DNA of 64,000 nucleotides, from positions 1,152,001-1,216,000 of the forward strand of contig OZ244034.1 of assembly GCA_965215185.1 (NCBI GenBank), written 5' to 3'. Shown in pieces: positions 1 to 64,000 of this stretch; positions within the stretch are counted from its first letter, which is position 1; each line of letters opens with the position of its first letter. This DNA is from Acidimicrobiia bacterium. Its GTDB lineage: Bacteria > Actinomycetota > Acidimicrobiia > Spongiisociales > ZC4RG35. Both the position numbers and the translations under genes were made by a program. The notes below the pieces were generated by a model that ran no database searches, was not told where the DNA came from, and saw only the letters and a program-made list of their open reading frames with translations.

Positions 1-2
1 CT

Positions 3-401
3 TTCCTTCCGGCCGTACTCGGCCACTCCAACCAAGGAAATCCCCTGGTGGATGTCCGCTCTCCCGAGGAGTTCCGTGGCGAACGTCTTCACATGCCCGG
101 ATACCCCAACGAAGGGTCCACCCGTGGCGGGCACATTCCTGGCGCCTACAGTGTTCCTTGGAAGCGGGCCGCCAACGATGATGGCACCTTCAAGGATGCA
201 GATGAACTGAAGGCCATCTACTTGGATGAGATCGGTCTCCGACCCCACGACGAAGTGATCTCCTACTGTCGAATCGGGGAGAGATCCAGTCACACCTGGT
301 TCGTCCTCACCCATCTCTTAGGATTCGAGAACGTTCGCAATTACGACGGATCGTGGACAGAGTACGGCAATACGGTGGGTGTCCCCATCGAGAAGCCCTG
401 A
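3..401 (+). CDS. Sulfurtransferase (rhodanese, SseA/CysA type), 5' end outside the window
   Basis: Frame is open from the window start. Motifs [15 protein letters not shown], active-site YCRIGERSS and [10 protein letters not shown]. Confidence 0.92.
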
Positions 402-475
402 ACGGCTCCGACCCTTATTGATCAATCAACCGGGGATGGGTTCACTCCCTCCCCGGTTGTGACCCTCCCGGCGGT

Positions 476-481
476 TAGAAT
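476..481 (+). promoter_or_regulatory. Putative -10 box (TAGAAT) for a leaderless AI-2E transcript
   Basis: TANNNT hexamer 8 nt upstream of the GTG at 490, with no Shine-Dalgarno in between. Confidence 0.4.
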
Positions 482-489
482 GGGCAACC

Positions 490-1590
490 GTGACGCTGGG
501 AGGTGAACGTACGCATTCCGAACAGCCTCCTCCCTGGCTCAACCGCTGGGTTTTCACCGCCTCGCTGACCTTGTTGGGAATCGCCGGCACAGTTTGGGTG
601 ATCGGGCGGCTGACCACCCTGCTCCTGATCGTGTTCATGGCTGGCTTTTTGGCGGTGGCCCTCATACCGGCAGTGGACTGGTTGGAAAAGCGCAAATGGA
701 ACCGCCGGTGGGCCGCCCTTTTTGTCCTCGCAGCAACCGTGCTGTTAGTACTCCTCTTTTTTGCCACCCTGCTTCCGCTCTTCATCAACCAGACCGCGGC
801 CATCACAGTCAAACTCCCCGATTACTTGGCGGCCACCGAGGATTGGGTGAGCAAATTCGTTGATATCGACCTGCTGGACAATCAAGTCCGCACCCAATTG
901 GAAGATCTCGGGTCGCTGCTTCAACAATACGGAGGACAGGTGGCGGGGGGAGTGCTGGCGGTGGGGACCACTCTGGCCAGTGCTGTGTTCCAAGGAGTCA
1001 CCATTCTGTTGTTCGCCTACTACATGGTCGCCGAGACACCCAAGATGCTTCGCTTGGTGCTCTCGTTCTTTCCGGGCCCCCGCCAGCGTCTGCTCTTGCA
1101 GATCTGGGCGGTTTCCATCGAGAAGACCGGCGGATATGTCTATTCTCGATTGATCCTTTCCGTGCTGTCGGCAGTGATCACTGCCGTAGTGCTCGCCCTG
1201 CTCTCGGTGCCCTATCCGGTAGCGCTGGGAATCTGGGTCGGGGTGATCTCCCAGTTCATTCCCGTGATCGGAACTTATATCGCCGGAGCGCTCCCGGTGT
1301 TCATAGCGCTGGTCGAGAATCCGATTACCGCCCTGTGGGTCATAGTGTTGATCGTCGGCTACCAGCAGGTCGAGAACCTCATCATCTCCCCGCGGATTAC
1401 TTCCCGCACCATGGCCATTCATCCGGCGGTTTCGGTGGGAGCAGTGATAGCAGGCGGGTCCCTGATGGGGGCGATCGGGGCAGTCTTGTCCCTCCCGGTG
1501 GCCGCCATCATCCAGTCACTGATCTCCACCTCCCGCCATCATCATCAACCGGTGTTCGGAGTGGAAAAACAGAAAACTCTCGAGGAGTAG
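490..1590 (+). CDS. AI-2E family transporter (PerM-like)
   Basis: 366 aa, multiple TM segments, family motifs FIPVIG and QQVENLIISPRI...IHPAV. Confidence 0.9.
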   Translation: MTLGGERTHSEQPPPWLNRWVFTASLTLLGIAGTVWVIGRLTTLLLIVFMAGFLAVALIPAVDWLEKRKWNRRWAALFVLAATVLLVLLFFATLLPLFINQTAAITVKLPDYLAATEDWVSKFVDIDLLDNQVRTQLEDLGSLLQQYGGQVAGGVLAVGTTLASAVFQGVTILLFAYYMVAETPKMLRLVLSFFPGPRQRLLLQIWAVSIEKTGGYVYSRLILSVLSAVITAVVLALLSVPYPVALGIWVGVISQFIPVIGTYIAGALPVFIALVENPITALWVIVLIVGYQQVENLIISPRITSRTMAIHPAVSVGAVIAGGSLMGAIGAVLSLPVAAIIQSLISTSRHHHQPVFGVEKQKTLEE

Positions 1591-1651
1591 ACCGCTTATC
1601 GGACCGGAAGTCCACCCCCACACCGCGGCAGGAACAGGGCCGCTCGCCGGT

Positions 1652-2764
1652 TTGGCCGTGCTGGAATTGGCAGGGCTGGGGCCCGGGCCCTTCGCAGGTA
1701 TGGTGCTGGCCGATCTGGGGGCCAAGGTAACAGTGATTGATCGGCCCAGCGGGGGAGCCGACTATGCGGCGGGACAGACCATCTTCAATCGAGGAAAACG
1801 TTCGATCGCCGTCGATCTCAAACGAGGCGAAGGCAGAAGTGTTGTACTGCAGATGGTGAAACAAGCCGACATACTGATCGAAGGATTCCGGCCGGGAGTA
1901 GCCGAGCGGCTGGGGGTGGGACCCGAGGTTTGCCTGGAGCGCAATCCCCGTTTGGTATACGGGAGGATCACCGGCTGGGGACAAACCGGCCCCCTCTCGC
2001 AGACTGCCGGTCATGACATCAACTACATTGCAGTGGCCGGCGCCCTGCATCCCATCGGTCCGTCCGAGCGGCCCTATATCCCTCTCAATCTGGTGGCGGA
2101 CTACGGCGGGGGTGGGATGCTGCTGGTCTGCGGCGTCCTGGCTGCCCTGGCCTGCGCGCGGACCACAGGAAAGGGCCAAGTTGTGGACGCGGCCATGGTG
2201 GACGGCACCGCCCTGCTGACTTCCGCGATGCATGCCGGATTGGCGGCCGGATGGTGGAAGCCGCAGCGAGCCTCAAACTTCTTGGATGGCGCGGCGCCGT
2301 TTTACGACGTTTACGAGACCGCCGACGGGGGACACGTGGCGGTGGGGTGTCTGGAGGAGCAGTTCCTGGAGGAGATGTGCTCCCGATTGGGGATCGACCG
2401 TGACGACCTGCCCCACCGTTTCGATCCGCGGGGATGGCCGCAGCTGCGTCGTCGGCTGTCGGAGGCCTTCCGCGGCCGGACCCGGGACGAATGGGCCGAG
2501 GTCTTCAGCGAGGGTGACGCCTGTGTGTCACCGGTGCTCAGTCTGACTGAAGCCACACGGCATCCTCACTTGCAGTCCCGTTCCACATTTGTCGAAGTGG
2601 GAGGTTGGCAACAGCCAGCTCCGGCGCCCAGATTCTCAGAGACTCCCACCCAGATGCCCTCTCCTTCTCCGTCGCGGGGGGACCACACCACCGAGATCCT
2701 GACCTCACTGGGATTCTCACCCACTGAAATAGATAAACTCCGGCAGGAACGCGTAGTTAGTTGA
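1652..2764 (+). CDS. CaiB/BaiF family III CoA-transferase / alpha-methylacyl-CoA racemase (Mcr-like)
   Basis: ELAGLGPGPF, NRGKRS, EGFRPGVAERLG, GHDINY and NLVADYGGG (racemase His/Asp pair). True start is probably upstream of 1652. Confidence 0.9.
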   Translation: MAVLELAGLGPGPFAGMVLADLGAKVTVIDRPSGGADYAAGQTIFNRGKRSIAVDLKRGEGRSVVLQMVKQADILIEGFRPGVAERLGVGPEVCLERNPRLVYGRITGWGQTGPLSQTAGHDINYIAVAGALHPIGPSERPYIPLNLVADYGGGGMLLVCGVLAALACARTTGKGQVVDAAMVDGTALLTSAMHAGLAAGWWKPQRASNFLDGAAPFYDVYETADGGHVAVGCLEEQFLEEMCSRLGIDRDDLPHRFDPRGWPQLRRRLSEAFRGRTRDEWAEVFSEGDACVSPVLSLTEATRHPHLQSRSTFVEVGGWQQPAPAPRFSETPTQMPSPSPSRGDHTTEILTSLGFSPTEIDKLRQERVVS

Positions 2765-2787
2765 TTTTGAAGGAAGAACATAGAAAG

Positions 2788-4647
2788 ATGGACCACCGCG
2801 ATCTTGATTCGGAGCGCCGGCATCTCGATCACGCCTCCGAGGGCCTGACATTGATAGACGTCCTCGACCGCGCCGCTCATGACCACGGGGAGCGCTCCGC
2901 AGCCCGATGGAAAGACCAAAGCGGTGAGTGGAAGGGCTTGAATTGGGCAGAAATGCGCGGTATCACCCACCAGGTCGCGGCGGGATTGCAAACTCTGGGG
3001 GTGGCGGAAGGCGACTTCGTGGGGATAATGGCGGGGGTACGTCCCGAACATGCCCTGGCGGATCTGGGGATTGTTCACACTGGCGCGGTCCCCATCACTT
3101 TCTATGAGACTCTCGCTCCTCCTCAAATCGCCTATATCGGCAAACAGACCGGCGTAAAAGCGGCGATTCTAGAGAATGCCGCGATGATGGAACGATGGGA
3201 CGAAGTCCGTTCCCAACTTCCCCGGCTGGAAGTTGTGGTTGCCATGGATGTTCCCGAAGAAGGACTGCCGGACGGTGTGATTTCTTGGGAGGAGTTGCTT
3301 AACAGGGGCGCAGAACAATTAATGGCCGATCCCGAGAGCGTCACTCGGGCGGCGCAGGAAGTCACTCCATCCCACCTTGTCACTCTGATCTACACCTCAG
3401 GGACAACCGGAGACCCCAAGGGGGTGATGGTCACCCACCGCAACGTGGTCTGGACGGTCGAGTCCGTAGCCCGTACCCTGGGCATGCCGGCCCATTTCCG
3501 GACGGTGGCTTATCTTCCTTTTGCACACATAGCGGCGCGAGCCGCCACCCACTATGCACCCATCTTTTTGGCAGGAGAGGTCTACTACTGCGCGGACCTT
3601 GCAGAAGTGGCCGACTACGCCCGGGCATGCCGCCCCCAGGCTTTTCTGGGAGTGCCGCGAGTGTGGGAGAAGTTTCAGGCCCGCCTCTTGGAGGCCCTCG
3701 AGGCCGATTCCAAACGGGACCTGGTGATGAAGGCCATTGCCAATGGCCGCGAGGTTGTGGAGAGCAGGGTAGCGGGAAACAGCGCGCCACTCGGAAAGCG
3801 AGTCAAGCATGCTCTTTTCAACCGACTGATCTTCTCAAAGATCAGAGCCCGGCTGGGAATGCAAGATCTGGTCTTGGCGGTGACGGCCGCCGCCCCGATC
3901 AGCCGAGATCTCCTGGTCTTCTTCAATGCCTTGGGAATCCCCCTCTACGAGATATACGGGATGAGTGAAAGCACCGGCCCGGCCACCTGCACCACCGCCG
4001 ACAATCCTGCACTGGGAACAGTTGGCAAGCCCTTCATGGGCGTGGAAGTGGAAACGGGAGAAGACGGGGAAATCAGGGTCAGGGGCGGGGTGGTCACCGA
4101 CGGCTATTACCGGCTTCCCCAAGCCACTGCCAATACCTTCTCCGAGGATGGTTGGCTTTACACCGGAGACTTGGGAGAGTGGGACCAAAACGGCAACCTG
4201 CGGATCGTGGGCAGAAAAAAAGAGATCATCATCACCTCCTCGGGAAAAAACGTCGCTCCCGCCACATTGGAGACCGCCATCTCCAGCCATCCGCTAGTGG
4301 GCGGGGTGTGCATGGTGGGCGATAACCGACCCTACCTGACCATGCTGGTTTCCCTGGATCCCCAAGAAGCTCCCAGGTGGGCCGAGCAGCAGGGAATGCC
4401 CGGCGACGATTGGGAGACTCTGACCACCCATCCCAAAGTAGTGGGAGAGATACAGTCCACCGTGGAGCGCGCCAATCGCCTCGTAGCACGAGCCGAACAA
4501 GTCAAGAAAACCGCCATCGTTCCGGACCAGTGGGACCCCGAGACCGGGGAGATCACCCCTTCCATGAAGGTCAAACGGCATGTCATCATCGACAAGTACG
4601 CTGGGTTGATCAACGAGCTATACCAGGACGGGACCACGGGATCCTGA
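2788..4647 (+). CDS. Long-chain fatty acid--CoA ligase
   Basis: AMP-binding motifs IYTSGTTGDPKG, YGMSES, GWLYTGDLG, GRKKEIIITSSGKN. ATG 2788 preferred to TTG 2761. Confidence 0.92.
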   Translation: MDHRDLDSERRHLDHASEGLTLIDVLDRAAHDHGERSAARWKDQSGEWKGLNWAEMRGITHQVAAGLQTLGVAEGDFVGIMAGVRPEHALADLGIVHTGAVPITFYETLAPPQIAYIGKQTGVKAAILENAAMMERWDEVRSQLPRLEVVVAMDVPEEGLPDGVISWEELLNRGAEQLMADPESVTRAAQEVTPSHLVTLIYTSGTTGDPKGVMVTHRNVVWTVESVARTLGMPAHFRTVAYLPFAHIAARAATHYAPIFLAGEVYYCADLAEVADYARACRPQAFLGVPRVWEKFQARLLEALEADSKRDLVMKAIANGREVVESRVAGNSAPLGKRVKHALFNRLIFSKIRARLGMQDLVLAVTAAAPISRDLLVFFNALGIPLYEIYGMSESTGPATCTTADNPALGTVGKPFMGVEVETGEDGEIRVRGGVVTDGYYRLPQATANTFSEDGWLYTGDLGEWDQNGNLRIVGRKKEIIITSSGKNVAPATLETAISSHPLVGGVCMVGDNRPYLTMLVSLDPQEAPRWAEQQGMPGDDWETLTTHPKVVGEIQSTVERANRLVARAEQVKKTAIVPDQWDPETGEITPSMKVKRHVIIDKYAGLINELYQDGTTGS

Positions 4648-4674
4648 ACCCACCCGAAGATAGGAGACTTTGCT

Positions 4675-5580
4675 TTGTCAGACATCACTTTTGACCGGAA
4701 GGTGGCGATCGTTACCGGAGCGGGGGGCGGTCTGGGGCGAAGCTACGCCCTGGAACTGGCCCGTCGGGGTGCTCGGGTAGTTGTAAACGACCTGGGTGGC
4801 GCCATTGACGGCACCGGTGGGGACAGCCGTCCCGCAGATCTGGTGGTCGAGGAGATCACGCGGCGGGGCGGAGAAGCGGTGCCCAATTACGACTCGGTAG
4901 CCAGTCCCAAAGCGGGATCGGCGATAGTCCAGACGGCTTTGGACGCCTTCGGCACTGTGGATGTGGTGATCAACAATGCCGGGATTCTGCGGGACCGAAG
5001 CTTTGGCAACCTCACCATTTCAGAATTGCAAGCGGTGATGGATGTCCATCTGCTGGGTGCATTCCATGTATCGATGCCCGCCTTTCCAATCATGAAAGAA
5101 AAGGGCTACGGCCGGTTTGTTTTCACCTCCTCCAATGCCGGGATCTTCGGCAACTTTGGGCAGACCAACTACGGGGCGGCCAAAGCCGGTCTGGTGGGAT
5201 TCTCCAACGTGCTGGCCATAGAGGGGGCCAGATACAACATCAAATCCAACGTGATTGCCCCGGTGGCCCGCACCAGGCTCACCGAGGAACTGCTGGGGCC
5301 TCTCACGGACTTTCTGGATCCCGACCAGGTCACTCCCATGGTGGTGTACCTGTGTTCAGAGAACAACCAGTTCTCCCACGAGATATTCACCGCCGGCGGG
5401 GGACGGTACGGTCGCATCTTCATCGGCACGAATCAGGGATGGTTCTCCGGCATGAAGGTCGTACCGTCAGTGGAAGAGATCCAAGACAACCTCGATCAGA
5501 TCCGAGACATCTCCACTTACGAAGTCCCGATGAGCTCCACAGAAGAAATCATGTTGATCGCTAAGGCAATGGGAGGCTGA
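4675..5580 (+). CDS. SDR, (3R)-hydroxyacyl-CoA dehydrogenase-like (MFE-2 N-terminal domain type)
   Basis: TGAGGGLG, VVVNDLGG, NNAGILRD, GNFGQTNYGAAK. Confidence 0.9.
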   Translation: MSDITFDRKVAIVTGAGGGLGRSYALELARRGARVVVNDLGGAIDGTGGDSRPADLVVEEITRRGGEAVPNYDSVASPKAGSAIVQTALDAFGTVDVVINNAGILRDRSFGNLTISELQAVMDVHLLGAFHVSMPAFPIMKEKGYGRFVFTSSNAGIFGNFGQTNYGAAKAGLVGFSNVLAIEGARYNIKSNVIAPVARTRLTEELLGPLTDFLDPDQVTPMVVYLCSENNQFSHEIFTAGGGRYGRIFIGTNQGWFSGMKVVPSVEEIQDNLDQIRDISTYEVPMSSTEEIMLIAKAMGG

Positions 5581-5583
5581 GTC

Positions 5584-6438
5584 GTGCCGATCGACATCGA
5601 AGCCGCTCTGGCCTCACAGCTCCCGGCCCGCCAATTCGCCTGGGACGAGGACCGGGTGATCCTCTATCACCTGGGTCTGGGAGCCGGAGCACCTCCCACC
5701 GATCCCCGTGAACTCTCCTATACCTATGAAGGCAACCTAGCGGTGCTGCCCTCCTTTGGCACGATCGCCGCCAATTCCTCAATGGCAACGATCTCCACTG
5801 CCAGGGGAGTGGACATCAACTGGGCGCTACTGCTGCACGGGGAACAGGACTTGGAGATCAGACAACCGATACCGCGAAGCGGCACAGTAACCAGCCAACC
5901 CCGCATTGCTCACATCTACGACAAAGGCCGGGCCGCCCTTATGGTGGTGGAGGTGACCTCCACCGACCAACAAACTGGGGAGTTGCTATTCATCAACCGG
6001 TCAACGTTGTTCATCCGTGGAGAAGGAGGATGGGGTGGAGATCCGGGTCCGAAGGCGTCAAATCCTGCGCCATCTCGGTCGCCCGATCACATAGTTCGCT
6101 CGCCCACCCTTCCCCAGCAGGCCCTCCTGTATCGCCTGTCGGGAGACAAGAACCCCCTGCATGCCGATCCGGCGTTTGCCACGCTGGGAGGATTCGACCG
6201 GCCCATTCTTCACGGCTTGTGCACCTATGGAATGGTTTGTAAAGCAGCGGTCAACACGGTGTTGGACGGGAACCCCGAACGCGCCCGACGCTATCAGGCC
6301 CGATTTGCGGGAGTGGTATTCCCTGGAGAAACCGTGGTGACCCGCATGTGGGAAGAAGGAGACAAGGTGCTCTTGGAAGCGGTGGTGGAAGAACGGGATG
6401 CGAAGGTCCTCTCCAATGCCGCTCTGTGGGTGTCCTAG
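5584..6438 (+). CDS. MaoC-family (R)-specific enoyl-CoA hydratase 2, double hot-dog fold
   Basis: LLHGEQ and hydratase-2 motif YRLSGDKNPLHADP...PILHGLCTYG. Confidence 0.92.
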   Translation: MPIDIEAALASQLPARQFAWDEDRVILYHLGLGAGAPPTDPRELSYTYEGNLAVLPSFGTIAANSSMATISTARGVDINWALLLHGEQDLEIRQPIPRSGTVTSQPRIAHIYDKGRAALMVVEVTSTDQQTGELLFINRSTLFIRGEGGWGGDPGPKASNPAPSRSPDHIVRSPTLPQQALLYRLSGDKNPLHADPAFATLGGFDRPILHGLCTYGMVCKAAVNTVLDGNPERARRYQARFAGVVFPGETVVTRMWEEGDKVLLEAVVEERDAKVLSNAALWVS

Positions 6439-6453
6439 AGAGAAAGGTTCAAA

Positions 6454-7641
6454 ATGACTACCACCGCCGTCCTGGATGTCATAGACCAAAGAGTCGACCG
6501 GTTGCTTTCCGAGCATCCGCCCGCTGAAACCAGTTCCCAGAAGTTTTGGGGTGCCCAGTTCGATTTGGGGCTGGCCTGGCCGTCCTTTCCCGAGGGATTG
6601 GGAGGGATGGGAGCCTCCCCCGGCGAGGCGACCGGGGTAACCCAGGCGCTGAGAGAAGCGGGCGCCCCCGCGGACAACATCCGCCGCAACTTGATCGGTT
6701 ACGGGATGGGCGCCCCGACGATCGTCGCCCACGGAACTGCGGACCAGCAGAACCGTTGGCTACGCAAACTGTTCACCACCGAGGAGATTTGGTGCCAGCT
6801 ATTCAGCGAGCCAGGGGCCGGCTCAGACGCGGCCGGCATCGGCACCAGCGCCATGCGGGACGGGGACGAGTGGGTGATAAACGGCCAAAAGGTGTGGACC
6901 ACCCTGGGACACAACGCCAAATGGGGGATGCTCACCGCCCGCACCAATCCCGCAGTCCCCAAGCATCGGGGCATCACCTATTTCATCATCGACATGGACC
7001 AGCCGGGGGTGGAGGTACGGCCGCTTCGCCAAATCACGGGTGAGGCCGAGTTCAACGAGGTCTATTTCACAGACGCCCGGGTGCCCGACGCCAACCGGCT
7101 GGGAGCAGTGGGGGAGGGGTGGAGGGTGTCAGTGACCACGCTCATGAACGAGCGGGTGATAATCGGGGAGAACATCAGTCCCCGCGGAGAGGGGGCCATC
7201 GCCACCGCCGTGGAGGTGTGGCGCAACTCGGACAGCGACGACCAGACGCGCCGAGATGAACTGATCAGCCTCTGGGTTGATGCGGAAGCGATACGGCTTA
7301 CCAGCCTACGCGACCGGATGGCCCGATTGCGAGGCACTCCGGGGCCAGAGGGATCCACCCTCAAGCTGCAGTGGGCAGAATTGCGCAAGAGCACCTTCGC
7401 TTGGGCCGTGGACATGATGGGCGCCGAAGGGATGCTCTATCCAGAGGCCTACGAATTCCGTACCCCCGAGACCATGGAGGTTGACCACAGTCCCCAATGG
7501 CAGTTCCTTCGTTCTAGAGCCAACTCCATCGAAGGTGGGACTTCCGAGATTCTTCGCAACGTGATCGGGGAGCGGGTGCTGGGTCTACCCCGCGAGCCCC
7601 GTGTGGATCTGGAACTTGCCTGGAAAGACATCGCCCGCTGA
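6454..7641 (+). CDS. Acyl-CoA dehydrogenase (FadE family)
   Basis: WCQLFSEPGAGSD, INGQKVWT, EFNEVYF, SIEGGTSEI. Confidence 0.92.
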   Translation: MTTTAVLDVIDQRVDRLLSEHPPAETSSQKFWGAQFDLGLAWPSFPEGLGGMGASPGEATGVTQALREAGAPADNIRRNLIGYGMGAPTIVAHGTADQQNRWLRKLFTTEEIWCQLFSEPGAGSDAAGIGTSAMRDGDEWVINGQKVWTTLGHNAKWGMLTARTNPAVPKHRGITYFIIDMDQPGVEVRPLRQITGEAEFNEVYFTDARVPDANRLGAVGEGWRVSVTTLMNERVIIGENISPRGEGAIATAVEVWRNSDSDDQTRRDELISLWVDAEAIRLTSLRDRMARLRGTPGPEGSTLKLQWAELRKSTFAWAVDMMGAEGMLYPEAYEFRTPETMEVDHSPQWQFLRSRANSIEGGTSEILRNVIGERVLGLPREPRVDLELAWKDIAR

Positions 7642-7699
7642 TCGCATCGCGTAGTCGGGCCGAGATCACAAACGCGGGAGAGGTATCCTTGCGCATGCC

Positions 7700-8668
7700 A
7701 TGGCGCGGGTATTAGTAACTAGGCCGATCAACCCCCAGGCGGCGGGATTGCTGTCCGAACACGAGGTCTGGACATGGCCGGAAAACCGGACCATGCCACG
7801 CGAATTGCTTTTGGAGCGAGTTGCTACAGCCGAGGGGGCGCTGGTCATGCTCACCGACCGCATCGATGACCAATTCCTGGAGGTCGGACGTCAGATTAAA
7901 GTGGTCTCACAGATGGCGGTGGGGGTTGACAACATCGATCTGGCGGCCTGCACCAGCCGGCGGATACCGGTGGGGCACACACCCGATGTTTTGACCGAGA
8001 CAACCGCCGATATGGCTTGGGCCCTGCTGGGCACCGCCGCCCGCCGGATCCCCGAAGGACGGGACTATGTGCTGGACGGGCACTGGCTTGAGTGGGACCC
8101 CGACCTTCTGTTGGGAAGCGATCTGTGGGGGGCCACTCTAGGCATAGTCGGAATGGGACGGATTGGCGCAGCCGTGGCTCGCAGAGCAGCCGGGTTTTCC
8201 ATGAGAATCGTTTACAACTCCCGCTCGCCTAAACCCACAGTGGAGGAAAAGACTGGAGCGGTCTACACCCGGTTGGATGATCTGTTGACACAATCCGACC
8301 ATGTGGTGGTAACCGCCTCCTATACCCCCGAAACACACCATCTGATCGACGCCGCGGCTCTGACCCAAATGAGACCAACCGCAACTTTGGTGAACATCGC
8401 CCGCGGTTCGCTCGTCGACCCCAAAGCCCTCTACGTCGCCCTCTCTTCCGGTGGCATCGGAGCAGCGGCGCTGGACGTAACCGAGCCCGAACCGATTCCA
8501 GCAAATCATCCGCTGCTGTCCCTTCCCAATTGTCTGGTGATACCCCACCTGGGTTCGGCTAGCCGCGGCACACGCCTAGCCATGGCCACCCGAGCGGCGG
8601 ACAACCTGCTGGCCGGGTTGGCGGGAGAACCCGTGCCTTGGTGCGCCAACCCAGAGGTCTATTCCTGA
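7700..8668 (+). CDS. D-isomer 2-hydroxyacid dehydrogenase (glyoxylate/hydroxypyruvate reductase-like)
   Basis: AVGVDNID, GIVGMGRIG, VNIARG, LDVTEPEP, PHLGSA. Confidence 0.92.
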   Translation: MARVLVTRPINPQAAGLLSEHEVWTWPENRTMPRELLLERVATAEGALVMLTDRIDDQFLEVGRQIKVVSQMAVGVDNIDLAACTSRRIPVGHTPDVLTETTADMAWALLGTAARRIPEGRDYVLDGHWLEWDPDLLLGSDLWGATLGIVGMGRIGAAVARRAAGFSMRIVYNSRSPKPTVEEKTGAVYTRLDDLLTQSDHVVVTASYTPETHHLIDAAALTQMRPTATLVNIARGSLVDPKALYVALSSGGIGAAALDVTEPEPIPANHPLLSLPNCLVIPHLGSASRGTRLAMATRAADNLLAGLAGEPVPWCANPEVYS

Positions 8669-8762
8669 TAAGACCTGGAGAGGTGCGGACGCAGAAACCT
8701 GTCACCTACCATATCTCAAGCTGAACAAGATGTTGAGATCAACATTAAGCTATACAAGAAGG

Positions 8763-9425
8763 TTAAACAGCCGGTTTCTTAGTCAGGACGGCGCCCGGTT
8801 GGACGGTCAGCAGGGCGCCTTGCCGGACTGAGAGGTGCGCAGTTGTCCCAACGAAGCGGTTGGAGAGGCCGCGGGTGCTCCCCGCCGGCAAGATGGCGTC
8901 GTTCAAAGACCATTGGAGACCCTGGGTGGTCACTCCGATGGCATGGCCACCCAGCGGTATGAGCGAAACCAAATCTCCCACTCTTCCGTGGAGAGCGGCT
9001 TGATGGCGGACCACAGTGGCCAGATCTTCCCCAGCCAGCCACAAGATCCGTGCGGCCGACCAGCGGTGATCCGCCAGCAACTCGGCATTTCCCACAAGGT
9101 GGTCCAATCTTCCTCCATGACCTCCCACCACGATCACCACATCACCGTGTCGCAGCGCCGCTTCCATCGCCAACTCCAAGTCTGTGTAGTCCTTGTCCTC
9201 GGAGTACCGCTCCACTTCGCCTTCATGTCGATCAGCAGCGTTAAAAGAAACCGAATCCAAATCCCCCACCAGTAAATCAGCCTTGAAACCCAGCCGGTGA
9301 GCATGATCGAGCCCCGAATCTGCGGCTATTGCAAACGCCTCCGAAGGTATCCAGCGCTCAACCTGAGGCGGGGGCGCCTCACCACCGGCAAAGATCACAA
9401 CTACCTGCTTCTTATGCTCAGTCAT
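8763..9425 (-). CDS. thiN: Thiamine diphosphokinase
   Basis: IAADSG, VGDLDS, KDYTDLE, GGRLDH, GLSN. Start placed at ATG 9425 (MTEHKK). Confidence 0.9.
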   Translation of the reverse strand: MTEHKKQVVVIFAGGEAPPPQVERWIPSEAFAIAADSGLDHAHRLGFKADLLVGDLDSVSFNAADRHEGEVERYSEDKDYTDLELAMEAALRHGDVVIVVGGHGGRLDHLVGNAELLADHRWSAARILWLAGEDLATVVRHQAALHGRVGDLVSLIPLGGHAIGVTTQGLQWSLNDAILPAGSTRGLSNRFVGTTAHLSVRQGALLTVQPGAVLTKKPAV

Positions 9426-9988
9426 AACGGGTCCAATGGCCCTCCAAGAGATCAATAGAAGTGGAAACTGACAGGTGGGCGATTTCAAAGTTGATATGGA
9501 GATCGTAGATAGTTCTTTTGGCCAACCGCGAGGGACGTAGCGGGCCAACCATGGGAGAACGGCTCTTCGCCGCCATCACCGACGGCATCGCCTTAACCAC
9601 TCTATTCGTCATGGTGCACCCAAATACCTCCTCAAAACCTTACGTATCTCATAACTTTGTGCCCCTGCACGGTATGAGGCCTGAATGGTGGCGACCTGAG
9701 GAGCCATACCTGGCAAGAAGGCGGTGGGCATTCGGGTGGATCCTACAAACACGGAGAGCCCCGGCTGGGGAACCTCGCCGGGGGCAATGGGCTGTTGTAA
9801 CGGTACCTTTCGTAATCGCGCCACCGATACGCGAATCTGGCGTAGGTTTCTTGGCGAGTCTTATCGTCATTGACGCCTTATTCCAGAAATGAGGGTGACT
9901 TGTATAGGCTCTCTTGAGCTTTGCACCATCCCAAAAAAGATAAACCCGAGATCGTAATAACTTCAAATGACCCCTAAACACTGCCTAT

Positions 9989-11104
9989 TTGGCACCTGAA
10001 GGCGTCGTGAAGGCTATAACGAAACTAGCTGTTCTGACCTCGGGAGGCGACGCCCCTGGAATGAATGCCGCCATAGTCTCGGTGGCAAAGGTGGCGGCTT
10101 CTGCTGGGGTAGAAGTGGTGGGGGTTGAGGATGGTTACGAAGGGCTGATAAACGGACATTTGCAACGTCTCGTCAAGGCTGATCCACGATCAGGAACTCT
10201 GGTGCTGAGCCCGGAGCTGGCTGGGGCGGGAGGACGAGGGGGAACCATGCTGGGCACAGCCCGCTGCCCCCGTTTCCAGGATCCCGCATATCGGGCCCGG
10301 GCAGCCCGGGCGTTGCGCCACGCCGGCGTTGAAGGACTTGTGGTCATAGGTGGTAACGGTTCCATGGCAGGTGCTTACGCCCTGTGGTCGGAGCACCGGA
10401 TACCCGTAGTAGGTATCCCAGCTTCAATCGACAATGACATTGGACATACGCGGGAGGCGCTGGGAGTCGACACTGCGCTCAACACCATCGTGGACGCTTG
10501 CGATCGTATCACTGACACGGCAAGATCTCATCGTCGAGCCTTCATTGTTGAGGTAATGGGGCGCGATTGCGGGTACCTTGCGTTGGCGGGAGCCGTGGCA
10601 ACTCGCGCCGATGCTGTTCTCCTTCCCGAGAAGAACCCCGAGCTCCACCAAGTGTTGAAAAAGCTGGAAAGCACCGTCCGTCAAAGATTCTCGGACCATC
10701 GGGAGAAGAAAAAGGTACTGATCCTCAAGGCTGAAGGGGTCAAGATCCCCACCCAGACACTGGTCACCGATCTCTCAACCGCAATTTCGGACCTGGAAGA
10801 CGTGGAAGTGAGAGCAACCGTTTTGGGACACATCGTCCGTGGAGGTGACCCCACCTTTCGTGACAGACTGCTGGCTAGTCGATTCGCCCTTGTAGCAGTT
10901 CAGTCGATTCTGGCCGGGGCGGCGGGTGTGATGGTTTGCTGGTCGGCGTCCGATCAAGGAGATCCAACCAGCGATGCGTTCGTAAGGCTATTTCCGCTGG
11001 ATTCCGTGCTTCGGGAGACCGAGTCGCTGACCGAGGGAACCTCCGATCTCCAGAATGAAAGGATCCGCCGTTTGGAAGCCATCCATGGCGTCCTCGCCTT
11101 CTGA
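9989..11104 (+). CDS. pfkA: 6-phosphofructokinase (ATP-dependent type)
   Basis: LTSGGDAPGMN, GGTMLGTAR, IGGNGS, SIDND, VEVMGR, LGHIVRGG. Start may be GTG 10007. Confidence 0.92.
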   Translation: MAPEGVVKAITKLAVLTSGGDAPGMNAAIVSVAKVAASAGVEVVGVEDGYEGLINGHLQRLVKADPRSGTLVLSPELAGAGGRGGTMLGTARCPRFQDPAYRARAARALRHAGVEGLVVIGGNGSMAGAYALWSEHRIPVVGIPASIDNDIGHTREALGVDTALNTIVDACDRITDTARSHRRAFIVEVMGRDCGYLALAGAVATRADAVLLPEKNPELHQVLKKLESTVRQRFSDHREKKKVLILKAEGVKIPTQTLVTDLSTAISDLEDVEVRATVLGHIVRGGDPTFRDRLLASRFALVAVQSILAGAAGVMVCWSASDQGDPTSDAFVRLFPLDSVLRETESLTEGTSDLQNERIRRLEAIHGVLAF

Positions 11105-11340
11105 TCCCCGCAGAGGCAACGGTCACCACGGCATTGCGTCTTATAGGAGGCCTAGGCAGCGGGTTCTAGGACAGGGTGCCTTACTGCTCCAGGGAGCGGG
11201 GAGGGGGTGGCCCACATTGTCATCCTTGCAGATCACTTTGGGCCCCAGCAGATTTCATTGAAGGCCCGTGAAGAAGAGAACAGCAACCGTTCACAGACTC
11301 GCGATGACAAAGCCAAGGTTCCGCTGGGATCCGGAGGCTA

Positions 11341-11368
11341 ACTTAACATAACGTTTTTATCTTGAGGT
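11341..11368 (-). other. Degenerate dif-like (Xer) recombination site, inverted relative to the site at 11734
   Basis: Reverse complement reads ACCTCAAGATA-AAAACG-TTATGTTAAGT. The XerD-type arm is identical to the right-hand site. The XerC-type arm is shifted or degenerate. Confidence 0.55.
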
Positions 11369-11733
11369 CCTGGGTCGGCAGGGTCGGGTTTTGTTTCTGT
11401 CTCGTTTCTAAGCGGCAATCCCACACTCCGGGCGTAGGGTTTGCGTCTCCACCCGATGAGCCTTTGCACTCCGGTGGTCGGACATTCGCCTGATTCCGGC
11501 AGGTTCAGCAGTCCAGAGTGAGCCAATACCGTTTGCCGGGCGTAAATCCGTGAGAAGTGGTCTGACAAACCTTCCAGGCATCCGAAAGCTGTGTGGTTTA
11601 CACGGAGGCACAGGCAACCGGGAGGGTGGTAACACCATAAATATGGGGAAAGCGGGTTCTCGGGAACACACCAAGCCTTTCCAGATCAAGGGCCTGGACT
11701 TCCCGAGTTATATAAGGTCTTGCCTTTTCGGAT

Positions 11734-11761
11734 ATGTCCCATAATCACCGTTATGTTAAGT
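11734..11761 (+). other. dif-like XerC/XerD recombination site
   Basis: ATGTCCCATAA-TCACCG-TTATGTTAAGT has the 11-6-11 layout with ATAA/TTAT inner arms. The XerD arm is one base from E. coli TTATGTTAAAT. Confidence 0.75.
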
Positions 11762-12003
11762 AGCTGGGTGATACTCCCTCCAATGAGCGTATGTTTGTTG
11801 TCCGATCTCACGATAGTTGGCAATTTCTCACGTACTTGGCCATTCGTCTCACAGAGTTGGCCAATGTCTCAAATTCCTGTCAAAAGGATGGTTGCGTAAG
11901 GGGGTGAGGGATCCAAGTATGATCTGCCGCGAATTGAAGGATGCCTTCTCCAAGAGACTGCTCGCCCTTTAGCCATCGAGGTCCACCTCCGCGTCTGATA
12001 TAG

Positions 12004-12204
12004 TTGCTGTTGATGGGAAGCGAAGCACTAGCCGCGTGGGATGCCGTGACCGAATCTGACGAATGCACGGTAGCGGACATCGAAGAATACATGGGGGTTG
12101 TACCCGACCCCTCAGGCGACCTTGAGGCTGGCCGAACCGTTTTCCACGCCACCGACGAAGATTTTCTTGACTTCCTGACTTCACGGATGCACGAACCGGG
12201 CTAA
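12004..12204 (+). pseudogene. Probable gene remnant (acidic 66-aa C-terminal fragment) inside the transposon relic
   Basis: Protein-like composition, immediately preceded by an in-frame TAG. No family recognised. Confidence 0.3.
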
Positions 12205-12447
12205 ATCCCATCGGACATGGCCAGTGGTCATATCGAAAAAGGCGGGATCTTCGGTCAGGGCGGAGGGGGATGGCCCCGGGAATTGACTACCCCAACTTGC
12301 GATTCCAGTGCCTGTTGAGCATAGTGAGAGGTTGGGGCAGCACTCCAGCAACAGGGGGCGTCAGGCAGAGGATGCTGTGGGCGTTTGTTCACATTGATGG
12401 TTCGGGGCTGTCCTCTCCCCCACCGAACGCCAACCTCTAAATGCCCA

Positions 12448-12864
12448 GGCCATGTCTCACCGTAGTTGGCGAAATCTCAACAATGTGGCGAAATGTCTCA
12501 CGGTTTTGGCGAACGTCCCCTAGCGGACACGGGTCGCCGTTGGATAGCAGTCCGCTAATACAACTGGCATGGCGAACGCTCACTGTTTCCGTCGGGGTGA
12601 TCGACGGCGGGTTGGTCTATTTTGGGTATGTGTGGGCAGAGTTCCCACCCGAAATACTATTCAAGCGATAGTCGCGGGTTATCGCCGCCACATAGATATC
12701 CGGCACTATCCCCTCCCCCACCACTTGAACCGTTGACTGTCAAACCGCTCCCTCAGAGAGCGGCTCTCCGATTTCGCTAACTACGGTGAGACAACGACCC
12801 TTGGTTCCATCTCAATCCAGTGGCGAAACTGGGCGATTCCCGCCATATAGCGTGAGATCGGACA
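12448..12864. mobile_element. Nested second element of the same family (MITE-sized, ~417 bp)
   Basis: TCTCA repeats at 12455, 12475, 12496 and a degenerate one at 12516 repeat the 20/21/20 spacing, but the terminal TGT is lost. The opposite end GTGAGATCGGACA (12852-12864) has a second site 66 bp inside. Confidence 0.62.
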
Positions 12865-13155
12865 CGGGGCAGTTGACGGAAGCGCTCAATTCTGAGTTTC
12901 CCCAACATCGCAGGACCTTCTCCGATTTGGCCAACTACGGTGAGACAGAGTCTTGGGATTACCTCTCACAACCATGACAAGACGGGGGAATTTTGGCCAA
13001 CTACGGTGAGATCGGACAGTGTGGTTTCCCTCTCCCCTAACCACCCGTCGCTGATGGTTGGCGCCTCACTCTGATGATGGCGTCCCCGGCGGAAGCGCCA
13101 CCGACCGCTTGGTAGGATGGGTGAACCGCTACGGCTTGAAGGAAGGCTTCCGTCC

Positions 13156-13893
13156 ATGCCACCACAGAACTCGCACCCCAGTCACATCGCGTTACTGGTG
13201 GATGGAGACAACGCACAACCGTCCCTAATAGAGCCCATATTAACCGAGGTGGCGAAGCACGGCAGTATCACCACCAGGCGCATCTATGGAGACTGGACAA
13301 CACCTCAGATGTCCGGGTGGAAAGACGTTCTGCAGACCTACGCCATCCAACCTATTCAACAGTTCCGCTATACGGTGGGAAAGAACGCCACCGATAGTGC
13401 CTTGATAATCGATGCCATGGATCTGCTGCATGCCGGGGCGGTTGATGGATTCTGCATAGTGTCCAGCGATAGCGACTACACCAGATTGGCTACACGTATG
13501 CGCGAAGAGGGACTCTTTGTGATGGGGATAGGCCGCATGCAAACCCCCAGCTCCCTGGTTAACGCCTGTGAGGTGTTTGTTTACACCGAGAATCTCACTT
13601 CGTCGGAGCAAAACCCAGAAGACCGGGCTACACCCTCACAACCCTCCAAGTGGATCACTACGGTTGGGATTGCCGTAGAGACAGCTTTAGAGACAGGTAT
13701 AGAAGAAGACGGCTGGGTGATCCTCAGTATTGTCGGTAGCCAGATCCGCAAACTGGATCCCGCATTCGATCCCCGGACCTATGGATACTCACGATTGTCG
13801 CTCCTCGTCAAGTCGGAACCTGACAAGTTTGAAACTAGTAAGAGGGCAATTGGTGGGCACAAACAGCTCTACATAAGACGGTCTTCGAAATAG
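13156..13893 (+). CDS. NYN (LabA/DUF88, PIN-like) domain protein with C-terminal OST-HTH/LOTUS domain
   Basis: LLVDGDN, RIYGDW, GKNATDSALIIDAMD, IVSSDSDY, FDPRTYGYSRLS. Confidence 0.92.
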   Translation: MPPQNSHPSHIALLVDGDNAQPSLIEPILTEVAKHGSITTRRIYGDWTTPQMSGWKDVLQTYAIQPIQQFRYTVGKNATDSALIIDAMDLLHAGAVDGFCIVSSDSDYTRLATRMREEGLFVMGIGRMQTPSSLVNACEVFVYTENLTSSEQNPEDRATPSQPSKWITTVGIAVETALETGIEEDGWVILSIVGSQIRKLDPAFDPRTYGYSRLSLLVKSEPDKFETSKRAIGGHKQLYIRRSSK

Positions 13894-14075
13894 GCAGACG
13901 TAAAAGGCTCTGCTCTGGAGGGTCGGAACCCACCACAAGCGATGGCACCATGGGCAGGCTCGAGTAACCCGCACCTCCCTGTCCCCTGCCACCGGCTCCC
14001 CTCTGCTCAGCCAAGCCCGGCAAGCCCGCCGCCTGTCGCTCTGATCCATCCATAACGTGTTCGCAGGAGAAGAAG

Positions 14076-14528
14076 CTAGACGCGGCGGAAAGCAATCACC
14101 GGGATCCGCCGGCCGGTTGCGGAGCGGTAGGTAGCAAAGCGTGAATTGGCGGCCACCACCCGGTCGAAGACTGCGGCTCTCTCTTCCCCTCGGGTGATAC
14201 GAGCCTCGGCGGTCAAGCGTCCCCCCTTCACTTCCACCGAAAACTGAGAGTCGGCGGCGATGTTCAGGTACCACGCCGGATGGTGGTCCTGCCCGTAGTT
14301 GGAAGCCACCACGAAGAGATCCGAAGACTCCTCGAATCGGAAATGCAGCAAAGGTGAAGACCGCCGCTTGCCGCTCTTACGCCCCTTGGTCACAAGGAGG
14401 AACACTCTTTGCCCATCCAACCGGCCCAGAAATCCGCCACCGGAGAGACGGAACAGAAACCGCTGCGCCGGCACGAAGAACCACGCGATGATCAAGCGTT
14501 GATAGGTCGGCACTGCAGGCGCGTTCAC
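14076..14528 (-). CDS. Deazaflavin (F420)-dependent nitroreductase family oxidoreductase
   Basis: LLVTKGRKSGKRRSSPL, VVASNYG..HHPAWYLN, YRSATGRRIPV. Start uncertain. Confidence 0.88.
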   Translation of the reverse strand: MNAPAVPTYQRLIIAWFFVPAQRFLFRLSGGGFLGRLDGQRVFLLVTKGRKSGKRRSSPLLHFRFEESSDLFVVASNYGQDHHPAWYLNIAADSQFSVEVKGGRLTAEARITRGEERAAVFDRVVAANSRFATYRSATGRRIPVIAFRRV

Positions 14529-14583
14529 AAAAATGCAATTATCCCTTCCCGGAACACCACCCACCCAGGCCTGTCCGGGTCTG

Positions 14584-16227
14584 CTAGGCAGACTCGATCC
14601 CGGCCGCAGTCTCCAGGCCCAGTTCGGCGATGGAGACCTGGCGCATCTCCACCTTGCGAACCTTGCCGGTGACGGTCATCGGGAACCCGTCAACGAATTT
14701 CACGTATTGGGGGACCTTGAAGTGGGCGATGCGGCCCTGGCAGAATTCCTTGATTTCCTCGCCGGTAGCTTCAGCGCCTTCCCGTAGCTTGACCCAAGCC
14801 ATCACCTGCTCACCGTACTTGATGTCGGGTACGCCGATTACTTGGACATCTTCGATGGCCGGGTGCCCGTACAGGTATTCCTCGATCTCCCTGGGGTAGA
14901 TGTTCTCGCCTCCTCGGATGATCATGTCCTTGATCCGCCCGACGATGTTCACATAGCCCTCCGAGTCCATCGTGGCGAGGTCGCCGGAGTGCATCCAGCC
15001 CTCGGTGTCGATCGAAGCCTCGGTCCTCTCCGGTTCACTCCAGTAGCCCAGCATGACCGAGTAGCCGCGGGTGCACAGTTCGCCGTCCCTGCCCCGCTCC
15101 ACTGTTTTGCCGCTCTCGGGATCGATGATCTTGATCTCGACGTGGGGATGGACGCGCCCAACGGTGGAGACCCGCCTCTCGATGGTGTCTGTGGTCATCG
15201 TCTGCGTTGACACCGGGGATGTCTCAGTCATGCCGTAGGCGATGGTCACGTCTGTCATGTTCATGTCGGAGATGACCTGCTTCATGACCTCCACCGGGCA
15301 CGGTGATCCGGCCATGATCCCGGTGCGAAGAGACGACAGGTCGAAGGACTTCAGATCAGGGTGAGCAAGCTCCGCGATGAACATGGTCGGCACCCCGTAT
15401 AGGCTCGTACACCTCTCCCCCTGCACCGCGGTCAGAACCTCCTCCGGATTGAATCCCGGGCCCGGGAAAATGATCGCCGACCCGTGGGTGGTGCACGCAA
15501 GGGTGCCCAGCACCATACCGAAACAGTGGTATAGGGGGACCGGGATGCACACTCGATCTTCTTCGGTGTAGGCGCACGCCTCACCGATGAAGAAGGCGTT
15601 GTTCAGGATGTTGGAGTGGCTGAGGGTGGCGCCCTTGGGGAACCCTGTGGTACCGGAGGTGTATTGGATGTTGATGGCGTCGTCGTGATGAAGGCCGGCC
15701 ATCCGCTCGGCCAGAACTTCTTCCATGCCGTCGCGGGCTGGTTCCATCAGGGCATCCCACTGGGGCGTGTCGAGGAAGATCACCCGCTCAAGACCGTCCA
15801 GTTCGTCCCGGACCTCGGAGATCATGGCCCGGTAGTCGGAGGACAGGTATTTCTGAGCCGAGACCAGTACCCGGCATCCCGATTGCGCCAGCGCATAGCG
15901 CACCTCGTGAGTGCGATAGGCGGGGTTGATGTTTACCAGGATCACGCCGACCTTGGCGGTTGCGTACTGGAGCCACACCCACTCCGCGCAGTTGGGGCTC
16001 CAGATACCTACCCGGTCACCGACCTCAAGGCCGAGACGGAGCAGACCCAGCGCCAGCCGGTCAACCGATTCGTTGAAGCTCCTGTAGCTCTGGCAGATTT
16101 CCTGGTGCATCGAGACTAGAGCGTCCCTGTCCGGGAACCGGGCCACCATCGACTCGAGGTTCTGACCGATGGTCTCCTGCAATAGGGGCGTCGCTGTGTC
16201 ACCGCTTGCGTACGCTAAGGCCGGCAT
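14584..16227 (-). CDS. AMP-binding acyl-CoA synthetase
   Basis: [48 protein letters not shown]. Confidence 0.93.
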
Positions 16228-16346
16228 GTCTCTCTCTCGGTCGATGACCTCTCAGGGGACTATATCAGCCTGTCAAGAAGGGCCTCCTGCTGGTCGTGGT
16301 CGGATCGCATAAATACAAGCCGGGGCGCAGCCCGAAGCCTGGCAAA

Positions 16347-16383
16347 ACGGGGGATTTCTCGCCAGGTACCGTGAGATAGGACA
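16347..16383. mobile_element. Isolated, diverged third transposon end of the same family
   Basis: ACGGGGGATTTCTCGCCAGGTACCGTGAGATAGGACA matches 12982-13018 at 30 of 37 positions by manual count, in the same orientation. Confidence 0.62.
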
Positions 16384-16449
16384 ACTCATCCCGTGCCGAC
16401 CTCTCCCCCACCTTGACTATCCCCTACTGCTTCTTGGGCAAATTGGACA

Positions 16450-17343
16450 TCAAAGCGGCAGGCGCACTTTAACGGGGCCGCGGTTGGTATAGCTGGTGAT
16501 GGTTCTGGGGACTTTGAGCCGCTGATCGTATTCGTAGAGGCCCCTGACTGCCTCGAAGTTGTCGCTCACCACAAGTGCCGCAACTTCGTCAAGCAATGCC
16601 ACGGCCGCACGGCTTGGCGAGTGGCGGGGATCTCTCATTATGCCCCAGCTGTCCCATGGGAGCATTTCCACCTTCTGGAGGCACGCGAGATCGTTCACAA
16701 CGTTTCCCGCAATGAACCCCATCCCCCACATGTCCAAGATACCGAATGCCTCGGGATCAACCTCTCCAGACCTGGCAGCTATCCACGCCTCACTACCCGT
16801 AAGGAACCGTCCGGGTGGTTGATCGTAAGGATCAAGGTCGAGCCCCAGGACCTTGGCTTGCACCTCATCTATTTGAGGATCCTCTCGCACCCAACGTCCA
16901 CCGTCCCATCGCTCAGTGATCCAGTGGTCATACCACTTCACAGAATCGAAGTAACCGCTAAACCCACACCTCACCCGGGCTGGCACACCCTGAGATCGCA
17001 GGAATGCAACATGGATCAGCGTGAAGTGTCGGCAGACCGAGACCACCCGATCTAGGGGCGCTCGGGCAACCGCAGTCGTCTCTGCAGACATCTGGAACGC
17101 CCGGGCCAGCACCTCCGCAGTCGTTCGAAGGTTCTGCTCCTCAATGCGGACCGCATCCCCCTCCACCCCGTAAAGATGCGCCCAGTCAGGGTGAAGCAAC
17201 AGACCCTGAACCGTCCGCCTCACCTCCTCCAAGTCCGTTGGGAGATCAACCAAGGCCGGGTGATCCGGCAGCGTGGTCATCCAACTTGGTGTTCGGTAAA
17301 AGTCCAAGAGGAATCCACCTAGTTGGGTATCAAAGGGTGGCAC
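16450..17343 (-). CDS. Transglutaminase-like domain protein
   Basis: Cys-His-Asp triad motifs VCRHFT, DHWITE, EDPQ and ARVRCGF. Confidence 0.85.
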   Translation of the reverse strand: MPPFDTQLGGFLLDFYRTPSWMTTLPDHPALVDLPTDLEEVRRTVQGLLLHPDWAHLYGVEGDAVRIEEQNLRTTAEVLARAFQMSAETTAVARAPLDRVVSVCRHFTLIHVAFLRSQGVPARVRCGFSGYFDSVKWYDHWITERWDGGRWVREDPQIDEVQAKVLGLDLDPYDQPPGRFLTGSEAWIAARSGEVDPEAFGILDMWGMGFIAGNVVNDLACLQKVEMLPWDSWGIMRDPRHSPSRAAVALLDEVAALVVSDNFEAVRGLYEYDQRLKVPRTITSYTNRGPVKVRLPL

Positions 17344-18370
17344 GGGGGCTGACTCGCCGGTTTGCCCTGGCCTTTAGTGCTTGATGGATGCCTCTGTAAG
17401 GAGCGGCTTTAGGAAGAATGCCCTTGGGAACTTTGCAGGTAACGGTGTAGACGGTATCGCAGACATTTGCGATAGGGCTCAATGCAATCTGTGATACCAG
17501 TTGATAGGAATCCATGATCGACAGTTCAAGAAGCGCTGCGATCCACCGCACCATTTCAGTGAAAGCTATGCGAAAGGCATCCTCCAGGGGTTTGGTCGAG
17601 CCCGTTGTGATTAAGAATTCGTCCGTTTCAAGCCGTGGCCATTCGGTGTAACAACCTCGGACAACATCAACGATAAGAACAGTGCTCATCGCACACTCCA
17701 CCGCAACTCCGCACGCTTCCCCTTCCCCCTGCCTGGCATGGCCATCGCCGATGCTGAACATTGCTCCGGGCACGTTTACTCCGAGAAAACAGGTGGCGCC
17801 GGCCCGCATCTCAGGGGTGTCCATGTTGCCGCCCCAGGAACCAGGTGCGAGTGACAATCGAACTTCGCCCAAGGGGGGCGCAACGCCCACCGTTCCATGC
17901 ATGGGATCCATCGGCAGCGGTAACCGGATATTGCTGTCGAGCCCGCGAAAAATGACGAGTCGCGCCTCGGTGTCAAGGTCGTATATCCAAGTCCTCTCAT
18001 CCAAGGCGGGCTGGAGTGTCGCCGTGTCTCGACTGCTTGTCAATGCCCCGAAGAACGGCACAGTACTGCTCACACCCCACGATTCTCTGGGTTCAATGCT
18101 GACGAAGTGAATCGCCAGGGTGTCTCCAGGCTCCGCCCCTTCAACGAAGAACGGCCCCGTCTGGGGGTTGAGGAAACGGGGATCACATACTTGTGAAGGG
18201 AGATCAGCCGGTGTGCGCACCTGCCCTGCAAAACAGTCTCTGGTGGTGGTAGAGATCAACTGCCCGGCCTTTACCACGGCAACCGCATCCGCCCCACCGA
18301 ACGTGTAAACCAAGCTGGACGCTGGCGCGTCATCATCGGGAAAGAATTCGAAAAGATCAACCACTGGCAA
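17330..18370 (-). CDS. Acetamidase/formamidase family protein
   Basis: NPQTGPFFVEGAEPGD, GGNMD, GDGHARQGEGE. Confidence 0.9.
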   Translation of the reverse strand: MPVVDLFEFFPDDDAPASSLVYTFGGADAVAVVKAGQLISTTTRDCFAGQVRTPADLPSQVCDPRFLNPQTGPFFVEGAEPGDTLAIHFVSIEPRESWGVSSTVPFFGALTSSRDTATLQPALDERTWIYDLDTEARLVIFRGLDSNIRLPLPMDPMHGTVGVAPPLGEVRLSLAPGSWGGNMDTPEMRAGATCFLGVNVPGAMFSIGDGHARQGEGEACGVAVECAMSTVLIVDVVRGCYTEWPRLETDEFLITTGSTKPLEDAFRIAFTEMVRWIAALLELSIMDSYQLVSQIALSPIANVCDTVYTVTCKVPKGILPKAAPYRGIHQALKARANRRVSPRATL

Positions 18371-18609
18371 AGCTCACAGCCGATGCTTGCCGCGGTCATC
18401 TGCAATGTCGCGGCTCGTCGGAAGAACCTGTGGGTATCTTCGGTTTATCGAATATGTTGGGAATTCCACCCGTTCAAGCATAGGTTCGACCGGCATGTCA
18501 AAGTGCCATGGACCGTCCTTCCTGCGGGTAGGACCCTCAACAGGATGCAGTTCTCCGGACGATATCCACGCCCATCTGATGGAGGCCGGATTGTCCTCGG
18601 TTTCAAGCC

Positions 18610-20157
18610 CTACCGGGCGGAGGCGAGAACTTGGGCGCTGGCAAGGATTGCTGCAGTTTGAGCTCGGGTGATTGGTTGATAGGGGCAGAAGCGAGCCGGA
18701 TTGACGCCACATCCCTGGATGAGATCCGAGGAGGCAGCGATAGCAATGTTTACGGAATGGGAGTTCCTTGAGATGTCGGTGAAATCGACGCTGCTATCGC
18801 CGGTGATTGCGAAGGCGCGGACCACCAGAGACGCCATCTGACCTCTGGTAACCGAATCGTTTGGACAGAAACGGACAGGGTCGGTGGCGCATCCCCGGGT
18901 GACACCCAATGCGGCCAAGCGTTCCACATAGGGCGCCCACCACTGGCCTGTGTCGATGTCCCCGAACCGGGTCACCGGGATAGGCTCAAGCTCAACGCCC
19001 TCAAGAGCCCGGACAAGCCACACCGCCAATACCCAGCGTTGGATAGGATCACTGGGGCAAAGAAGCTCAGGGCCGCACTCCGTGTAGTCGAAAACTCCTT
19101 CACCCAAGAACGACTCAACTGCTGAGAGGTGACGGCCCGCAACGTCTCTGTAATGGTCGGGTTCGTGGAAAGCCGCCTCCGTCATGGTTTCCAAAGGTGG
19201 GTCCACACAATTGCCGGTGCCTCCACCGTACAGTCTCCTACTCGTGACGTGGGTTCCGTTGTAGCCAGAGCCCGGGTCGTCGGTGGTGAGATATCGCACG
19301 ATTCCATCAGCGATCGCTGAAGCTTCCACTGTTTGCACTGTCTCATCGGAGAGCAGTCGCTCTTCGGCCAGGTTGGACAGGTAGGCGGCTTCGGTTATCA
19401 CAGAAGTCATCCCCGGGGTGTATTGCAGGATGCCGTAGAAGTCTTTGCCGTCCCGTTGGCGGACAATGGCATTGGCCCCGCGGAAGACCGCCCGGCGCCA
19501 GTCGATGTCATATTGTGAAAGGCCATCGCGGATCTCTTCGTAGAGGATCCCGGCCAGGCGCATGGAGTTCGGATTGTTCGCGTGGTGGTAGGTTTCGGTG
19601 CCGGGTTCATCGGAGCGACGCGTGGCCCCGCTGTTGTGATGGATGGACACAAAAACATCGGGGTTCAGAGCGCGGGCGATCTCGGCACGTACCAGAATCG
19701 GCAACCGCACGTCTGTGGTACGAGTCAAGAACACACGGTAGCCTCGAGCCTCCAAAAAGGCGGCGGCCATCTTGGCGATCGACAGATTCAGGTCCTCTTC
19801 TCGGAGCCCCTCACGACCTATCATTCCTAGATCTTCTCCCCCATGGCCGGGATCGAGCACCACATCGACATCTGATATATAGGCGCCAGTGCTTACGACT
19901 GCCTGGTTCCAGCAGGGGGTGGTGACGAGGTAGCCGTCGGGCAGCACCTCCCGCACAGGCAGCACCAGCCCCGAGCCGGTTACGACAACACCGCCCCCGG
20001 ACGGGCTCGGCGCGGTATCGTGGGCCATGACCGAGGCGGGCACCAGCGTCGAGGCCACACCCACCAGCACCGACCCGACTACGAACTTCCTGTACCCGGC
20101 CCATCTGAATCCCAGGAACCGGCGACTTACCGCCGACCAACCTGAAATGATGTCCAT
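18610..20157 (-). CDS. N-acetylmuramoyl-L-alanine amidase (Amidase_3) with C-terminal SLH repeats
   Basis: VLDPGHGG, FVSIHHN, ITEAAYLSN. SLH-like RFCPNDSVTRGQMA and RFCPYQPITRAQTA. N-terminal hydrophobic segment. Start uncertain. Confidence 0.87.
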   Translation of the reverse strand: MDIISGWSAVSRRFLGFRWAGYRKFVVGSVLVGVASTLVPASVMAHDTAPSPSGGGVVVTGSGLVLPVREVLPDGYLVTTPCWNQAVVSTGAYISDVDVVLDPGHGGEDLGMIGREGLREEDLNLSIAKMAAAFLEARGYRVFLTRTTDVRLPILVRAEIARALNPDVFVSIHHNSGATRRSDEPGTETYHHANNPNSMRLAGILYEEIRDGLSQYDIDWRRAVFRGANAIVRQRDGKDFYGILQYTPGMTSVITEAAYLSNLAEERLLSDETVQTVEASAIADGIVRYLTTDDPGSGYNGTHVTSRRLYGGGTGNCVDPPLETMTEAAFHEPDHYRDVAGRHLSAVESFLGEGVFDYTECGPELLCPSDPIQRWVLAVWLVRALEGVELEPIPVTRFGDIDTGQWWAPYVERLAALGVTRGCATDPVRFCPNDSVTRGQMASLVVRAFAITGDSSVDFTDISRNSHSVNIAIAASSDLIQGCGVNPARFCPYQPITRAQTAAILASAQVLASAR

Positions 20158-20363
20158 AGGTGCTATAGCTGTTCTCCTATGGACATCCACTTTAGACGCC
20201 CGGATCGGAATCTCTATCAGCATCCCTTTCTTCAGTTCTATTCGGAGCAGAATTCCAAATTTGGAGCACATGGTGGGTTGGTGCAACCTCAGTGGAATGT
20301 GCATCTCATGCCAGCCTGTTGGGCCGAGGTTCGGGCATTTAGGAATATGGAAATAGCATTAAT

Positions 20364-21092
20364 GTGGTGTCTGATTCCAATATCCCTCAAGTGGGAGTCG
20401 ATAGCGACTTCTCAGGGCGAGACTCCGCCGCCCGAATCGCAGGGGCCCTTCTAATTGTGACTGCGGTGATTACCGCCATCTCCGCGGTAGGACGTCTCGT
20501 CGCCGATGCCGATCAGCCCACACTGGCAGAGTCATTGGAAGCCATATCGCTGAATGCCGGACTTTACGGGCTGGGGGGCGCGGCGCGCCTGGTGGCGGGG
20601 ATAACACTGCTAGCCGCCGCCCAGTCTCTATTGAGGACCTGGATAATCCGAAGGCGCCTGGACTCCCCTATGGTTCCCATCCTGTTCTCCGTGTCAGGCA
20701 TTTTCACCGCCATCTCCGGAATCTGCGCCCTCTTACTGGCTATCACAGTCCCTGACCTGTTTGTGGCAACGTCTGGATCTGAAGTAAGCCGGTTCCTAGA
20801 GGTCACCGAGCTTCTTCGGTGGCTAACCGGCAAGACCGGGTTCGCAATCGCAGGATTGGCACTGATCATCGCCTCGCGGTCTCAGTGGAAGGTCGGTGGA
20901 GCGTTGCGCCTCATTGCACCGGCATCGGCGATTCTCGGGGTGGCGATGCAGTTCATCTGGATAGACGCCGCCACTCTCCTGCATCCAATCGTGGGTGCTG
21001 CTTTCTTCGTCTGGCTCCTTGCTGTGGGCGCAATGCTATTGACCGGTCGCACCGAAAAGCTCTTCGCCCGGATGGCCCACGCACTCCCATGA
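20364..21092 (+). CDS. Integral membrane protein (possibly DUF4386-like)
   Basis: 242 aa with about 6 hydrophobic segments. Confidence 0.7.
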   Translation: MVSDSNIPQVGVDSDFSGRDSAARIAGALLIVTAVITAISAVGRLVADADQPTLAESLEAISLNAGLYGLGGAARLVAGITLLAAAQSLLRTWIIRRRLDSPMVPILFSVSGIFTAISGICALLLAITVPDLFVATSGSEVSRFLEVTELLRWLTGKTGFAIAGLALIIASRSQWKVGGALRLIAPASAILGVAMQFIWIDAATLLHPIVGAAFFVWLLAVGAMLLTGRTEKLFARMAHALP

Positions 21093-21282
21093 TTGGAGCC
21101 ACCAATACTCAGAAGAGAGGTGCTGGTTGATTTACCCAACAGGGCCCTCCCTTGAGGATCTTGTCTTGCCCTAGCCTCCCCGAGTTGACTCATGCGTTGC
21201 AGCATTTGAGAGGTCCCAAGATGCTACGGTCATAGCGGCGCCCTAAACCAACAGTATCAAGACACCGCTTTCTGATCTGTAG

Positions 21283-21417
21283 CACAACGCGTTAGATGCT
21301 TCGGGAAGAGCACAATCGGCGCCGCCGCTTGGCGTGGGAGTACTGGTGGCGATGGGAATGGCCTTGGCCGCGGTGGCCTCATGGTCGCTGCGCCGCACCG
21401 TCACCCGCATCTTTTGA
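21283..21417 (+). pseudogene. Orphan C-terminal membrane-anchor fragment
   Basis: Frame reads ...SAPPLGVGVLVAMGMALAAVASWSLRRTVTRIF* (TM helix plus basic tail) after an in-frame TAG at 21280. Confidence 0.3.
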
Positions 21418-21457
21418 CCTCCCCCCACCCCGCAGGATTGTCAGGCTTGCCGGGCGC

Positions 21458-22351
21458 TCAGATCTTGAAGCGAATGGCGGCCGGAATGCTGGATACTTTC
21501 ATCGGCGTGTAACCGATCAAGTCCCCGTCAGCTTCCACCGGCCAAGGTGGATCGGTGGTTATCTCGAAGCTCTCCCAACTCCTCCGCTGCACCCAGGGCT
21601 CTTTCAGATGCATTCCTTTGATGATCTTGGGGACCACCATCGGCAACTGGTACTTTCTGGCGGTGATGACCTGCAGATCCAAGCGGTTGTCCACCAGGTT
21701 GGCCTTGGGCGCTATGTTCCATTTCCAAGCAAAGAACTGGGCGTTGGCCACAATCACCGCCAAGGCGTCGGCAGAAATGGCGCGTCGGCGACCTTGGACC
21801 GTCACCATGGCTCGGGGAAACCCAGGCAACCGGGCCAGGAACGCCAACCCATAGCGGGACGCTCCCACCCAGGCCGGAAGCTTGCCAGCGGTCTCGGCCG
21901 CGGCGGCGCCCACTCCGGCCTCGGCCACATTGACGAAAAACCGCCGACCCCAAGAGCCTTCCAGGCATCCGACATCAATGTCGTACCAGCCGGAGGAGCC
22001 TAGACGGGAAGCGGCTTCGCTCAACTGCCGGGACAACCCGAAGGTTCGGATGAAATCGCAGGCAGTCCCGCAGGGAAGCATGGCCACTCGGGGAGGCTCT
22101 GACCATTGCTCCGCACACAAGGCATTCACCGCCAGGCTGAGGGTGCCGTCACCACCCGCCACCGCCACCCGACCTTCGGAAGACACCACCTCCACCACCC
22201 GCTCAGCCATCCATTCTGGCGATCGGGGCAACTCCACCCGGGCGGTAATACCCTGGCTGGTCAACGTATCTTCAAGGACCTGCGGAGAAACCTTTCCCCG
22301 GCCCGCCCTCAGATTGAAGAGCACGGTCCAGTCGGTGAAGCTCTCCGTCAC
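21458..22351 (-). CDS. Diacylglycerol kinase family lipid kinase
   Basis: VAGGDGT, LPCGTACDF, VEADGD. Confidence 0.88.
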   Translation of the reverse strand: MTESFTDWTVLFNLRAGRGKVSPQVLEDTLTSQGITARVELPRSPEWMAERVVEVVSSEGRVAVAGGDGTLSLAVNALCAEQWSEPPRVAMLPCGTACDFIRTFGLSRQLSEAASRLGSSGWYDIDVGCLEGSWGRRFFVNVAEAGVGAAAAETAGKLPAWVGASRYGLAFLARLPGFPRAMVTVQGRRRAISADALAVIVANAQFFAWKWNIAPKANLVDNRLDLQVITARKYQLPMVVPKIIKGMHLKEPWVQRRSWESFEITTDPPWPVEADGDLIGYTPMKVSSIPAAIRFKI

Positions 22352-22372
22352 CGTTGTGTGACCGTCTGGGCG

Positions 22373-22609
22373 CTAGGCCAGAAGCCAGATGAGTGCGACA
22401 GTGGTCACCGCAAACCCGACGACCGTCATAACGGTGAGACGACTCAGATTGCGCTCGGCCACAATGGATCCTCCCACTGAAGAATTCATCCCACCGCCGA
22501 ATGCGTCGGAGAGCCCGCCGCCTCGCCCGGAGTGCAAGAGAATCAACACGATCAAACCAAGAGAGAGCAGCACATGAATCGTGATCACAACCACTTGCAA
22601 AATAGCCAT
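22373..22609 (-). CDS. secG: Preprotein translocase subunit SecG
   Basis: ILLHSGRGGGLSDAFGGG and AERNLSRLT, two TM helices. Confidence 0.95.
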   Translation of the reverse strand: MAILQVVVITIHVLLSLGLIVLILLHSGRGGGLSDAFGGGMNSSVGGSIVAERNLSRLTVMTVVGFAVTTVALIWLLA

Positions 22610-22614
22610 AGCGC

Positions 22615-23361
22615 TTATTCTATCGCGGCTTGCGCAGCCACTGCCGCCGCCGCGGCCTTGGCGGCTTCCGGATCGCCCAGATACCTGGATCCGGCAGGCC
22701 GCAGGCCCGCGTCCACTTCATATAACAGCGGGATCCCTGTGGGGATATTCAATGCAGAGATCTCCTTTTCAGAGATGTCTTCCAAGTGCTTCAAAAGGGC
22801 TCGGAGGCTGTTTCCATGCGCCACCACCAAGGGTGTCGTCCCTCGGCGCAGTTGTGGGACTATCCGGTCGTGCCAGTAGGGAAGGAAACGGTCGACCACG
22901 TCCTTCAGGCACTCGGTGGCGGGAAGCAATTCGGGCGCCAGGTCGGCGTAGGCGGAGTCGAAACGGGGATGGCGAGGGTCGTCCGGCGCCACAGGTGGAG
23001 GTCGAACGTCGTAGCTGCGCCGCCAGATGTGTACCTGGTCGGCGCCGTGCTCAAGGGAGGTCTGTTTTTTGTTCAAGCCCTGTAGAGCCCCGTAATGCCG
23101 TTCGTTGAGACGCCAATGGCGCATCACCGGAAGCCAGGCCAGCCCCATTTCGGCCAACGCCAATTCGGCGGTGCGGATGGAGCGGAGCAACATCGAAGTG
23201 TGCACCACTTCGAAACGCAGGCCCTCCTGTTTCATTAGCCGCCCGGCCGACCGGGCTTCCGCCTCGCCCTGAGGGGTGAGGTCAACATTCGTCCACCCAG
23301 AGAACTGATTGGACAGATTCCACTCCGACTGCCCATGGCGAAGTAACACCATTCTGTACAT
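22615..23361 (-). CDS. gpmA: 2,3-bisphosphoglycerate-dependent phosphoglycerate mutase
   Basis: [39 protein letters not shown]. Confidence 0.96.
22617..22622 (-). promoter_or_regulatory. Putative -10 box (TAGAAT) for leaderless secG
   Basis: TANNNT 7 nt upstream of the ATG, overlapping the end of gpmA. Confidence 0.45.
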
Positions 23362-23477
23362 GCGAGGTCAGGCTACCGGAATCCCGTCTCGACAACCAGC
23401 CGACGTTGCAAGATGTGCGCAAATGACCTCGAATGCCCCCGTAAAATGGCGCCTGGCACTGCGTTTTGTTACCGGTA

Positions 23478-24248
23478 TTACATCCAGTACCGGGCCACGG
23501 CCGCGAAGGTGTCGGGATCGAGGCTGGCGCCCCCCACCAAGGCGCCGTCGATGTGGCGCTTGGCCATGAATGCGGCCACGTTGCCGGGGTTGACCGACCC
23601 CCCATAGAGAATCCTCACTTGCTCGCCGGCTTCGACGCCGCCCATGGCCGTCACCGTGTCCCGCAGCAGGTTGCACACCTCGTCGGCGTTGCCGGCGCTG
23701 GCGTGTCGACCGGTGCCGATCGCCCACACCGGTTCGTAGGCCACCGTTATCGACCGGCGTTGCTCGGAGGTAAGCCGCCGCAGCGCTCCGCGCAGCTGGG
23801 TGGTCACCACCCGGTCGGTCTCCCCGGCCTCCCGCTGGGAGAGAGTCTCGCCTACGCACACCACCGGCGTCATGTCCGCCGCCAAAACTGCCCGCACCCG
23901 TTTGTTGACCAGTTCGTCGGTCTCGGCGAACATTGCCCGCCGCTCCGAGTGCCCGACGATCACATAGCCGACATCCAGCTTGGCGAGCATGCTGGCCGAT
24001 ACTTCGCCGGTGAAAGCCCCCTCATTCTGCCAGTGGACATGCTGCGCGCCTAACCCAAAGGGCATCCGGTCGGCCATGATCAGGGTCTGGACAGTGCGAA
24101 GGCAGGTGAACGGCGGAGCGATCACCACCTCGGTACGGTCGAAGTCGGCGGCATCCAGCCGATACCAGAGCTTTTGAACTACCGCGATGGCCTCCAAATG
24201 AGTGAGGTTCATCTTCCAGTTGCCCATAATCAAACTTTTACGTGTCAT
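23478..24248 (-). CDS. tpiA: Triosephosphate isomerase
   Basis: GNWKMN, GHSERR, AYEPVWAIGTG, LVGGASL. Start at ATG 24248. Confidence 0.97.
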   Translation of the reverse strand: MTRKSLIMGNWKMNLTHLEAIAVVQKLWYRLDAADFDRTEVVIAPPFTCLRTVQTLIMADRMPFGLGAQHVHWQNEGAFTGEVSASMLAKLDVGYVIVGHSERRAMFAETDELVNKRVRAVLAADMTPVVCVGETLSQREAGETDRVVTTQLRGALRRLTSEQRRSITVAYEPVWAIGTGRHASAGNADEVCNLLRDTVTAMGGVEAGEQVRILYGGSVNPGNVAAFMAKRHIDGALVGGASLDPDTFAAVARYWM

Positions 24249-24256
24249 ATGCGCTC

Positions 24257-25438
24257 CTAAGGTACCCACTTCTTCAAGATCTCCACACCCGGTAGGGGCG
24301 TGCCCTTCAACAGCCGCAACCCCGCTCCGCCGCCAGTAGAGAGATGGGACACCTGATTTTCCAACCTCAGCAGCCGAACAGCGGCAGCTGAGTCTCCCCC
24401 ACCTACCACCGAGAAGGCTTCCGAGGAAGCCACCGCTCGGGCCACTACGTCGGTTCCCGATCGGAAAGCTTCCCACTCGAAGACTCCCATCGGCCCGTTC
24501 CAGAAGATACTCCCCGCTCCTTTACACACCTGCGCAATGCTCCGGGCGGTGACGGGACCGATATCCAAGCCCATCTCATTATCTTCGATGGTCCGGGCGT
24601 CGGTCACCCGGTGTTTGGCATCGGCCCTGAATTTCCGGGTTACCACCATGTCTTCGGGGAGTAGCACCTTCCCGCCTTGAGGTCCTCGTAGCAACTCGAC
24701 GACAGAGGGCACCATCTCTTTCTCAACAAGGCTCTTTCCAATCGCATATCCCTCGGCCCGCAGCGCCGTGAAGGCCATTGCGCCTCCTATCGCCAACACA
24801 TCACACATCTTCACCAAGGTGGAGAGCACCCCCAGCTTGTCAGAGACTTTGGCCCCGCCCATGATCACCACAAATGGGCGGGGTGGATCTCTCAACAGAC
24901 TGCCCATCGCCTCCAGTTCAGTAGCCAATAACGGACCGGCCACCGAACGCACCTGCGCCGCCACCCCCACCGTGGAAGCGTGAGCGCGGTGAACAGAGCC
25001 GAACGCATCCTGGCAGAACAGATCGGCCAGCTCCGCCAACTGAGCCCCCAGCCCCGGATCGTTGGATGTCTCTCCGGGATGGAATCGGGTGTTCTCCAGC
25101 AGAAACACCTCCCCTGGTCGTCCCTGGAGGACTGCTTCGGTGGCTTGCGGTCCGGCCACCACCGGCAGGTGTCTAACAGGAAAGCCGCCCAGTTGCTCCA
25201 TGCGCCGGGCCACCGGGCCCAGGCTGTAGCAAGGATCAGGTCCCTTGGGGCGGCCCAGGTGGCTGCACACCACCACCACTGCCCCTTGGGAACGAAGCCT
25301 TTCCACCACGCCCAGCGAGGCCCGGATGCGAAAGTCGTCGGCCACCTCCCCATCGGCCAGCGGTGTGTTTAGGTCAGCGCGGACCAGTACCCGGCGTCCG
25401 CCGGCCTCGACATTGTCGAGGGTCAGATACTCGGGCAT
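24257..25438 (-). CDS. pgk: Phosphoglycerate kinase
   Basis: VRADLN, SHLGRPKG, LENTRF, GGAKVSDK, WNGPMGVFE, STGGGA. Confidence 0.97.
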   Translation of the reverse strand: MPEYLTLDNVEAGGRRVLVRADLNTPLADGEVADDFRIRASLGVVERLRSQGAVVVVCSHLGRPKGPDPCYSLGPVARRMEQLGGFPVRHLPVVAGPQATEAVLQGRPGEVFLLENTRFHPGETSNDPGLGAQLAELADLFCQDAFGSVHRAHASTVGVAAQVRSVAGPLLATELEAMGSLLRDPPRPFVVIMGGAKVSDKLGVLSTLVKMCDVLAIGGAMAFTALRAEGYAIGKSLVEKEMVPSVVELLRGPQGGKVLLPEDMVVTRKFRADAKHRVTDARTIEDNEMGLDIGPVTARSIAQVCKGAGSIFWNGPMGVFEWEAFRSGTDVVARAVASSEAFSVVGGGDSAAAVRLLRLENQVSHLSTGGGAGLRLLKGTPLPGVEILKKWVP

Positions 25439-25540
25439 CGGTCAAGCAGGGTCATGGGGATTCACATTTGCAGCCACGACTCTCATCGGCACGAGGGGTC
25501 GTTCACTACGGAGAAACTGCTATTTGGCGCCTGCGGCGAC

Positions 25541-26434
25541 TCATCCTGCGCCCACATCCCGATGGAAGACAGAGACCTCGACACGGTGGAGGGCCAGGCG
25601 ACGCCATAATTCCTCCGCGATCGCCACCGATCGATGCCGCCCGCCAGTGCATCCCACGGCAATGGTCAGATAGGACTTGCCCTCGGCTCGGTAGCGGGGC
25701 GCCAGGAACAGCAGCAGTTCCATCACCCGTTCCAAGAAGCCGGTGGTGTCAGGGTTATCGAGCACAAAGGCGGCCACCTCCGAATCGGTTCCGGTCTTGG
25801 GTCGCAGTTCCGGTTTCCAATGCGGGTTGGGCAGGAACCGAACATCGAACACCACATCGGCGTCGCGTGGCAGCCCGTTCTTATACCCGAAGGAGATGAG
25901 CGAGATTTGCATGGCCCGGGCCTTCCCCTCCGCGCCGAATCGGGCGATCACCCGTTCCCGGAGTTGGTGAATGTTGAAGTCAGAAGTGTCGATAATCAGA
26001 TCGGACGCAGCCCTCAATCCCGACAGGAGTCGGCGTTCGGCGGAGATTGCCGCCGGGAGAGATTCACCACCCTGGGGATGCGGTCGCCGGGTCTCCTCGT
26101 AGCGGCGGATCAGCACCCGATCTTCGGCGTCAAGGAAGACCACCCCTGGGCTGATCCCGAGTCCTCCCAGTTGGTCAACCGCCCGGCCGATCACTTCCTC
26201 GGGACTGAGGTGGGATTCCCACGACCGTATCACCATGGCCAGGGGGGCGGTCTTAGTAACTCCCTTGTCCCGGGATGCGACTTCCACGACCATTACCGGA
26301 GGAAGATTGTCGATCACCCGATAGGAGAGATCCTCCAGAATCCGGGCCACCGATCCCCGACCGGCGCCCGACATACCGGTGATCAGTAGCATTTCAGGCT
26401 GATGCTCCGAAGGGGACGCAAGGGGTCCGCCCAC
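25541..26434 (-). CDS. rapZ: RNase adapter / P-loop NTPase RapZ (YvcJ)
   Basis: TGMSGAG, DNLP, TRRPHP, SFGYKNG, DVRFLPNP, GCTGGRHRS. Confidence 0.95.
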   Translation of the reverse strand: MGGPLASPSEHQPEMLLITGMSGAGRGSVARILEDLSYRVIDNLPPVMVVEVASRDKGVTKTAPLAMVIRSWESHLSPEEVIGRAVDQLGGLGISPGVVFLDAEDRVLIRRYEETRRPHPQGGESLPAAISAERRLLSGLRAASDLIIDTSDFNIHQLRERVIARFGAEGKARAMQISLISFGYKNGLPRDADVVFDVRFLPNPHWKPELRPKTGTDSEVAAFVLDNPDTTGFLERVMELLLFLAPRYRAEGKSYLTIAVGCTGGRHRSVAIAEELWRRLALHRVEVSVFHRDVGAG

Positions 26435-26440
26435 TGGCTC

Positions 26441-28267
26441 CTACTTCCCGTGCAGCAGCAGATGCAGGTCGTCGGCCACCGCGGCGGGTACCACCTCGGC
26501 CAACTCTGCCACCTCCGCCTCCCGGAGGCGTCGCAGCGACCCGAATTTGCGCAGCAACGCCCGCTTGCGGACCGGGCCGATACCCGGCGCTTCGTCCAAC
26601 AATGAATCCAACATCCCCTTGGAGCGGAGTTTACGGTGATACTCCACCGCAAACCGGTGAGCCTCGTCACGAATCCGTTGCAGTATGTAGAGTGCCTCCG
26701 CTCGGCGGGAGATGCGGAGAGGCTCGGCCAGGTCGGGAAAGTAGACCTCTTCCATCCGTTTGGCCAACCCCACCACCGGGATGTCCAACCCCAGTTCGTC
26801 CAACACCCTCACCGCCCTTCCCAGTTGCCCGATGCCCCCGTCGATCACCACCAGGGAAGGCGGATAGCGAAAGCGGCTGTGCTCCTGGGCGGGGAGTTTG
26901 CGATCGGCCAGATAGGCGGTGAACCTGCGGCGGATCGCTTCTTCCATGGAAGCGAAGTCGTCCTGTCCCCGCACCTTTCGGATCTTGAAGCGCCGGTATT
27001 CCGACTTGCGCGGCAAGCCGTCTTCCACCACCACCATGGACGCGACGGTGTGGGTTCCCATCAGGGTTGAGACGTCGAAAGCCTCGATCCGCAACGGGGG
27101 TTCCGGCAACCCCAGCACCTCCTGAAGACTGCGAAGCCCCCGGGCGCGGGCGTTGTGATCGGACTGGCGCCGCAGGCGGTGCCTTCCGAACTTCTCTCGG
27201 GCGTTGGCCACGGCCGTTTCCATCAGCCGACGTTTGGCGCCCCTCTGGGGCACCCGCAATTCCACTGGACCTCCCCGCCGTTCCACCAGCCATGCTCTGA
27301 AGGTCTCGGGGTCGGGTGGTAGATCGCCGATCATCACCAGCGGTGCGGGCACACGATCCCCGTAGAGTTCTCGGAGGATCGATCCGGCCAATTCCCGCTC
27401 GTTCACCTCCTCCACGCGGTCCACCACCGATCCCAGTTGACCCACCACCCGCCCTCGGCGAACAAACAGCACCCAGATAGCAGTCTCCAACTCGTCGCCG
27501 TGCCCGGCAATCAGGTCAAAATCCTCGCGGCGGTCGGTGACCATCTCCTGGCGGGCCAAGGCCTTCTCCAAATCGGCCAGCCGGTCACGGTAACGGGCGG
27601 CGGACTCATATTCCAGGGCCTCCGATGATTGGTGCATTCGGGTGGTGATTTCCTCCACCACCTGATCCACATCACCCTGGAGAAACCCGGCAAGGCCGTT
27701 CACCGCCTCCTGATAATCCTCCTCGGAGACCTCGCCCACGCACGGCCCCGAGCACTTTTCGATGTGAAAGAGCAGACAGGGACGGCCCTGGAGCTGTTGC
27801 CGACGGAACAAGGAGTCCGAGCAGGTGCGAACCGGAAAGGTGCGTAACACCAGATCGAGCGTCTTGCGAATGGCGTAAGTGTGAGCATATGGACCGTAGT
27901 AAGCCGTCCCCTTGCGTCGGCGTCCCCTCATCACATGGGCACGAGGCCACTGATCCGAAAGGGTGATAGCCAGATAGGGATAACTCTTGTCATCCCGCAG
28001 CCGGATGTTGAAACGGGGCCGATGCGCTTTGATCAGAGAATACTCCAACATGATCGCCTCCACCTCCGAAGAGGCGACGATCCACTCCACATCCCGCGCC
28101 GATTTCACCATCGCCGAGGTGCGCAATTGCAATTCCCGCCCGAAGTAGGAGGCCACCCGCTTGCGGAGCGACTTGGCTTTGCCGACATAGATGACCCGCC
28201 CGTCACCGTCCCGAAAAAGGTAGGCGCCCGGAGCGTCGGGAATCTCAGCGGAGGGGGGACGGTCCAT
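26441..28267 (-). CDS. uvrC: Excinuclease ABC subunit C
   Basis: GIY-YIG motif IYVGKAKSLRKRV, DDKSYPY, IDGGIGQL, RDEAHRFA, HhH tail. Confidence 0.97.
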   Translation of the reverse strand: MDRPPSAEIPDAPGAYLFRDGDGRVIYVGKAKSLRKRVASYFGRELQLRTSAMVKSARDVEWIVASSEVEAIMLEYSLIKAHRPRFNIRLRDDKSYPYLAITLSDQWPRAHVMRGRRRKGTAYYGPYAHTYAIRKTLDLVLRTFPVRTCSDSLFRRQQLQGRPCLLFHIEKCSGPCVGEVSEEDYQEAVNGLAGFLQGDVDQVVEEITTRMHQSSEALEYESAARYRDRLADLEKALARQEMVTDRREDFDLIAGHGDELETAIWVLFVRRGRVVGQLGSVVDRVEEVNERELAGSILRELYGDRVPAPLVMIGDLPPDPETFRAWLVERRGGPVELRVPQRGAKRRLMETAVANAREKFGRHRLRRQSDHNARARGLRSLQEVLGLPEPPLRIEAFDVSTLMGTHTVASMVVVEDGLPRKSEYRRFKIRKVRGQDDFASMEEAIRRRFTAYLADRKLPAQEHSRFRYPPSLVVIDGGIGQLGRAVRVLDELGLDIPVVGLAKRMEEVYFPDLAEPLRISRRAEALYILQRIRDEAHRFAVEYHRKLRSKGMLDSLLDEAPGIGPVRKRALLRKFGSLRRLREAEVAELAEVVPAAVADDLHLLLHGK

Positions 28268-28280
28268 CCCTTGTCCCAGG

Positions 28281-31121
28281 CTACCCAGTGCGGTCGAGAT
28301 AGGCGGCCAGCATCTGCTCCAAATAGCGACCGGTATGACTCGCCCGGTTGGCGGCCACTTCCTCGGGAGAGCCGGTGGCCACTATCCGCCCTCCCGCGTT
28401 ACCACCTTCCGGACCCAGGTCGATCAGGTGATCGGCAGACTTAATGACATCCAGATTGTGTTCGATCACCACCACCGTGTTACCGCCATCCACCAGACGG
28501 TGAAGCACCCCCAACAGGCACCGTACATCCTCAAAGTGCAGCCCGGTGGTGGGCTCATCAAGGATATAGATGGTGCGTCCGGTGGAGCGCTTACGCAACT
28601 CCGAAGCCAACTTGACCCGCTGCGCCTCCCCTCCCGAGAGAGTGGTGGCGGCCTGGCCGAGGCGGATGTACCCCAATCCCACATCGCTGAGGGTCTCCAG
28701 GGTGCGGGCGATGGTGGGAAGGTGGGCAAAGTGCTCCAACGCCCGGGAAACGGACATCTCCAGAACATCGGCGATGCTCTGGCCCTTCCACAGGACCTGT
28801 AGGGTCTCCCGGTTGTATCTGCGCCCCCCGCACTGCTCGCAAGGGACATAGACATCGGGCAAAAAGTGCATCTCGATCTTGATGGTTCCATCCCCCCGGC
28901 ACTCCTCGCAGCGCCCTCCCGCGACATTGAATGAGAACCTCCCCGGTTTGTATCCCCTGACCTGAGATTCGGGAATCTTGGAGAACAACACGCGGATGTG
29001 GTCGAAGACCTTGGTATAGGTGGCCGGGTTGGAGCGGGGAGTTCGACCAATCGGCGATTGGTCGATGTTGATGACCTTGTCCACATGCTCGATGCCCTCA
29101 ATCTCCCGGTGGCGGCCGGGCAGCACCCGGGAACGGTAGATGGAACGAAGAAGCGCCTTGTAAAGGATCTCCTCCACCAGCGTGGACTTCCCACTGCCCG
29201 AGACGCCGGTCACACAAATCAGCTTGCCCAGGGGGAAATCCACATCCAGGTTGACGAGGTTGTGTGCCGCGGCCCCCAGTATCCGGATGTGTTTGCCGTT
29301 GCCCTTCCTACGGGCGCCGGGAACCGGAATAGCCCGCCGGCCCGACAGATAGTCGCCGGTGATGGAGGATCGTTCCCGGCAGATCGTCTCCACCGTTCCC
29401 TCCGCCACGATCCTTCCTCCGTGCTCGCCCGCTCCCGGGCCAATGTCCACCACATGGTCGGCCGCGCGAATGGTCTCCTCGTCATGCTCCACTACCAGCA
29501 GGGTGTTGCCCAGGTCGCGCAACCGGGTGAGGGTCTCGATCAGCCGTGCGTTATCACGCTGGTGCAGGCCAATGGACGGCTCGTCCAGGATATACAGCAC
29601 TCCTACCAGACCAGAGCCGATCTGAGTGGCGAGCCTGATCCGCTGGGCTTCTCCCCCCGCCAAGGTAACCGCCGACCTTCCCAGAGTGAGATAACCGAGC
29701 CCCACATCCAGGAGGAAGGAGATACGGGCGCGGATCTCCTTGAGCACCCGTTCGGCGATGGTGGTCTCTCGGTCGGTCAACCGCAAATCGTCCACGAAGT
29801 CGAGCACCTCGCCCAGGGAGAGATTCGACAGATGCTGGATGGTGGCGCCCCCCACCGTAACTGCCCGGGGCACCTCCCCCAGCCGGGCTCCGCCACATTC
29901 ATCACAGGGGACTTGCCACATGTATTGGCGGTAGGAATCCCGGGCGGAGTCCGAACCGGTTTCCCGATGCCGCCGCTCCAACTGGGGAATCGCCCCCTCA
30001 TACTTGGTGGTCCACACCCGGCGCCTCCCCCGGCGGTTGCGGTAGCTCACCCGAAGCTCCCGTTTAGAGTTGCCATAGAGGATCTCCTCTCGCACCGATT
30101 CAGGCAACTGTCGCCAAGGATCGTGCAAACTGAACCCCATGTTCTGGGAAAGGGCGTCCAGAAGTCGGCTGTAGTAGCCGCTGAACTGATAGGCCCACGG
30201 GGCGATGGCCCCTTCCGCCACACTCAGCCGATCGTTTGGCACCACCAGATCCTCCGCCACCTGATAGCGGGCCCCGATCCCCGCGCAAGTCGAACAGGCT
30301 CCGTAAGGGCTGTTGAAAGAGAAATTCCGAGGGGCAAGTTCGGAGAAAGAAAAGCCGCAGCGATCGCAGGCCAGATGCTGACTGAATGTGAGAGTGGGTC
30401 CGTCAATGACATCCACCATCGCCTTGCCTTCAGCCAGCGCCAAGGCGGTCTCCATCGACTGGGTGAGACGCTCTTGCATCCCCTCCCGTCTCACCAGCCG
30501 GTCCACCACCACCTCGATGGTGTGCTGATAATAACGATCCAATTTGATTTCCTCGTCGAAAGAGCGAATCTCCCCGTCCACCCGCGCCCGACTGTATCCC
30601 TGACGGATGAGATCCTTGAAAAGCGCCTGGTATTCGCCCTTTCGGCCCTCCACCACCGGGGCCAGCACCATGAACCGGATGCCTTCTTCCAACTCCAAAA
30701 TGCGGTCCACGATCTGTTGGGGGGTCTGGCGCTTCACCACCTCGCCGTCGTTGGGGCAGTGGGGAATCCCGATCCGGGCGAACAGAAGCCGCAAGTAGTC
30801 GTGGATCTCGGTCACGGTGCCCACTGTGGAACGAGGATTGCGGCTGGAGGTCTTCTGATCTATGGAAATCGCCGGAGAGAGTCCTTCGATGAAGTCCACG
30901 TCCGGTTTGTCCATCTGTCCCAGGAACTGACGCGCATAGGCCGACAGAGACTCCACATAGCGACGCTGCCCCTCGGCGTAGACGGTGTCAAAAGCCAGGC
31001 TGGACTTGCCCGATCCCGACAACCCGGTAAATACGATGAACGCATCTCGGGGAAGCTCGACCGTGACGTCTTTGAGGTTGTTCTCCCTGGCGCCGCTGAT
31101 GAGGATGGATTCGGCAGTCAT
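28281..31121 (-). CDS. uvrA: Excinuclease ABC subunit A
   Basis: Two ABC ATPase modules ([26 protein letters not shown]) and zinc fingers. Confidence 0.98.
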
Positions 31122-31133
31122 CGGCTTAGGCCT

Positions 31134-32858
31134 TCAAAACGGCAGGCGGTCCAAACGCGCCTGGGTAGGGGTGACGGTTCCGTCCGTCCAAACCTTGACT
31201 CCATACGCTTTTTCCGCCTGCTCCAGGGACACATATTCGTCCAGAACGTCCTCTCGCACCAACTCTACGGGGCGGTCCAGAGGATCACCCCACCCTCCTC
31301 CACCCCCTGAGAGGTTACGGAACCGATCGCCGGGATGCATGCTGAATCTCTCCATCCGCGCCCGGTGAACCCGGTCCGTCTCGGGCCACACGATCATGGC
31401 ATTGGTCTCCGGCTCATGTCCACCCCGCAACCCCCACGGCTTGGTCTTGGTCTTCTTCTTCATCGACAGCACCTCGCCAGTGGCGAGGAACCTAACCTGC
31501 CTACAGACTCCCAGACCCCCCCGCCACCTGCCGGCCCCACCCGAGTCCTGACGCAGTTCCAACCGTTCATGAAAGATGGGCGAGCGGTGCTCCAATACCT
31601 CCATCGAGGTGTTCCTGACCGCAGTGGTGGAAAGATGCTGCAGGGCATTGGCCCCGTCGTAGTTGGGAGTGGCACCCCAGCCAATCCCCTCGTTGTTGCT
31701 AACCAAGAACATCTCGTCGGTGTCGGGATGCGTCCCCACCGCCATGAATCCCGGCAGGTCGGAACCGGAAGATGCCGCAATCTGATCCATACCCTGGGCC
31801 AGCGCCTTGTTTATCAACTCAAAGCCCGCCATACCCGTCCAAAGAGTGTAGGTAGCGGATGGGTAGACGGCATGGAAAAGATTCCCGGGGGGACAGATCA
31901 CCCGAAGCGGTTGGTAATGGCCATGGTTGGCAGGAGCGTCGGGGGTGGTGAGAGACTTGAAGACATTCTTAGCCAGGCTCACCGTACTCCCAAACGGCAT
32001 GTTCACCGGCCCGGGAACCGCTCCGTCGGAGTCACCATAGTCCACCGTGAACCTCTCCCCTTCAATTGTGACCGTCACCGCCATCCTGATCAAGTCATGG
32101 GAGACCCCGTCATCATCCAACCAGTCATAGGCCGACCACTTCCCATCGGGCATGGCTCGCACCGCCTCCCGGGCCGTCTCAGCCCCGTGCTCGATGATCA
32201 GATCGACCGCCTCATCAACAGCGCTCAAGCCGAACTTCTCCCAAATCTGATGAAGCCGCCGCTCCCCCACCCGTAGACAGGCGACCTGGGCATTGAAGTC
32301 GCCGGTGATATTCACCGGCAACCTGGAGTTGTATCGCAGGATGGCCATCATCTGCGGGTCGACCTCTCCCCGCCGGACCAGCTTAACCGCCGGGAGGATC
32401 AGCCCCTCCTGATGTACGGAAGTGGAATCCAACACATAACCGGGATCCTTGGCGCCCAAATCCATCCAATGGGCCCGCACCGCCAGATAAGCATCGGGCG
32501 CCTCACTGCCCTCGCAGAACACCGGAGCGAACATCATGGCGTCGGCAGCGTGGGCGCCGCTCCAATAGGGATAGTTGAGGATTACCACGTCACCGGGATG
32601 AAGGTTTTCAACACCCACTCTCTCCACACCCTTGACAATTGCGTAGTCGTTGGCGCCCAGGAAGGAAAGGAGCCCCGACGACTCGGCGATCAGCCGATGG
32701 TTCCGGTCGTACATGGAGATACCAAAATCCAGCACCTCATAGATGACCGGGTTGAAAGCGGTCCTCACCAGGGTTCGGCGCATCTGCTCAGCCGTGGAGT
32801 TGAGATAGTGACGGATCACCTCCACGGTGGCGCCATCCAGAGTGGGACCGGCATTCAT
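31134..32858 (-). CDS. Hydantoinase B/oxoprolinase family protein (tandem copy 3)
   Basis: LVRTAFNPVIYEVLDF, AHWMDLG, DSGGAGRWRGG, GGGGWGDP. Confidence 0.92.
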   Translation of the reverse strand: MNAGPTLDGATVEVIRHYLNSTAEQMRRTLVRTAFNPVIYEVLDFGISMYDRNHRLIAESSGLLSFLGANDYAIVKGVERVGVENLHPGDVVILNYPYWSGAHAADAMMFAPVFCEGSEAPDAYLAVRAHWMDLGAKDPGYVLDSTSVHQEGLILPAVKLVRRGEVDPQMMAILRYNSRLPVNITGDFNAQVACLRVGERRLHQIWEKFGLSAVDEAVDLIIEHGAETAREAVRAMPDGKWSAYDWLDDDGVSHDLIRMAVTVTIEGERFTVDYGDSDGAVPGPVNMPFGSTVSLAKNVFKSLTTPDAPANHGHYQPLRVICPPGNLFHAVYPSATYTLWTGMAGFELINKALAQGMDQIAASSGSDLPGFMAVGTHPDTDEMFLVSNNEGIGWGATPNYDGANALQHLSTTAVRNTSMEVLEHRSPIFHERLELRQDSGGAGRWRGGLGVCRQVRFLATGEVLSMKKKTKTKPWGLRGGHEPETNAMIVWPETDRVHRARMERFSMHPGDRFRNLSGGGGGWGDPLDRPVELVREDVLDEYVSLEQAEKAYGVKVWTDGTVTPTQARLDRLPF

Positions 32859-32875
32859 CTCATTCGCCGCCGGAT

Positions 32876-34600
32876 TCAGGACAGCGGGCGATCCAGACGC
32901 GCCCCGGTAGCGGTGGCGGTCCCATCCTCCTCCAACTTGACCCCATACACTCTTTCCGCCTGTTCCACCGACACATATTCGTCCAGAACGTCCTCTCGCA
33001 CCAACTCGATGGGACGATCCAGAGGATCACCCCATCCTCCCCCACCCGCTGAAAGGTTACGGAACCCCTCTCCCGGCTGCATGGTGAATCTTTCCATCCG
33101 CGCCCGGTGAGCGCGTTCGGTGTCCGGCCACACGATCATGGCATTGGTCTCCGGCTCATGCCCACCCCGCAACGCCCACGGCTTGGTCTTGGTCTTCTTC
33201 TTCATCGACAGCATCTCGCCGGTGGCAAGGAACTTCACCTCCCGGCAGATTCCCAGGCCACCCCTCCATCTGCCCGCCCCGCCCGAATCCTGACGCAACT
33301 CCAATCGCTGGTGAAAGATCGGAGACTTGTGCTCCAAGACCTCCATCGATGTGTTTCGGACCGCGCTGGTGGAGGGATGCTGCAGGGCGTTGGCACCGTC
33401 GTGATTCGGTGTGGCTCCCCATCCGATTCCCTCGTTGTTGCTGACCGCGTACATGTCTTCGGTGTCGGGATGGGTCCCCACGGCCATGAATCCCGGCTCG
33501 TCGGAGCCGGAAGAGGCATGGATCTGAGCCATCCCTTGCGCCAGGGCCTTATTGATCAACTCGAAGGCCGCCATACCGGTCCAGAGGGTGAAGGTGGCCG
33601 CTGGGTATACGGCGTGAAACAGGTTGCCCGGCGGGCAGGATACCGTCAGCGGTGCATAGTGGCCGTGGTTGGCAGGAGTATCGGGGGTGGTGAGGGACTT
33701 GAACACCGTCTTCGCCAGGCTCAAGGTCTTCCCGAAGGGCATGTTTACCGGCCCGGGCACCGCCCCGTCGGAGTCGCGGTAGTCAACCGTGAACTTGTCT
33801 CCTTCGATGGTGACCGTAACCGCCATTCTTATCAGGTCGTGGGAGATCCCGTCATCATCCAGCCAGTCGAAGGCCGACCATTGACCGTCGGGCATGGCCC
33901 GCACAGCTTCGGAGGCGGTCTGCGCGCCGTGCTCGACAATGCGATCGATGGCGGTGTCCACTTTGGCCAGCCCGAACTTTTCCCAAATCTGGTGAAGACG
34001 GCGCTCCCCCACCCGAATGGCGGAAATCTGAGCGTTGAAATCCCCGATGATGGTGTCGGGCATCCGGGAGTTGTATCGGAGGATGTCCATGATCTGGGGA
34101 TCGACCTCTCCCCGGTTGATCAGTTTTATTCCCGCAAAGATCAGACCCTCCTGATGCATGGAGGTGGAATCCAGCACATAGCCGGGGTCCTTGGCGCCCA
34201 AATCCATCCAATGCGCCCTCACCGCCAGATAGGCGTCGGGGAGTTCGCTGCCCCTACAGAACACCGGCGTAAACAACATGGCGTCGGAGACATGAGCACC
34301 GCTCCAATAGGGATAGTTGATCATCACCACATCGCCTGGATGAAGGTTCTCTACTCCCACCTTCTCAACGCCCTTGTGGATGGCATAATCGTTGGCGCCC
34401 AAGAAAGAAAGTATGCCCGACGACTCTGATATCAGCCGACGGTTGCGGTCGTACATGGAGATACCGAAGTCCAGCACCTCATAGATGACCGGGTTGAAAG
34501 CAGTTCTCACCAGGGTGCGGCGCATCTGTTCAGCCGTCGAGTTGAGATAGTGACGGATCACCTCCACGGTGGCGCCATCCAGGGTAGGACCGGTACTCAT
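32876..34600 (-). CDS. Hydantoinase B/oxoprolinase family protein (tandem copy 2)
   Basis: Same motifs as copy 3. Start at ATG 34600 by alignment with the paralogs. Confidence 0.92.
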   Translation of the reverse strand: MSTGPTLDGATVEVIRHYLNSTAEQMRRTLVRTAFNPVIYEVLDFGISMYDRNRRLISESSGILSFLGANDYAIHKGVEKVGVENLHPGDVVMINYPYWSGAHVSDAMLFTPVFCRGSELPDAYLAVRAHWMDLGAKDPGYVLDSTSMHQEGLIFAGIKLINRGEVDPQIMDILRYNSRMPDTIIGDFNAQISAIRVGERRLHQIWEKFGLAKVDTAIDRIVEHGAQTASEAVRAMPDGQWSAFDWLDDDGISHDLIRMAVTVTIEGDKFTVDYRDSDGAVPGPVNMPFGKTLSLAKTVFKSLTTPDTPANHGHYAPLTVSCPPGNLFHAVYPAATFTLWTGMAAFELINKALAQGMAQIHASSGSDEPGFMAVGTHPDTEDMYAVSNNEGIGWGATPNHDGANALQHPSTSAVRNTSMEVLEHKSPIFHQRLELRQDSGGAGRWRGGLGICREVKFLATGEMLSMKKKTKTKPWALRGGHEPETNAMIVWPDTERAHRARMERFTMQPGEGFRNLSAGGGGWGDPLDRPIELVREDVLDEYVSVEQAERVYGVKLEEDGTATATGARLDRPLS

Positions 34601-34617
34601 CTCATCGCCTCGGGGGA

Positions 34618-36345
34618 TCAGGGGGACAAGCGATCCAATCGCGCCTCGGTAGGCATGGCGGTTCCGTCCGCCTTCACCTTGACGCCATACACTCTTTCCG
34701 CCTGTTCCACTGACACATATTCGTCCAGAACGTCTTCCCACACCAACTCGATGGGACGATCCAAAGGATCACCCCACCCTCCCCCACCCGCTGAGAAGTT
34801 GCGGAACCCCTCTCCACGCTGCATGGTGAATCTCTCCATCCGCGCCCGATGGGCCCGGTCGGTGTCCGGCCACACGATCATGGTATTGGTGGTCTCCGGC
34901 TCGTGCCCACCCCGAAGCGCCCATGGCTTGGTCTTGGTCTTCTTCTTCATAGAAAGCAGTTCGCCTGTGGCAAGCCACTTCACCTCACGGCACACACCCA
35001 ACCCTCCCCGCCACCTGCCGGCCCCGCCCGAATCCTGCCGCAACTCCAGCCGCTCATGAAAGATGGGCGACTTGTGTTCCAAGACTTCCAGGGAGGTGTT
35101 TCTGACCGAGGTGGTGGAAAGATGCTGCAGAGCGTTAGAGCCATCGTGAGTCGGGGTGCCCCCCCAGCCGATCCCCTCGTTGTTGCTGACCGAGTACATC
35201 TCCCCAGTGTCGGGATGGGTTCCCACCGACATGAATCCCGGTTCGTCGGAACCGGAAGATGCGGCAATATGGTCCATCCCCTGGGCCAGTGCTTTGTTGA
35301 TCAACTCGAAGGACACCATTGCCGTCCAGAGAGTGTAGGTGGCGGCCGGATACACGGCATGGAACAGATTCCCGGGCGGACAGATCACCGTTAAAGGTTC
35401 ATAGTGGCCATGGTTGGCAGGAGTGTTGGGAGTGCTGAGGGACTTGAAAACGTTCTTGGCCTGACTCAACGTACTCCCGAACGGCATGTTCACCGGCCCG
35501 GGCACCCCGTCATCGGAGTCCCCATAGTCCACCGTGAACTTCTCCCCATCGATAGTGACCGTAACCGCCATCCTGATCAAATCATGGGAGACCCCGTCAT
35601 CATCCAACCAGTCGAAGGCCGACCATTGTCCATCGGGCATGGCCTGCACCGCCTCCCGGGCGGTCTGCGCGCCATGCTCGACTATCAGATCGATCGCCGT
35701 GTCCACATTGGCCAGCCCGAACTTCTCCCAAATCTGGTGAAGACGTCGCTCCCCGACCCGCATGGCGGAGATCTGAGCGTTGAAGTCCCCCATGATGGTC
35801 TCGGGCATCCGGGAGTTGTATTGCAGGATGGCCATGATCTGAGGATCGACCTCTCCCCGATTGATCAACTTCACGCCCGGCAGGATCAAACCCTCCTGAT
35901 GTATGGAGGTGGAGTCCAGCACATAACCGGGGTCCTTGGCGCCTAAATCCATCCAATGCGCCCGCACCGCCACATAGGCATCGGGGAGATCGCTCCCCTC
36001 ACAGAACACCGCGGTGAACATCATGGCATCGGCGGCGTGGGCGCCGCTCCAATAGGGATAATTGATTATCACCACATCGCCTGGGTGGAGGTTCTCAATG
36101 CCCACCTTTTCAATGCCCTTGTGAATGGCGAAGTCGTTGGCGCCCAGGAAAGAGAGTATTCCCGACGACTCCGATATCAGCCGACGGTGCCGGTCATAAA
36201 TGGAGATACCGAAATCCAGCACCTCATAGATAACCGGGTTAAAAGCGGTTCTCACCAGGGTGCGGCGCATCTGTTCAGCCGTCGAGTTGAGATAGTGACG
36301 GATCACCTCCACGGTGGCACCGTCCAGGGTGGGACCGGTACTCAC
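34618..36345 (-). CDS. Hydantoinase B/oxoprolinase family protein (tandem copy 1)
   Basis: Same motifs. GTG start overlaps the stop codon of the A subunit gene. Confidence 0.92.
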   Translation of the reverse strand: MSTGPTLDGATVEVIRHYLNSTAEQMRRTLVRTAFNPVIYEVLDFGISIYDRHRRLISESSGILSFLGANDFAIHKGIEKVGIENLHPGDVVIINYPYWSGAHAADAMMFTAVFCEGSDLPDAYVAVRAHWMDLGAKDPGYVLDSTSIHQEGLILPGVKLINRGEVDPQIMAILQYNSRMPETIMGDFNAQISAMRVGERRLHQIWEKFGLANVDTAIDLIVEHGAQTAREAVQAMPDGQWSAFDWLDDDGVSHDLIRMAVTVTIDGEKFTVDYGDSDDGVPGPVNMPFGSTLSQAKNVFKSLSTPNTPANHGHYEPLTVICPPGNLFHAVYPAATYTLWTAMVSFELINKALAQGMDHIAASSGSDEPGFMSVGTHPDTGEMYSVSNNEGIGWGGTPTHDGSNALQHLSTTSVRNTSLEVLEHKSPIFHERLELRQDSGGAGRWRGGLGVCREVKWLATGELLSMKKKTKTKPWALRGGHEPETTNTMIVWPDTDRAHRARMERFTMQRGEGFRNFSAGGGGWGDPLDRPIELVWEDVLDEYVSVEQAERVYGVKVKADGTAMPTEARLDRLSP

Positions 36346-38387
36346 CTCACCACCAGGTTCCCCAAGTGGTCGGGAACCGCCGTTTGGTCGCTATGGATAA
36401 TCGTCACGGAAGTGGGTTCACGAATAATGGCCGGACCCTCAATCTCCACTTCCGGTTGAAGGAGACGGCGCTCGTAGATGGAAAACAGGCGGCGCTCCCG
36501 GGTAGCGAAGTCGAAGGCAAAACGCTCCCCGACGCGACTGACCACCCCGTCACCCCGGGAGGCATTGCCGGTGTCAAGGTGGCCGGAGGGCTTCTCCAAG
36601 AGTCCGATTGCCCTGACCCGGGCGGTCAGGATCTGGATTTCCTCTTTCAGTTTGTGGCCGTAGCGCTCCAAGTGTTTGTCATGAAATTTGGCGGCTACGG
36701 ATTGGGTGTCGTGTGTCTCTTCCAAGTCGACCGACAACGTGTGCTCCTGACCGTTGTAACGCAGATCCAATCTCCTGAGCAACATCCTCATCTCGGGCGG
36801 CACCGACTGCGTGGCAAGCACTCGATCTGCCTCGGCCTCCAGTTGAACGAATAAACTATCCATCTGGGCCAGAGCAGCGTCATCCAGCATGGTCAGCACC
36901 GTCTGCCCCAAGTCGTACTCCAAGTCGGACATCAGCATCCCCCAAGCGGAGAACACCGCCGGAGCGGCGGGAACCACCACTTCGGGCAGTTCCATCTCCC
37001 TGGCCAGAAGGGGCGCCAGCATCGGCCCGGCGCCTCCGAATGCCACCAGCGCAAACTCTCTGGGATCCAGACCTCTCTCCACGGTGATTTCGCGGATGGC
37101 GCCGACGGTGCGGGCTAGCAGCACGTCGAAGACCGAGGCAGCGGCTCGCCCGGTGGACATGCCCAGCGGTTCGGCCAGTTTCTCGGTGACGCCACGCACC
37201 GCCGCGTCCAGGTCGAGACTCATCTCTCCTCCCAGGAACTCGTCTGCCGCCAAGTACCCCAGACACAAGGAAGCGTCGGTGACAGTCGGCTCGGTGTTGC
37301 CCCGGCCGTAGCAGATCGGTCCGGGATCGGCGCCGGCGCTGTGGGGGCCTACTCGAAGGAGCCCCTTGTCCATCCAGGCGATAGATCCACCTCCCGCGCC
37401 GATAGTGCGGATGTCGAACACCGGGATACGGATCGGAAGACTCTCGATCTCTGCTTCATAGACCTCGGTGGGCACCCCATCCACGATCACGCAGGCATCC
37501 AGACTAGTTCCTCCCACATCAAAGGAGATGAGAGCGGAGCGTCCGGTGGCCTCTCCCAAGCTGATCGTCCCGGCGATGCCACCGGCCGGACCGGAAAAAA
37601 CGGTGAGCAGGGGTGACACCCGGGCTATCTCCGAAGTCATCGCCCCGCCCGCCGAACGCATTATCAAGAAGGAGCCGTCGAAGCCCCCCTCACGCAACCG
37701 GTCTTCCAAATCGGTGAGATATCGACCCAAAATAGGCCGGATATAGGCATCGGCGACCGCGGTGGAAGTCCGCTCATATTCGTGATATTCCCTTACCAGA
37801 TCGACCGAGACGGACACCGAAAGGTTGGGAAACGCCTTGGTCAGGATGCTCTTGGCAGTCTCTTCGTGTTCGGTGTTGGCATAGGAATGGAGGAAGCAAA
37901 CCGCCACCGACTCCACTCCCCGCTCGGACAGAAGACGCCCCGCCTCGATCACCGCTTCCTGGTCGAGTTCCTCCACCACCTTGCCACGGTGATCGACACG
38001 CCCGGGCACCCCCACCGTGTGACGGCGGCGCACCAACAGTTGCGGGCGACGGTACTGGAAGTCGTACATTGAACCACTGGGCAGATCTCCCCGGGCTATC
38101 TCGAAGATGTCCCGAAAACCGGCATTGGTGATGATGCCGGTCACCGCCCCCTTGCGTTCCAGGATGGCGTTGACCCCCAAGGTGGTGCCGTGGGTGTAAA
38201 CCGAGGCCTGTTCGAGGGAGGCGTTGGTTGCCCGGGTAGCGGTGATCACTCCGTCGGCTGGAGCGGCGGGGGTGGTGGGAGCCTTTCGCACCGTGATCTT
38301 CCCGCTCTGCTCGTCATAGGCGATGGCGTCGACGAAAGTTCCACCGATGTCCACCGCCAAGCGGTATTTGCGTTTAGTCATGCTCAT
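36342..38387 (-). CDS. Hydantoinase A/oxoprolinase family protein (ATP-binding subunit)
   Basis: VDIGGTFVD, HGTT, EYERTST, SGPAGG, DVGGTS, SAGADPGPICYG, FGGAGP. Confidence 0.93.
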   Translation of the reverse strand: MSMTKRKYRLAVDIGGTFVDAIAYDEQSGKITVRKAPTTPAAPADGVITATRATNASLEQASVYTHGTTLGVNAILERKGAVTGIITNAGFRDIFEIARGDLPSGSMYDFQYRRPQLLVRRRHTVGVPGRVDHRGKVVEELDQEAVIEAGRLLSERGVESVAVCFLHSYANTEHEETAKSILTKAFPNLSVSVSVDLVREYHEYERTSTAVADAYIRPILGRYLTDLEDRLREGGFDGSFLIMRSAGGAMTSEIARVSPLLTVFSGPAGGIAGTISLGEATGRSALISFDVGGTSLDACVIVDGVPTEVYEAEIESLPIRIPVFDIRTIGAGGGSIAWMDKGLLRVGPHSAGADPGPICYGRGNTEPTVTDASLCLGYLAADEFLGGEMSLDLDAAVRGVTEKLAEPLGMSTGRAAASVFDVLLARTVGAIREITVERGLDPREFALVAFGGAGPMLAPLLAREMELPEVVVPAAPAVFSAWGMLMSDLEYDLGQTVLTMLDDAALAQMDSLFVQLEAEADRVLATQSVPPEMRMLLRRLDLRYNGQEHTLSVDLEETHDTQSVAAKFHDKHLERYGHKLKEEIQILTARVRAIGLLEKPSGHLDTGNASRGDGVVSRVGERFAFDFATRERRLFSIYERRLLQPEVEIEGPAIIREPTSVTIIHSDQTAVPDHLGNLVVR

Positions 38388-38405
38388 TTCTGGGGGGCGT
38401 AGCGG

Positions 38406-39587
38406 TCAGGGGGCCGGTCGGTCGTCCCGCACCACCCGGCCGGACTGCATAACGAAGGAGATATCTCTCATCGCCGCCACATCCGACAACGGGTTTTCTT
38501 CAACGGCGACCAGATCAGCAACTTTACCCTCCTCAACGGTACCGATTTCCGACTCCAATCCCAAGAGCCGAGCGGCGTTGGAAGTGGCCCCCGCCAGCGC
38601 CAGTTGCGGGTGCAGACCGGCGCCTTCCATAAGCCCCATCTCGTGCACCGCCACCGAGGTTCCCCCGATGGGATCACCGGGGGGATAGTCGGTTCCGTTC
38701 ACCATGGTCACCCCGGCCGCCACCGCCCGGCGGATGCTGGCCAGGTGCATGGGACCTACCTGTAGAGAGGTCTCGATCTGGAATTCTTCGAATCCCTTCC
38801 ATCTCATCCACTCTTGTGAGCGGGTGACACATAGGGTGGGAGTAAGGAACACTCCTTTTGCCGCCATCCTCCCAGCCGTCTCCTCGTCCAAGTCGTAAGC
38901 GTGCTCGAAGGAGCGGATTCCGGCATCCAGGGCCCGCTTGATGGCCAGGGAGGATCCAGCATGAGCCACCACATAGGTGTCGCGATCGGAAGCGGCGTCC
39001 ACCGTCGCCTGCATCTCGGCCAGGCTCATCTCCGGATGGTCAAACTTCTCTCCCATATTGGCGATTCCCCCGGTGATGAACACCTTGATGTGTGAACAAC
39101 CCGAATCCAATTCAGCCAGGGCCGCCTCGCGGAAGGCCTCCGGTCCGTCGGCAATAACGCTGCCAATCCCATCGCCATGACCGCCGGTAGTGGAGATCGC
39201 CCGACCGGCCCCCACGATCCTGGGAACATCAGCCCAGCCGGCCCGAGCCGCCTTTGCCAGCAGCAAGTCCGCCTGATTCAACTCATGCACGCAGCGGATG
39301 GTGGTGACTCCCGCCCGCAGGGCATCCTGCGCCCTCTGATAGGAGCGGAGCACGGTGAGCCCCGGATTCTCATTTTCGTCGGTGGCGGAAAAGGGATAGA
39401 CCACCGACAGATGAGTATGCACCGAGATCAGACCGGGAACCAAATAACGCCCATCTAGGCTAATTCGTTCCCCGGCGCCCGGCTGTTTTTGGATAGAGCC
39501 GATCCTTCCTTCGGAGATCTCCACACTCACCCCGTCCCGGATCTCCCCGGTGACAACATCCACCACCCTGGCATCGGTCAGCCACAT
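38406..39587 (-). CDS. Metal-dependent amidohydrolase (Xaa-Pro dipeptidase-like TIM barrel)
   Basis: PGLISVHTH, IKVF, AHA, EHA, GTD. AGGAGG 6 nt upstream of ATG 39587. Confidence 0.9.
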   Translation of the reverse strand: MWLTDARVVDVVTGEIRDGVSVEISEGRIGSIQKQPGAGERISLDGRYLVPGLISVHTHLSVVYPFSATDENENPGLTVLRSYQRAQDALRAGVTTIRCVHELNQADLLLAKAARAGWADVPRIVGAGRAISTTGGHGDGIGSVIADGPEAFREAALAELDSGCSHIKVFITGGIANMGEKFDHPEMSLAEMQATVDAASDRDTYVVAHAGSSLAIKRALDAGIRSFEHAYDLDEETAGRMAAKGVFLTPTLCVTRSQEWMRWKGFEEFQIETSLQVGPMHLASIRRAVAAGVTMVNGTDYPPGDPIGGTSVAVHEMGLMEGAGLHPQLALAGATSNAARLLGLESEIGTVEEGKVADLVAVEENPLSDVAAMRDISFVMQSGRVVRDDRPAP

Positions 39588-39589
39588 CT

Positions 39590-42280
39590 TCAACCTCCTT
39601 GTTCTATTTTTTCGGCAACTGTCCGGGCTCTGGCGAGCCAGGAATTTTCTTCCCCGCGCCGTCGCAGACGGTTGCGGAGTTCGGGATCTTTGGAGTCTGC
39701 CAGCGCCAGATCCAGCGCCTTTGACATTCCCTCAGCATCACAATAGGAATGCACTTCCGGAAAAGCCACAACTTCCGGCATCTTGCTACACACCACCGGT
39801 TTTCCTCCCGCGAAGTATTCAAATAGCTTGAGCGGGGATGTAGACACAGTGATCTCGCTGACCACAAACGGGATCATGGCCACATCGAAGGACTGAAGCC
39901 ATCTGGGCAGGTCCTGATAGGGCTGAGCGGTGACCCATTCCACATTAGGCAGGGTGAACACCGGGCGGTTCTTAGCGCTCTGGTCATAGGCGGGTCCAAT
40001 CAGCAGAAAGCTCCAGTCTTTTCGCTTCTCGGCCACCTCGGCCAGCAAGTCGTAATCCATCCAGCGGGCGATGGCGCCGTAGTAGCCGACGATAGGCCGG
40101 CCTTCCTGGAGGAAGCGTTGGAGGGCAGGATGAGCAGGTGAGGATACTTCCCAGTTGGCGAAATGCTCGAACTCCACCGCGTTGGGCAGATATATGGTGT
40201 CCGGGCGGTGTTCGCTTGCCTTTTCCAGCAGACTCCGGGCGCTGGCCGAGGTCATCGCAGCCCCCGAGAGAGCCAGGTCATGAAGTCCGTGCAGTTTATT
40301 CAGGTCGTACCCGTCGAAGACATCAAGTTCATCTATCCAGTCGTAGAGAGTCCGGGTTCCCTCCGGGAAGTCGGCGGCGCGTTCCCAGTTGTAGGTGAGC
40401 GCCCAAACCAGCGGATCGGGCAGGAGATGGAGAACCTCGGGAGGACCGTTGTAAAGGAAAAGTCGGGGCTCGATCTCTTCCCACCCGGGCTTTCCCTGGT
40501 TGGAATTGTCGAAGATCACGGTGTAACCCAGACGGGCAAAGGCTTGGGCAAGTTGCTGTGGTCTTTGAAACAGATGGACATACCAGTCGATGTTGAGCAG
40601 AAAGACCACGACTCCCCGGCTGTCGGCAATCCGGTCGGTGACCACATCAGGAATCGGCGACTGCGGACCGTCAGATGAAGACGGATGTTCGCTCTGCGGC
40701 TTCCCGGCCAGCCTCATGGCCTTCTGGCGGAGCTTGCTGCGGACCCTCCAATATTTGGTCACCATTTGGATGGCGCGGGTTTGACGTAGATCGTCGAGTT
40801 CCAACTGGAGCAAATCGCCTCGTCGCTCCGCAAACTGGTGCTGATCGTATGCCGCCTGCACTTCCTCACGGGCCAGTTGCAACTCCTCACGGGCCAACTG
40901 CAATTCATCCTGAGTAGACCGGAGTGCGTCCTCTTTCCTGATGATGCGGTTCCGAAGATCCAGATTGTCTCCCTTGGTGTTATCCAAATTGGTCTGCGTT
41001 TCGGAAAGATTCCGGGTGAGAGCTAGGGCAATCTCCTTTTGGATGGCCTGAAAACCGCTGGATGGCGTTTCGTCCATCCCCCCGGCCATAGCCTTGTCGA
41101 CCGAAGATCGGAAAGAACGGGCCTTGCCCAGCATCGATTCCGCCTGAACGTACATGAAATGAGAGAGGTCGGGACAATTCCTCCAGACTTCTTCAAGTGA
41201 TTCATTCAAGCGGGCCCAGGAGCCCTCATCATCGGAAAGGCTCCAACGGCCAAGGCCAAGTTCGGTGACCATACGGGTCACTTTGGGATCGTAAGAAACC
41301 GACACCGAAGGGGTTCGGTTCATCGCCGCCAGGATGGTTCCGTGCAATCGCATGTTGAGGGCCAAATCGCACCGCCCAAATACCGTGAGCAGTTGACCGG
41401 GGTTGAGACCGGGTGGGACGACATACACATTGGCAGTCATCTGTTCACTCATGCGGTCACAACAACGGCGGTCGTCGAAGTCCCCGGAGCCCAACTCTTG
41501 CATAGGGACGAAAACCACTGACCCACCGTTCTTCTCACAGAAGATGTCCAGGGCCTCGGCCAACTCTTGCTCCCGCTTGGCCTGAACCCCCGAAGGCCCC
41601 CATGATCGGGGAGCCACTGCAACTAGTGGTCGGACCGCACTCGAGAGCATCTCGTTCACATCCGCGGGCAATTCGTCCGGTTTGATCAGCCAAGCGGGGT
41701 CCCCAACCACCTGGGAATCAACAATGCCAAGCGACTCCAGTTCGGATTGGTCCTCTTGGGTCCGGACCGTGAATACCGAGGAGACCTCGGCCAATGCCTT
41801 CACCCAGCGCCGGGATCTGCCGCTATGAAAGGGACCCACCCCCACTCCCCACACCAGGACCGGACGCCCGACGGCGGCGGCGGCGAAAGCAGGCCCCAGA
41901 TAGCCGGGAATATCCCCCGCCTCTCGGCTAAGAACATGCTCCGGTCGGAAACCCCACTGGTCGGACAGGAGACCCCCTCCCCCCACTATCACCATCCGGG
42001 ACCGATAGGCAGCGGACAACACCGCCGGGATGTCGGCCCGGTCCACAGCAAGAACCCCGTGTCTGACCAAGGTGTCCTCAGGGTCCCCGGACACAACCAC
42101 CCAGCGCCCTGCGGGCGACACCTGCCGAAGGAGCCTCAACATCCCGGCTAGGATGGCTTCATCTCCGAGGTTCTGGAATCCGTAGTGACCAACGATCAAT
42201 GCATCGGGTGAAACAGAAATGTCTGTTACTCCACTTGCGGACGACGAACCGACGCTTGACACGAACTCAAAGGCTATCAC
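39590..42280 (-). CDS. Polysaccharide pyruvyl transferase (CsaB-like) - coiled coil - glycosyltransferase (GT4-like) fusion
   Basis: N-terminal GHYGFQNLGDEAI, GGGGL, MRLHG, SYDPKV. Central heptad repeats. C-terminal FQRPQQLA and SPLKLFEYFAGGKPVV. Start uncertain. Confidence 0.87.
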   Translation of the reverse strand: MIAFEFVSSVGSSSASGVTDISVSPDALIVGHYGFQNLGDEAILAGMLRLLRQVSPAGRWVVVSGDPEDTLVRHGVLAVDRADIPAVLSAAYRSRMVIVGGGGLLSDQWGFRPEHVLSREAGDIPGYLGPAFAAAAVGRPVLVWGVGVGPFHSGRSRRWVKALAEVSSVFTVRTQEDQSELESLGIVDSQVVGDPAWLIKPDELPADVNEMLSSAVRPLVAVAPRSWGPSGVQAKREQELAEALDIFCEKNGGSVVFVPMQELGSGDFDDRRCCDRMSEQMTANVYVVPPGLNPGQLLTVFGRCDLALNMRLHGTILAAMNRTPSVSVSYDPKVTRMVTELGLGRWSLSDDEGSWARLNESLEEVWRNCPDLSHFMYVQAESMLGKARSFRSSVDKAMAGGMDETPSSGFQAIQKEIALALTRNLSETQTNLDNTKGDNLDLRNRIIRKEDALRSTQDELQLAREELQLAREEVQAAYDQHQFAERRGDLLQLELDDLRQTRAIQMVTKYWRVRSKLRQKAMRLAGKPQSEHPSSSDGPQSPIPDVVTDRIADSRGVVVFLLNIDWYVHLFQRPQQLAQAFARLGYTVIFDNSNQGKPGWEEIEPRLFLYNGPPEVLHLLPDPLVWALTYNWERAADFPEGTRTLYDWIDELDVFDGYDLNKLHGLHDLALSGAAMTSASARSLLEKASEHRPDTIYLPNAVEFEHFANWEVSSPAHPALQRFLQEGRPIVGYYGAIARWMDYDLLAEVAEKRKDWSFLLIGPAYDQSAKNRPVFTLPNVEWVTAQPYQDLPRWLQSFDVAMIPFVVSEITVSTSPLKLFEYFAGGKPVVCSKMPEVVAFPEVHSYCDAEGMSKALDLALADSKDPELRNRLRRRGEENSWLARARTVAEKIEQGG
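40863..40904. repeat. 21-bp tandem repeat encoding a duplicated coiled-coil heptad (ELQLARE)
   Basis: TCCTCACGGGCCAGTTGCAAC followed by TCCTCACGGGCCAACTGCAAT. Confidence 0.75.
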
Positions 42281-42301
42281 GCAAAACAGGAGGATGGTTT
42301 A

Positions 42302-43558
42302 ATGCCGTTTGACCTGACCGCCGCCCTAGAGGCCGCCGACAACCTGCGCGGCTACGAAACAGGAATGCTCTCCTCTTTGGTCTCCTGCCTTAGCGTGCGC
42401 GCCGAGGCATCCGATGTGCATGAATTGTGCGCTAAAGAACTGGAGGGGTTGGGAATGGAGGTGGAGTTGGTCGTTCCCCGGGTGGAAGAGTTGGAAAGCC
42501 ACCCCGAGTGGTGTCCCCCAAGTCCGGCCAGCATCGAACCGGGACGGCTGGTAAGCGTGCTGGGATCATATGGTGAAGGTCCGGGCATTTTCTTGTTTGC
42601 CCATACCGATACCGAGCCCCCCGATCCCCGTGGTGCCTGGGATACCGATCCCTACCGGGCGACGGAGGTGGGAAATCGGATCTACGGCGTGGGCGCCGCT
42701 GACGACAAGGCAGGGGTGGTTTCGGTGCTGGCCGCCGCCCGGGCTCTGCTCCCTCACCTGGCGGGAGTGCGGCTGGTGGTAGGGCTTGTGCACAGCAAGC
42801 TGGGGGGCGGTTTGGGGACGCTTCCCACCATTGCACGGGTAGGAAATGTGGATACCTCCATCTACTGTCACCCGGCGGAGACTGGTCAGGGAATGACCCA
42901 CTTCAAGATCGCCACCCGCGGCTTTTTCAACTTTCGCATCGAGACGGTGGGCAGGCGCCCCGACCCGGTGGAGATCCGCACACCCAACTCCGAGGATCCC
43001 CGCCAGGGAGTCAACGCCTTTACACGTCTGCGGCGAGTCCTGGACGAGGTGGACCGATGGGCAGACCGGGAAGGGATGCTGTGCTCGGTGAACTGGATTT
43101 CGGCAGGCATCAATCCGATCACGCTGCCCGAGCATGCTGTGGCAGAGGGGTCCGTCTGGTTCCGCCACGGGACAGTATCCGAAGTCTACGAGGGCCTGAA
43201 CCAATGCGCCCTAGGGGCGGGGGCGCTCTCCACGCAATTGTTCGGCCTCCAATCGAACCCAGCCGAGATTCCTCCCGATCATCCTCTGGTAACAGCCACC
43301 ACCCTCGCGATTGGCGCCGAAACCGGAATCACTCCCGCCGTATACCCGGCCCATGTAGCCAGCGACATCCGCTTTCCGATCCGCTGCCTGAACGCCGCCA
43401 CGGTGGGATTCGGCGCCAAGGCCGGAAACTTCTATGGCCCCAACGAGTGGGTGGATGCCGAGGACATGCACCGCGCCACCCGAGTGATAGTGCGGATCGT
43501 TTCTGCCTGGGCCGACCAGGCGACCAGCGGTAGTCCCTGGCCGCGTTTGGGTAGTTAG
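42302..43558 (+). CDS. M20/ArgE-like metallohydrolase with atypical active site
   Basis: FAHTD, IYGVGAADDKAG, GVNA, GPNEWV. AGGAGG RBS upstream. Confidence 0.85.
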   Translation: MPFDLTAALEAADNLRGYETGMLSSLVSCLSVRAEASDVHELCAKELEGLGMEVELVVPRVEELESHPEWCPPSPASIEPGRLVSVLGSYGEGPGIFLFAHTDTEPPDPRGAWDTDPYRATEVGNRIYGVGAADDKAGVVSVLAAARALLPHLAGVRLVVGLVHSKLGGGLGTLPTIARVGNVDTSIYCHPAETGQGMTHFKIATRGFFNFRIETVGRRPDPVEIRTPNSEDPRQGVNAFTRLRRVLDEVDRWADREGMLCSVNWISAGINPITLPEHAVAEGSVWFRHGTVSEVYEGLNQCALGAGALSTQLFGLQSNPAEIPPDHPLVTATTLAIGAETGITPAVYPAHVASDIRFPIRCLNAATVGFGAKAGNFYGPNEWVDAEDMHRATRVIVRIVSAWADQATSGSPWPRLGS

Positions 43559-43839
43559 TGCTTTCGGCTGTGGCGTTGGTCGGGTGACGATTGCCGACAG
43601 TAACCGGCCAAAAGCTCAGTCGCTATTAAGGGCCTGAGATTGCCGATTCGGAACCAAGCTTCTCTCCGATAGGACCTTGGAGCATCCCGTATCCCCACGG
43701 GACGCACACCCACCCAAACCTGGACAACTCGCGAAAACAACGGCAAGGAGACGGCGGGGGAGGGAACCCAACAGGAAACAAACCACCCACCCCGAAATTC
43801 GCGACTTAGCGTCGCCGTGAATGACTCTCTACTTGAAGG

Positions 43840-44595
43840 TTAAGAAATGGATTGGCCGCCGTCGAGGTAGATGGTGGAGCCGGTGGCCATTCTTGAGTCT
43901 TCGCAGGCTAGGAATACTGCGGCGCCGACTATGTCTTCGGGTACGCCGATGATGCCTAGGGGAATCCTGGTCAATCGGTATTTGCGAAAACTCGGCTCGG
44001 AGAGGTCAGATCGGTTCAAGTCGGTCTCGATCAGTCCGGGGCCGATGGCGTTGGTGCGGATTCCGTACTGAGCGAGCTCGAACGCAAGTTGGCGGGTGAG
44101 CATCTGTACGCCTCCCTTGGCCACGCAGTAGTGGGTTAGGTCCTTTCCAGCTATCTTGTCTCCTGCCGACGACATGTTGATGATCACCCCGCCATCTCCC
44201 TGACGGACCATCTGTTTGGCAGCGGCCTGCGAACACAGGAAAAAACCTTTCAGGTTCACCGCCAGGATCCGATCCCACTCTGACTCCTCGATCTGGAGGA
44301 AAGGGGTCCGGATCAGGATGCCGGCGTTATTCACCAATATGTCTATCCGCCCGAAGTTGTCAACGGCAGCCGCAATTAGAGCGGCCACGTCTGATGATGA
44401 GGAGGTATCGGCTCTCACCGCGATGGCCTCCGAGCCCATTTGTTCGATTTCGGCCACCGCCGAGTGGGCAGCTTCCGCATCGCTGTGATAGTTGACCACT
44501 ACTTTCGCCCCTTCTCGCCCGTACCCGAGGGCGATGGCCCTCCCGATAGAACGGGAGGACCCAGTGACGATCGCTACTTTGTCTCTTAACCGCAT
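43840..44595 (-). CDS. SDR oxidoreductase (glucose 1-dehydrogenase/FabG-like)
   Basis: TGSSRSIG, VNNAG, YCVAK, LDGG. Start at ATG 44595. Confidence 0.92.
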   Translation of the reverse strand: MRLRDKVAIVTGSSRSIGRAIALGYGREGAKVVVNYHSDAEAAHSAVAEIEQMGSEAIAVRADTSSSSDVAALIAAAVDNFGRIDILVNNAGILIRTPFLQIEESEWDRILAVNLKGFFLCSQAAAKQMVRQGDGGVIINMSSAGDKIAGKDLTHYCVAKGGVQMLTRQLAFELAQYGIRTNAIGPGLIETDLNRSDLSEPSFRKYRLTRIPLGIIGVPEDIVGAAVFLACEDSRMATGSTIYLDGGQSIS

Positions 44596-44614
44596 GGTTG
44601 GTTTCCGATCCCGA

Positions 44615-45655
44615 CTATTCCAGCTCGAAACCGGGAACCACGAATTTACCCCGATCGATGATCTGAGTGTCCCCGATGGCAATCGAGTGGTTGCGGGTGG
44701 GGATGTCATAGTGGAAGTTCACCCGGTTTTCACCGCCAAGCTTGCGGAAAAAGTTGGCACCGAAGGCGATGAGCATGTTGCCGTAATAGCTTTCGGTGTC
44801 CATCACTCCCCCACCTTCCCAGAAGCGCAGCCCCAACGCGTTCCAGTTGGCCCGGTGCTCGTAACCCCAGCCAATGTGGGAAACACCGTAGGCCCGCTTG
44901 TCCTTGGGAAGCTCGAAGAAGTCCTTGAGAAGCCGGGCATCGGCGCCACCATCGATGGAAACGACGCTTCCTTCCCGCAACTCCATACGGATCGGGTCGT
45001 TGACGTATCGTCCCATCGGCAACAGCGCGTCACCTGCGTCTACCACCAAGGTGCCTTCCGCTGAATCCTCCAGCGGCGCAACGCCACACTGCCCCGACGG
45101 CCAATGATCCCACCGTCCGGGCTCATCGGTGTAGCCGTACTGCGATCCGAGCGGACGACCCGTGTAACGAACTGTCAGATCGGTCCCGGCATCCGACCAG
45201 ACCCGCATGATGTCCGACGTCGCCATGTACTTCACGCTCGCCTCGCCGCGCTTGCGAATAATGGGAATCGGAAACAGGCGGCGCAAGTGGTCTTCGGGCT
45301 CTTCAATCATCAAGCTGCGAACGCCGGCCTCCAAGGCCTCGTTGTGGGCGTCGGAATAGATCCAGTGCGATCCCATGCTGGCCAAAAAGCCCACTACCAA
45401 GTCCGACCCCTTCCAGGCGTCGACGATGGTGCGCGATTTCATCCAGGAATCATCGGAGGCCACCATGATCTGAAAAAAGTCGCCATCCAGCACCGCCACC
45501 GCTCCCATCAGGGCGGTCACATAGGCCGGGTTACTCTGGGTGTTGGTGAAAGCCATAACAGTTTGTCCGGGGCCAACCCCGCACAACTCCATATGGTCTC
45601 TGAACATCGGCACCAATTCGGCGCCGGCTGCGGCTGTGGTAGGAACTCTACGCAA
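44615..45655 (-). CDS. 2,5-dihydroxypyridine 5,6-dioxygenase-like protein (NicX / aminopeptidase M29-like fold)
   Basis: QYGYTDEPGRWDHWPSG, SHIGWG and HYDIP recall NicX including its His/His/Asp iron ligands. AAGGAG RBS before the TTG. Confidence 0.75.
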   Translation of the reverse strand: MRRVPTTAAAGAELVPMFRDHMELCGVGPGQTVMAFTNTQSNPAYVTALMGAVAVLDGDFFQIMVASDDSWMKSRTIVDAWKGSDLVVGFLASMGSHWIYSDAHNEALEAGVRSLMIEEPEDHLRRLFPIPIIRKRGEASVKYMATSDIMRVWSDAGTDLTVRYTGRPLGSQYGYTDEPGRWDHWPSGQCGVAPLEDSAEGTLVVDAGDALLPMGRYVNDPIRMELREGSVVSIDGGADARLLKDFFELPKDKRAYGVSHIGWGYEHRANWNALGLRFWEGGGVMDTESYYGNMLIAFGANFFRKLGGENRVNFHYDIPTRNHSIAIGDTQIIDRGKFVVPGFELE

Positions 45656-45833
45656 CGGTCTTCTCCTTTAGGGCTCTGGGCCTATCGTACCCCGTCTCAC
45701 CCCCCGGTGCCCAGCTAAGACAACCACGAACTTCCCAACCAGCCATGGTTGGCGTCGCACTATCCACCCACCCCCCGTGCCAAAGCCCCAGGCGTAGGGA
45801 TCAGCTTTGAAAGGTCACAACTGTCGAGGTCAC

Positions 45834-48131
45834 TCACTTGATCACGATAAGGCTGAACCCGGAGCCATATATCACGATGCCCAAGTCATCAATCCCGTCA
45901 ACTTGCTCTTCCCACACTTCCTCGAACGTCTCGACCTTGACAAACTCCTCGTTCACCTGGAACTTGTGGCTGGCGTGATAACTCCACAAGGTGAAGAAGG
46001 TACGGAACTTTCGGCCGGGAGCGTATAACTCGACTTCCTCAAGACTTAGACCCGGAGTGGTGGCGAACTCGCGATTCCGGAGTTCCTCAAGTTCCTTCTC
46101 ATCCTGGGCGTCCTTCACGATCCAGACAATTAAACGAGAATCCACATAACTGATCTCGTTCGAGTCCAAGGCGTCGTCCCTATCTCTGTCACTGAAAATC
46201 TCAGCATCGATGCTGACAAGGAACTCATAACTATTCCTGAAACCAGAGGGGACTTCAATCTCAATATCGGCAGTCACGCCCCTCCGGTTGACAATGATGC
46301 TCGGGGTCCCCGAAGCGCCGGGGGTTGCTTCCACTGTGTAAGTACCGTCACCAAAAGGAGTCAGGGCATGGTATAGCTGGTAACTCAGGGTGGCAGACAG
46401 GTCAGTATTGGACCTTCCCGTGTAGCGAGAGTCCGTACCCCGCAGGGTCGCTCCGTATTGGTCGAGCAACTCGTATTCAACGGTGAATTCAATCCTGTCG
46501 CCGTCCCGCTCTTGGTACAACTCGAAGTCGGGCTGGGCGGCCACTAAGACGGAGCCACCATCACTCCAGGCAATCTGATGACTTTGCTTTGTGCAACAAT
46601 CTGCCTCGAAAGTCACCGTGTCCAAGCGTTCGTCACTGGTCGGACCCCTCAAGTTGAACGTGGCCTTGCCCGTGCTGTCCGTTAGCACCGGCGTGTCTTC
46701 ACTGGTGTTACGTCCCATGCTGACAAAGCCGGGATCTGGCAGACCACCGGTCACATCCGCAGCTTCCACCCTTATCCGGCGGCTCTCAACTTCGATATCT
46801 ATTGGCACTCCCTCCCTCTCCAAGCGAGTGCCATCTTCATCGAGGAGTTGGATGGCGAATGCCACAGATGAACGTCGATCCAGGTCAACTATGAATGCCC
46901 CGTCACCGCCTATCCGGGCAGCGTTGGCAGGCACGTCGTGCTTCACAAAGAGGCTGTCTGCATCCTTTTCAGACTTTGCTTGGGCCATCGAGAAATCCGA
47001 AATGTCGTCATCGAATTCTTCTCCGTCCCGGCGGCCGACCCAGCCATAGCTGCTCATGGTTGCACCCGGTGTTGCATCAAAATAGGTAAAAACGTTCCCA
47101 TCCAGATCGGTGACCTCGTCTTCGTCATCGTCCCAGACGCAGTCACCCTTTCCCAGGATCACCCCCTCATCACAAGTGCCGTCTCTCTGCAGCCCGCCAC
47201 CGGGATCATCGGTGTAGAACCAGTCCACCGCCCCATCCTCGACAGGAGCGAAGCTGTCGTCGCGAACGGAAACCATCATCACGATTTCGAAATCTTCCAC
47301 ACCCTCAGTGGGTGTCACCTGCACCAGCACGCCTCTTGGGCGCAGATTGGAATGGTCCAGAATCGCCGCCATGAACTCCGCCATCACCGCCCGGGACATG
47401 TCTGTGTTCGGACCATACGTAACGTTGGACAATCCGCTCGCCACCCCCAGTTCGTATAGTTCGATCACCGCTTCGTTGACGGTGTGGGAAACCCTTTCCA
47501 GGTCCTGGAAAGGAGAAGCAACGTCAAAGTTTCCGTCGTTGTCATTGACATCATCGGGTATGAATCCAAATGCCCGTCGCCCGTCTGCCACTGGAACCAT
47601 TCGGTCCATAAGCCGCTGCAAGAAGAGCGCCATCTCGCCGCGGCTGACATTCCGGGCTGGCGCATAGGTAGTGGCGCTTGCGCCGACCGTAATCCCCAAT
47701 TGGTATATCTGGCTGATGGCCTCCCGGGACAATGGCTTCAAATCCGCCACGTCTTCGAAGGGAGTCTCTCCAGCCGGGGGGAGGTTGATGCCCACCAGCC
47801 TGGCAAATCGGACCAATAAAAGCGCCATGTGCTCGCGGATGACCGGCCGGTCCGGCGAAAATGTAGTGGCAGAGGTGCCATTGGTTATCCCGTAGTAAGC
47901 AATGCAATCGATGTCGCCGGCGCTGGGGTGGCCGGCAGACACATCGACAAACCCGGTGCTGGGGATGATGTTCTCCGGGCAAGCCTCCAAAGAGGCACCA
48001 TAGTCGGGCGCCGGGTCGGCGGCCTTGAGAGGTGTCGGGAAGATCACTAACGCGCTGATAAGCAACGATGAAGCGGCCAGCAACCCAACTGAGCGATTCA
48101 AGTTTATGGAGAAGCGAGTTGCCACAAACAC
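45834..48131 (-). CDS. Secreted SLH-domain (S-layer-like) protein
   Basis: Signal peptide, three SLH-like repeats (VIREHMA, VSRGEMA, MSRAVMA), acidic beta-rich C-terminal region. Confidence 0.85.
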   Translation of the reverse strand: MFVATRFSINLNRSVGLLAASSLLISALVIFPTPLKAADPAPDYGASLEACPENIIPSTGFVDVSAGHPSAGDIDCIAYYGITNGTSATTFSPDRPVIREHMALLLVRFARLVGINLPPAGETPFEDVADLKPLSREAISQIYQLGITVGASATTYAPARNVSRGEMALFLQRLMDRMVPVADGRRAFGFIPDDVNDNDGNFDVASPFQDLERVSHTVNEAVIELYELGVASGLSNVTYGPNTDMSRAVMAEFMAAILDHSNLRPRGVLVQVTPTEGVEDFEIVMMVSVRDDSFAPVEDGAVDWFYTDDPGGGLQRDGTCDEGVILGKGDCVWDDDEDEVTDLDGNVFTYFDATPGATMSSYGWVGRRDGEEFDDDISDFSMAQAKSEKDADSLFVKHDVPANAARIGGDGAFIVDLDRRSSVAFAIQLLDEDGTRLEREGVPIDIEVESRRIRVEAADVTGGLPDPGFVSMGRNTSEDTPVLTDSTGKATFNLRGPTSDERLDTVTFEADCCTKQSHQIAWSDGGSVLVAAQPDFELYQERDGDRIEFTVEYELLDQYGATLRGTDSRYTGRSNTDLSATLSYQLYHALTPFGDGTYTVEATPGASGTPSIIVNRRGVTADIEIEVPSGFRNSYEFLVSIDAEIFSDRDRDDALDSNEISYVDSRLIVWIVKDAQDEKELEELRNREFATTPGLSLEEVELYAPGRKFRTFFTLWSYHASHKFQVNEEFVKVETFEEVWEEQVDGIDDLGIVIYGSGFSLIVIK

Positions 48132-48197
48132 CTCACGGCACTGGCGAAGGGACTTATCGTACCGAGTCCAACCCGCGTCCCTCCCGCCGTCACCCTT

Positions 48198-49148
48198 CTA
48201 AGCTGACCACACCCTCTTGAATAGATCAATCCAGTTATGACCGAGAATGCCCGCCATGGCATCGCAGGGATAGCCCCGTTTGATGAGCTCATTGGTGATG
48301 TTGGGAATCTGAGCAGGTGTCTCCAGACCGATCGGATAAGTGCCTGAATCGTCGGGATAGTCCTCGATGCTCCACTCGCCTGAAGCGATCATCTCTGCAT
48401 GGACCGCCGGGCTGGTTTCGCAGAAATCCAGCCCCAACCCGACCTGGTGAGGTCCGATCAGGTCGACCAGGTAGTCGATGTGATCCACCAGGTCGGCCGC
48501 TGTAGCGCCTTTGCCTCCCTGTTTGAGGAAGGCCGGATAGGCGTTGACCCCCACCAATCCGCCCAAGTCCGCCACCGCCCTGATCTGCTCGTCGTCTATA
48601 TTGCGGCGATTGGCACAGAGCGCCAGTGGGTTGGAGTGCGAAAAGACCGGAGGGGAGGACGAGACCCGCATGGCGTCCATGGTGGTGCGCCGACCGGTGT
48701 GGGACAGATCCACCACCATACCAAGACGGTTCATCTCCCCAATGACCTCCCGGCCGAACGAGGTGAGGGGGCCATCACCGGGTTCCAGACACCCGTCTCC
48801 CACCAGGTTGGTCCGGTTGTAGCAGATCTGGACCATCCGCAGGCCCTGGCGGTAGAACCGCTCGTAGTTAGCCAGGTCGTCGCCTAGCGGGAGGGTGTTC
48901 TGGAAGTGGATGATCACACCCAGCTTCCCGGCCACGGGGAACTGGTCGAAGTCCGAAGGCTCATCGATTCCGATCAGGCGGTCGTCCTCGGTCAACCACC
49001 GGTCCCACTGGTCAAGCAAATCCTGGGTCTCGGCAGGAGTCTCCCAGTTGGCCGCGGTGGGCACCGCGATATCCACCTCTCCCTCGATCCAACTGTCCCA
49101 AGAGTCGGGGTCGGTCATCAAGGGGCAGACCCCGTCAACAACAGTCAT
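48198..49148 (-). CDS. Membrane dipeptidase (peptidase M19) family protein
   Basis: MNRLGMVVDLSH, FSHSN, RNIDDEQI, GLGLDF, LGHNW. Confidence 0.9.
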   Translation of the reverse strand: MTVVDGVCPLMTDPDSWDSWIEGEVDIAVPTAANWETPAETQDLLDQWDRWLTEDDRLIGIDEPSDFDQFPVAGKLGVIIHFQNTLPLGDDLANYERFYRQGLRMVQICYNRTNLVGDGCLEPGDGPLTSFGREVIGEMNRLGMVVDLSHTGRRTTMDAMRVSSSPPVFSHSNPLALCANRRNIDDEQIRAVADLGGLVGVNAYPAFLKQGGKGATAADLVDHIDYLVDLIGPHQVGLGLDFCETSPAVHAEMIASGEWSIEDYPDDSGTYPIGLETPAQIPNITNELIKRGYPCDAMAGILGHNWIDLFKRVWSA

Positions 49149-49169
49149 AGCTGTCCCTCAGATTACCTG

Positions 49170-51532
49170 TTAGGGAAGTCTGAAAACACTGAGCCCCGAG
49201 CGGCGGCTGGAATATAAGGATATTGTCAGATCAGCCAGAGAGGCACCGGACTGGGAAGCAAAGGTAGCCAAGCTTTCCTCGAACTCCCCGATACCGACCT
49301 CCTCACCCCCGACGAAGAACCGGTCGTTGGTCTGATCGTAACTCCAGAGAGTAAAGCAAGTACGGAATTCGTTTCGATCTGGATAGACAGCTACGGGGGG
49401 ATATTCAACGTCTGCAGGACCGGTTAGAACACATGCTGTCGGCTTGTCTCCATCGTCAGTGGCTTCCTCGACGATCCACACCACCACTTCATCCTCTGCA
49501 TACCTGACTTCGAGGGGTCGTCCAAGAGACCCGTCATCACCTGTATCACATTGGAGTCACTAAAGATGCTAGGCTTCAGCACCACCAAGAACCCTTCGTC
49601 GTTTTTAGCTGGGGTATTTCTGCAGTCAATACGCTGCTCGTGTATCGCCCACGACTGAACGTCATGGTTTCGGGAGGGTCAGCCCCCGAGGTTACGCTTC
49701 AGACCTTCAGTGGTCACTACTTCCCGCTCCGTTGCCGTCAATGTTTGCAACACTGTACAACTCGTAAGCCAATTGACCTTTGAGGGTCGTCCCTTCCCTC
49801 CCGGTACGGCTGTCCGCAGTGCTGGAAACAGAATCGCCGTATTGGTCGTACAGGCCATACTCAACCGGGATACTGACTCTGAAACTGCTGGACTTCCGGA
49901 CATACAGGTCGAACTGGGGCCGGGCGCTCATCAGCACGGGTGGTCCATCGGTCCAGGCGATCTCGATCGTCACCGGCTCGCAATCCTGGCAATCGGGGTC
50001 GAAAGTAACTACGTCGAGCCGGTGATCCCGGCGAGGGGCGTCGAGTTCGAACACCGCCTCTCCATCGCATCGGTAACCACCGTCTCGTCGTCTTGATCAT
50101 CGTCTGGAAGCAGGTCATAGGACGGAGCTGGTTCATCGTCGGTCATTCACTTCACTTGCGAACAGCAAGATGTCGTCGCTGTCGACCTGAACCTCTATCT
50201 CCACACCCTCTCCAAGGCCTGCTGCTCGTCATCCAGTAGCTGGATCGTGAACTCAATCGAATCGATATCAAGATCGACAATGTATATTTCGTCATCCATT
50301 CTGAACGCATTGGCGGGAATGTCTCGGTCGTCCCACGTCACGCTGATACTGTCGGCACCCTTCGCCGAATGCGCCTCCGCCTTCGAAAAGTTCACCGTGT
50401 CCTCGTCGAATTCGTCTCCGTCCGTGCGACCCACCCAGGCGTAGAAGGTCATCGTCTCTCCGGGCGTAGCTTCGATCCTGTCGTTGAAGATGTTCCCGTC
50501 CTGATCGGTTTCATCATCATCGTCTTCGTCCCACACGCAATCAGCATCACTAGGTTCAATGAAGTCCTCGTCACACTCACCCCTGTCCAGACCGCCGTCG
50601 GGATCGTCGGTGTAGAACCAATCCACTGGCTGGTCCTCAACTGGAGCAAAGCTCGAGTCTCGAACCGAGATCATCATGTCGATGTCGAAGTTGTCCAAGC
50701 CGGAGGTGGGTGACAATTGCACCACCACCCCCGCGGGACGCAGATTGGAGTGATCCAGAATCGCGGCCATGAACTCCGCCATAACCGCTCGGGACATATC
50801 CTCACGCGGGCTGTAGAACCTGTCGGAGCCCAAGTAGCCGCTCGCTATCCCCAGTTCATAAAGATGGGTAACGGCGTCGAATACCATGACAGATTCATCC
50901 TCCAGGTCCCTGAACGGAGACTCCACATCGACGTTGTTGATGTTGTCGTCAACATCATCGGGGATGTACCCGTATTCAGTTGAGCCGTCTGTTAGCGGAT
51001 CCATGAGGTCCATCAGCCGCTGGAGAAACAGCGCCATCTCACCACGGCTGACATGGCGGGCCGGGGCGTAGGTTGTGAGGGTCGCCCCTTGAGTTATCCC
51101 TAACAGAGCCAACTGGCTGATGGCGTCCCGGGACCCTTGTGACAAATCGGCCACATCCGTAAAAGAAGTGGTGCTGCGGGGGGCGGGAACCCGTATCCCC
51201 ACCCGTTTGGCCAGCCTGATCAGAAAGAGTGCCATGTGCTCGCGGATCACCGGGTCATCGGGTGAATATGTGGTGGCTGAAGTGCCCTTGGTGATTCCGT
51301 AGTAGGCGATGCAGTCGATGTCACCGGCGTTGTCATGGCGGGCCGAGACATCGGAGAAGTCGGCGTCGGGGATGACATCTTCGGGGCAGGCTTCGAAGGT
51401 GGCCAGGTAGTCGGGCGCCGGGTCGGCCGCTTTGATGGGAGGGGGGGCTATCGCAAACAGGCTGACCAGCAGGGAGATGCCGGCCAGCAATCCGACCGAC
51501 CGAGAGAACGGTCTGGATGAGTGAGTTGCCAT
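49170..51532 (-). pseudogene. Frameshifted paralog of the 45834-48131 SLH protein
   Basis: Fragments 50195-51532, 49707-50054 and 49170-49487 align collinearly with the intact paralog (ADPAPDY, IAW(S/T)DG, DQYG, VWIV, FTLWSY). Indels may be real or assembly errors. Confidence 0.75.
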
Positions 51533-51791
51533 GAAACACCGTCGATTCTTTTGCGAGATGCCCAGCGCCCGCCCAGGCACCTACCTATTCCTTAACTTGT
51601 CCGAAATTATAGGCATGGGCAGAAACAACCGTGGTCTTAACCCCCCGTCTGAATGCCCCCGGTCGGCAAGGCCATGTTAGGATACCGTCGGGTAGGGCTT
51701 CATAAAGGCGGGCTGGCCTGGCAGGCTATCTCGACTGATGGCCGTACCAAGCAACCCGAATCAAACCAAACCCCAAGAAAAGGAAGGAAAG

Positions 51792-53735
51792 ATGAACAAA
51801 TTTCGCGTATGGATAACCATGTTCTTAGCTCTGGCGCTGATCGCCGCGGCCTGTGGCGGGGATGACGGCGACACCGCCCCCGCTACGCCGGTAACCACTG
51901 CCGCAGCTGGGACCTCGGACACCACCGCCGCCATGGACGACGACACCATGGACGACGAAGACACCACCGAAGACACCACCGCCGCCATGGACGACGACAC
52001 CATGGACGACGAAGACACCACCGAAGACACCATGCCCATAGAAGAGGATGAGGTGACCACCACCGCGGCGGTGACCGGCGAGGACCTCGCCGGCGGCGCA
52101 GGAGTCTGCGCTCCCCCATCGGAGGCTGCGCCTCCGCGAGGCGTGGAGCCGGTCGATGGGTTGACCATCATCAAGGCCTACTCAGGCGATGTCCCCAATA
52201 TTGACCCCAGACTCAACTTCGAAGCTCGGGGATCAGAGTTGGCGGCAAACATGTATGACCAGCTCATCACCTTCCACTTCGACGAGAACGCAGACGGAGT
52301 GCTGATTGCTGATTCCACCCGTCCCCAAGGATTGCTGGCAGAAAGTTGGGAGTTCGACAACGAGTGCACCTCGGTGACCTTCACCCTGCGTCAGGGCGTG
52401 AAATTCAATCATTCCGGGAATGAGATGACGGCCACAGACGTGAAGTGGAGTTTCCGGAGAGCAGCCTTGCACCAGGACAGGGTAGGCGGCTGGTTCGATC
52501 ATGCGGTCATAGCCCTATATGACTACGGTGACGAAGAAAGCATTGATGATGTGATCACCGTCATCGACGACTACACCATCCGCTTTGATTTCCTTTACCC
52601 CACCCCGTTCCCCCTGCATGTGCTCTCCAACGCCGGCGTCACTGTTTACGACTCCAGGATCCTAAGCACGAAGGGCACCACCGACGACCCATGGGCGAGG
52701 GGCTTCCTGCAGACCACCGACACGGGCACCGGGCCCTTCTATCTGGAATCCATAGAACCAGGTGTTCAGGTCACGCTCAGGCGCAACGAGGACTACTTCC
52801 TCGGGGCCGCCCAAGCGGAGCGGGTCATCCTGCGGGTGATTCCCGACAAGTCACAGCAGGCCACCCTGCTGGCCGCCGGTGAGATCGACTTCGCTGAGGC
52901 AGTCCCTGTCACAGCTATTCCCGAGCTTGTGGCTCAGGGCGTGAAAGTCACCACGGTGGGAGGCAACAACCAGGCGGTCATGTACATGAACCCCACCAGG
53001 CCCCCATTTGACGATGTGCGCGTCCGCCAGGCGATCTCCTATTCCTTTCCCTACGACGACATCCTGGAAGGCGTTTATTTCGGTGCCGCCAGCCGAGGCA
53101 CGGGGCCGATTCCCTCGACCACTCCGACCTTCAATCCTGATGGTTCGTTCTACAGTTACGACTTGGACAAAGCCCGTGAGTTGCTGGCTGCGTCGGCATA
53201 TCCTGATGGTTTCAGCACCCAGCTATACATAGACAGCACACTGGATTTCGCTCCCGAGTTGGCTATTGTGGTGCAGGCTTCTCTCGCCCAGATTGGGATT
53301 GACGTCGAGATCGTCAGGCTCAGTTCAGGCGACTTCCAAGAAAACGTGTTCAACGAGGACCCCACGAAGACAGACGCCATGGAAGCAAGGATCAACCCGA
53401 TGGACTTCTTCCTGTTCTACTTCGGGTCCGGTTCGTGGGTGAACGAGCCCCAGTACCACATGGAACTGTTCTGGGAACGGGATGCCTACGCTATGCGGAG
53501 CAACTATGAGAACACAGTGGTAACCGAGAAGTTGGAAGCTGCCAAGCTCTTGAGTCCGGCCGAGCCGGCGAGGACACAGCTCTATCACGACGTGCAGGCC
53601 TTGATGCTGGTCGACGCTCCCGCCGTGTGGCTGGCCGAACCTCATCTGATCGTGGCTTCCTCGACAGCCATTCAGGGGTTCATGTGGCGACCCGACCAAA
53701 TCAACCGTTACTACTACGTGACCAAGTCATCCTGA
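51792..53735 (+). CDS. ABC transporter substrate-binding lipoprotein (family 5, peptide/nickel type)
   Basis: Lipobox IAAAC, acidic linker, GLLAESW, TLRQGVKF, GTGPF, PFDDVRVRQAI. Confidence 0.93.
   Translation: MNKFRVWITMFLALALIAAACGGDDGDTAPATPVTTAAAGTSDTTAAMDDDTMDDEDTTEDTTAAMDDDTMDDEDTTEDTMPIEEDEVTTTAAVTGEDLAGGAGVCAPPSEAAPPRGVEPVDGLTIIKAYSGDVPNIDPRLNFEARGSELAANMYDQLITFHFDENADGVLIADSTRPQGLLAESWEFDNECTSVTFTLRQGVKFNHSGNEMTATDVKWSFRRAALHQDRVGGWFDHAVIALYDYGDEESIDDVITVIDDYTIRFDFLYPTPFPLHVLSNAGVTVYDSRILSTKGTTDDPWARGFLQTTDTGTGPFYLESIEPGVQVTLRRNEDYFLGAAQAERVILRVIPDKSQQATLLAAGEIDFAEAVPVTAIPELVAQGVKVTTVGGNNQAVMYMNPTRPPFDDVRVRQAISYSFPYDDILEGVYFGAASRGTGPIPSTTPTFNPDGSFYSYDLDKARELLAASAYPDGFSTQLYIDSTLDFAPELAIVVQASLAQIGIDVEIVRLSSGDFQENVFNEDPTKTDAMEARINPMDFFLFYFGSGSWVNEPQYHMELFWERDAYAMRSNYENTVVTEKLEAAKLLSPAEPARTQLYHDVQALMLVDAPAVWLAEPHLIVASSTAIQGFMWRPDQINRYYYVTKSS
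51918..52032. repeat. Perfect 54-bp tandem repeat (DTTAAMDDDTMDDEDTTE x2) in the lipoprotein linker
   Basis: 51918-51971 is identical to 51972-52025, followed by a 7-bp partial copy. Confidence 0.9.
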
Positions 53736-53762
53736 TCATCCGGTAGTACTTTGAGAAAAGCT

Positions 53763-53808
53763 GGACAAGCCGCCGTGTCAGATCTTCTGGTACGGCGGCT
53801 TGTCCTTT
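53763..53808 (+). terminator. Intra-operonic hairpin after the binding-protein gene (partial terminator or mRNA stabiliser)
   Basis: 14-bp perfect stem GGACAAGCCGCCGT / ACGGCGGCTTGTCC followed by TTT. Confidence 0.7.
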
Positions 53809-53827
53809 CCAGGGCCAGACCACGCTG

Positions 53828-54838
53828 ATGGCCCCATACATAGCACGACGTGTTGTAGCCCTCATCCCGATTCTTATTGGGGTCACCTTGCTTGCTTTCC
53901 TGGTATCGCGAGGATTGCCTGGAGACCCGGCCCGGTTATACGCCGGAATGATGACATCTGAGGGTGAGGTGGAAGCAATCCGAGTTAGTTTGGGGCTGGA
54001 CAAACCTCTCTATCACCAGTACTGGGTTTACATGCAGGGACTGGCCCAAGGTGACCTGGGAGAATCACCGCGCACGGGATTCTCCGTCGCTGAAGACATT
54101 CGTAATCGCCTCCCGGCTACGGTGGAGATCGTGGTCGCCGGCTTGATATTCGCCCTGGTGGTGGCGCTCCCACTGGGGGTGTGGGCCGCAGTACGCAGGG
54201 GTAAGCTGATCGACAGATTCTGCAGGTTCATCTCCACCTTAGGGGTAGCCATCCCCGACTTTTGGGCGGCCCTTATTTTGGTGATGATTTTCTTTGTATT
54301 CCTGGGGTGGGCGCCTCCACCGGTCGGTCGTTTGGATCTCGGTGCAGTCCCTCCTGACGGCCCCACCGGCTTCTACATATTTGATTCCCTGGTGAGGGGG
54401 CAGTGGGAAACCTTCCGAAACGCGGTGGCACACGTCATCCTGCCAATGGTGTCCCTGGGCTTTCCGGCCATGGCCCCTATCCTGCGGCTCACCCGCAACG
54501 CCACACTGTCCGTACTCAACTCTGACTACATCGCTTTTGGAAGAGCCTCAGGTCTACGTGGCGCTCCACTATACCTGAAGTACGTTCTTCGCAACTCCCT
54601 ACCGGGCGCCATAACCATGACCGGCCTAATCTCCGGGTACATGATCGGAGGAGCGGTACTAATCGAAAGAGTCTTCTCTTGGCCGGGAGTGGGTCTGTAT
54701 GCCTTTAACTCCCTGCAAAGGACCGATCATGCCGCTATCCAAGGCGTTGTCCTCCTGTCGGCTTTCACCTATCTACTGGTGTTTCTGGTAGTAGACCTGC
54801 TCCAATCAATTGTCGATCCGCGGGTGAGGTTGAAATGA
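53828..54838 (+). CDS. ABC transporter permease (DppB-like)
   Basis: LPGDPA, LGLDKPL, RLPATVE, ERVFSWPGVG. Confidence 0.93.
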   Translation: MAPYIARRVVALIPILIGVTLLAFLVSRGLPGDPARLYAGMMTSEGEVEAIRVSLGLDKPLYHQYWVYMQGLAQGDLGESPRTGFSVAEDIRNRLPATVEIVVAGLIFALVVALPLGVWAAVRRGKLIDRFCRFISTLGVAIPDFWAALILVMIFFVFLGWAPPPVGRLDLGAVPPDGPTGFYIFDSLVRGQWETFRNAVAHVILPMVSLGFPAMAPILRLTRNATLSVLNSDYIAFGRASGLRGAPLYLKYVLRNSLPGAITMTGLISGYMIGGAVLIERVFSWPGVGLYAFNSLQRTDHAAIQGVVLLSAFTYLLVFLVVDLLQSIVDPRVRLK

Positions 54839-55677
54839 CAGCCAGATCTGCCCAGAGAAGACTAGACAGCCGTCTTGTGGTAGGGATGATTCTGTTCGGC
54901 GGCATGATAGGAGTAGCAATATTTGCGCCACTGATCGCCCGCAACGATCCCTTGGCAATTGACTTCGGAACCCAATTTCTGTCTCCTTCCACCGAGCACT
55001 GGTTCGGTACCGGTAAGTTGGGCTTTGACATCTTCGCCCGGGTCGTCTATGCCACCCGGTACGACCTGGTAATCGCCATTTCGGCGGTGGCGTTCTCCAT
55101 TGTTATTGGCCATCCCATCGGGCTGATCGTCGGGTATGTGGGAGGGCGTGCCGACTCGCTCACCATGAGAGGCCTTGATGTCATTCAGTCCTTCCCGGCT
55201 TTCGTATTGGCAGTGGGAGTGCTGTCGGCGTTAGGTGAAGGCGTGTGGAACCTAATCTTGGTGGTTGGCGTGGTCGGCGTTCCCACCTTCGTTCGGTTGG
55301 TGAGGGCCGAGGTTCGCTCTATTCGTGAGCACTCCTATGTGGAAGCGGGACGGGCGGTGGGCAATTCAAAGCGTCAAATAATGCTTCGCTACATCGCACC
55401 GGGAACGGTCGGCACAATGGCCACCCAAGCGGCGATCAGTTGCGGCTGGGCGATCCTACTCACCGCCGCTCTGGGCTTCATCGGCCTAGGAGTGCCGCTT
55501 CCCGAACCGGAATGGGGAGCGATGATTTCAGAGGGCGTGCAAGAAATGGTGGTGGGCGGTCGCTGGTGGATCTCGGTGTTTCCCGGCATGGCCATCGCTA
55601 TCACGATCTTCTCCCTGAGCCTGATCGGTGAATCGATCGCCGATCTGGTGGAACCCACCCGGAGAAAATCGCGATGA
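54835..55677 (+). CDS. ABC transporter permease (DppC-like)
   Basis: HWFGTG..GFDIFARV, YVEAGRAVG, PEWGAMI. Confidence 0.93.
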   Translation: MTARSAQRRLDSRLVVGMILFGGMIGVAIFAPLIARNDPLAIDFGTQFLSPSTEHWFGTGKLGFDIFARVVYATRYDLVIAISAVAFSIVIGHPIGLIVGYVGGRADSLTMRGLDVIQSFPAFVLAVGVLSALGEGVWNLILVVGVVGVPTFVRLVRAEVRSIREHSYVEAGRAVGNSKRQIMLRYIAPGTVGTMATQAAISCGWAILLTAALGFIGLGVPLPEPEWGAMISEGVQEMVVGGRWWISVFPGMAIAITIFSLSLIGESIADLVEPTRRKSR

Positions 55678-56633
55678 GCGCGCTTTTGGACATCACCGGA
55701 CTCGAGGTGGAAATCAGCGGCCTTCCCATTCTCCGGGGGGTGGATTTGCAGGTCAGACAAGGCGAGATACTGGGTGTGGTTGGCGAAACCGGGGCAGGAA
55801 AGTCAATGACCGCCCGCGCCATCCTCGATCTGCTACCCAGCGGGGCGACGGTCTCCTTCCAGAACTGCACTCTAGATGGACAGGACTTCACGCCCGCGAA
55901 AGCCCGTCAGCAAGCGCGGGGGCACAGAATCGGTTTCGTGCCCCAACATCCCCGGGGAAGTCTCAACCCGGTGTTCCGGGTTGGGACCCAACTCGCAGAC
56001 ACTCTTCGTCGCCTGCGGAACATGGGCCGCAGAGAAGCCAAGAACGAGGCGCTCGCTCTGCTCCACTCGGTTCGGATCTCCGATCCGCAACGGGTTTACC
56101 GGTCCTTTCCACACGAATTATCGGGAGGGATGTGTCAGCGGGTGTGCATCGCCATTGCCTTGGCCGGGGAACCCGAACTGATCATCGCCGATGAACCAAC
56201 CACCGGTCTAGACGTCACCATTCAGGCCGAGATACTAAGACTGTTAGGTGACTTGATTTCAGAACACAATGCGGCAGGGATGCTGATAACCCACGATCTG
56301 GGAGTGGTGGCCGATGTCTGTGATCGGGTGGCGGTTATGTACGCCGGCCGGGTGATCAACTTGGGCACCACCGCCGAAATTTATCGCCAAGCCCTTCATC
56401 CGTACGCCAATCAACTGGTCTCCATCGCCACCTCTCTCGATTCAGGGGGCACTCCCCAGGAAATCCCCGGACGGGTCCCCAACCCGGGTGAAGACCTCGC
56501 CCCCTGCGCGTTCGCCCCCCGCTGTTTCCGGGCGGAAGCCGACTGCTTCGAGACAGAACCCCCGCTGTTTGGCATGGAGGGACAGCTGGCCTTCTGCCAT
56601 CATCCCGTCGTCGGCGAAACGGTTTCTCCATGA
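55674..56633 (+). CDS. ABC transporter ATP-binding protein (DppD-like)
   Basis: GETGAGKS, LSGGMCQR, ADEPTT, C-terminal Cys cluster. Confidence 0.94.
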   Translation: MSALLDITGLEVEISGLPILRGVDLQVRQGEILGVVGETGAGKSMTARAILDLLPSGATVSFQNCTLDGQDFTPAKARQQARGHRIGFVPQHPRGSLNPVFRVGTQLADTLRRLRNMGRREAKNEALALLHSVRISDPQRVYRSFPHELSGGMCQRVCIAIALAGEPELIIADEPTTGLDVTIQAEILRLLGDLISEHNAAGMLITHDLGVVADVCDRVAVMYAGRVINLGTTAEIYRQALHPYANQLVSIATSLDSGGTPQEIPGRVPNPGEDLAPCAFAPRCFRAEADCFETEPPLFGMEGQLAFCHHPVVGETVSP

Positions 56634-57598
56634 CCGGTACCGTCGACACCCTTCAAGTCCAAGATCTCACCAAGATCTTCAAGATCAAGACCGGCAGCTT
56701 CCAACATGCCGATTTGAAGGCTGTTGACGAGGTCAACATCTCCATCCCTGCCGGCAGAACCCTGGCAGTGGTCGGCGAGTCGGGATCGGGGAAGACCACC
56801 CTGGCCCGCCTGATTCTGCGCCTCCTGGAACCCACCCAAGGAACGGTGCTCTTGGAGAACACCGACATCACCGGGATGGAAGGCGCCAAGTTGGAAGACA
56901 TGCGAGCTCGGATGCAGATCGTCTTTCAGGATCCCTACGACTCGCTTTCACCCTGGCAGACCGTGGGACGGACCGTGGCCGAGCCATTGCTGCTGCACCA
57001 GAATCTGAGCATGCAGCAAGCCATCGAACCGGTGGCCAACATGCTGGAGCGGGTGGGTCTCAGCCCCGAACACGCCCAACGCTACCCCCATGAACTCTCA
57101 GGAGGGCAGGCCCAGCGAGTGGGCATCGCCCGGGCGATGATCACCAACCCCGCCCTGGTGGTGCTGGACGAGCCCACCTCCTCGCTGGACATGTCGGTTC
57201 AATCCCAGATACTGCTTCTGCTCCAGTCACTCCAAGAGGAACTGAACATCTCCTACATGTTCATTTCCCACGACTTGACCGTGGTCCGCTATATCGCCCA
57301 TGACCTGGCTGTCATGTACCTGGGCAAAGTGGTCGAGTCCGGACCGGCCGCCCAGATCTTTGCTTCACCCCGCCATCCCTACACAGAGGCTTTGCTCAAG
57401 GCAGCCCCCCGTCCTGATCCTTCCCACAAAACCGAACATGTTTATCTGGTGGGTGAGCAGCCCTCCGCCCTCGACCGGGCCCCGGGATGCCCCCTGTACG
57501 GAAGGTGCCCCATCGACGAAGATGTGTGCGCCGACATGCCGCAAAGGCTTGTGGAAGTGGAGTTCCGACACAAAGTGGCCTGTTGGAAACGAACCTAG
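56630..57598 (+). CDS. ABC transporter ATP-binding protein (DppF-like)
   Basis: GESGSGKT, LSGGQAQR, LDEPTS, HPYTEALL. Confidence 0.94.
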   Translation: MTGTVDTLQVQDLTKIFKIKTGSFQHADLKAVDEVNISIPAGRTLAVVGESGSGKTTLARLILRLLEPTQGTVLLENTDITGMEGAKLEDMRARMQIVFQDPYDSLSPWQTVGRTVAEPLLLHQNLSMQQAIEPVANMLERVGLSPEHAQRYPHELSGGQAQRVGIARAMITNPALVVLDEPTSSLDMSVQSQILLLLQSLQEELNISYMFISHDLTVVRYIAHDLAVMYLGKVVESGPAAQIFASPRHPYTEALLKAAPRPDPSHKTEHVYLVGEQPSALDRAPGCPLYGRCPIDEDVCADMPQRLVEVEFRHKVACWKRT

Positions 57599-59634
57599 CG
57601 CTTCGGGTCGCCACCGATATAGGGGGAACATTCACCGATGTGGTGGTGTACGACCCCCGTAGCCGCCGGTACACCACCGCCAAGGCGCCCAGTAAGGGGG
57701 ATGACTTGGCTTCCGGGGTGATGGATGCCTTGGGACTGGTGGTGGACGACCCCGCGCAGGTCGAATCATTTGTCCATGGCTCCACAGTGGGACTCAACGC
57801 CTTCTTGCAGAGACGAGGGGAAAGGGCGATCCTGTTGGCCACCGCCGGGGCCAGCGACGTGTACCACATCGCCCGCGGTAACCGCCTCGACATGTACAAC
57901 ATCCGGTACCGCAAACCCGCTCCTCTCATCCCCCGTCGGGACATCATCCCCATCGGGGGAAGGCTCGATTTCGAGGGCAATGAGTTGGCGCCTTTGGACC
58001 ATGACGATCTCCGGCGGGCGGCCGAAAGGATTCGCTGCGAAGGGGTGCGGTCCGTGGCCATCGCCTTTCTGTTCTCCTACCAGAACCCTGACCACGAACT
58101 CGCCGCGGCCGCCGTCCTCAGCGAGATGGCGCCCGGAGTATCTCTATCCCTCTCCCATCAGGTGGCGACCGAGTGGCGGGAATACGAACGAACCGCTTCC
58201 ACAGTGATGGATTCCTACATTGCCCCCTCGGTCTCCCGTTACATGGCCGATCTTTCGAATCGGCTGAGAAACCAGGGCATGGCAACCCCATTGCGGGTGA
58301 TGCAGTCAAACGGAGGCATCATCTCCGCCAAGGCCGCCTCTGAGCGACCCCTGCAGACCCTCCTGTCCGGTCCGGTGGGTGGAGCAGCGGGCGGCGTAGC
58401 CCTCTCCGAAGTCCTGAACCGACCCAATCTGATTTGCATCGATCTGGGAGGAACCAGCTTCGACGTCAGTTTGATCACCGCCGGTCAGGCCGACAGTTCC
58501 CCTTCGGCTCTGCTGGAGGGCCTGCCGGTGCTGATGCCAGTGGTTGATATTCACACCATCGGCGCGGGTGGGGGTTCACTGGCCTACCTGGAGGCGGGAG
58601 GATTGAGAGTAGGGCCGGAAAGCGCCGGCGCTCATCCCGGGCCGGCCTGCTACGGACGAGGAGGAACCCAACCCACCGTGACCGACGCCAACCTGGCGCT
58701 GGGCCGCATCGATCCCAGCTATTTCTTGGGAGGCAATCTCACCCTCAACACCCAAGCGGCGGACAACGCCTTGGAGAACCTGGGGCAAAAGCTTGGCCTC
58801 GACCGCGAGAGGCTGGCGCTGGGAATCATCGAAGTGCTCAATGCCAAGATGTCCCAAGCCATACGAACCCTCACCGTGGAACGCGGGATCGAACCCCGGG
58901 AATTCAGTTTGGTGGCCTTTGGAGGGGCCGGTCCCATGCACGCGGTGGCCCTGGCCCAGGAACTGGGAATCACCGAAGTGATCGTTCCTCCCGATCCGGG
59001 CGGCTTCTCGGCTTGGGGAATGCTGCAATCAGCGGTCCGCCAAGACTTCAGCGAGGCGTTCTTCCGAGACTTCGCCGACTTGGACGTGGAGGATCTGGAA
59101 AGCCGATTCACCCGACTGGGCGATCGGGCTTTCTCCAGTTTGCTGGGAGAGGGAGTGGATGCCCACCGCATATCACTAATCCAACGTCTGGACATGCGCT
59201 ACCAGGGACAGGAGCACACTCTTACTGTCACCCTTCCCAATGGCGTCTCCCCGACAGGCGATGGCCGATTTGCCGGGGTTCGCCAACGCTTCGAGGACAC
59301 GTACCGTGCCAGATACGGTCACTCCAATCCGGAAGCATCCCTTGAGACCGTCAACCTCAGACTCACCGCCCTGGGAGATGTGGGGCGCCCTCTGCTCCAG
59401 GACAATTACCGGCCTAATCGGCCCTCCGATCGGCCTTCCAAGATATCCCCGGTTCTGTTCACCACCGGCTCTTACCGCACCGCCCGTTTCAATCGAGAGG
59501 CTCTGCCGCCGGGCTGCTCCATCGATGGCCCGGCGATCTTGGAAGAAGCCACCGCCACCACCGTGATTCCACCCGAAGGGACGGCCACCATCGACGACTA
59601 CGGCTGTCTGATAATCAAGGCCACTCCGGTATGA
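57583..59634 (+). CDS. Hydantoinase A/oxoprolinase family protein
   Basis: TDIGGTFTD, EYERTAST, LSGPVGG, DLGGTS, SAGAHPGPACYG. Start placed at TTG 57583. Confidence 0.92.
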   Translation: METNLALRVATDIGGTFTDVVVYDPRSRRYTTAKAPSKGDDLASGVMDALGLVVDDPAQVESFVHGSTVGLNAFLQRRGERAILLATAGASDVYHIARGNRLDMYNIRYRKPAPLIPRRDIIPIGGRLDFEGNELAPLDHDDLRRAAERIRCEGVRSVAIAFLFSYQNPDHELAAAAVLSEMAPGVSLSLSHQVATEWREYERTASTVMDSYIAPSVSRYMADLSNRLRNQGMATPLRVMQSNGGIISAKAASERPLQTLLSGPVGGAAGGVALSEVLNRPNLICIDLGGTSFDVSLITAGQADSSPSALLEGLPVLMPVVDIHTIGAGGGSLAYLEAGGLRVGPESAGAHPGPACYGRGGTQPTVTDANLALGRIDPSYFLGGNLTLNTQAADNALENLGQKLGLDRERLALGIIEVLNAKMSQAIRTLTVERGIEPREFSLVAFGGAGPMHAVALAQELGITEVIVPPDPGGFSAWGMLQSAVRQDFSEAFFRDFADLDVEDLESRFTRLGDRAFSSLLGEGVDAHRISLIQRLDMRYQGQEHTLTVTLPNGVSPTGDGRFAGVRQRFEDTYRARYGHSNPEASLETVNLRLTALGDVGRPLLQDNYRPNRPSDRPSKISPVLFTTGSYRTARFNREALPPGCSIDGPAILEEATATTVIPPEGTATIDDYGCLIIKATPV

Positions 59635-61310
59635 GCCCCGATCCAATCACCATCGAGATCCTGCGCAACGCCTTCATAATGGCAGCCGAAGAGATGAACG
59701 CCGCTTTGATCCGCTCCGCCTACACCCCGGTGATCTATGAATCCAAGGACTGTGCAGTGGCTCTGATCGACAGTCAGCATCGGGTGTTGGGGCAGTCCTC
59801 GGGAGTCCCTTTGTTCCTGGGAAATCTGGAAGCCTGCACCTTGGCCACAGAGGAGATGTTCGGCAGGTCGGTATGGGGGGAGGGCGACATTTGGATCATG
59901 AACGACCCTTATCTGACCGGCACTCACATGCACGACGTAACCGTGTTTGCTCCCATCTTCTACCGGGGAGACCTGGCGGGGTTCGCCGCCTCGCGTGCTC
60001 ATTGGCTGGATATCGGCGCCAAGGACCCGGGAGTTCCGATGGACGCCACCGAAATCTTTCAAGAGGGAGTCCGTTTGCCGCCCACTCAGGTCGTGCGCGG
60101 TGGGGAACCCGTGGCAGACATCGTTTCGATCATCGAAAGCAATGTGCGGTTCCCGAAGTCGGCGATCGGCGACATGAAGGCACAGTTCGCAGTGTCCGCC
60201 ATCGGATCCCACCGTCTCGGAGCGCTGTTCGACCGCTATGGGCGGGATACCGTGGAGGCAGCGGCCGAGGAGATTTTCCGTCAAAGCGAGAGGTTGGACC
60301 GAGAAGCCATCAGGGCTATCCCCGACGGTCTCTACGCTGCCGAAGGCTTCCTGGATTCGGATGGAGTGGGAGATGAACCAGTATGGATTCGGGTAAAGGT
60401 CGTTGTGGAGGGAGAACGGCTACTCTTCGATCTCACTGGTACCGACGGCCCGGGAAAGGGCCCGATCAACTGTGGTGCAGTACAGACATTGTCGGCCTGC
60501 CGCTTGGCCTTCAAATACCTGTTCAACTCCCATCAGGCCGTAAACGGCGGCACCTTCCGACCATTGGAGGTACGAACCCGGCCGGGGTCGATACTGGCAG
60601 CCCGCCCACCGGCGGCTTGTCAGTTCTATTTCACGCCCCTGGGGTTGATGATCGACCTGATCGCCTCTGCTCTCTCCCCCGTCCTTCCCAACACCGTCCC
60701 GGCCGCCCATTACGGGGACGGGATGGTATTCCAGTTCACCGGGATCAACCCCCGCACTAACGAATTATTCTTAGAAAACGAGCCGCATGTGGGAGGATGG
60801 GGAGCGTCGGTGGGCCGGGACGGTGAGGACGGGATGATCTGGACCCTGTCCGGAAATTTCCACGACATGCCCATCGAAGTTTTCGAATCCAAATTCCCCG
60901 CCCGGGTCACCAACTACGGTTTTCGTCAGGACTCGGCAGGTCCCGGCCGGTGGCGGGGAGGGAGTGGGATCATCAGGGTATATCAAATGACCACCGACAC
61001 CGAAGTGAGCTTATGGTTCGAACGTTCCGGCCACCCGGCCTGGGGGCTCTTTGGCGGCGAGGGCGGAGCGCCCCCGATGGTGATCACTAATCCTGACACC
61101 CCTCGGGAGGTGCGCCGGCTTAAGGCCAATCGGATGCCTCTATGTACAGGAGACATCGTGAGGTGTTACACCGGCGGTGGAGGTGGGTACGGCGATCCTC
61201 TCGACCGTGATCCCCAAGCGGTTCTCGCCGACTTGGCCGACGGCCACATCTCCCCCGAATACGCAGAGAGGCATCACCAGCTGAACGCTCAGGAGCCTTC
61301 CAGCAACTAG
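59631..61310 (+). CDS. Hydantoinase B/oxoprolinase family protein
   Basis: RSAYTPVIYESKD, NDPYLTGTHMHD, AHWLDIG, GGGGYGDP. Confidence 0.93.
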   Translation: MSPDPITIEILRNAFIMAAEEMNAALIRSAYTPVIYESKDCAVALIDSQHRVLGQSSGVPLFLGNLEACTLATEEMFGRSVWGEGDIWIMNDPYLTGTHMHDVTVFAPIFYRGDLAGFAASRAHWLDIGAKDPGVPMDATEIFQEGVRLPPTQVVRGGEPVADIVSIIESNVRFPKSAIGDMKAQFAVSAIGSHRLGALFDRYGRDTVEAAAEEIFRQSERLDREAIRAIPDGLYAAEGFLDSDGVGDEPVWIRVKVVVEGERLLFDLTGTDGPGKGPINCGAVQTLSACRLAFKYLFNSHQAVNGGTFRPLEVRTRPGSILAARPPAACQFYFTPLGLMIDLIASALSPVLPNTVPAAHYGDGMVFQFTGINPRTNELFLENEPHVGGWGASVGRDGEDGMIWTLSGNFHDMPIEVFESKFPARVTNYGFRQDSAGPGRWRGGSGIIRVYQMTTDTEVSLWFERSGHPAWGLFGGEGGAPPMVITNPDTPREVRRLKANRMPLCTGDIVRCYTGGGGGYGDPLDRDPQAVLADLADGHISPEYAERHHQLNAQEPSSN

Positions 61311-61432
61311 CCCGCGTCACGCGATGGGGCAGCATCAGGCCCGTGGGACAGGTGGCTGGGTATTCTGAGGTAGTTTGAGCGATGGTCAAAACTGGCGCGG
61401 CTCAAGAGCTCAGCCGGGCGTGGTAAGCAAAG

Positions 61433-61484
61433 TGATCTGCGTCGTTTGAGTTTTTCCTAGTTCAGACTCAAACGACGCAGATCA
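61433..61484. terminator. Long hairpin between convergent genes (candidate bidirectional terminator)
   Basis: 19-bp perfect inverted repeat TGATCTGCGTCGTTTGAGT / ACTCAAACGACGCAGATCA with a 14-nt loop, overlapping the S41 stop codon. Confidence 0.7.
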
Positions 61485-63389
61485 AGTATCGTCCTTATTC
61501 TTCCGGGGTCTCGGGAGCCTCTTCGGAGTCTCGGGAGCCTCTTCCGGGGTCTCCTCCGGAGGGTTGTCCAAGAGCGACTTCACCCATTCCATTAGACCTT
61601 GGAGAGTTGTATTGGGAAACCCGGTTTCTATATCGAGGGGCACACCGCTATCCCCTATGTCGATCCCACCGGGGGTCGTCCATTTGATAGTGGTCAGTCT
61701 GAAGACCCCTTCATTGGAAAGATCGAACAAACTCTGCCCTGTGTTCTTCTTGTAGGTCGTCTCCCCAACTACCACCGCCCGGCCAGTCTCCTGCAGTACG
61801 CCAGCCAGCACTTCGGAGGCCGACGCGGAGTTGCCATTGACCAAAATCGCGATGCGGGGAGTCTCCACCCCCACCAGGGGTGAGCCTTCGCCGTCCACGT
61901 CATAAGAAGATTCCAGAGTGTGGAAGGTCATCACCGGAACCTCGCCCAGGAAAGCCCCAGCAATACCCTGCAGAACCCTCACCGACCCTCCTCCATTGTT
62001 GCGCAGGTCCAGAACAATCAGTTCCGAATCCATAGCATCGGTCAATCTCTCTCGGAAATCCTCCACCGCCCCGCCAGGAAATGAACTAAAGCTGGTCAAA
62101 TGAATGTAGGCAATCGATTCTGAGTTGTGGAAGTCCGCGCTCGTGTATGGCACCACTATCTCTTGGCGGGTCAAAGTGAGCACATGCTCCTGACTACTCC
62201 GTTCAATGGTGATGTCCACCTGGGTGTCCACTTCGCCCCGGATCAATCCTGCAGCTTGTCCAAGGGTCAGATCGTGGAGACGTTCGCCATCTACGGCAAC
62301 TATGAAGTCTCCCCGTTGTATGCCGGCGTTGTATGCCGGTCCCCCCTCGAAAACAGTTATGACGAAGATCCGGCAAGTGTCAGACAGCGGTGAACAAGAT
62401 GGTTGCCATTGATCATTTACAGTGACCACTCTCACCCCGATACCCACGTACCGCCCTGATTCTTCGATCATTGCCCACTCTTCTGGATCGTGATAAGCGC
62501 TGTTGGGGTCCAATGCCTTGACCACTTCCCGCACTGCCGACTCCGCCACCTCATACAGCGAAGGGCCGGCATCTTCCGATGCCCAGGCACAGACCGGCTC
62601 AAACAATGGGTCGGGTATTGAACAGTCGAAGCGTGAACGCTTCGACGCCGATTCATCCAACTGCTCCGCGGCCAACATGGCCACTTCACTGATCGGCGCG
62701 GCCAGTTCCTCATCGGTGACCCCCAGGACGTACTCCGTGTCGATCAACTCATAGACATCACACAGCAGCCACCACTGATTGGGATCCTCACAATCGGAAA
62801 CCACATAAGGGACCGCCAAAGCCCTGGCAATGAAGGTCTCCGCCTGCCATACGGTGAGATCACTTTCGCCGCAGAACTGCAACGGCTTAGCGGAACACCC
62901 CACCGTGACCCCCTCGGCGTACAAACTGTGCACTGCATCTGCATAGGGCGCGTCCTCGGGAACATCCGTAAAGGGCGCCAGATCCGGTTCGACCGCTTTA
63001 AGGAAAAACGCCCTATCTATCCAGATTGCGAACTCGCCGCGAGAAATCGCCTCGTCCGGTCGGAAGGATCCATCCTGGAATCCGGGAGCCACCCCCGCCA
63101 AGGCCAACGCTTCAATGGTCCCCGCCATTTCGGTACTCTCCCCCACATCCGAGAACAATCCCTGCCAAGTCTGGTCCGAAAGATCCAATGCTTCGGCCAA
63201 CAACACCGCCGCTGCCCGGTTGGTCAACATCCGACCCGAATCTTCAACGGTAGTGACGGTGGGCGTCGCTGCATTGTCCGCAAGGGTGGGCGATGCTTGG
63301 GCAAGGACCGGACCTGAGGTCAACAGTCCCAAAGCCAAAACGGCGATCAAAAGCCGTCGGCTGTTTAGGCGGGGTTTAAGGTAATCCAT
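61482..63389 (-). CDS. S41 family C-terminal processing peptidase with PDZ domain and N-terminal SLH repeats
   Basis: Signal peptide, FRPDEAISRGEFA, YVGIGV, LDLRNNGGG, SASASE. Start at ATG 63389. Confidence 0.92.
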   Translation of the reverse strand: MDYLKPRLNSRRLLIAVLALGLLTSGPVLAQASPTLADNAATPTVTTVEDSGRMLTNRAAAVLLAEALDLSDQTWQGLFSDVGESTEMAGTIEALALAGVAPGFQDGSFRPDEAISRGEFAIWIDRAFFLKAVEPDLAPFTDVPEDAPYADAVHSLYAEGVTVGCSAKPLQFCGESDLTVWQAETFIARALAVPYVVSDCEDPNQWWLLCDVYELIDTEYVLGVTDEELAAPISEVAMLAAEQLDESASKRSRFDCSIPDPLFEPVCAWASEDAGPSLYEVAESAVREVVKALDPNSAYHDPEEWAMIEESGRYVGIGVRVVTVNDQWQPSCSPLSDTCRIFVITVFEGGPAYNAGIQRGDFIVAVDGERLHDLTLGQAAGLIRGEVDTQVDITIERSSQEHVLTLTRQEIVVPYTSADFHNSESIAYIHLTSFSSFPGGAVEDFRERLTDAMDSELIVLDLRNNGGGSVRVLQGIAGAFLGEVPVMTFHTLESSYDVDGEGSPLVGVETPRIAILVNGNSASASEVLAGVLQETGRAVVVGETTYKKNTGQSLFDLSNEGVFRLTTIKWTTPGGIDIGDSGVPLDIETGFPNTTLQGLMEWVKSLLDNPPEETPEEAPETPKRLPRPRKNKDDT

Positions 63390-63420
63390 TCGCCCCCAGT
63401 TTAATACCTTGAAAAAGGTT

Positions 63421-63538
63421 GTCCGGCAGTGACCTACTCTCCCGGGGTTTTGCAACCCAAGTACCATCGGCGCTGTCAGGTTTCACTTCCGTGTTCGGAA
63501 TGGGAACGGGTGGTTCCCCAACGCTATCGCCACCGGAC
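63421..63538 (-). rRNA. rrf: 5S ribosomal RNA
   Basis: Minus strand contains CCCGTTCCCATTCCGAACACGGAAGTGAAACC, GCCGATGGTACT and GGGAGAGTAGGTC. The termini pair. Ends approximate. Confidence 0.96.
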
Positions 63539-63576
63539 AACCAAACTCACAACAAGCAAATCATCTGGGATTCTCT

Positions 63577-64000
<424 letters not shown>

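Follow-up and report, generated by a model that had tools for sequence, protein, structure and literature searches.

Probable remains of transposase-less Tn7-like transposons stacked beside the chromosomal dif site of an Acidimicrobiia genome

Tn7-like elements have been studied for their safe and precise choice of where to insert, and work is under way to engineer them as tools for programmable DNA insertion. In the "res-site hunters" of the Tn5053/Tn402 family, TniA, TniB, and TniQ direct insertion beside a multimer-resolution site that is occupied by its recombinase; these elements carry repeated end sites in unequal numbers and generate a 5-bp duplication. What they target is a serine resolvase's res site, located on plasmids or transposons, and not the chromosomal dif; TnsA is absent from them.

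Three further systems come close to the locus described here. ISAjo2-type members of the IS1202 family hunt dif and pdif sites, insert in one orientation, and combine TGT/ACA ends with a TnsB-like DDE transposase and 5-bp duplications; the sections of Harmer, Pong and Hall (2023, PMC10132070) drawn on here describe them as insertion sequences of 1.5 kb that lack cargo, with a single transposase gene of 441-457 aa and two sites at each end. Benler et al. (2021, PMC8649781) describe a Tn7-like clade dominated by Actinobacteria; they state that none of its members has been characterised, and neither dif nor Xer is mentioned in their main text. Lastly, the part of the Tn6022 report used here describes TnsF, a target selector that derives from an inactivated tyrosine recombinase, and gives comM as the target (Faure et al. 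2023, PMC10293859).

The window analysed here is a stretch of 64 kb from the 3.12-Mb genome of an Acidimicrobiia bacterium. It contains the chromosomal dif site and, next to it, arrays of a short repeated motif that take either a packed or a spaced form. The features, in window coordinates, are as follows.

11734..11761, plus strand: chromosomal dif, 28 bp, with XerC arm ATGTCCCATAA (11734-11744), spacer TCACCG, and XerD arm TTATGTTAAGT (11751-11761)
11794..11798, plus strand: the 5 nt TTTGT ahead of the first terminus, at the site whose counterpart in relatives is duplicated
11799..11885, plus strand: packed end P1; its terminus is TGTCCGATCTCAC, and behind it come sites 11806-11821, 11826-11840, and 11847-11861 plus a degenerate fourth at 11867
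11886..12452, no strand: body of element 1, without a gene and without a spaced end of its own
12453..12512, plus strand: packed end P2, truncated; it keeps sites at 12455, 12475, and 12496 but not the terminal TGTCCGA, and is joined to element 1 at a TCTC microhomology
12513..12764, no strand: body of element 2, without a gene
12765..12864, minus strand: spaced end S1, with inner site 12776-12791, inverted site 12810-12824 (plus strand), terminal site 12842-12857, and ACA at 12864
12919..13018, minus strand: spaced end S2, an orphan without a partner packed end, with sites 12930-12945 and 12996-13011 and ACA at 13018
16304..16383, minus strand: third spaced-type end S3, a relic past the AMP-binding gene, with terminus TGTCCTATCTCAC in the minus-strand reading

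The dif beside these arrays is genuine. With up to 4 mismatches allowed, it has no second match in the genome, the cumulative GC skew peaks at its locus (1.11-1.16 Mb), it is conserved in same-genus relatives, where it is placed between PFK and NYN genes, and the host genome encodes XerD-like and XerC-like genes. Upstream lies a 395-nt segment flanked by inverted XerD arms, which is separate from the Tn7-like elements. An Rfam scan of 11100-13200 gave no RNA family, even at E-values up to 10, which led us to reject an RNase P RNA at 11360-11720, and a tRNA search of the window found none.

An earlier note, made from the letters of the window alone, had proposed that a single motif recurs here in packed and spaced geometries, and this was borne out: TCTCA-N5-7-TGGC occurs 14 times in the window against 2.06 expected, a number reached in 0 of 100 dinucleotide shuffles of the window, with ten of the matches within 11806-13011 and one at 16361-16376. 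The first three sites of each packed array stand, and the fourth sites that the note had placed at 11867 and 12516 are degenerate; the former aligns with the fourth site of relatives and the latter is doubtful. P1 is recognised by an nhmmer model of packed ends with an E-value of 3.5e-19, and P2, which the note had counted as a second packed end, matches positions 8-76 of that model (E 2.6e-14) and is confirmed as an array that has lost its terminus. S1 and S2 match the spaced-end model with E-values of 4.7e-25 and 1e-23, respectively, and S2 is 80% identical to the spaced end in the related genome G016. Together they form a 100-nt direct repeat of 70% identity, both terminate in GTGAGATCGGACA, and each holds the two same-strand sites 66 nt apart that had been noted, to which our analysis adds a third, inverted site in each and a third end, S3 (model positions 1-80, E 7.8e-13). 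The TGT/ACA inverted repeat of the outer termini also held up, with 23 nt at 91% complementarity.

The resulting layout, four direct sites with a period of 20-21 nt at the packed end and terminal, inverted, and inner sites at the spaced end, is conserved over 21 packed and 12 spaced aligned ends. Judged by sequence, these ~20-bp sites repeat as expected of candidate transposase-binding sites and are unequal at the two ends. The relics in 11799-13018 are MITE-like, being short, without genes or transposase, and bounded by the terminal inverted repeats of an autonomous family; three ORFs tested in the body of element 1 (51-90 aa range) had no Pfam match. Elsewhere in the genome there are no such ends, except for a possible relic at genome position 1996773.

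A same-genus relative, G011, carries four intact elements in tandem and provides a template against which the window can be read. P1 is 95% identical to the first of these elements, which is matched by 11734-12223 (95%) and 12213-12462 (98.8%); the element in G011 then runs on into its own spaced end at the point where the window switches to P2. Further along, 12676-12864 is 86% identical to the end of the second element, and homology to G011 ends precisely at 16303, one nucleotide before S3. Intact, gene-poor copies of 0.85-2 kb occur in G011, and TCTGT stands before element 1 and at junctions 2/3, 3/4, and 4/next, while the remaining junction begins TCTGA. Successive insertions into one position, with 5-bp duplication, thus built the G011 array. 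The identical 5-bp spacers fit a single dif-defined position that was used again and again, and do not point to earlier ends as the attractant, so the suggestion of a self-targeting family finds no support. The earlier note had also proposed to look for duplications in intact copies; they are present as TCTGT in the intact G011 copies, and flanks in G016 and G192 agree at four of the five duplication positions, but the window itself retains none (TTTGT before P1 against CGGGG after 12864 and GTGTG after 13018).

Taken together, 11799-13018 and 16304-16383 are probably the decayed remains of at least three non-autonomous Tn7-like transposons that inserted serially beside dif. The tandem array of G011 favours tandem inserts fused by deletions over the nested arrangement first proposed, and deletions between copies explain the packed-packed-spaced-spaced order. 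We propose that the ancestral packed end would have carried four direct ~20-bp sites (TCTCAC-N4/5-TTGGCGAA) behind TGT, and the ancestral spaced end terminal, inverted, and inner sites behind ACA. Successive copies would have entered at a single position ~37 nt outside the XerD arm of dif with the packed end toward dif, each with a 5-bp target duplication, and each newer copy would have displaced the older ones outward to build a tandem stack. A deletion at the TCTC microhomology would then have cost copy 1 its spaced end and copy 2 its first 7 nt, and another deletion would have left nothing of a further copy but its spaced end.

Within the genus, these ends were found in four of 17 genomes (G000, G004, G011, and G016), where end arrays occur at the dif locus only; the other pattern matches there are solitary sites (G004 has one more, G000 two more, and G005 one with 2 mismatches). 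Beyond the genus, a scan of the genome collection with a pattern of 15 fixed bases returned 118 stretches, of which most are noise, as ~139 would be expected by chance by our estimate; true family members were selected with the nhmmer models of packed and spaced ends. Viral contigs gave 0 matches to either the packed-end or the spaced-end pattern. Metagenome contigs gave 13 pattern matches, three of them in the family, one being the same contig as locus L096; no tns gene was present among the ORFs of L096 and the three ORFs scanned from L350. When one extra N was allowed in the spaced-end pattern, it missed the Acidimicrobiia copies and instead matched ends from Micrococcales and Mycobacteria that form a sister set.

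The position of these ends relative to dif is strikingly regular. In the window, 37 nt separate the end of the XerD arm (11761) from the terminal TGT of P1 (11799), as the note had measured, and in many Acidimicrobiia genomes ends of this kind are found, always with the packed one first, at 33-40 nt to one side or the other of a dif-like site. Among 34 distinct packed ends, 16 are at this distance from a dif-like ATAA-N6-TTAT site (33, 34, 35, 36 in five cases, 37 in four, 38, 39 in two, and 40 nt), 14 of them on the side of the XerD arm and two on that of the XerC arm, an association with Xer sites that the note had anticipated. With the XerD arm alone as the landmark, one further end lies at 37 nt and two at 49-51 nt; two more are 37 nt from another palindrome, seven stand directly behind another element, and six have no recognised site. 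The packed end is proximal in all 19 inserts beside a dif-like site or a lone XerD arm. The stretch separating dif from the terminus is not conserved from genome to genome, which favours ruler-type targeting over homology-dependent recombination.

The location of the arrays at the GC-skew switch, and their opposed orientations as in fork traps, might suggest that they are immobile host DNA of the terminus, that is, polar fork-trap sites or accessory sites for Xer/FtsK. We consider this extremely improbable, given that the arrays are present in just four of the 17 genus genomes and vary in copy number and content, from none next to dif in seven relatives to at least four copies with different cargo in G011, and that, in other Actinomycetota, such ends flank transposase operons and are also present at sites other than dif.

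A scan of the window for tnsA, tnsB, tniB, and tniQ found none. The whole genome gave no Mu-transpos_C or TniQ match in a search in which the positive controls of both models were also silent, and its 19 rve matches are all in frames of at most 307 aa. Some 175 ORFs in and around Acidimicrobiia-type copies included no tns or tni gene, only fragments of IS110, IS3-like, and ISL3 elements, and TniB matches in five element-bearing genomes occurred only in frames of 828-943 aa, at 34 bits or less. As no tns genes were seen in the window, its genome, or the Acidimicrobiia copies examined, we class the window copies as non-autonomous; they would have been mobilised in trans. Two candidate mobilisers were rejected: the only rve match in G016 belongs to a 2.2-kb IS21 contig (istA/istB) without the site motif, and an rve gene 23 kb from a packed end in G192 has no sites near it. 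An all-against-all comparison of element ORFs revealed no common protein except recurrent Fic and DUF4143-type cargo.

The note had proposed to look for an autonomous copy. None that targets dif was seen, but autonomous relatives with homologous ends were found in other Actinomycetota. In Nocardiopsis alkaliphila (L165), a packed end is followed by cargo, a tnsA-like gene, tnsB (rve and Mu-transpos_C), tniB, tniQ, and a spaced end, with GAGAT at both flanks as a perfect 5-bp duplication; a 256-nt copy adjoins this element, and N. terrae has the same operon. In Microtetraspora (L051/L167), a packed end adjoins a tnsA-like ORF and a spaced end lies 3' of tnsB-tniB-tniQ, with TCTGC at both flanks, as read from two contigs. 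In Streptomyces (L214), a packed end lies ~300 nt upstream of an ORF read as a putative tnsA start, with a tnsB match ~1 kb downstream of that end, and in Pseudarthrobacter a spaced end adjoins tniB. The expected DDE transposase is therefore found near related ends, and the proposal of one Tn7/Tn5053-like family, whose members entered the same spot next to dif time after time and then decayed until no genes were left, is supported. Of the outcomes that the note had named as counting against it, neither a lack of linkage to a DDE transposase nor a lack of association with Xer sites was observed. The ends of these distant relatives are linked by nhmmer E-values between 1e-3 and 1e-10, obtained in small search spaces, and what they target is not visibly dif; a search for TnsB homologues yielded 514 relatives, of which 80 were kept, all from other Actinomycetota, and the end models matched three of the 80 loci. 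It is this homology of ends that would connect the Tns genes to the dif-side elements.

A simpler machine might be imagined, in which the elements are mobilised by one TnsB-like transposase akin to that of IS1202/ISAjo2, perhaps by contacting dif-bound Xer, with no heteromeric Tn7-type apparatus. The IS1202 family does share TGT/ACA ends, 3-5-bp duplications, an internal second binding site, and dif/pdif-adjacent insertion, but the sections of the source used here place its insertions 3-5 bp from the XerC side (PMC10132070), whereas the elements described here keep 33-40 nt from the dif-like site, for the most part beyond its XerD arm, carry 4 + 3 sites in an asymmetric Tn7-like layout, and bear cargo. 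Moreover, no TnsB-like gene of 440-460 aa was present among the element ORFs scanned, and relatives with homologous ends have tnsA-like, tniB, and tniQ genes alongside tnsB. We therefore regard a lone IS1202-type transposase as very unlikely.

A second alternative is that the elements are IMEX- or integron-type cassettes, with the GTGAGATCGGACA-TCTGT-TGTCCGATCTCAC junction as the core site and the repeats as arm-type sites of a tyrosine recombinase. The junction of tandem copies is indeed a perfect 13-5-13 palindrome, the packed and spaced arrays resemble the arm-type sites of lambda attP, tyrosine recombinase ORFs occur at two G192 loci, and the targets are themselves recombinase sites. However, near-identical termini are flanked by unrelated 5-nt sequences that differ by genome (TTTGT, TCTGT, GCCGG, TTAGC, CCGGT, CTCGC, and GTTCG), and the chromosomal side has no half-site resemblance of the kind that a homology-dependent crossover needs. 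The all-against-all ORF comparison found no recombinase common to the elements, and homologous ends bound tnsABC-tniQ operons with 5-bp duplications. On these grounds we judge the cassette explanation very improbable.

Transposition by a Tn7-like machine remains our preferred explanation. By analogy with Tn7, a TnsB-type DDE transposase would bind the repeated sites, and a TniB/TnsC ATPase together with a TniQ-type selector would read dif or dif-bound Xer proteins, a reading that would set both the distance and the orientation of insertion. A broader and distinctly tentative possibility is that one Tn7-like lineage addresses Xer-type sites, including dif on either side and an unrelated recombinase-style palindrome, at an offset of ~37 nt, perhaps by docking on bound recombinases and not on DNA sequence; in Acidimicrobiia, the lineage would be represented mostly by transposase-less cassettes, many with defence or toxin-antitoxin-type genes, stacked at the terminus in the manner of an integron array, with a non-resident machine to mobilise them in trans.

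If this is true, it would define a new class of attachment site, at ~37 nt on either flank of dif and, in addition, next to a different recombinase-type palindrome, and may add a principle of target selection, the reading of a recombinase-DNA complex, that parallels both the res hunting of Tn5053 and the dif hunting of IS1202. The relics in the window are themselves inert and gene-less; the dif flank of Acidimicrobiia more generally is a hot spot that gathers small cargo cassettes, with cargo of the Fic, KAP NTPase, GmrSD, HEPN, DUF433, and AAA_21 families. Our literature search found no heteromeric Tn7-like family with a ~37-nt dif offset in print, and a dif address at this distance appears to be previously undescribed for the Tn7-like class. 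The earlier suggestion of an undescribed dif-seeking family is thus to be divided: dif-seeking as such has a precedent in IS1202/ISAjo2, at least in the sections of that report drawn on here (PMC10132070), while the family, its offset, and its end architecture are unlike IS1202.

Comparison with the other known systems refines this placement. IMEX and dif modules also gather at dif, often in tandem, but they move by Xer recombination, have dif-like boundaries, and integrate within dif, whereas the elements described here have TGT/ACA ends without a dif-like core and lie ~37 nt outside a dif that is left intact in the window. Unlike Tn5053/Tn402, the autonomous relatives found here carry a TnsA-like ORF. 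Tn6022 offers a precedent for a Tn7-like element that chooses its target through the protein architecture of the Xer family, although we saw no TnsF-like gene here and the available part of its description does not include dif targeting (PMC10293859). The closest likeness is to the Actinobacteria-dominated Tn7-like clade, represented here by Nocardiopsis and Microtetraspora. Elements of this type have tnsA-like, tnsB, tniB, and tniQ genes, whereas the examined Acidimicrobiia copies have none, yet their ends are recognised by models built from the Acidimicrobiia copies. In the part of the description used here, they likewise have TGT/ACA termini, packed and spaced arrays of ~20-bp sites, and 5-bp duplications (Benler et al. 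2021, PMC8649781), and the two groups also share a cargo rich in defence and toxin-antitoxin-type genes.

The ends that the earlier note placed beside a dif-like site do adjoin a real dif. With up to four mismatches allowed, its 28-mer is unique in the 3.12-Mb genome, whose two copies of the 11-nt XerD arm both lie at this locus. The cumulative GC skew reaches its maximum at 1.11-1.16 Mb and the window starts at 1.152 Mb, which places the locus at the replication terminus. Among the encoded proteins, a XerD-like one scores 305 bits with the XerD model and 317 bits with NF001399, above the cut-off of the latter, and a XerC-like one scores 290 bits, under the equivalog cut-off. PFK and NYN genes flank dif in same-genus relatives too. 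The features of the window are as follows.

11734-11761: dif, ATGTCCCATAA-TCACCG-TTATGTTAAGT (XerC arm, spacer, XerD arm)
From 11799: first packed end, terminus TGTCCGATCTCAC; sites at 11806, 11826 and 11847, degenerate site at 11867
12455, 12475 and 12496: sites of a second packed array, without a TGTCCGA terminus
12765-12864 and 12919-13018: spaced ends S1 and S2, both finishing in GTGAGATCGGACA
16304-16383: third spaced-type end, the relic S3
63421-63537, minus strand: 5S rRNA, at the window edge
63575-64000, minus strand: 3' end of 23S rRNA, at the window edge (rRNA region 63421-64000)

Opposite dif, on the other side of a 395-nt segment, stands a second XerD arm (TTATGTTAAGT, minus strand) whose XerC-like partner is weak; 11341-11353 and 11749-11761 form a perfect 13-nt inverted repeat. 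The segment contains no Pfam-matching ORFs or Rfam matches, is single-copy in its own genome and has no BLAST matches among 30 relatives; its arrangement is reminiscent of a dif module with inverted Xer sites at its borders.

Reading positions 11000-14000 bore out two packed arrays and two spaced ends with a common terminus, with the amendments that the fourth site claimed for the first array, 11867, is degenerate and that the second array lacks TGTCCGA. Each spaced end also has a third, inverted site. A repeat finder returned S1 and S2 as a 100-nt direct repeat (70% identity) and the outer termini as the TGT/ACA inverted repeat reported earlier (23 nt, 91% complementary). In the 64-kb window there are 14 matches to the loose motif TCTCA-N5-7-TGGC where 2.06 are expected; none of 100 shuffles reached 14, and 10 of these matches fall within 11806-13011. 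No convincing gene was found in the stretch, where three tested ORFs had no Pfam match and searches for Rfam families and tRNA returned nothing; the window as a whole has no transposition genes of the TnsA, TnsB, TniB or TniQ kind. The window copies are inert debris; what makes them interesting is the family they belong to and the address it uses. Inside element 2, a short dispersed repeat of about 30 nt (12546-12577) has copies of 91-94% identity near 505882, 1421700 and 2413933 of the same genome, and occurs at four places in the same-genus genome G011.

A pattern search of 201 genomes of the order gave matches in 9, and further copies came from public contigs labelled as Acidimicrobiia, Acidimicrobiales and a few other phyla. 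Using nhmmer models of both ends, we gathered 34 distinct packed ends.

Placement of the 34 packed ends
33-40 nt from a dif-like ATAA-N6-TTAT site: 16 of 34 (offsets 33, 34, 35, 36 five times, 37 four times, 38, 39 twice, 40; the 34, from G004, was assigned by eye, the regular expression having taken the wrong register)
37 nt from a XerD arm alone: 1 of 34
49-51 nt from a XerD arm alone: 2 of 34
Exactly 37 nt from the palindrome GCACATAT-N7-ATATGTGC: 2 of 34, both in G192
Directly behind another element: 7 of 34
No recognisable site: 6 of 34, including two Microbacterium copies with a different common conserved flank

Insertions are thus associated with Xer sites, as had been proposed, and the offset from dif is a general one. 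The packed end is the proximal end in every case; it occupies the XerC-arm side in two genomes, elements lie on both sides of dif in G196, and the 33-40 nt between dif and terminus are not conserved across genomes. The nearest rival explanation is that a single IS1202-type transposase moves the elements, a family already known to hunt dif; its members, however, sit 3-5 bp from the XerC arm, and their end layout differs from the packed and spaced ends.

Several observations accompany these placements. In both G192 loci (L027, L028), the palindrome GCACATAT-GGGACGG-ATATGTGC is an alternative landmark 37 nt before the packed ends; both loci contain tyrosine recombinase ORFs, with at least four homologues in the window's own genome. 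In a Saccharopolyspora copy (L098, before position 2001), just 5 nt separate the packed end from a long, hairpin-like inverted repeat (TCTCAAGTCCAATGTCGTA ... TACGACATTGGACTGAGA), which represents another target geometry for the wider family. The element terminus TGTCCGATCT (11799-11809) is similar to the outer portion of the XerC arm (11734-11744, ATGTCCCATAA; TTGTCCGATAA in G004), which may be chance; its orientation relative to a crossover centre differs from that of a Xer site.

Within the genus, the pattern search found ends in 4 of 17 genomes (G000, G004, G011 and G016), with arrays restricted to the dif locus; other matches were isolated sites (G004, one further; G000, two further; G005, one with 2 mismatches). 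In seven others (G001, G002, G003, G007, G009, G012 and G015), dif is not followed by ends of this type. This patchy presence, together with variable content, excludes the arrays being a host fork-trap or accessory site. The G011 locus (L020) carries four complete tandem elements (3506-4743, 4762-6773, 6779-8044 and 8050-8899), each running from packed to spaced end. TCTGT precedes element 1 and forms the spacers after elements 2, 3 and 4, the remaining junction beginning TCTGA; the repeated TCTGT is the expected trace of serial insertion into one 5-bp target duplicated each time, and supplies the target duplications that the earlier note proposed looking for in intact copies. The palindromic junction between tandem copies could be accounted for by a cassette system run by a tyrosine recombinase, which would leave identical termini next to unrelated flanks unexplained. 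The G011 and G004 elements carry small cargo of the defence or toxin-antitoxin kind (DUF433, DUF7689, DUF6338 and a weak HEPN match), with no transposase seen.

Comparison with G011 element 1 also clarifies the window copies. Window positions 11734-12223 and 12213-12462 match it at 95% and 98.8% identity, and at the point equivalent to 12462 the G011 element enters its spaced end, whereas the window enters a packed end without its first 7 nt, the junction lying inside a shared TCTC. On the simplest reading, a deletion spanning a tandem junction fused copy 1 to copy 2. S2 is an orphan whose partner packed end is gone. The packed-packed-spaced-spaced order is accordingly attributed to tandem copies with deletions and not to the nesting first suggested, consistent with window 5-nt flanks (TTTGT, CGGGG, GTGTG) of which no two match. 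Repeated insertion of one family at this spot and decay to gene-less relics were rightly anticipated.

In the window region 13117-16383, NYN and F420H2-quinone-reductase genes follow the stack; both are absent in G011 and G004, where a truncated packed-type end adjoins an AMP-binding gene (L020 9700-9760; L155 8053-8065); in the window, S3 is found beyond that gene. Deletions extending into host genes have reshaped the dif flank. The true dif of G015 is preceded, at 13 nt, by another dif-like site, TTGTCCCATAA-GATATA-TTACGGGTAAC (L021, ~6003-6067), and about 4.2 kb of extra DNA between PFK and dif looks like an IMEX-like element integrated by Xer recombination. The dif-to-NYN distance is 6.6 kb in G009 (L018), 3.3 kb in G012 (L019) and 1.2 kb in G007 (L022), with no TGT/ACA ends, so other kinds of insert also use that flank.

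Autonomous elements with related ends, as sought by the earlier note, were found in other Actinomycetota. About 175 ORFs of Acidimicrobiia-type loci contained no TnsA, TnsB, TniB or TniQ domain, and no autonomous copy beside dif was seen. Searches of the window's own genome for Mu-transpos_C and TniQ gave no match, but their positive controls were silent too; its 19 rve matches all lie in IS-sized frames of at most 307 aa, and five element-bearing genomes gave weak TniB matches only, in 828-943-aa frames. The end models also match ends in other Actinomycetota that have transposition genes. Of 80 loci surrounding TnsB homologues, only 3 gave a match to these models. In Nocardiopsis alkaliphila (L165), a packed-type end (1103) and a spaced-type end (13455), with GAGAT on both flanks, enclose cargo (pentapeptide, AbiJ, AAA_15/21), a tnsA-like ORF, a 789-aa tnsB (rve plus Mu-transpos_C), tniB and tniQ, in that order; N. 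terrae has the same operon. Microtetraspora, whose termini (TGTCCGATCTCAT) are closest to those of the window, has a packed end followed by a tnsA-like ORF, tnsB-tniB-tniQ followed by a spaced end, and TCTGC at both flanks, on two contigs. A Streptomyces packed end (L214) lies ~300 nt upstream of an ORF that is putatively the start of tnsA, with a tnsB match ~1 kb downstream of the end, and tniB adjoins the spaced-type end in Pseudarthrobacter chromosome and plasmid copies. Homologous ends are thus linked to a DDE transposase. No dif is visible beside these autonomous elements, and what links them to the Acidimicrobiia copies is homology of the end architecture between evolutionarily distant elements. 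An unassembled or lost replicon may carry the transposase responsible for mobilising the Acidimicrobiia copies.

The initial observation was thus confirmed and its interpretation essentially right. The copies display defined termini, asymmetric site arrays and a fixed offset and orientation to dif, along with 5-bp duplication in relatives, tandem stacking and decay by deletion. By analogy with Tn7 and its relatives, TnsB would bind the repeated sites and TniB/TnsC would bridge to a TniQ-type selector, which could recognise dif or dif-bound XerC/XerD and so set the ~37-nt spacing. The use of either side of dif, and of another palindrome also at 37 nt, gives a hint that the feature recognised may be symmetric or a complex of recombinase and DNA.

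In a non-exhaustive literature search, no heteromeric Tn7-like family that targets dif came to light. An Actinobacteria-dominated Tn7-like clade without a characterised member appears in Benler et al. 2021 (PMC8649781), whose main text does not mention dif or Xer and whose supplementary tables might list attachment sites. In an Acinetobacter Tn6022 paper, a XerC-like gene and dif-like site are cargo, not target, and TnsF is described in passages of Faure et al. 2023 (PMC10293859) as a dead tyrosine recombinase targeting comM. Dif hunting itself is shared with the IS1202 family, for which passages of PMC10132070 give 3-5 bp from the XerC arm, compared to 33-40 nt here.
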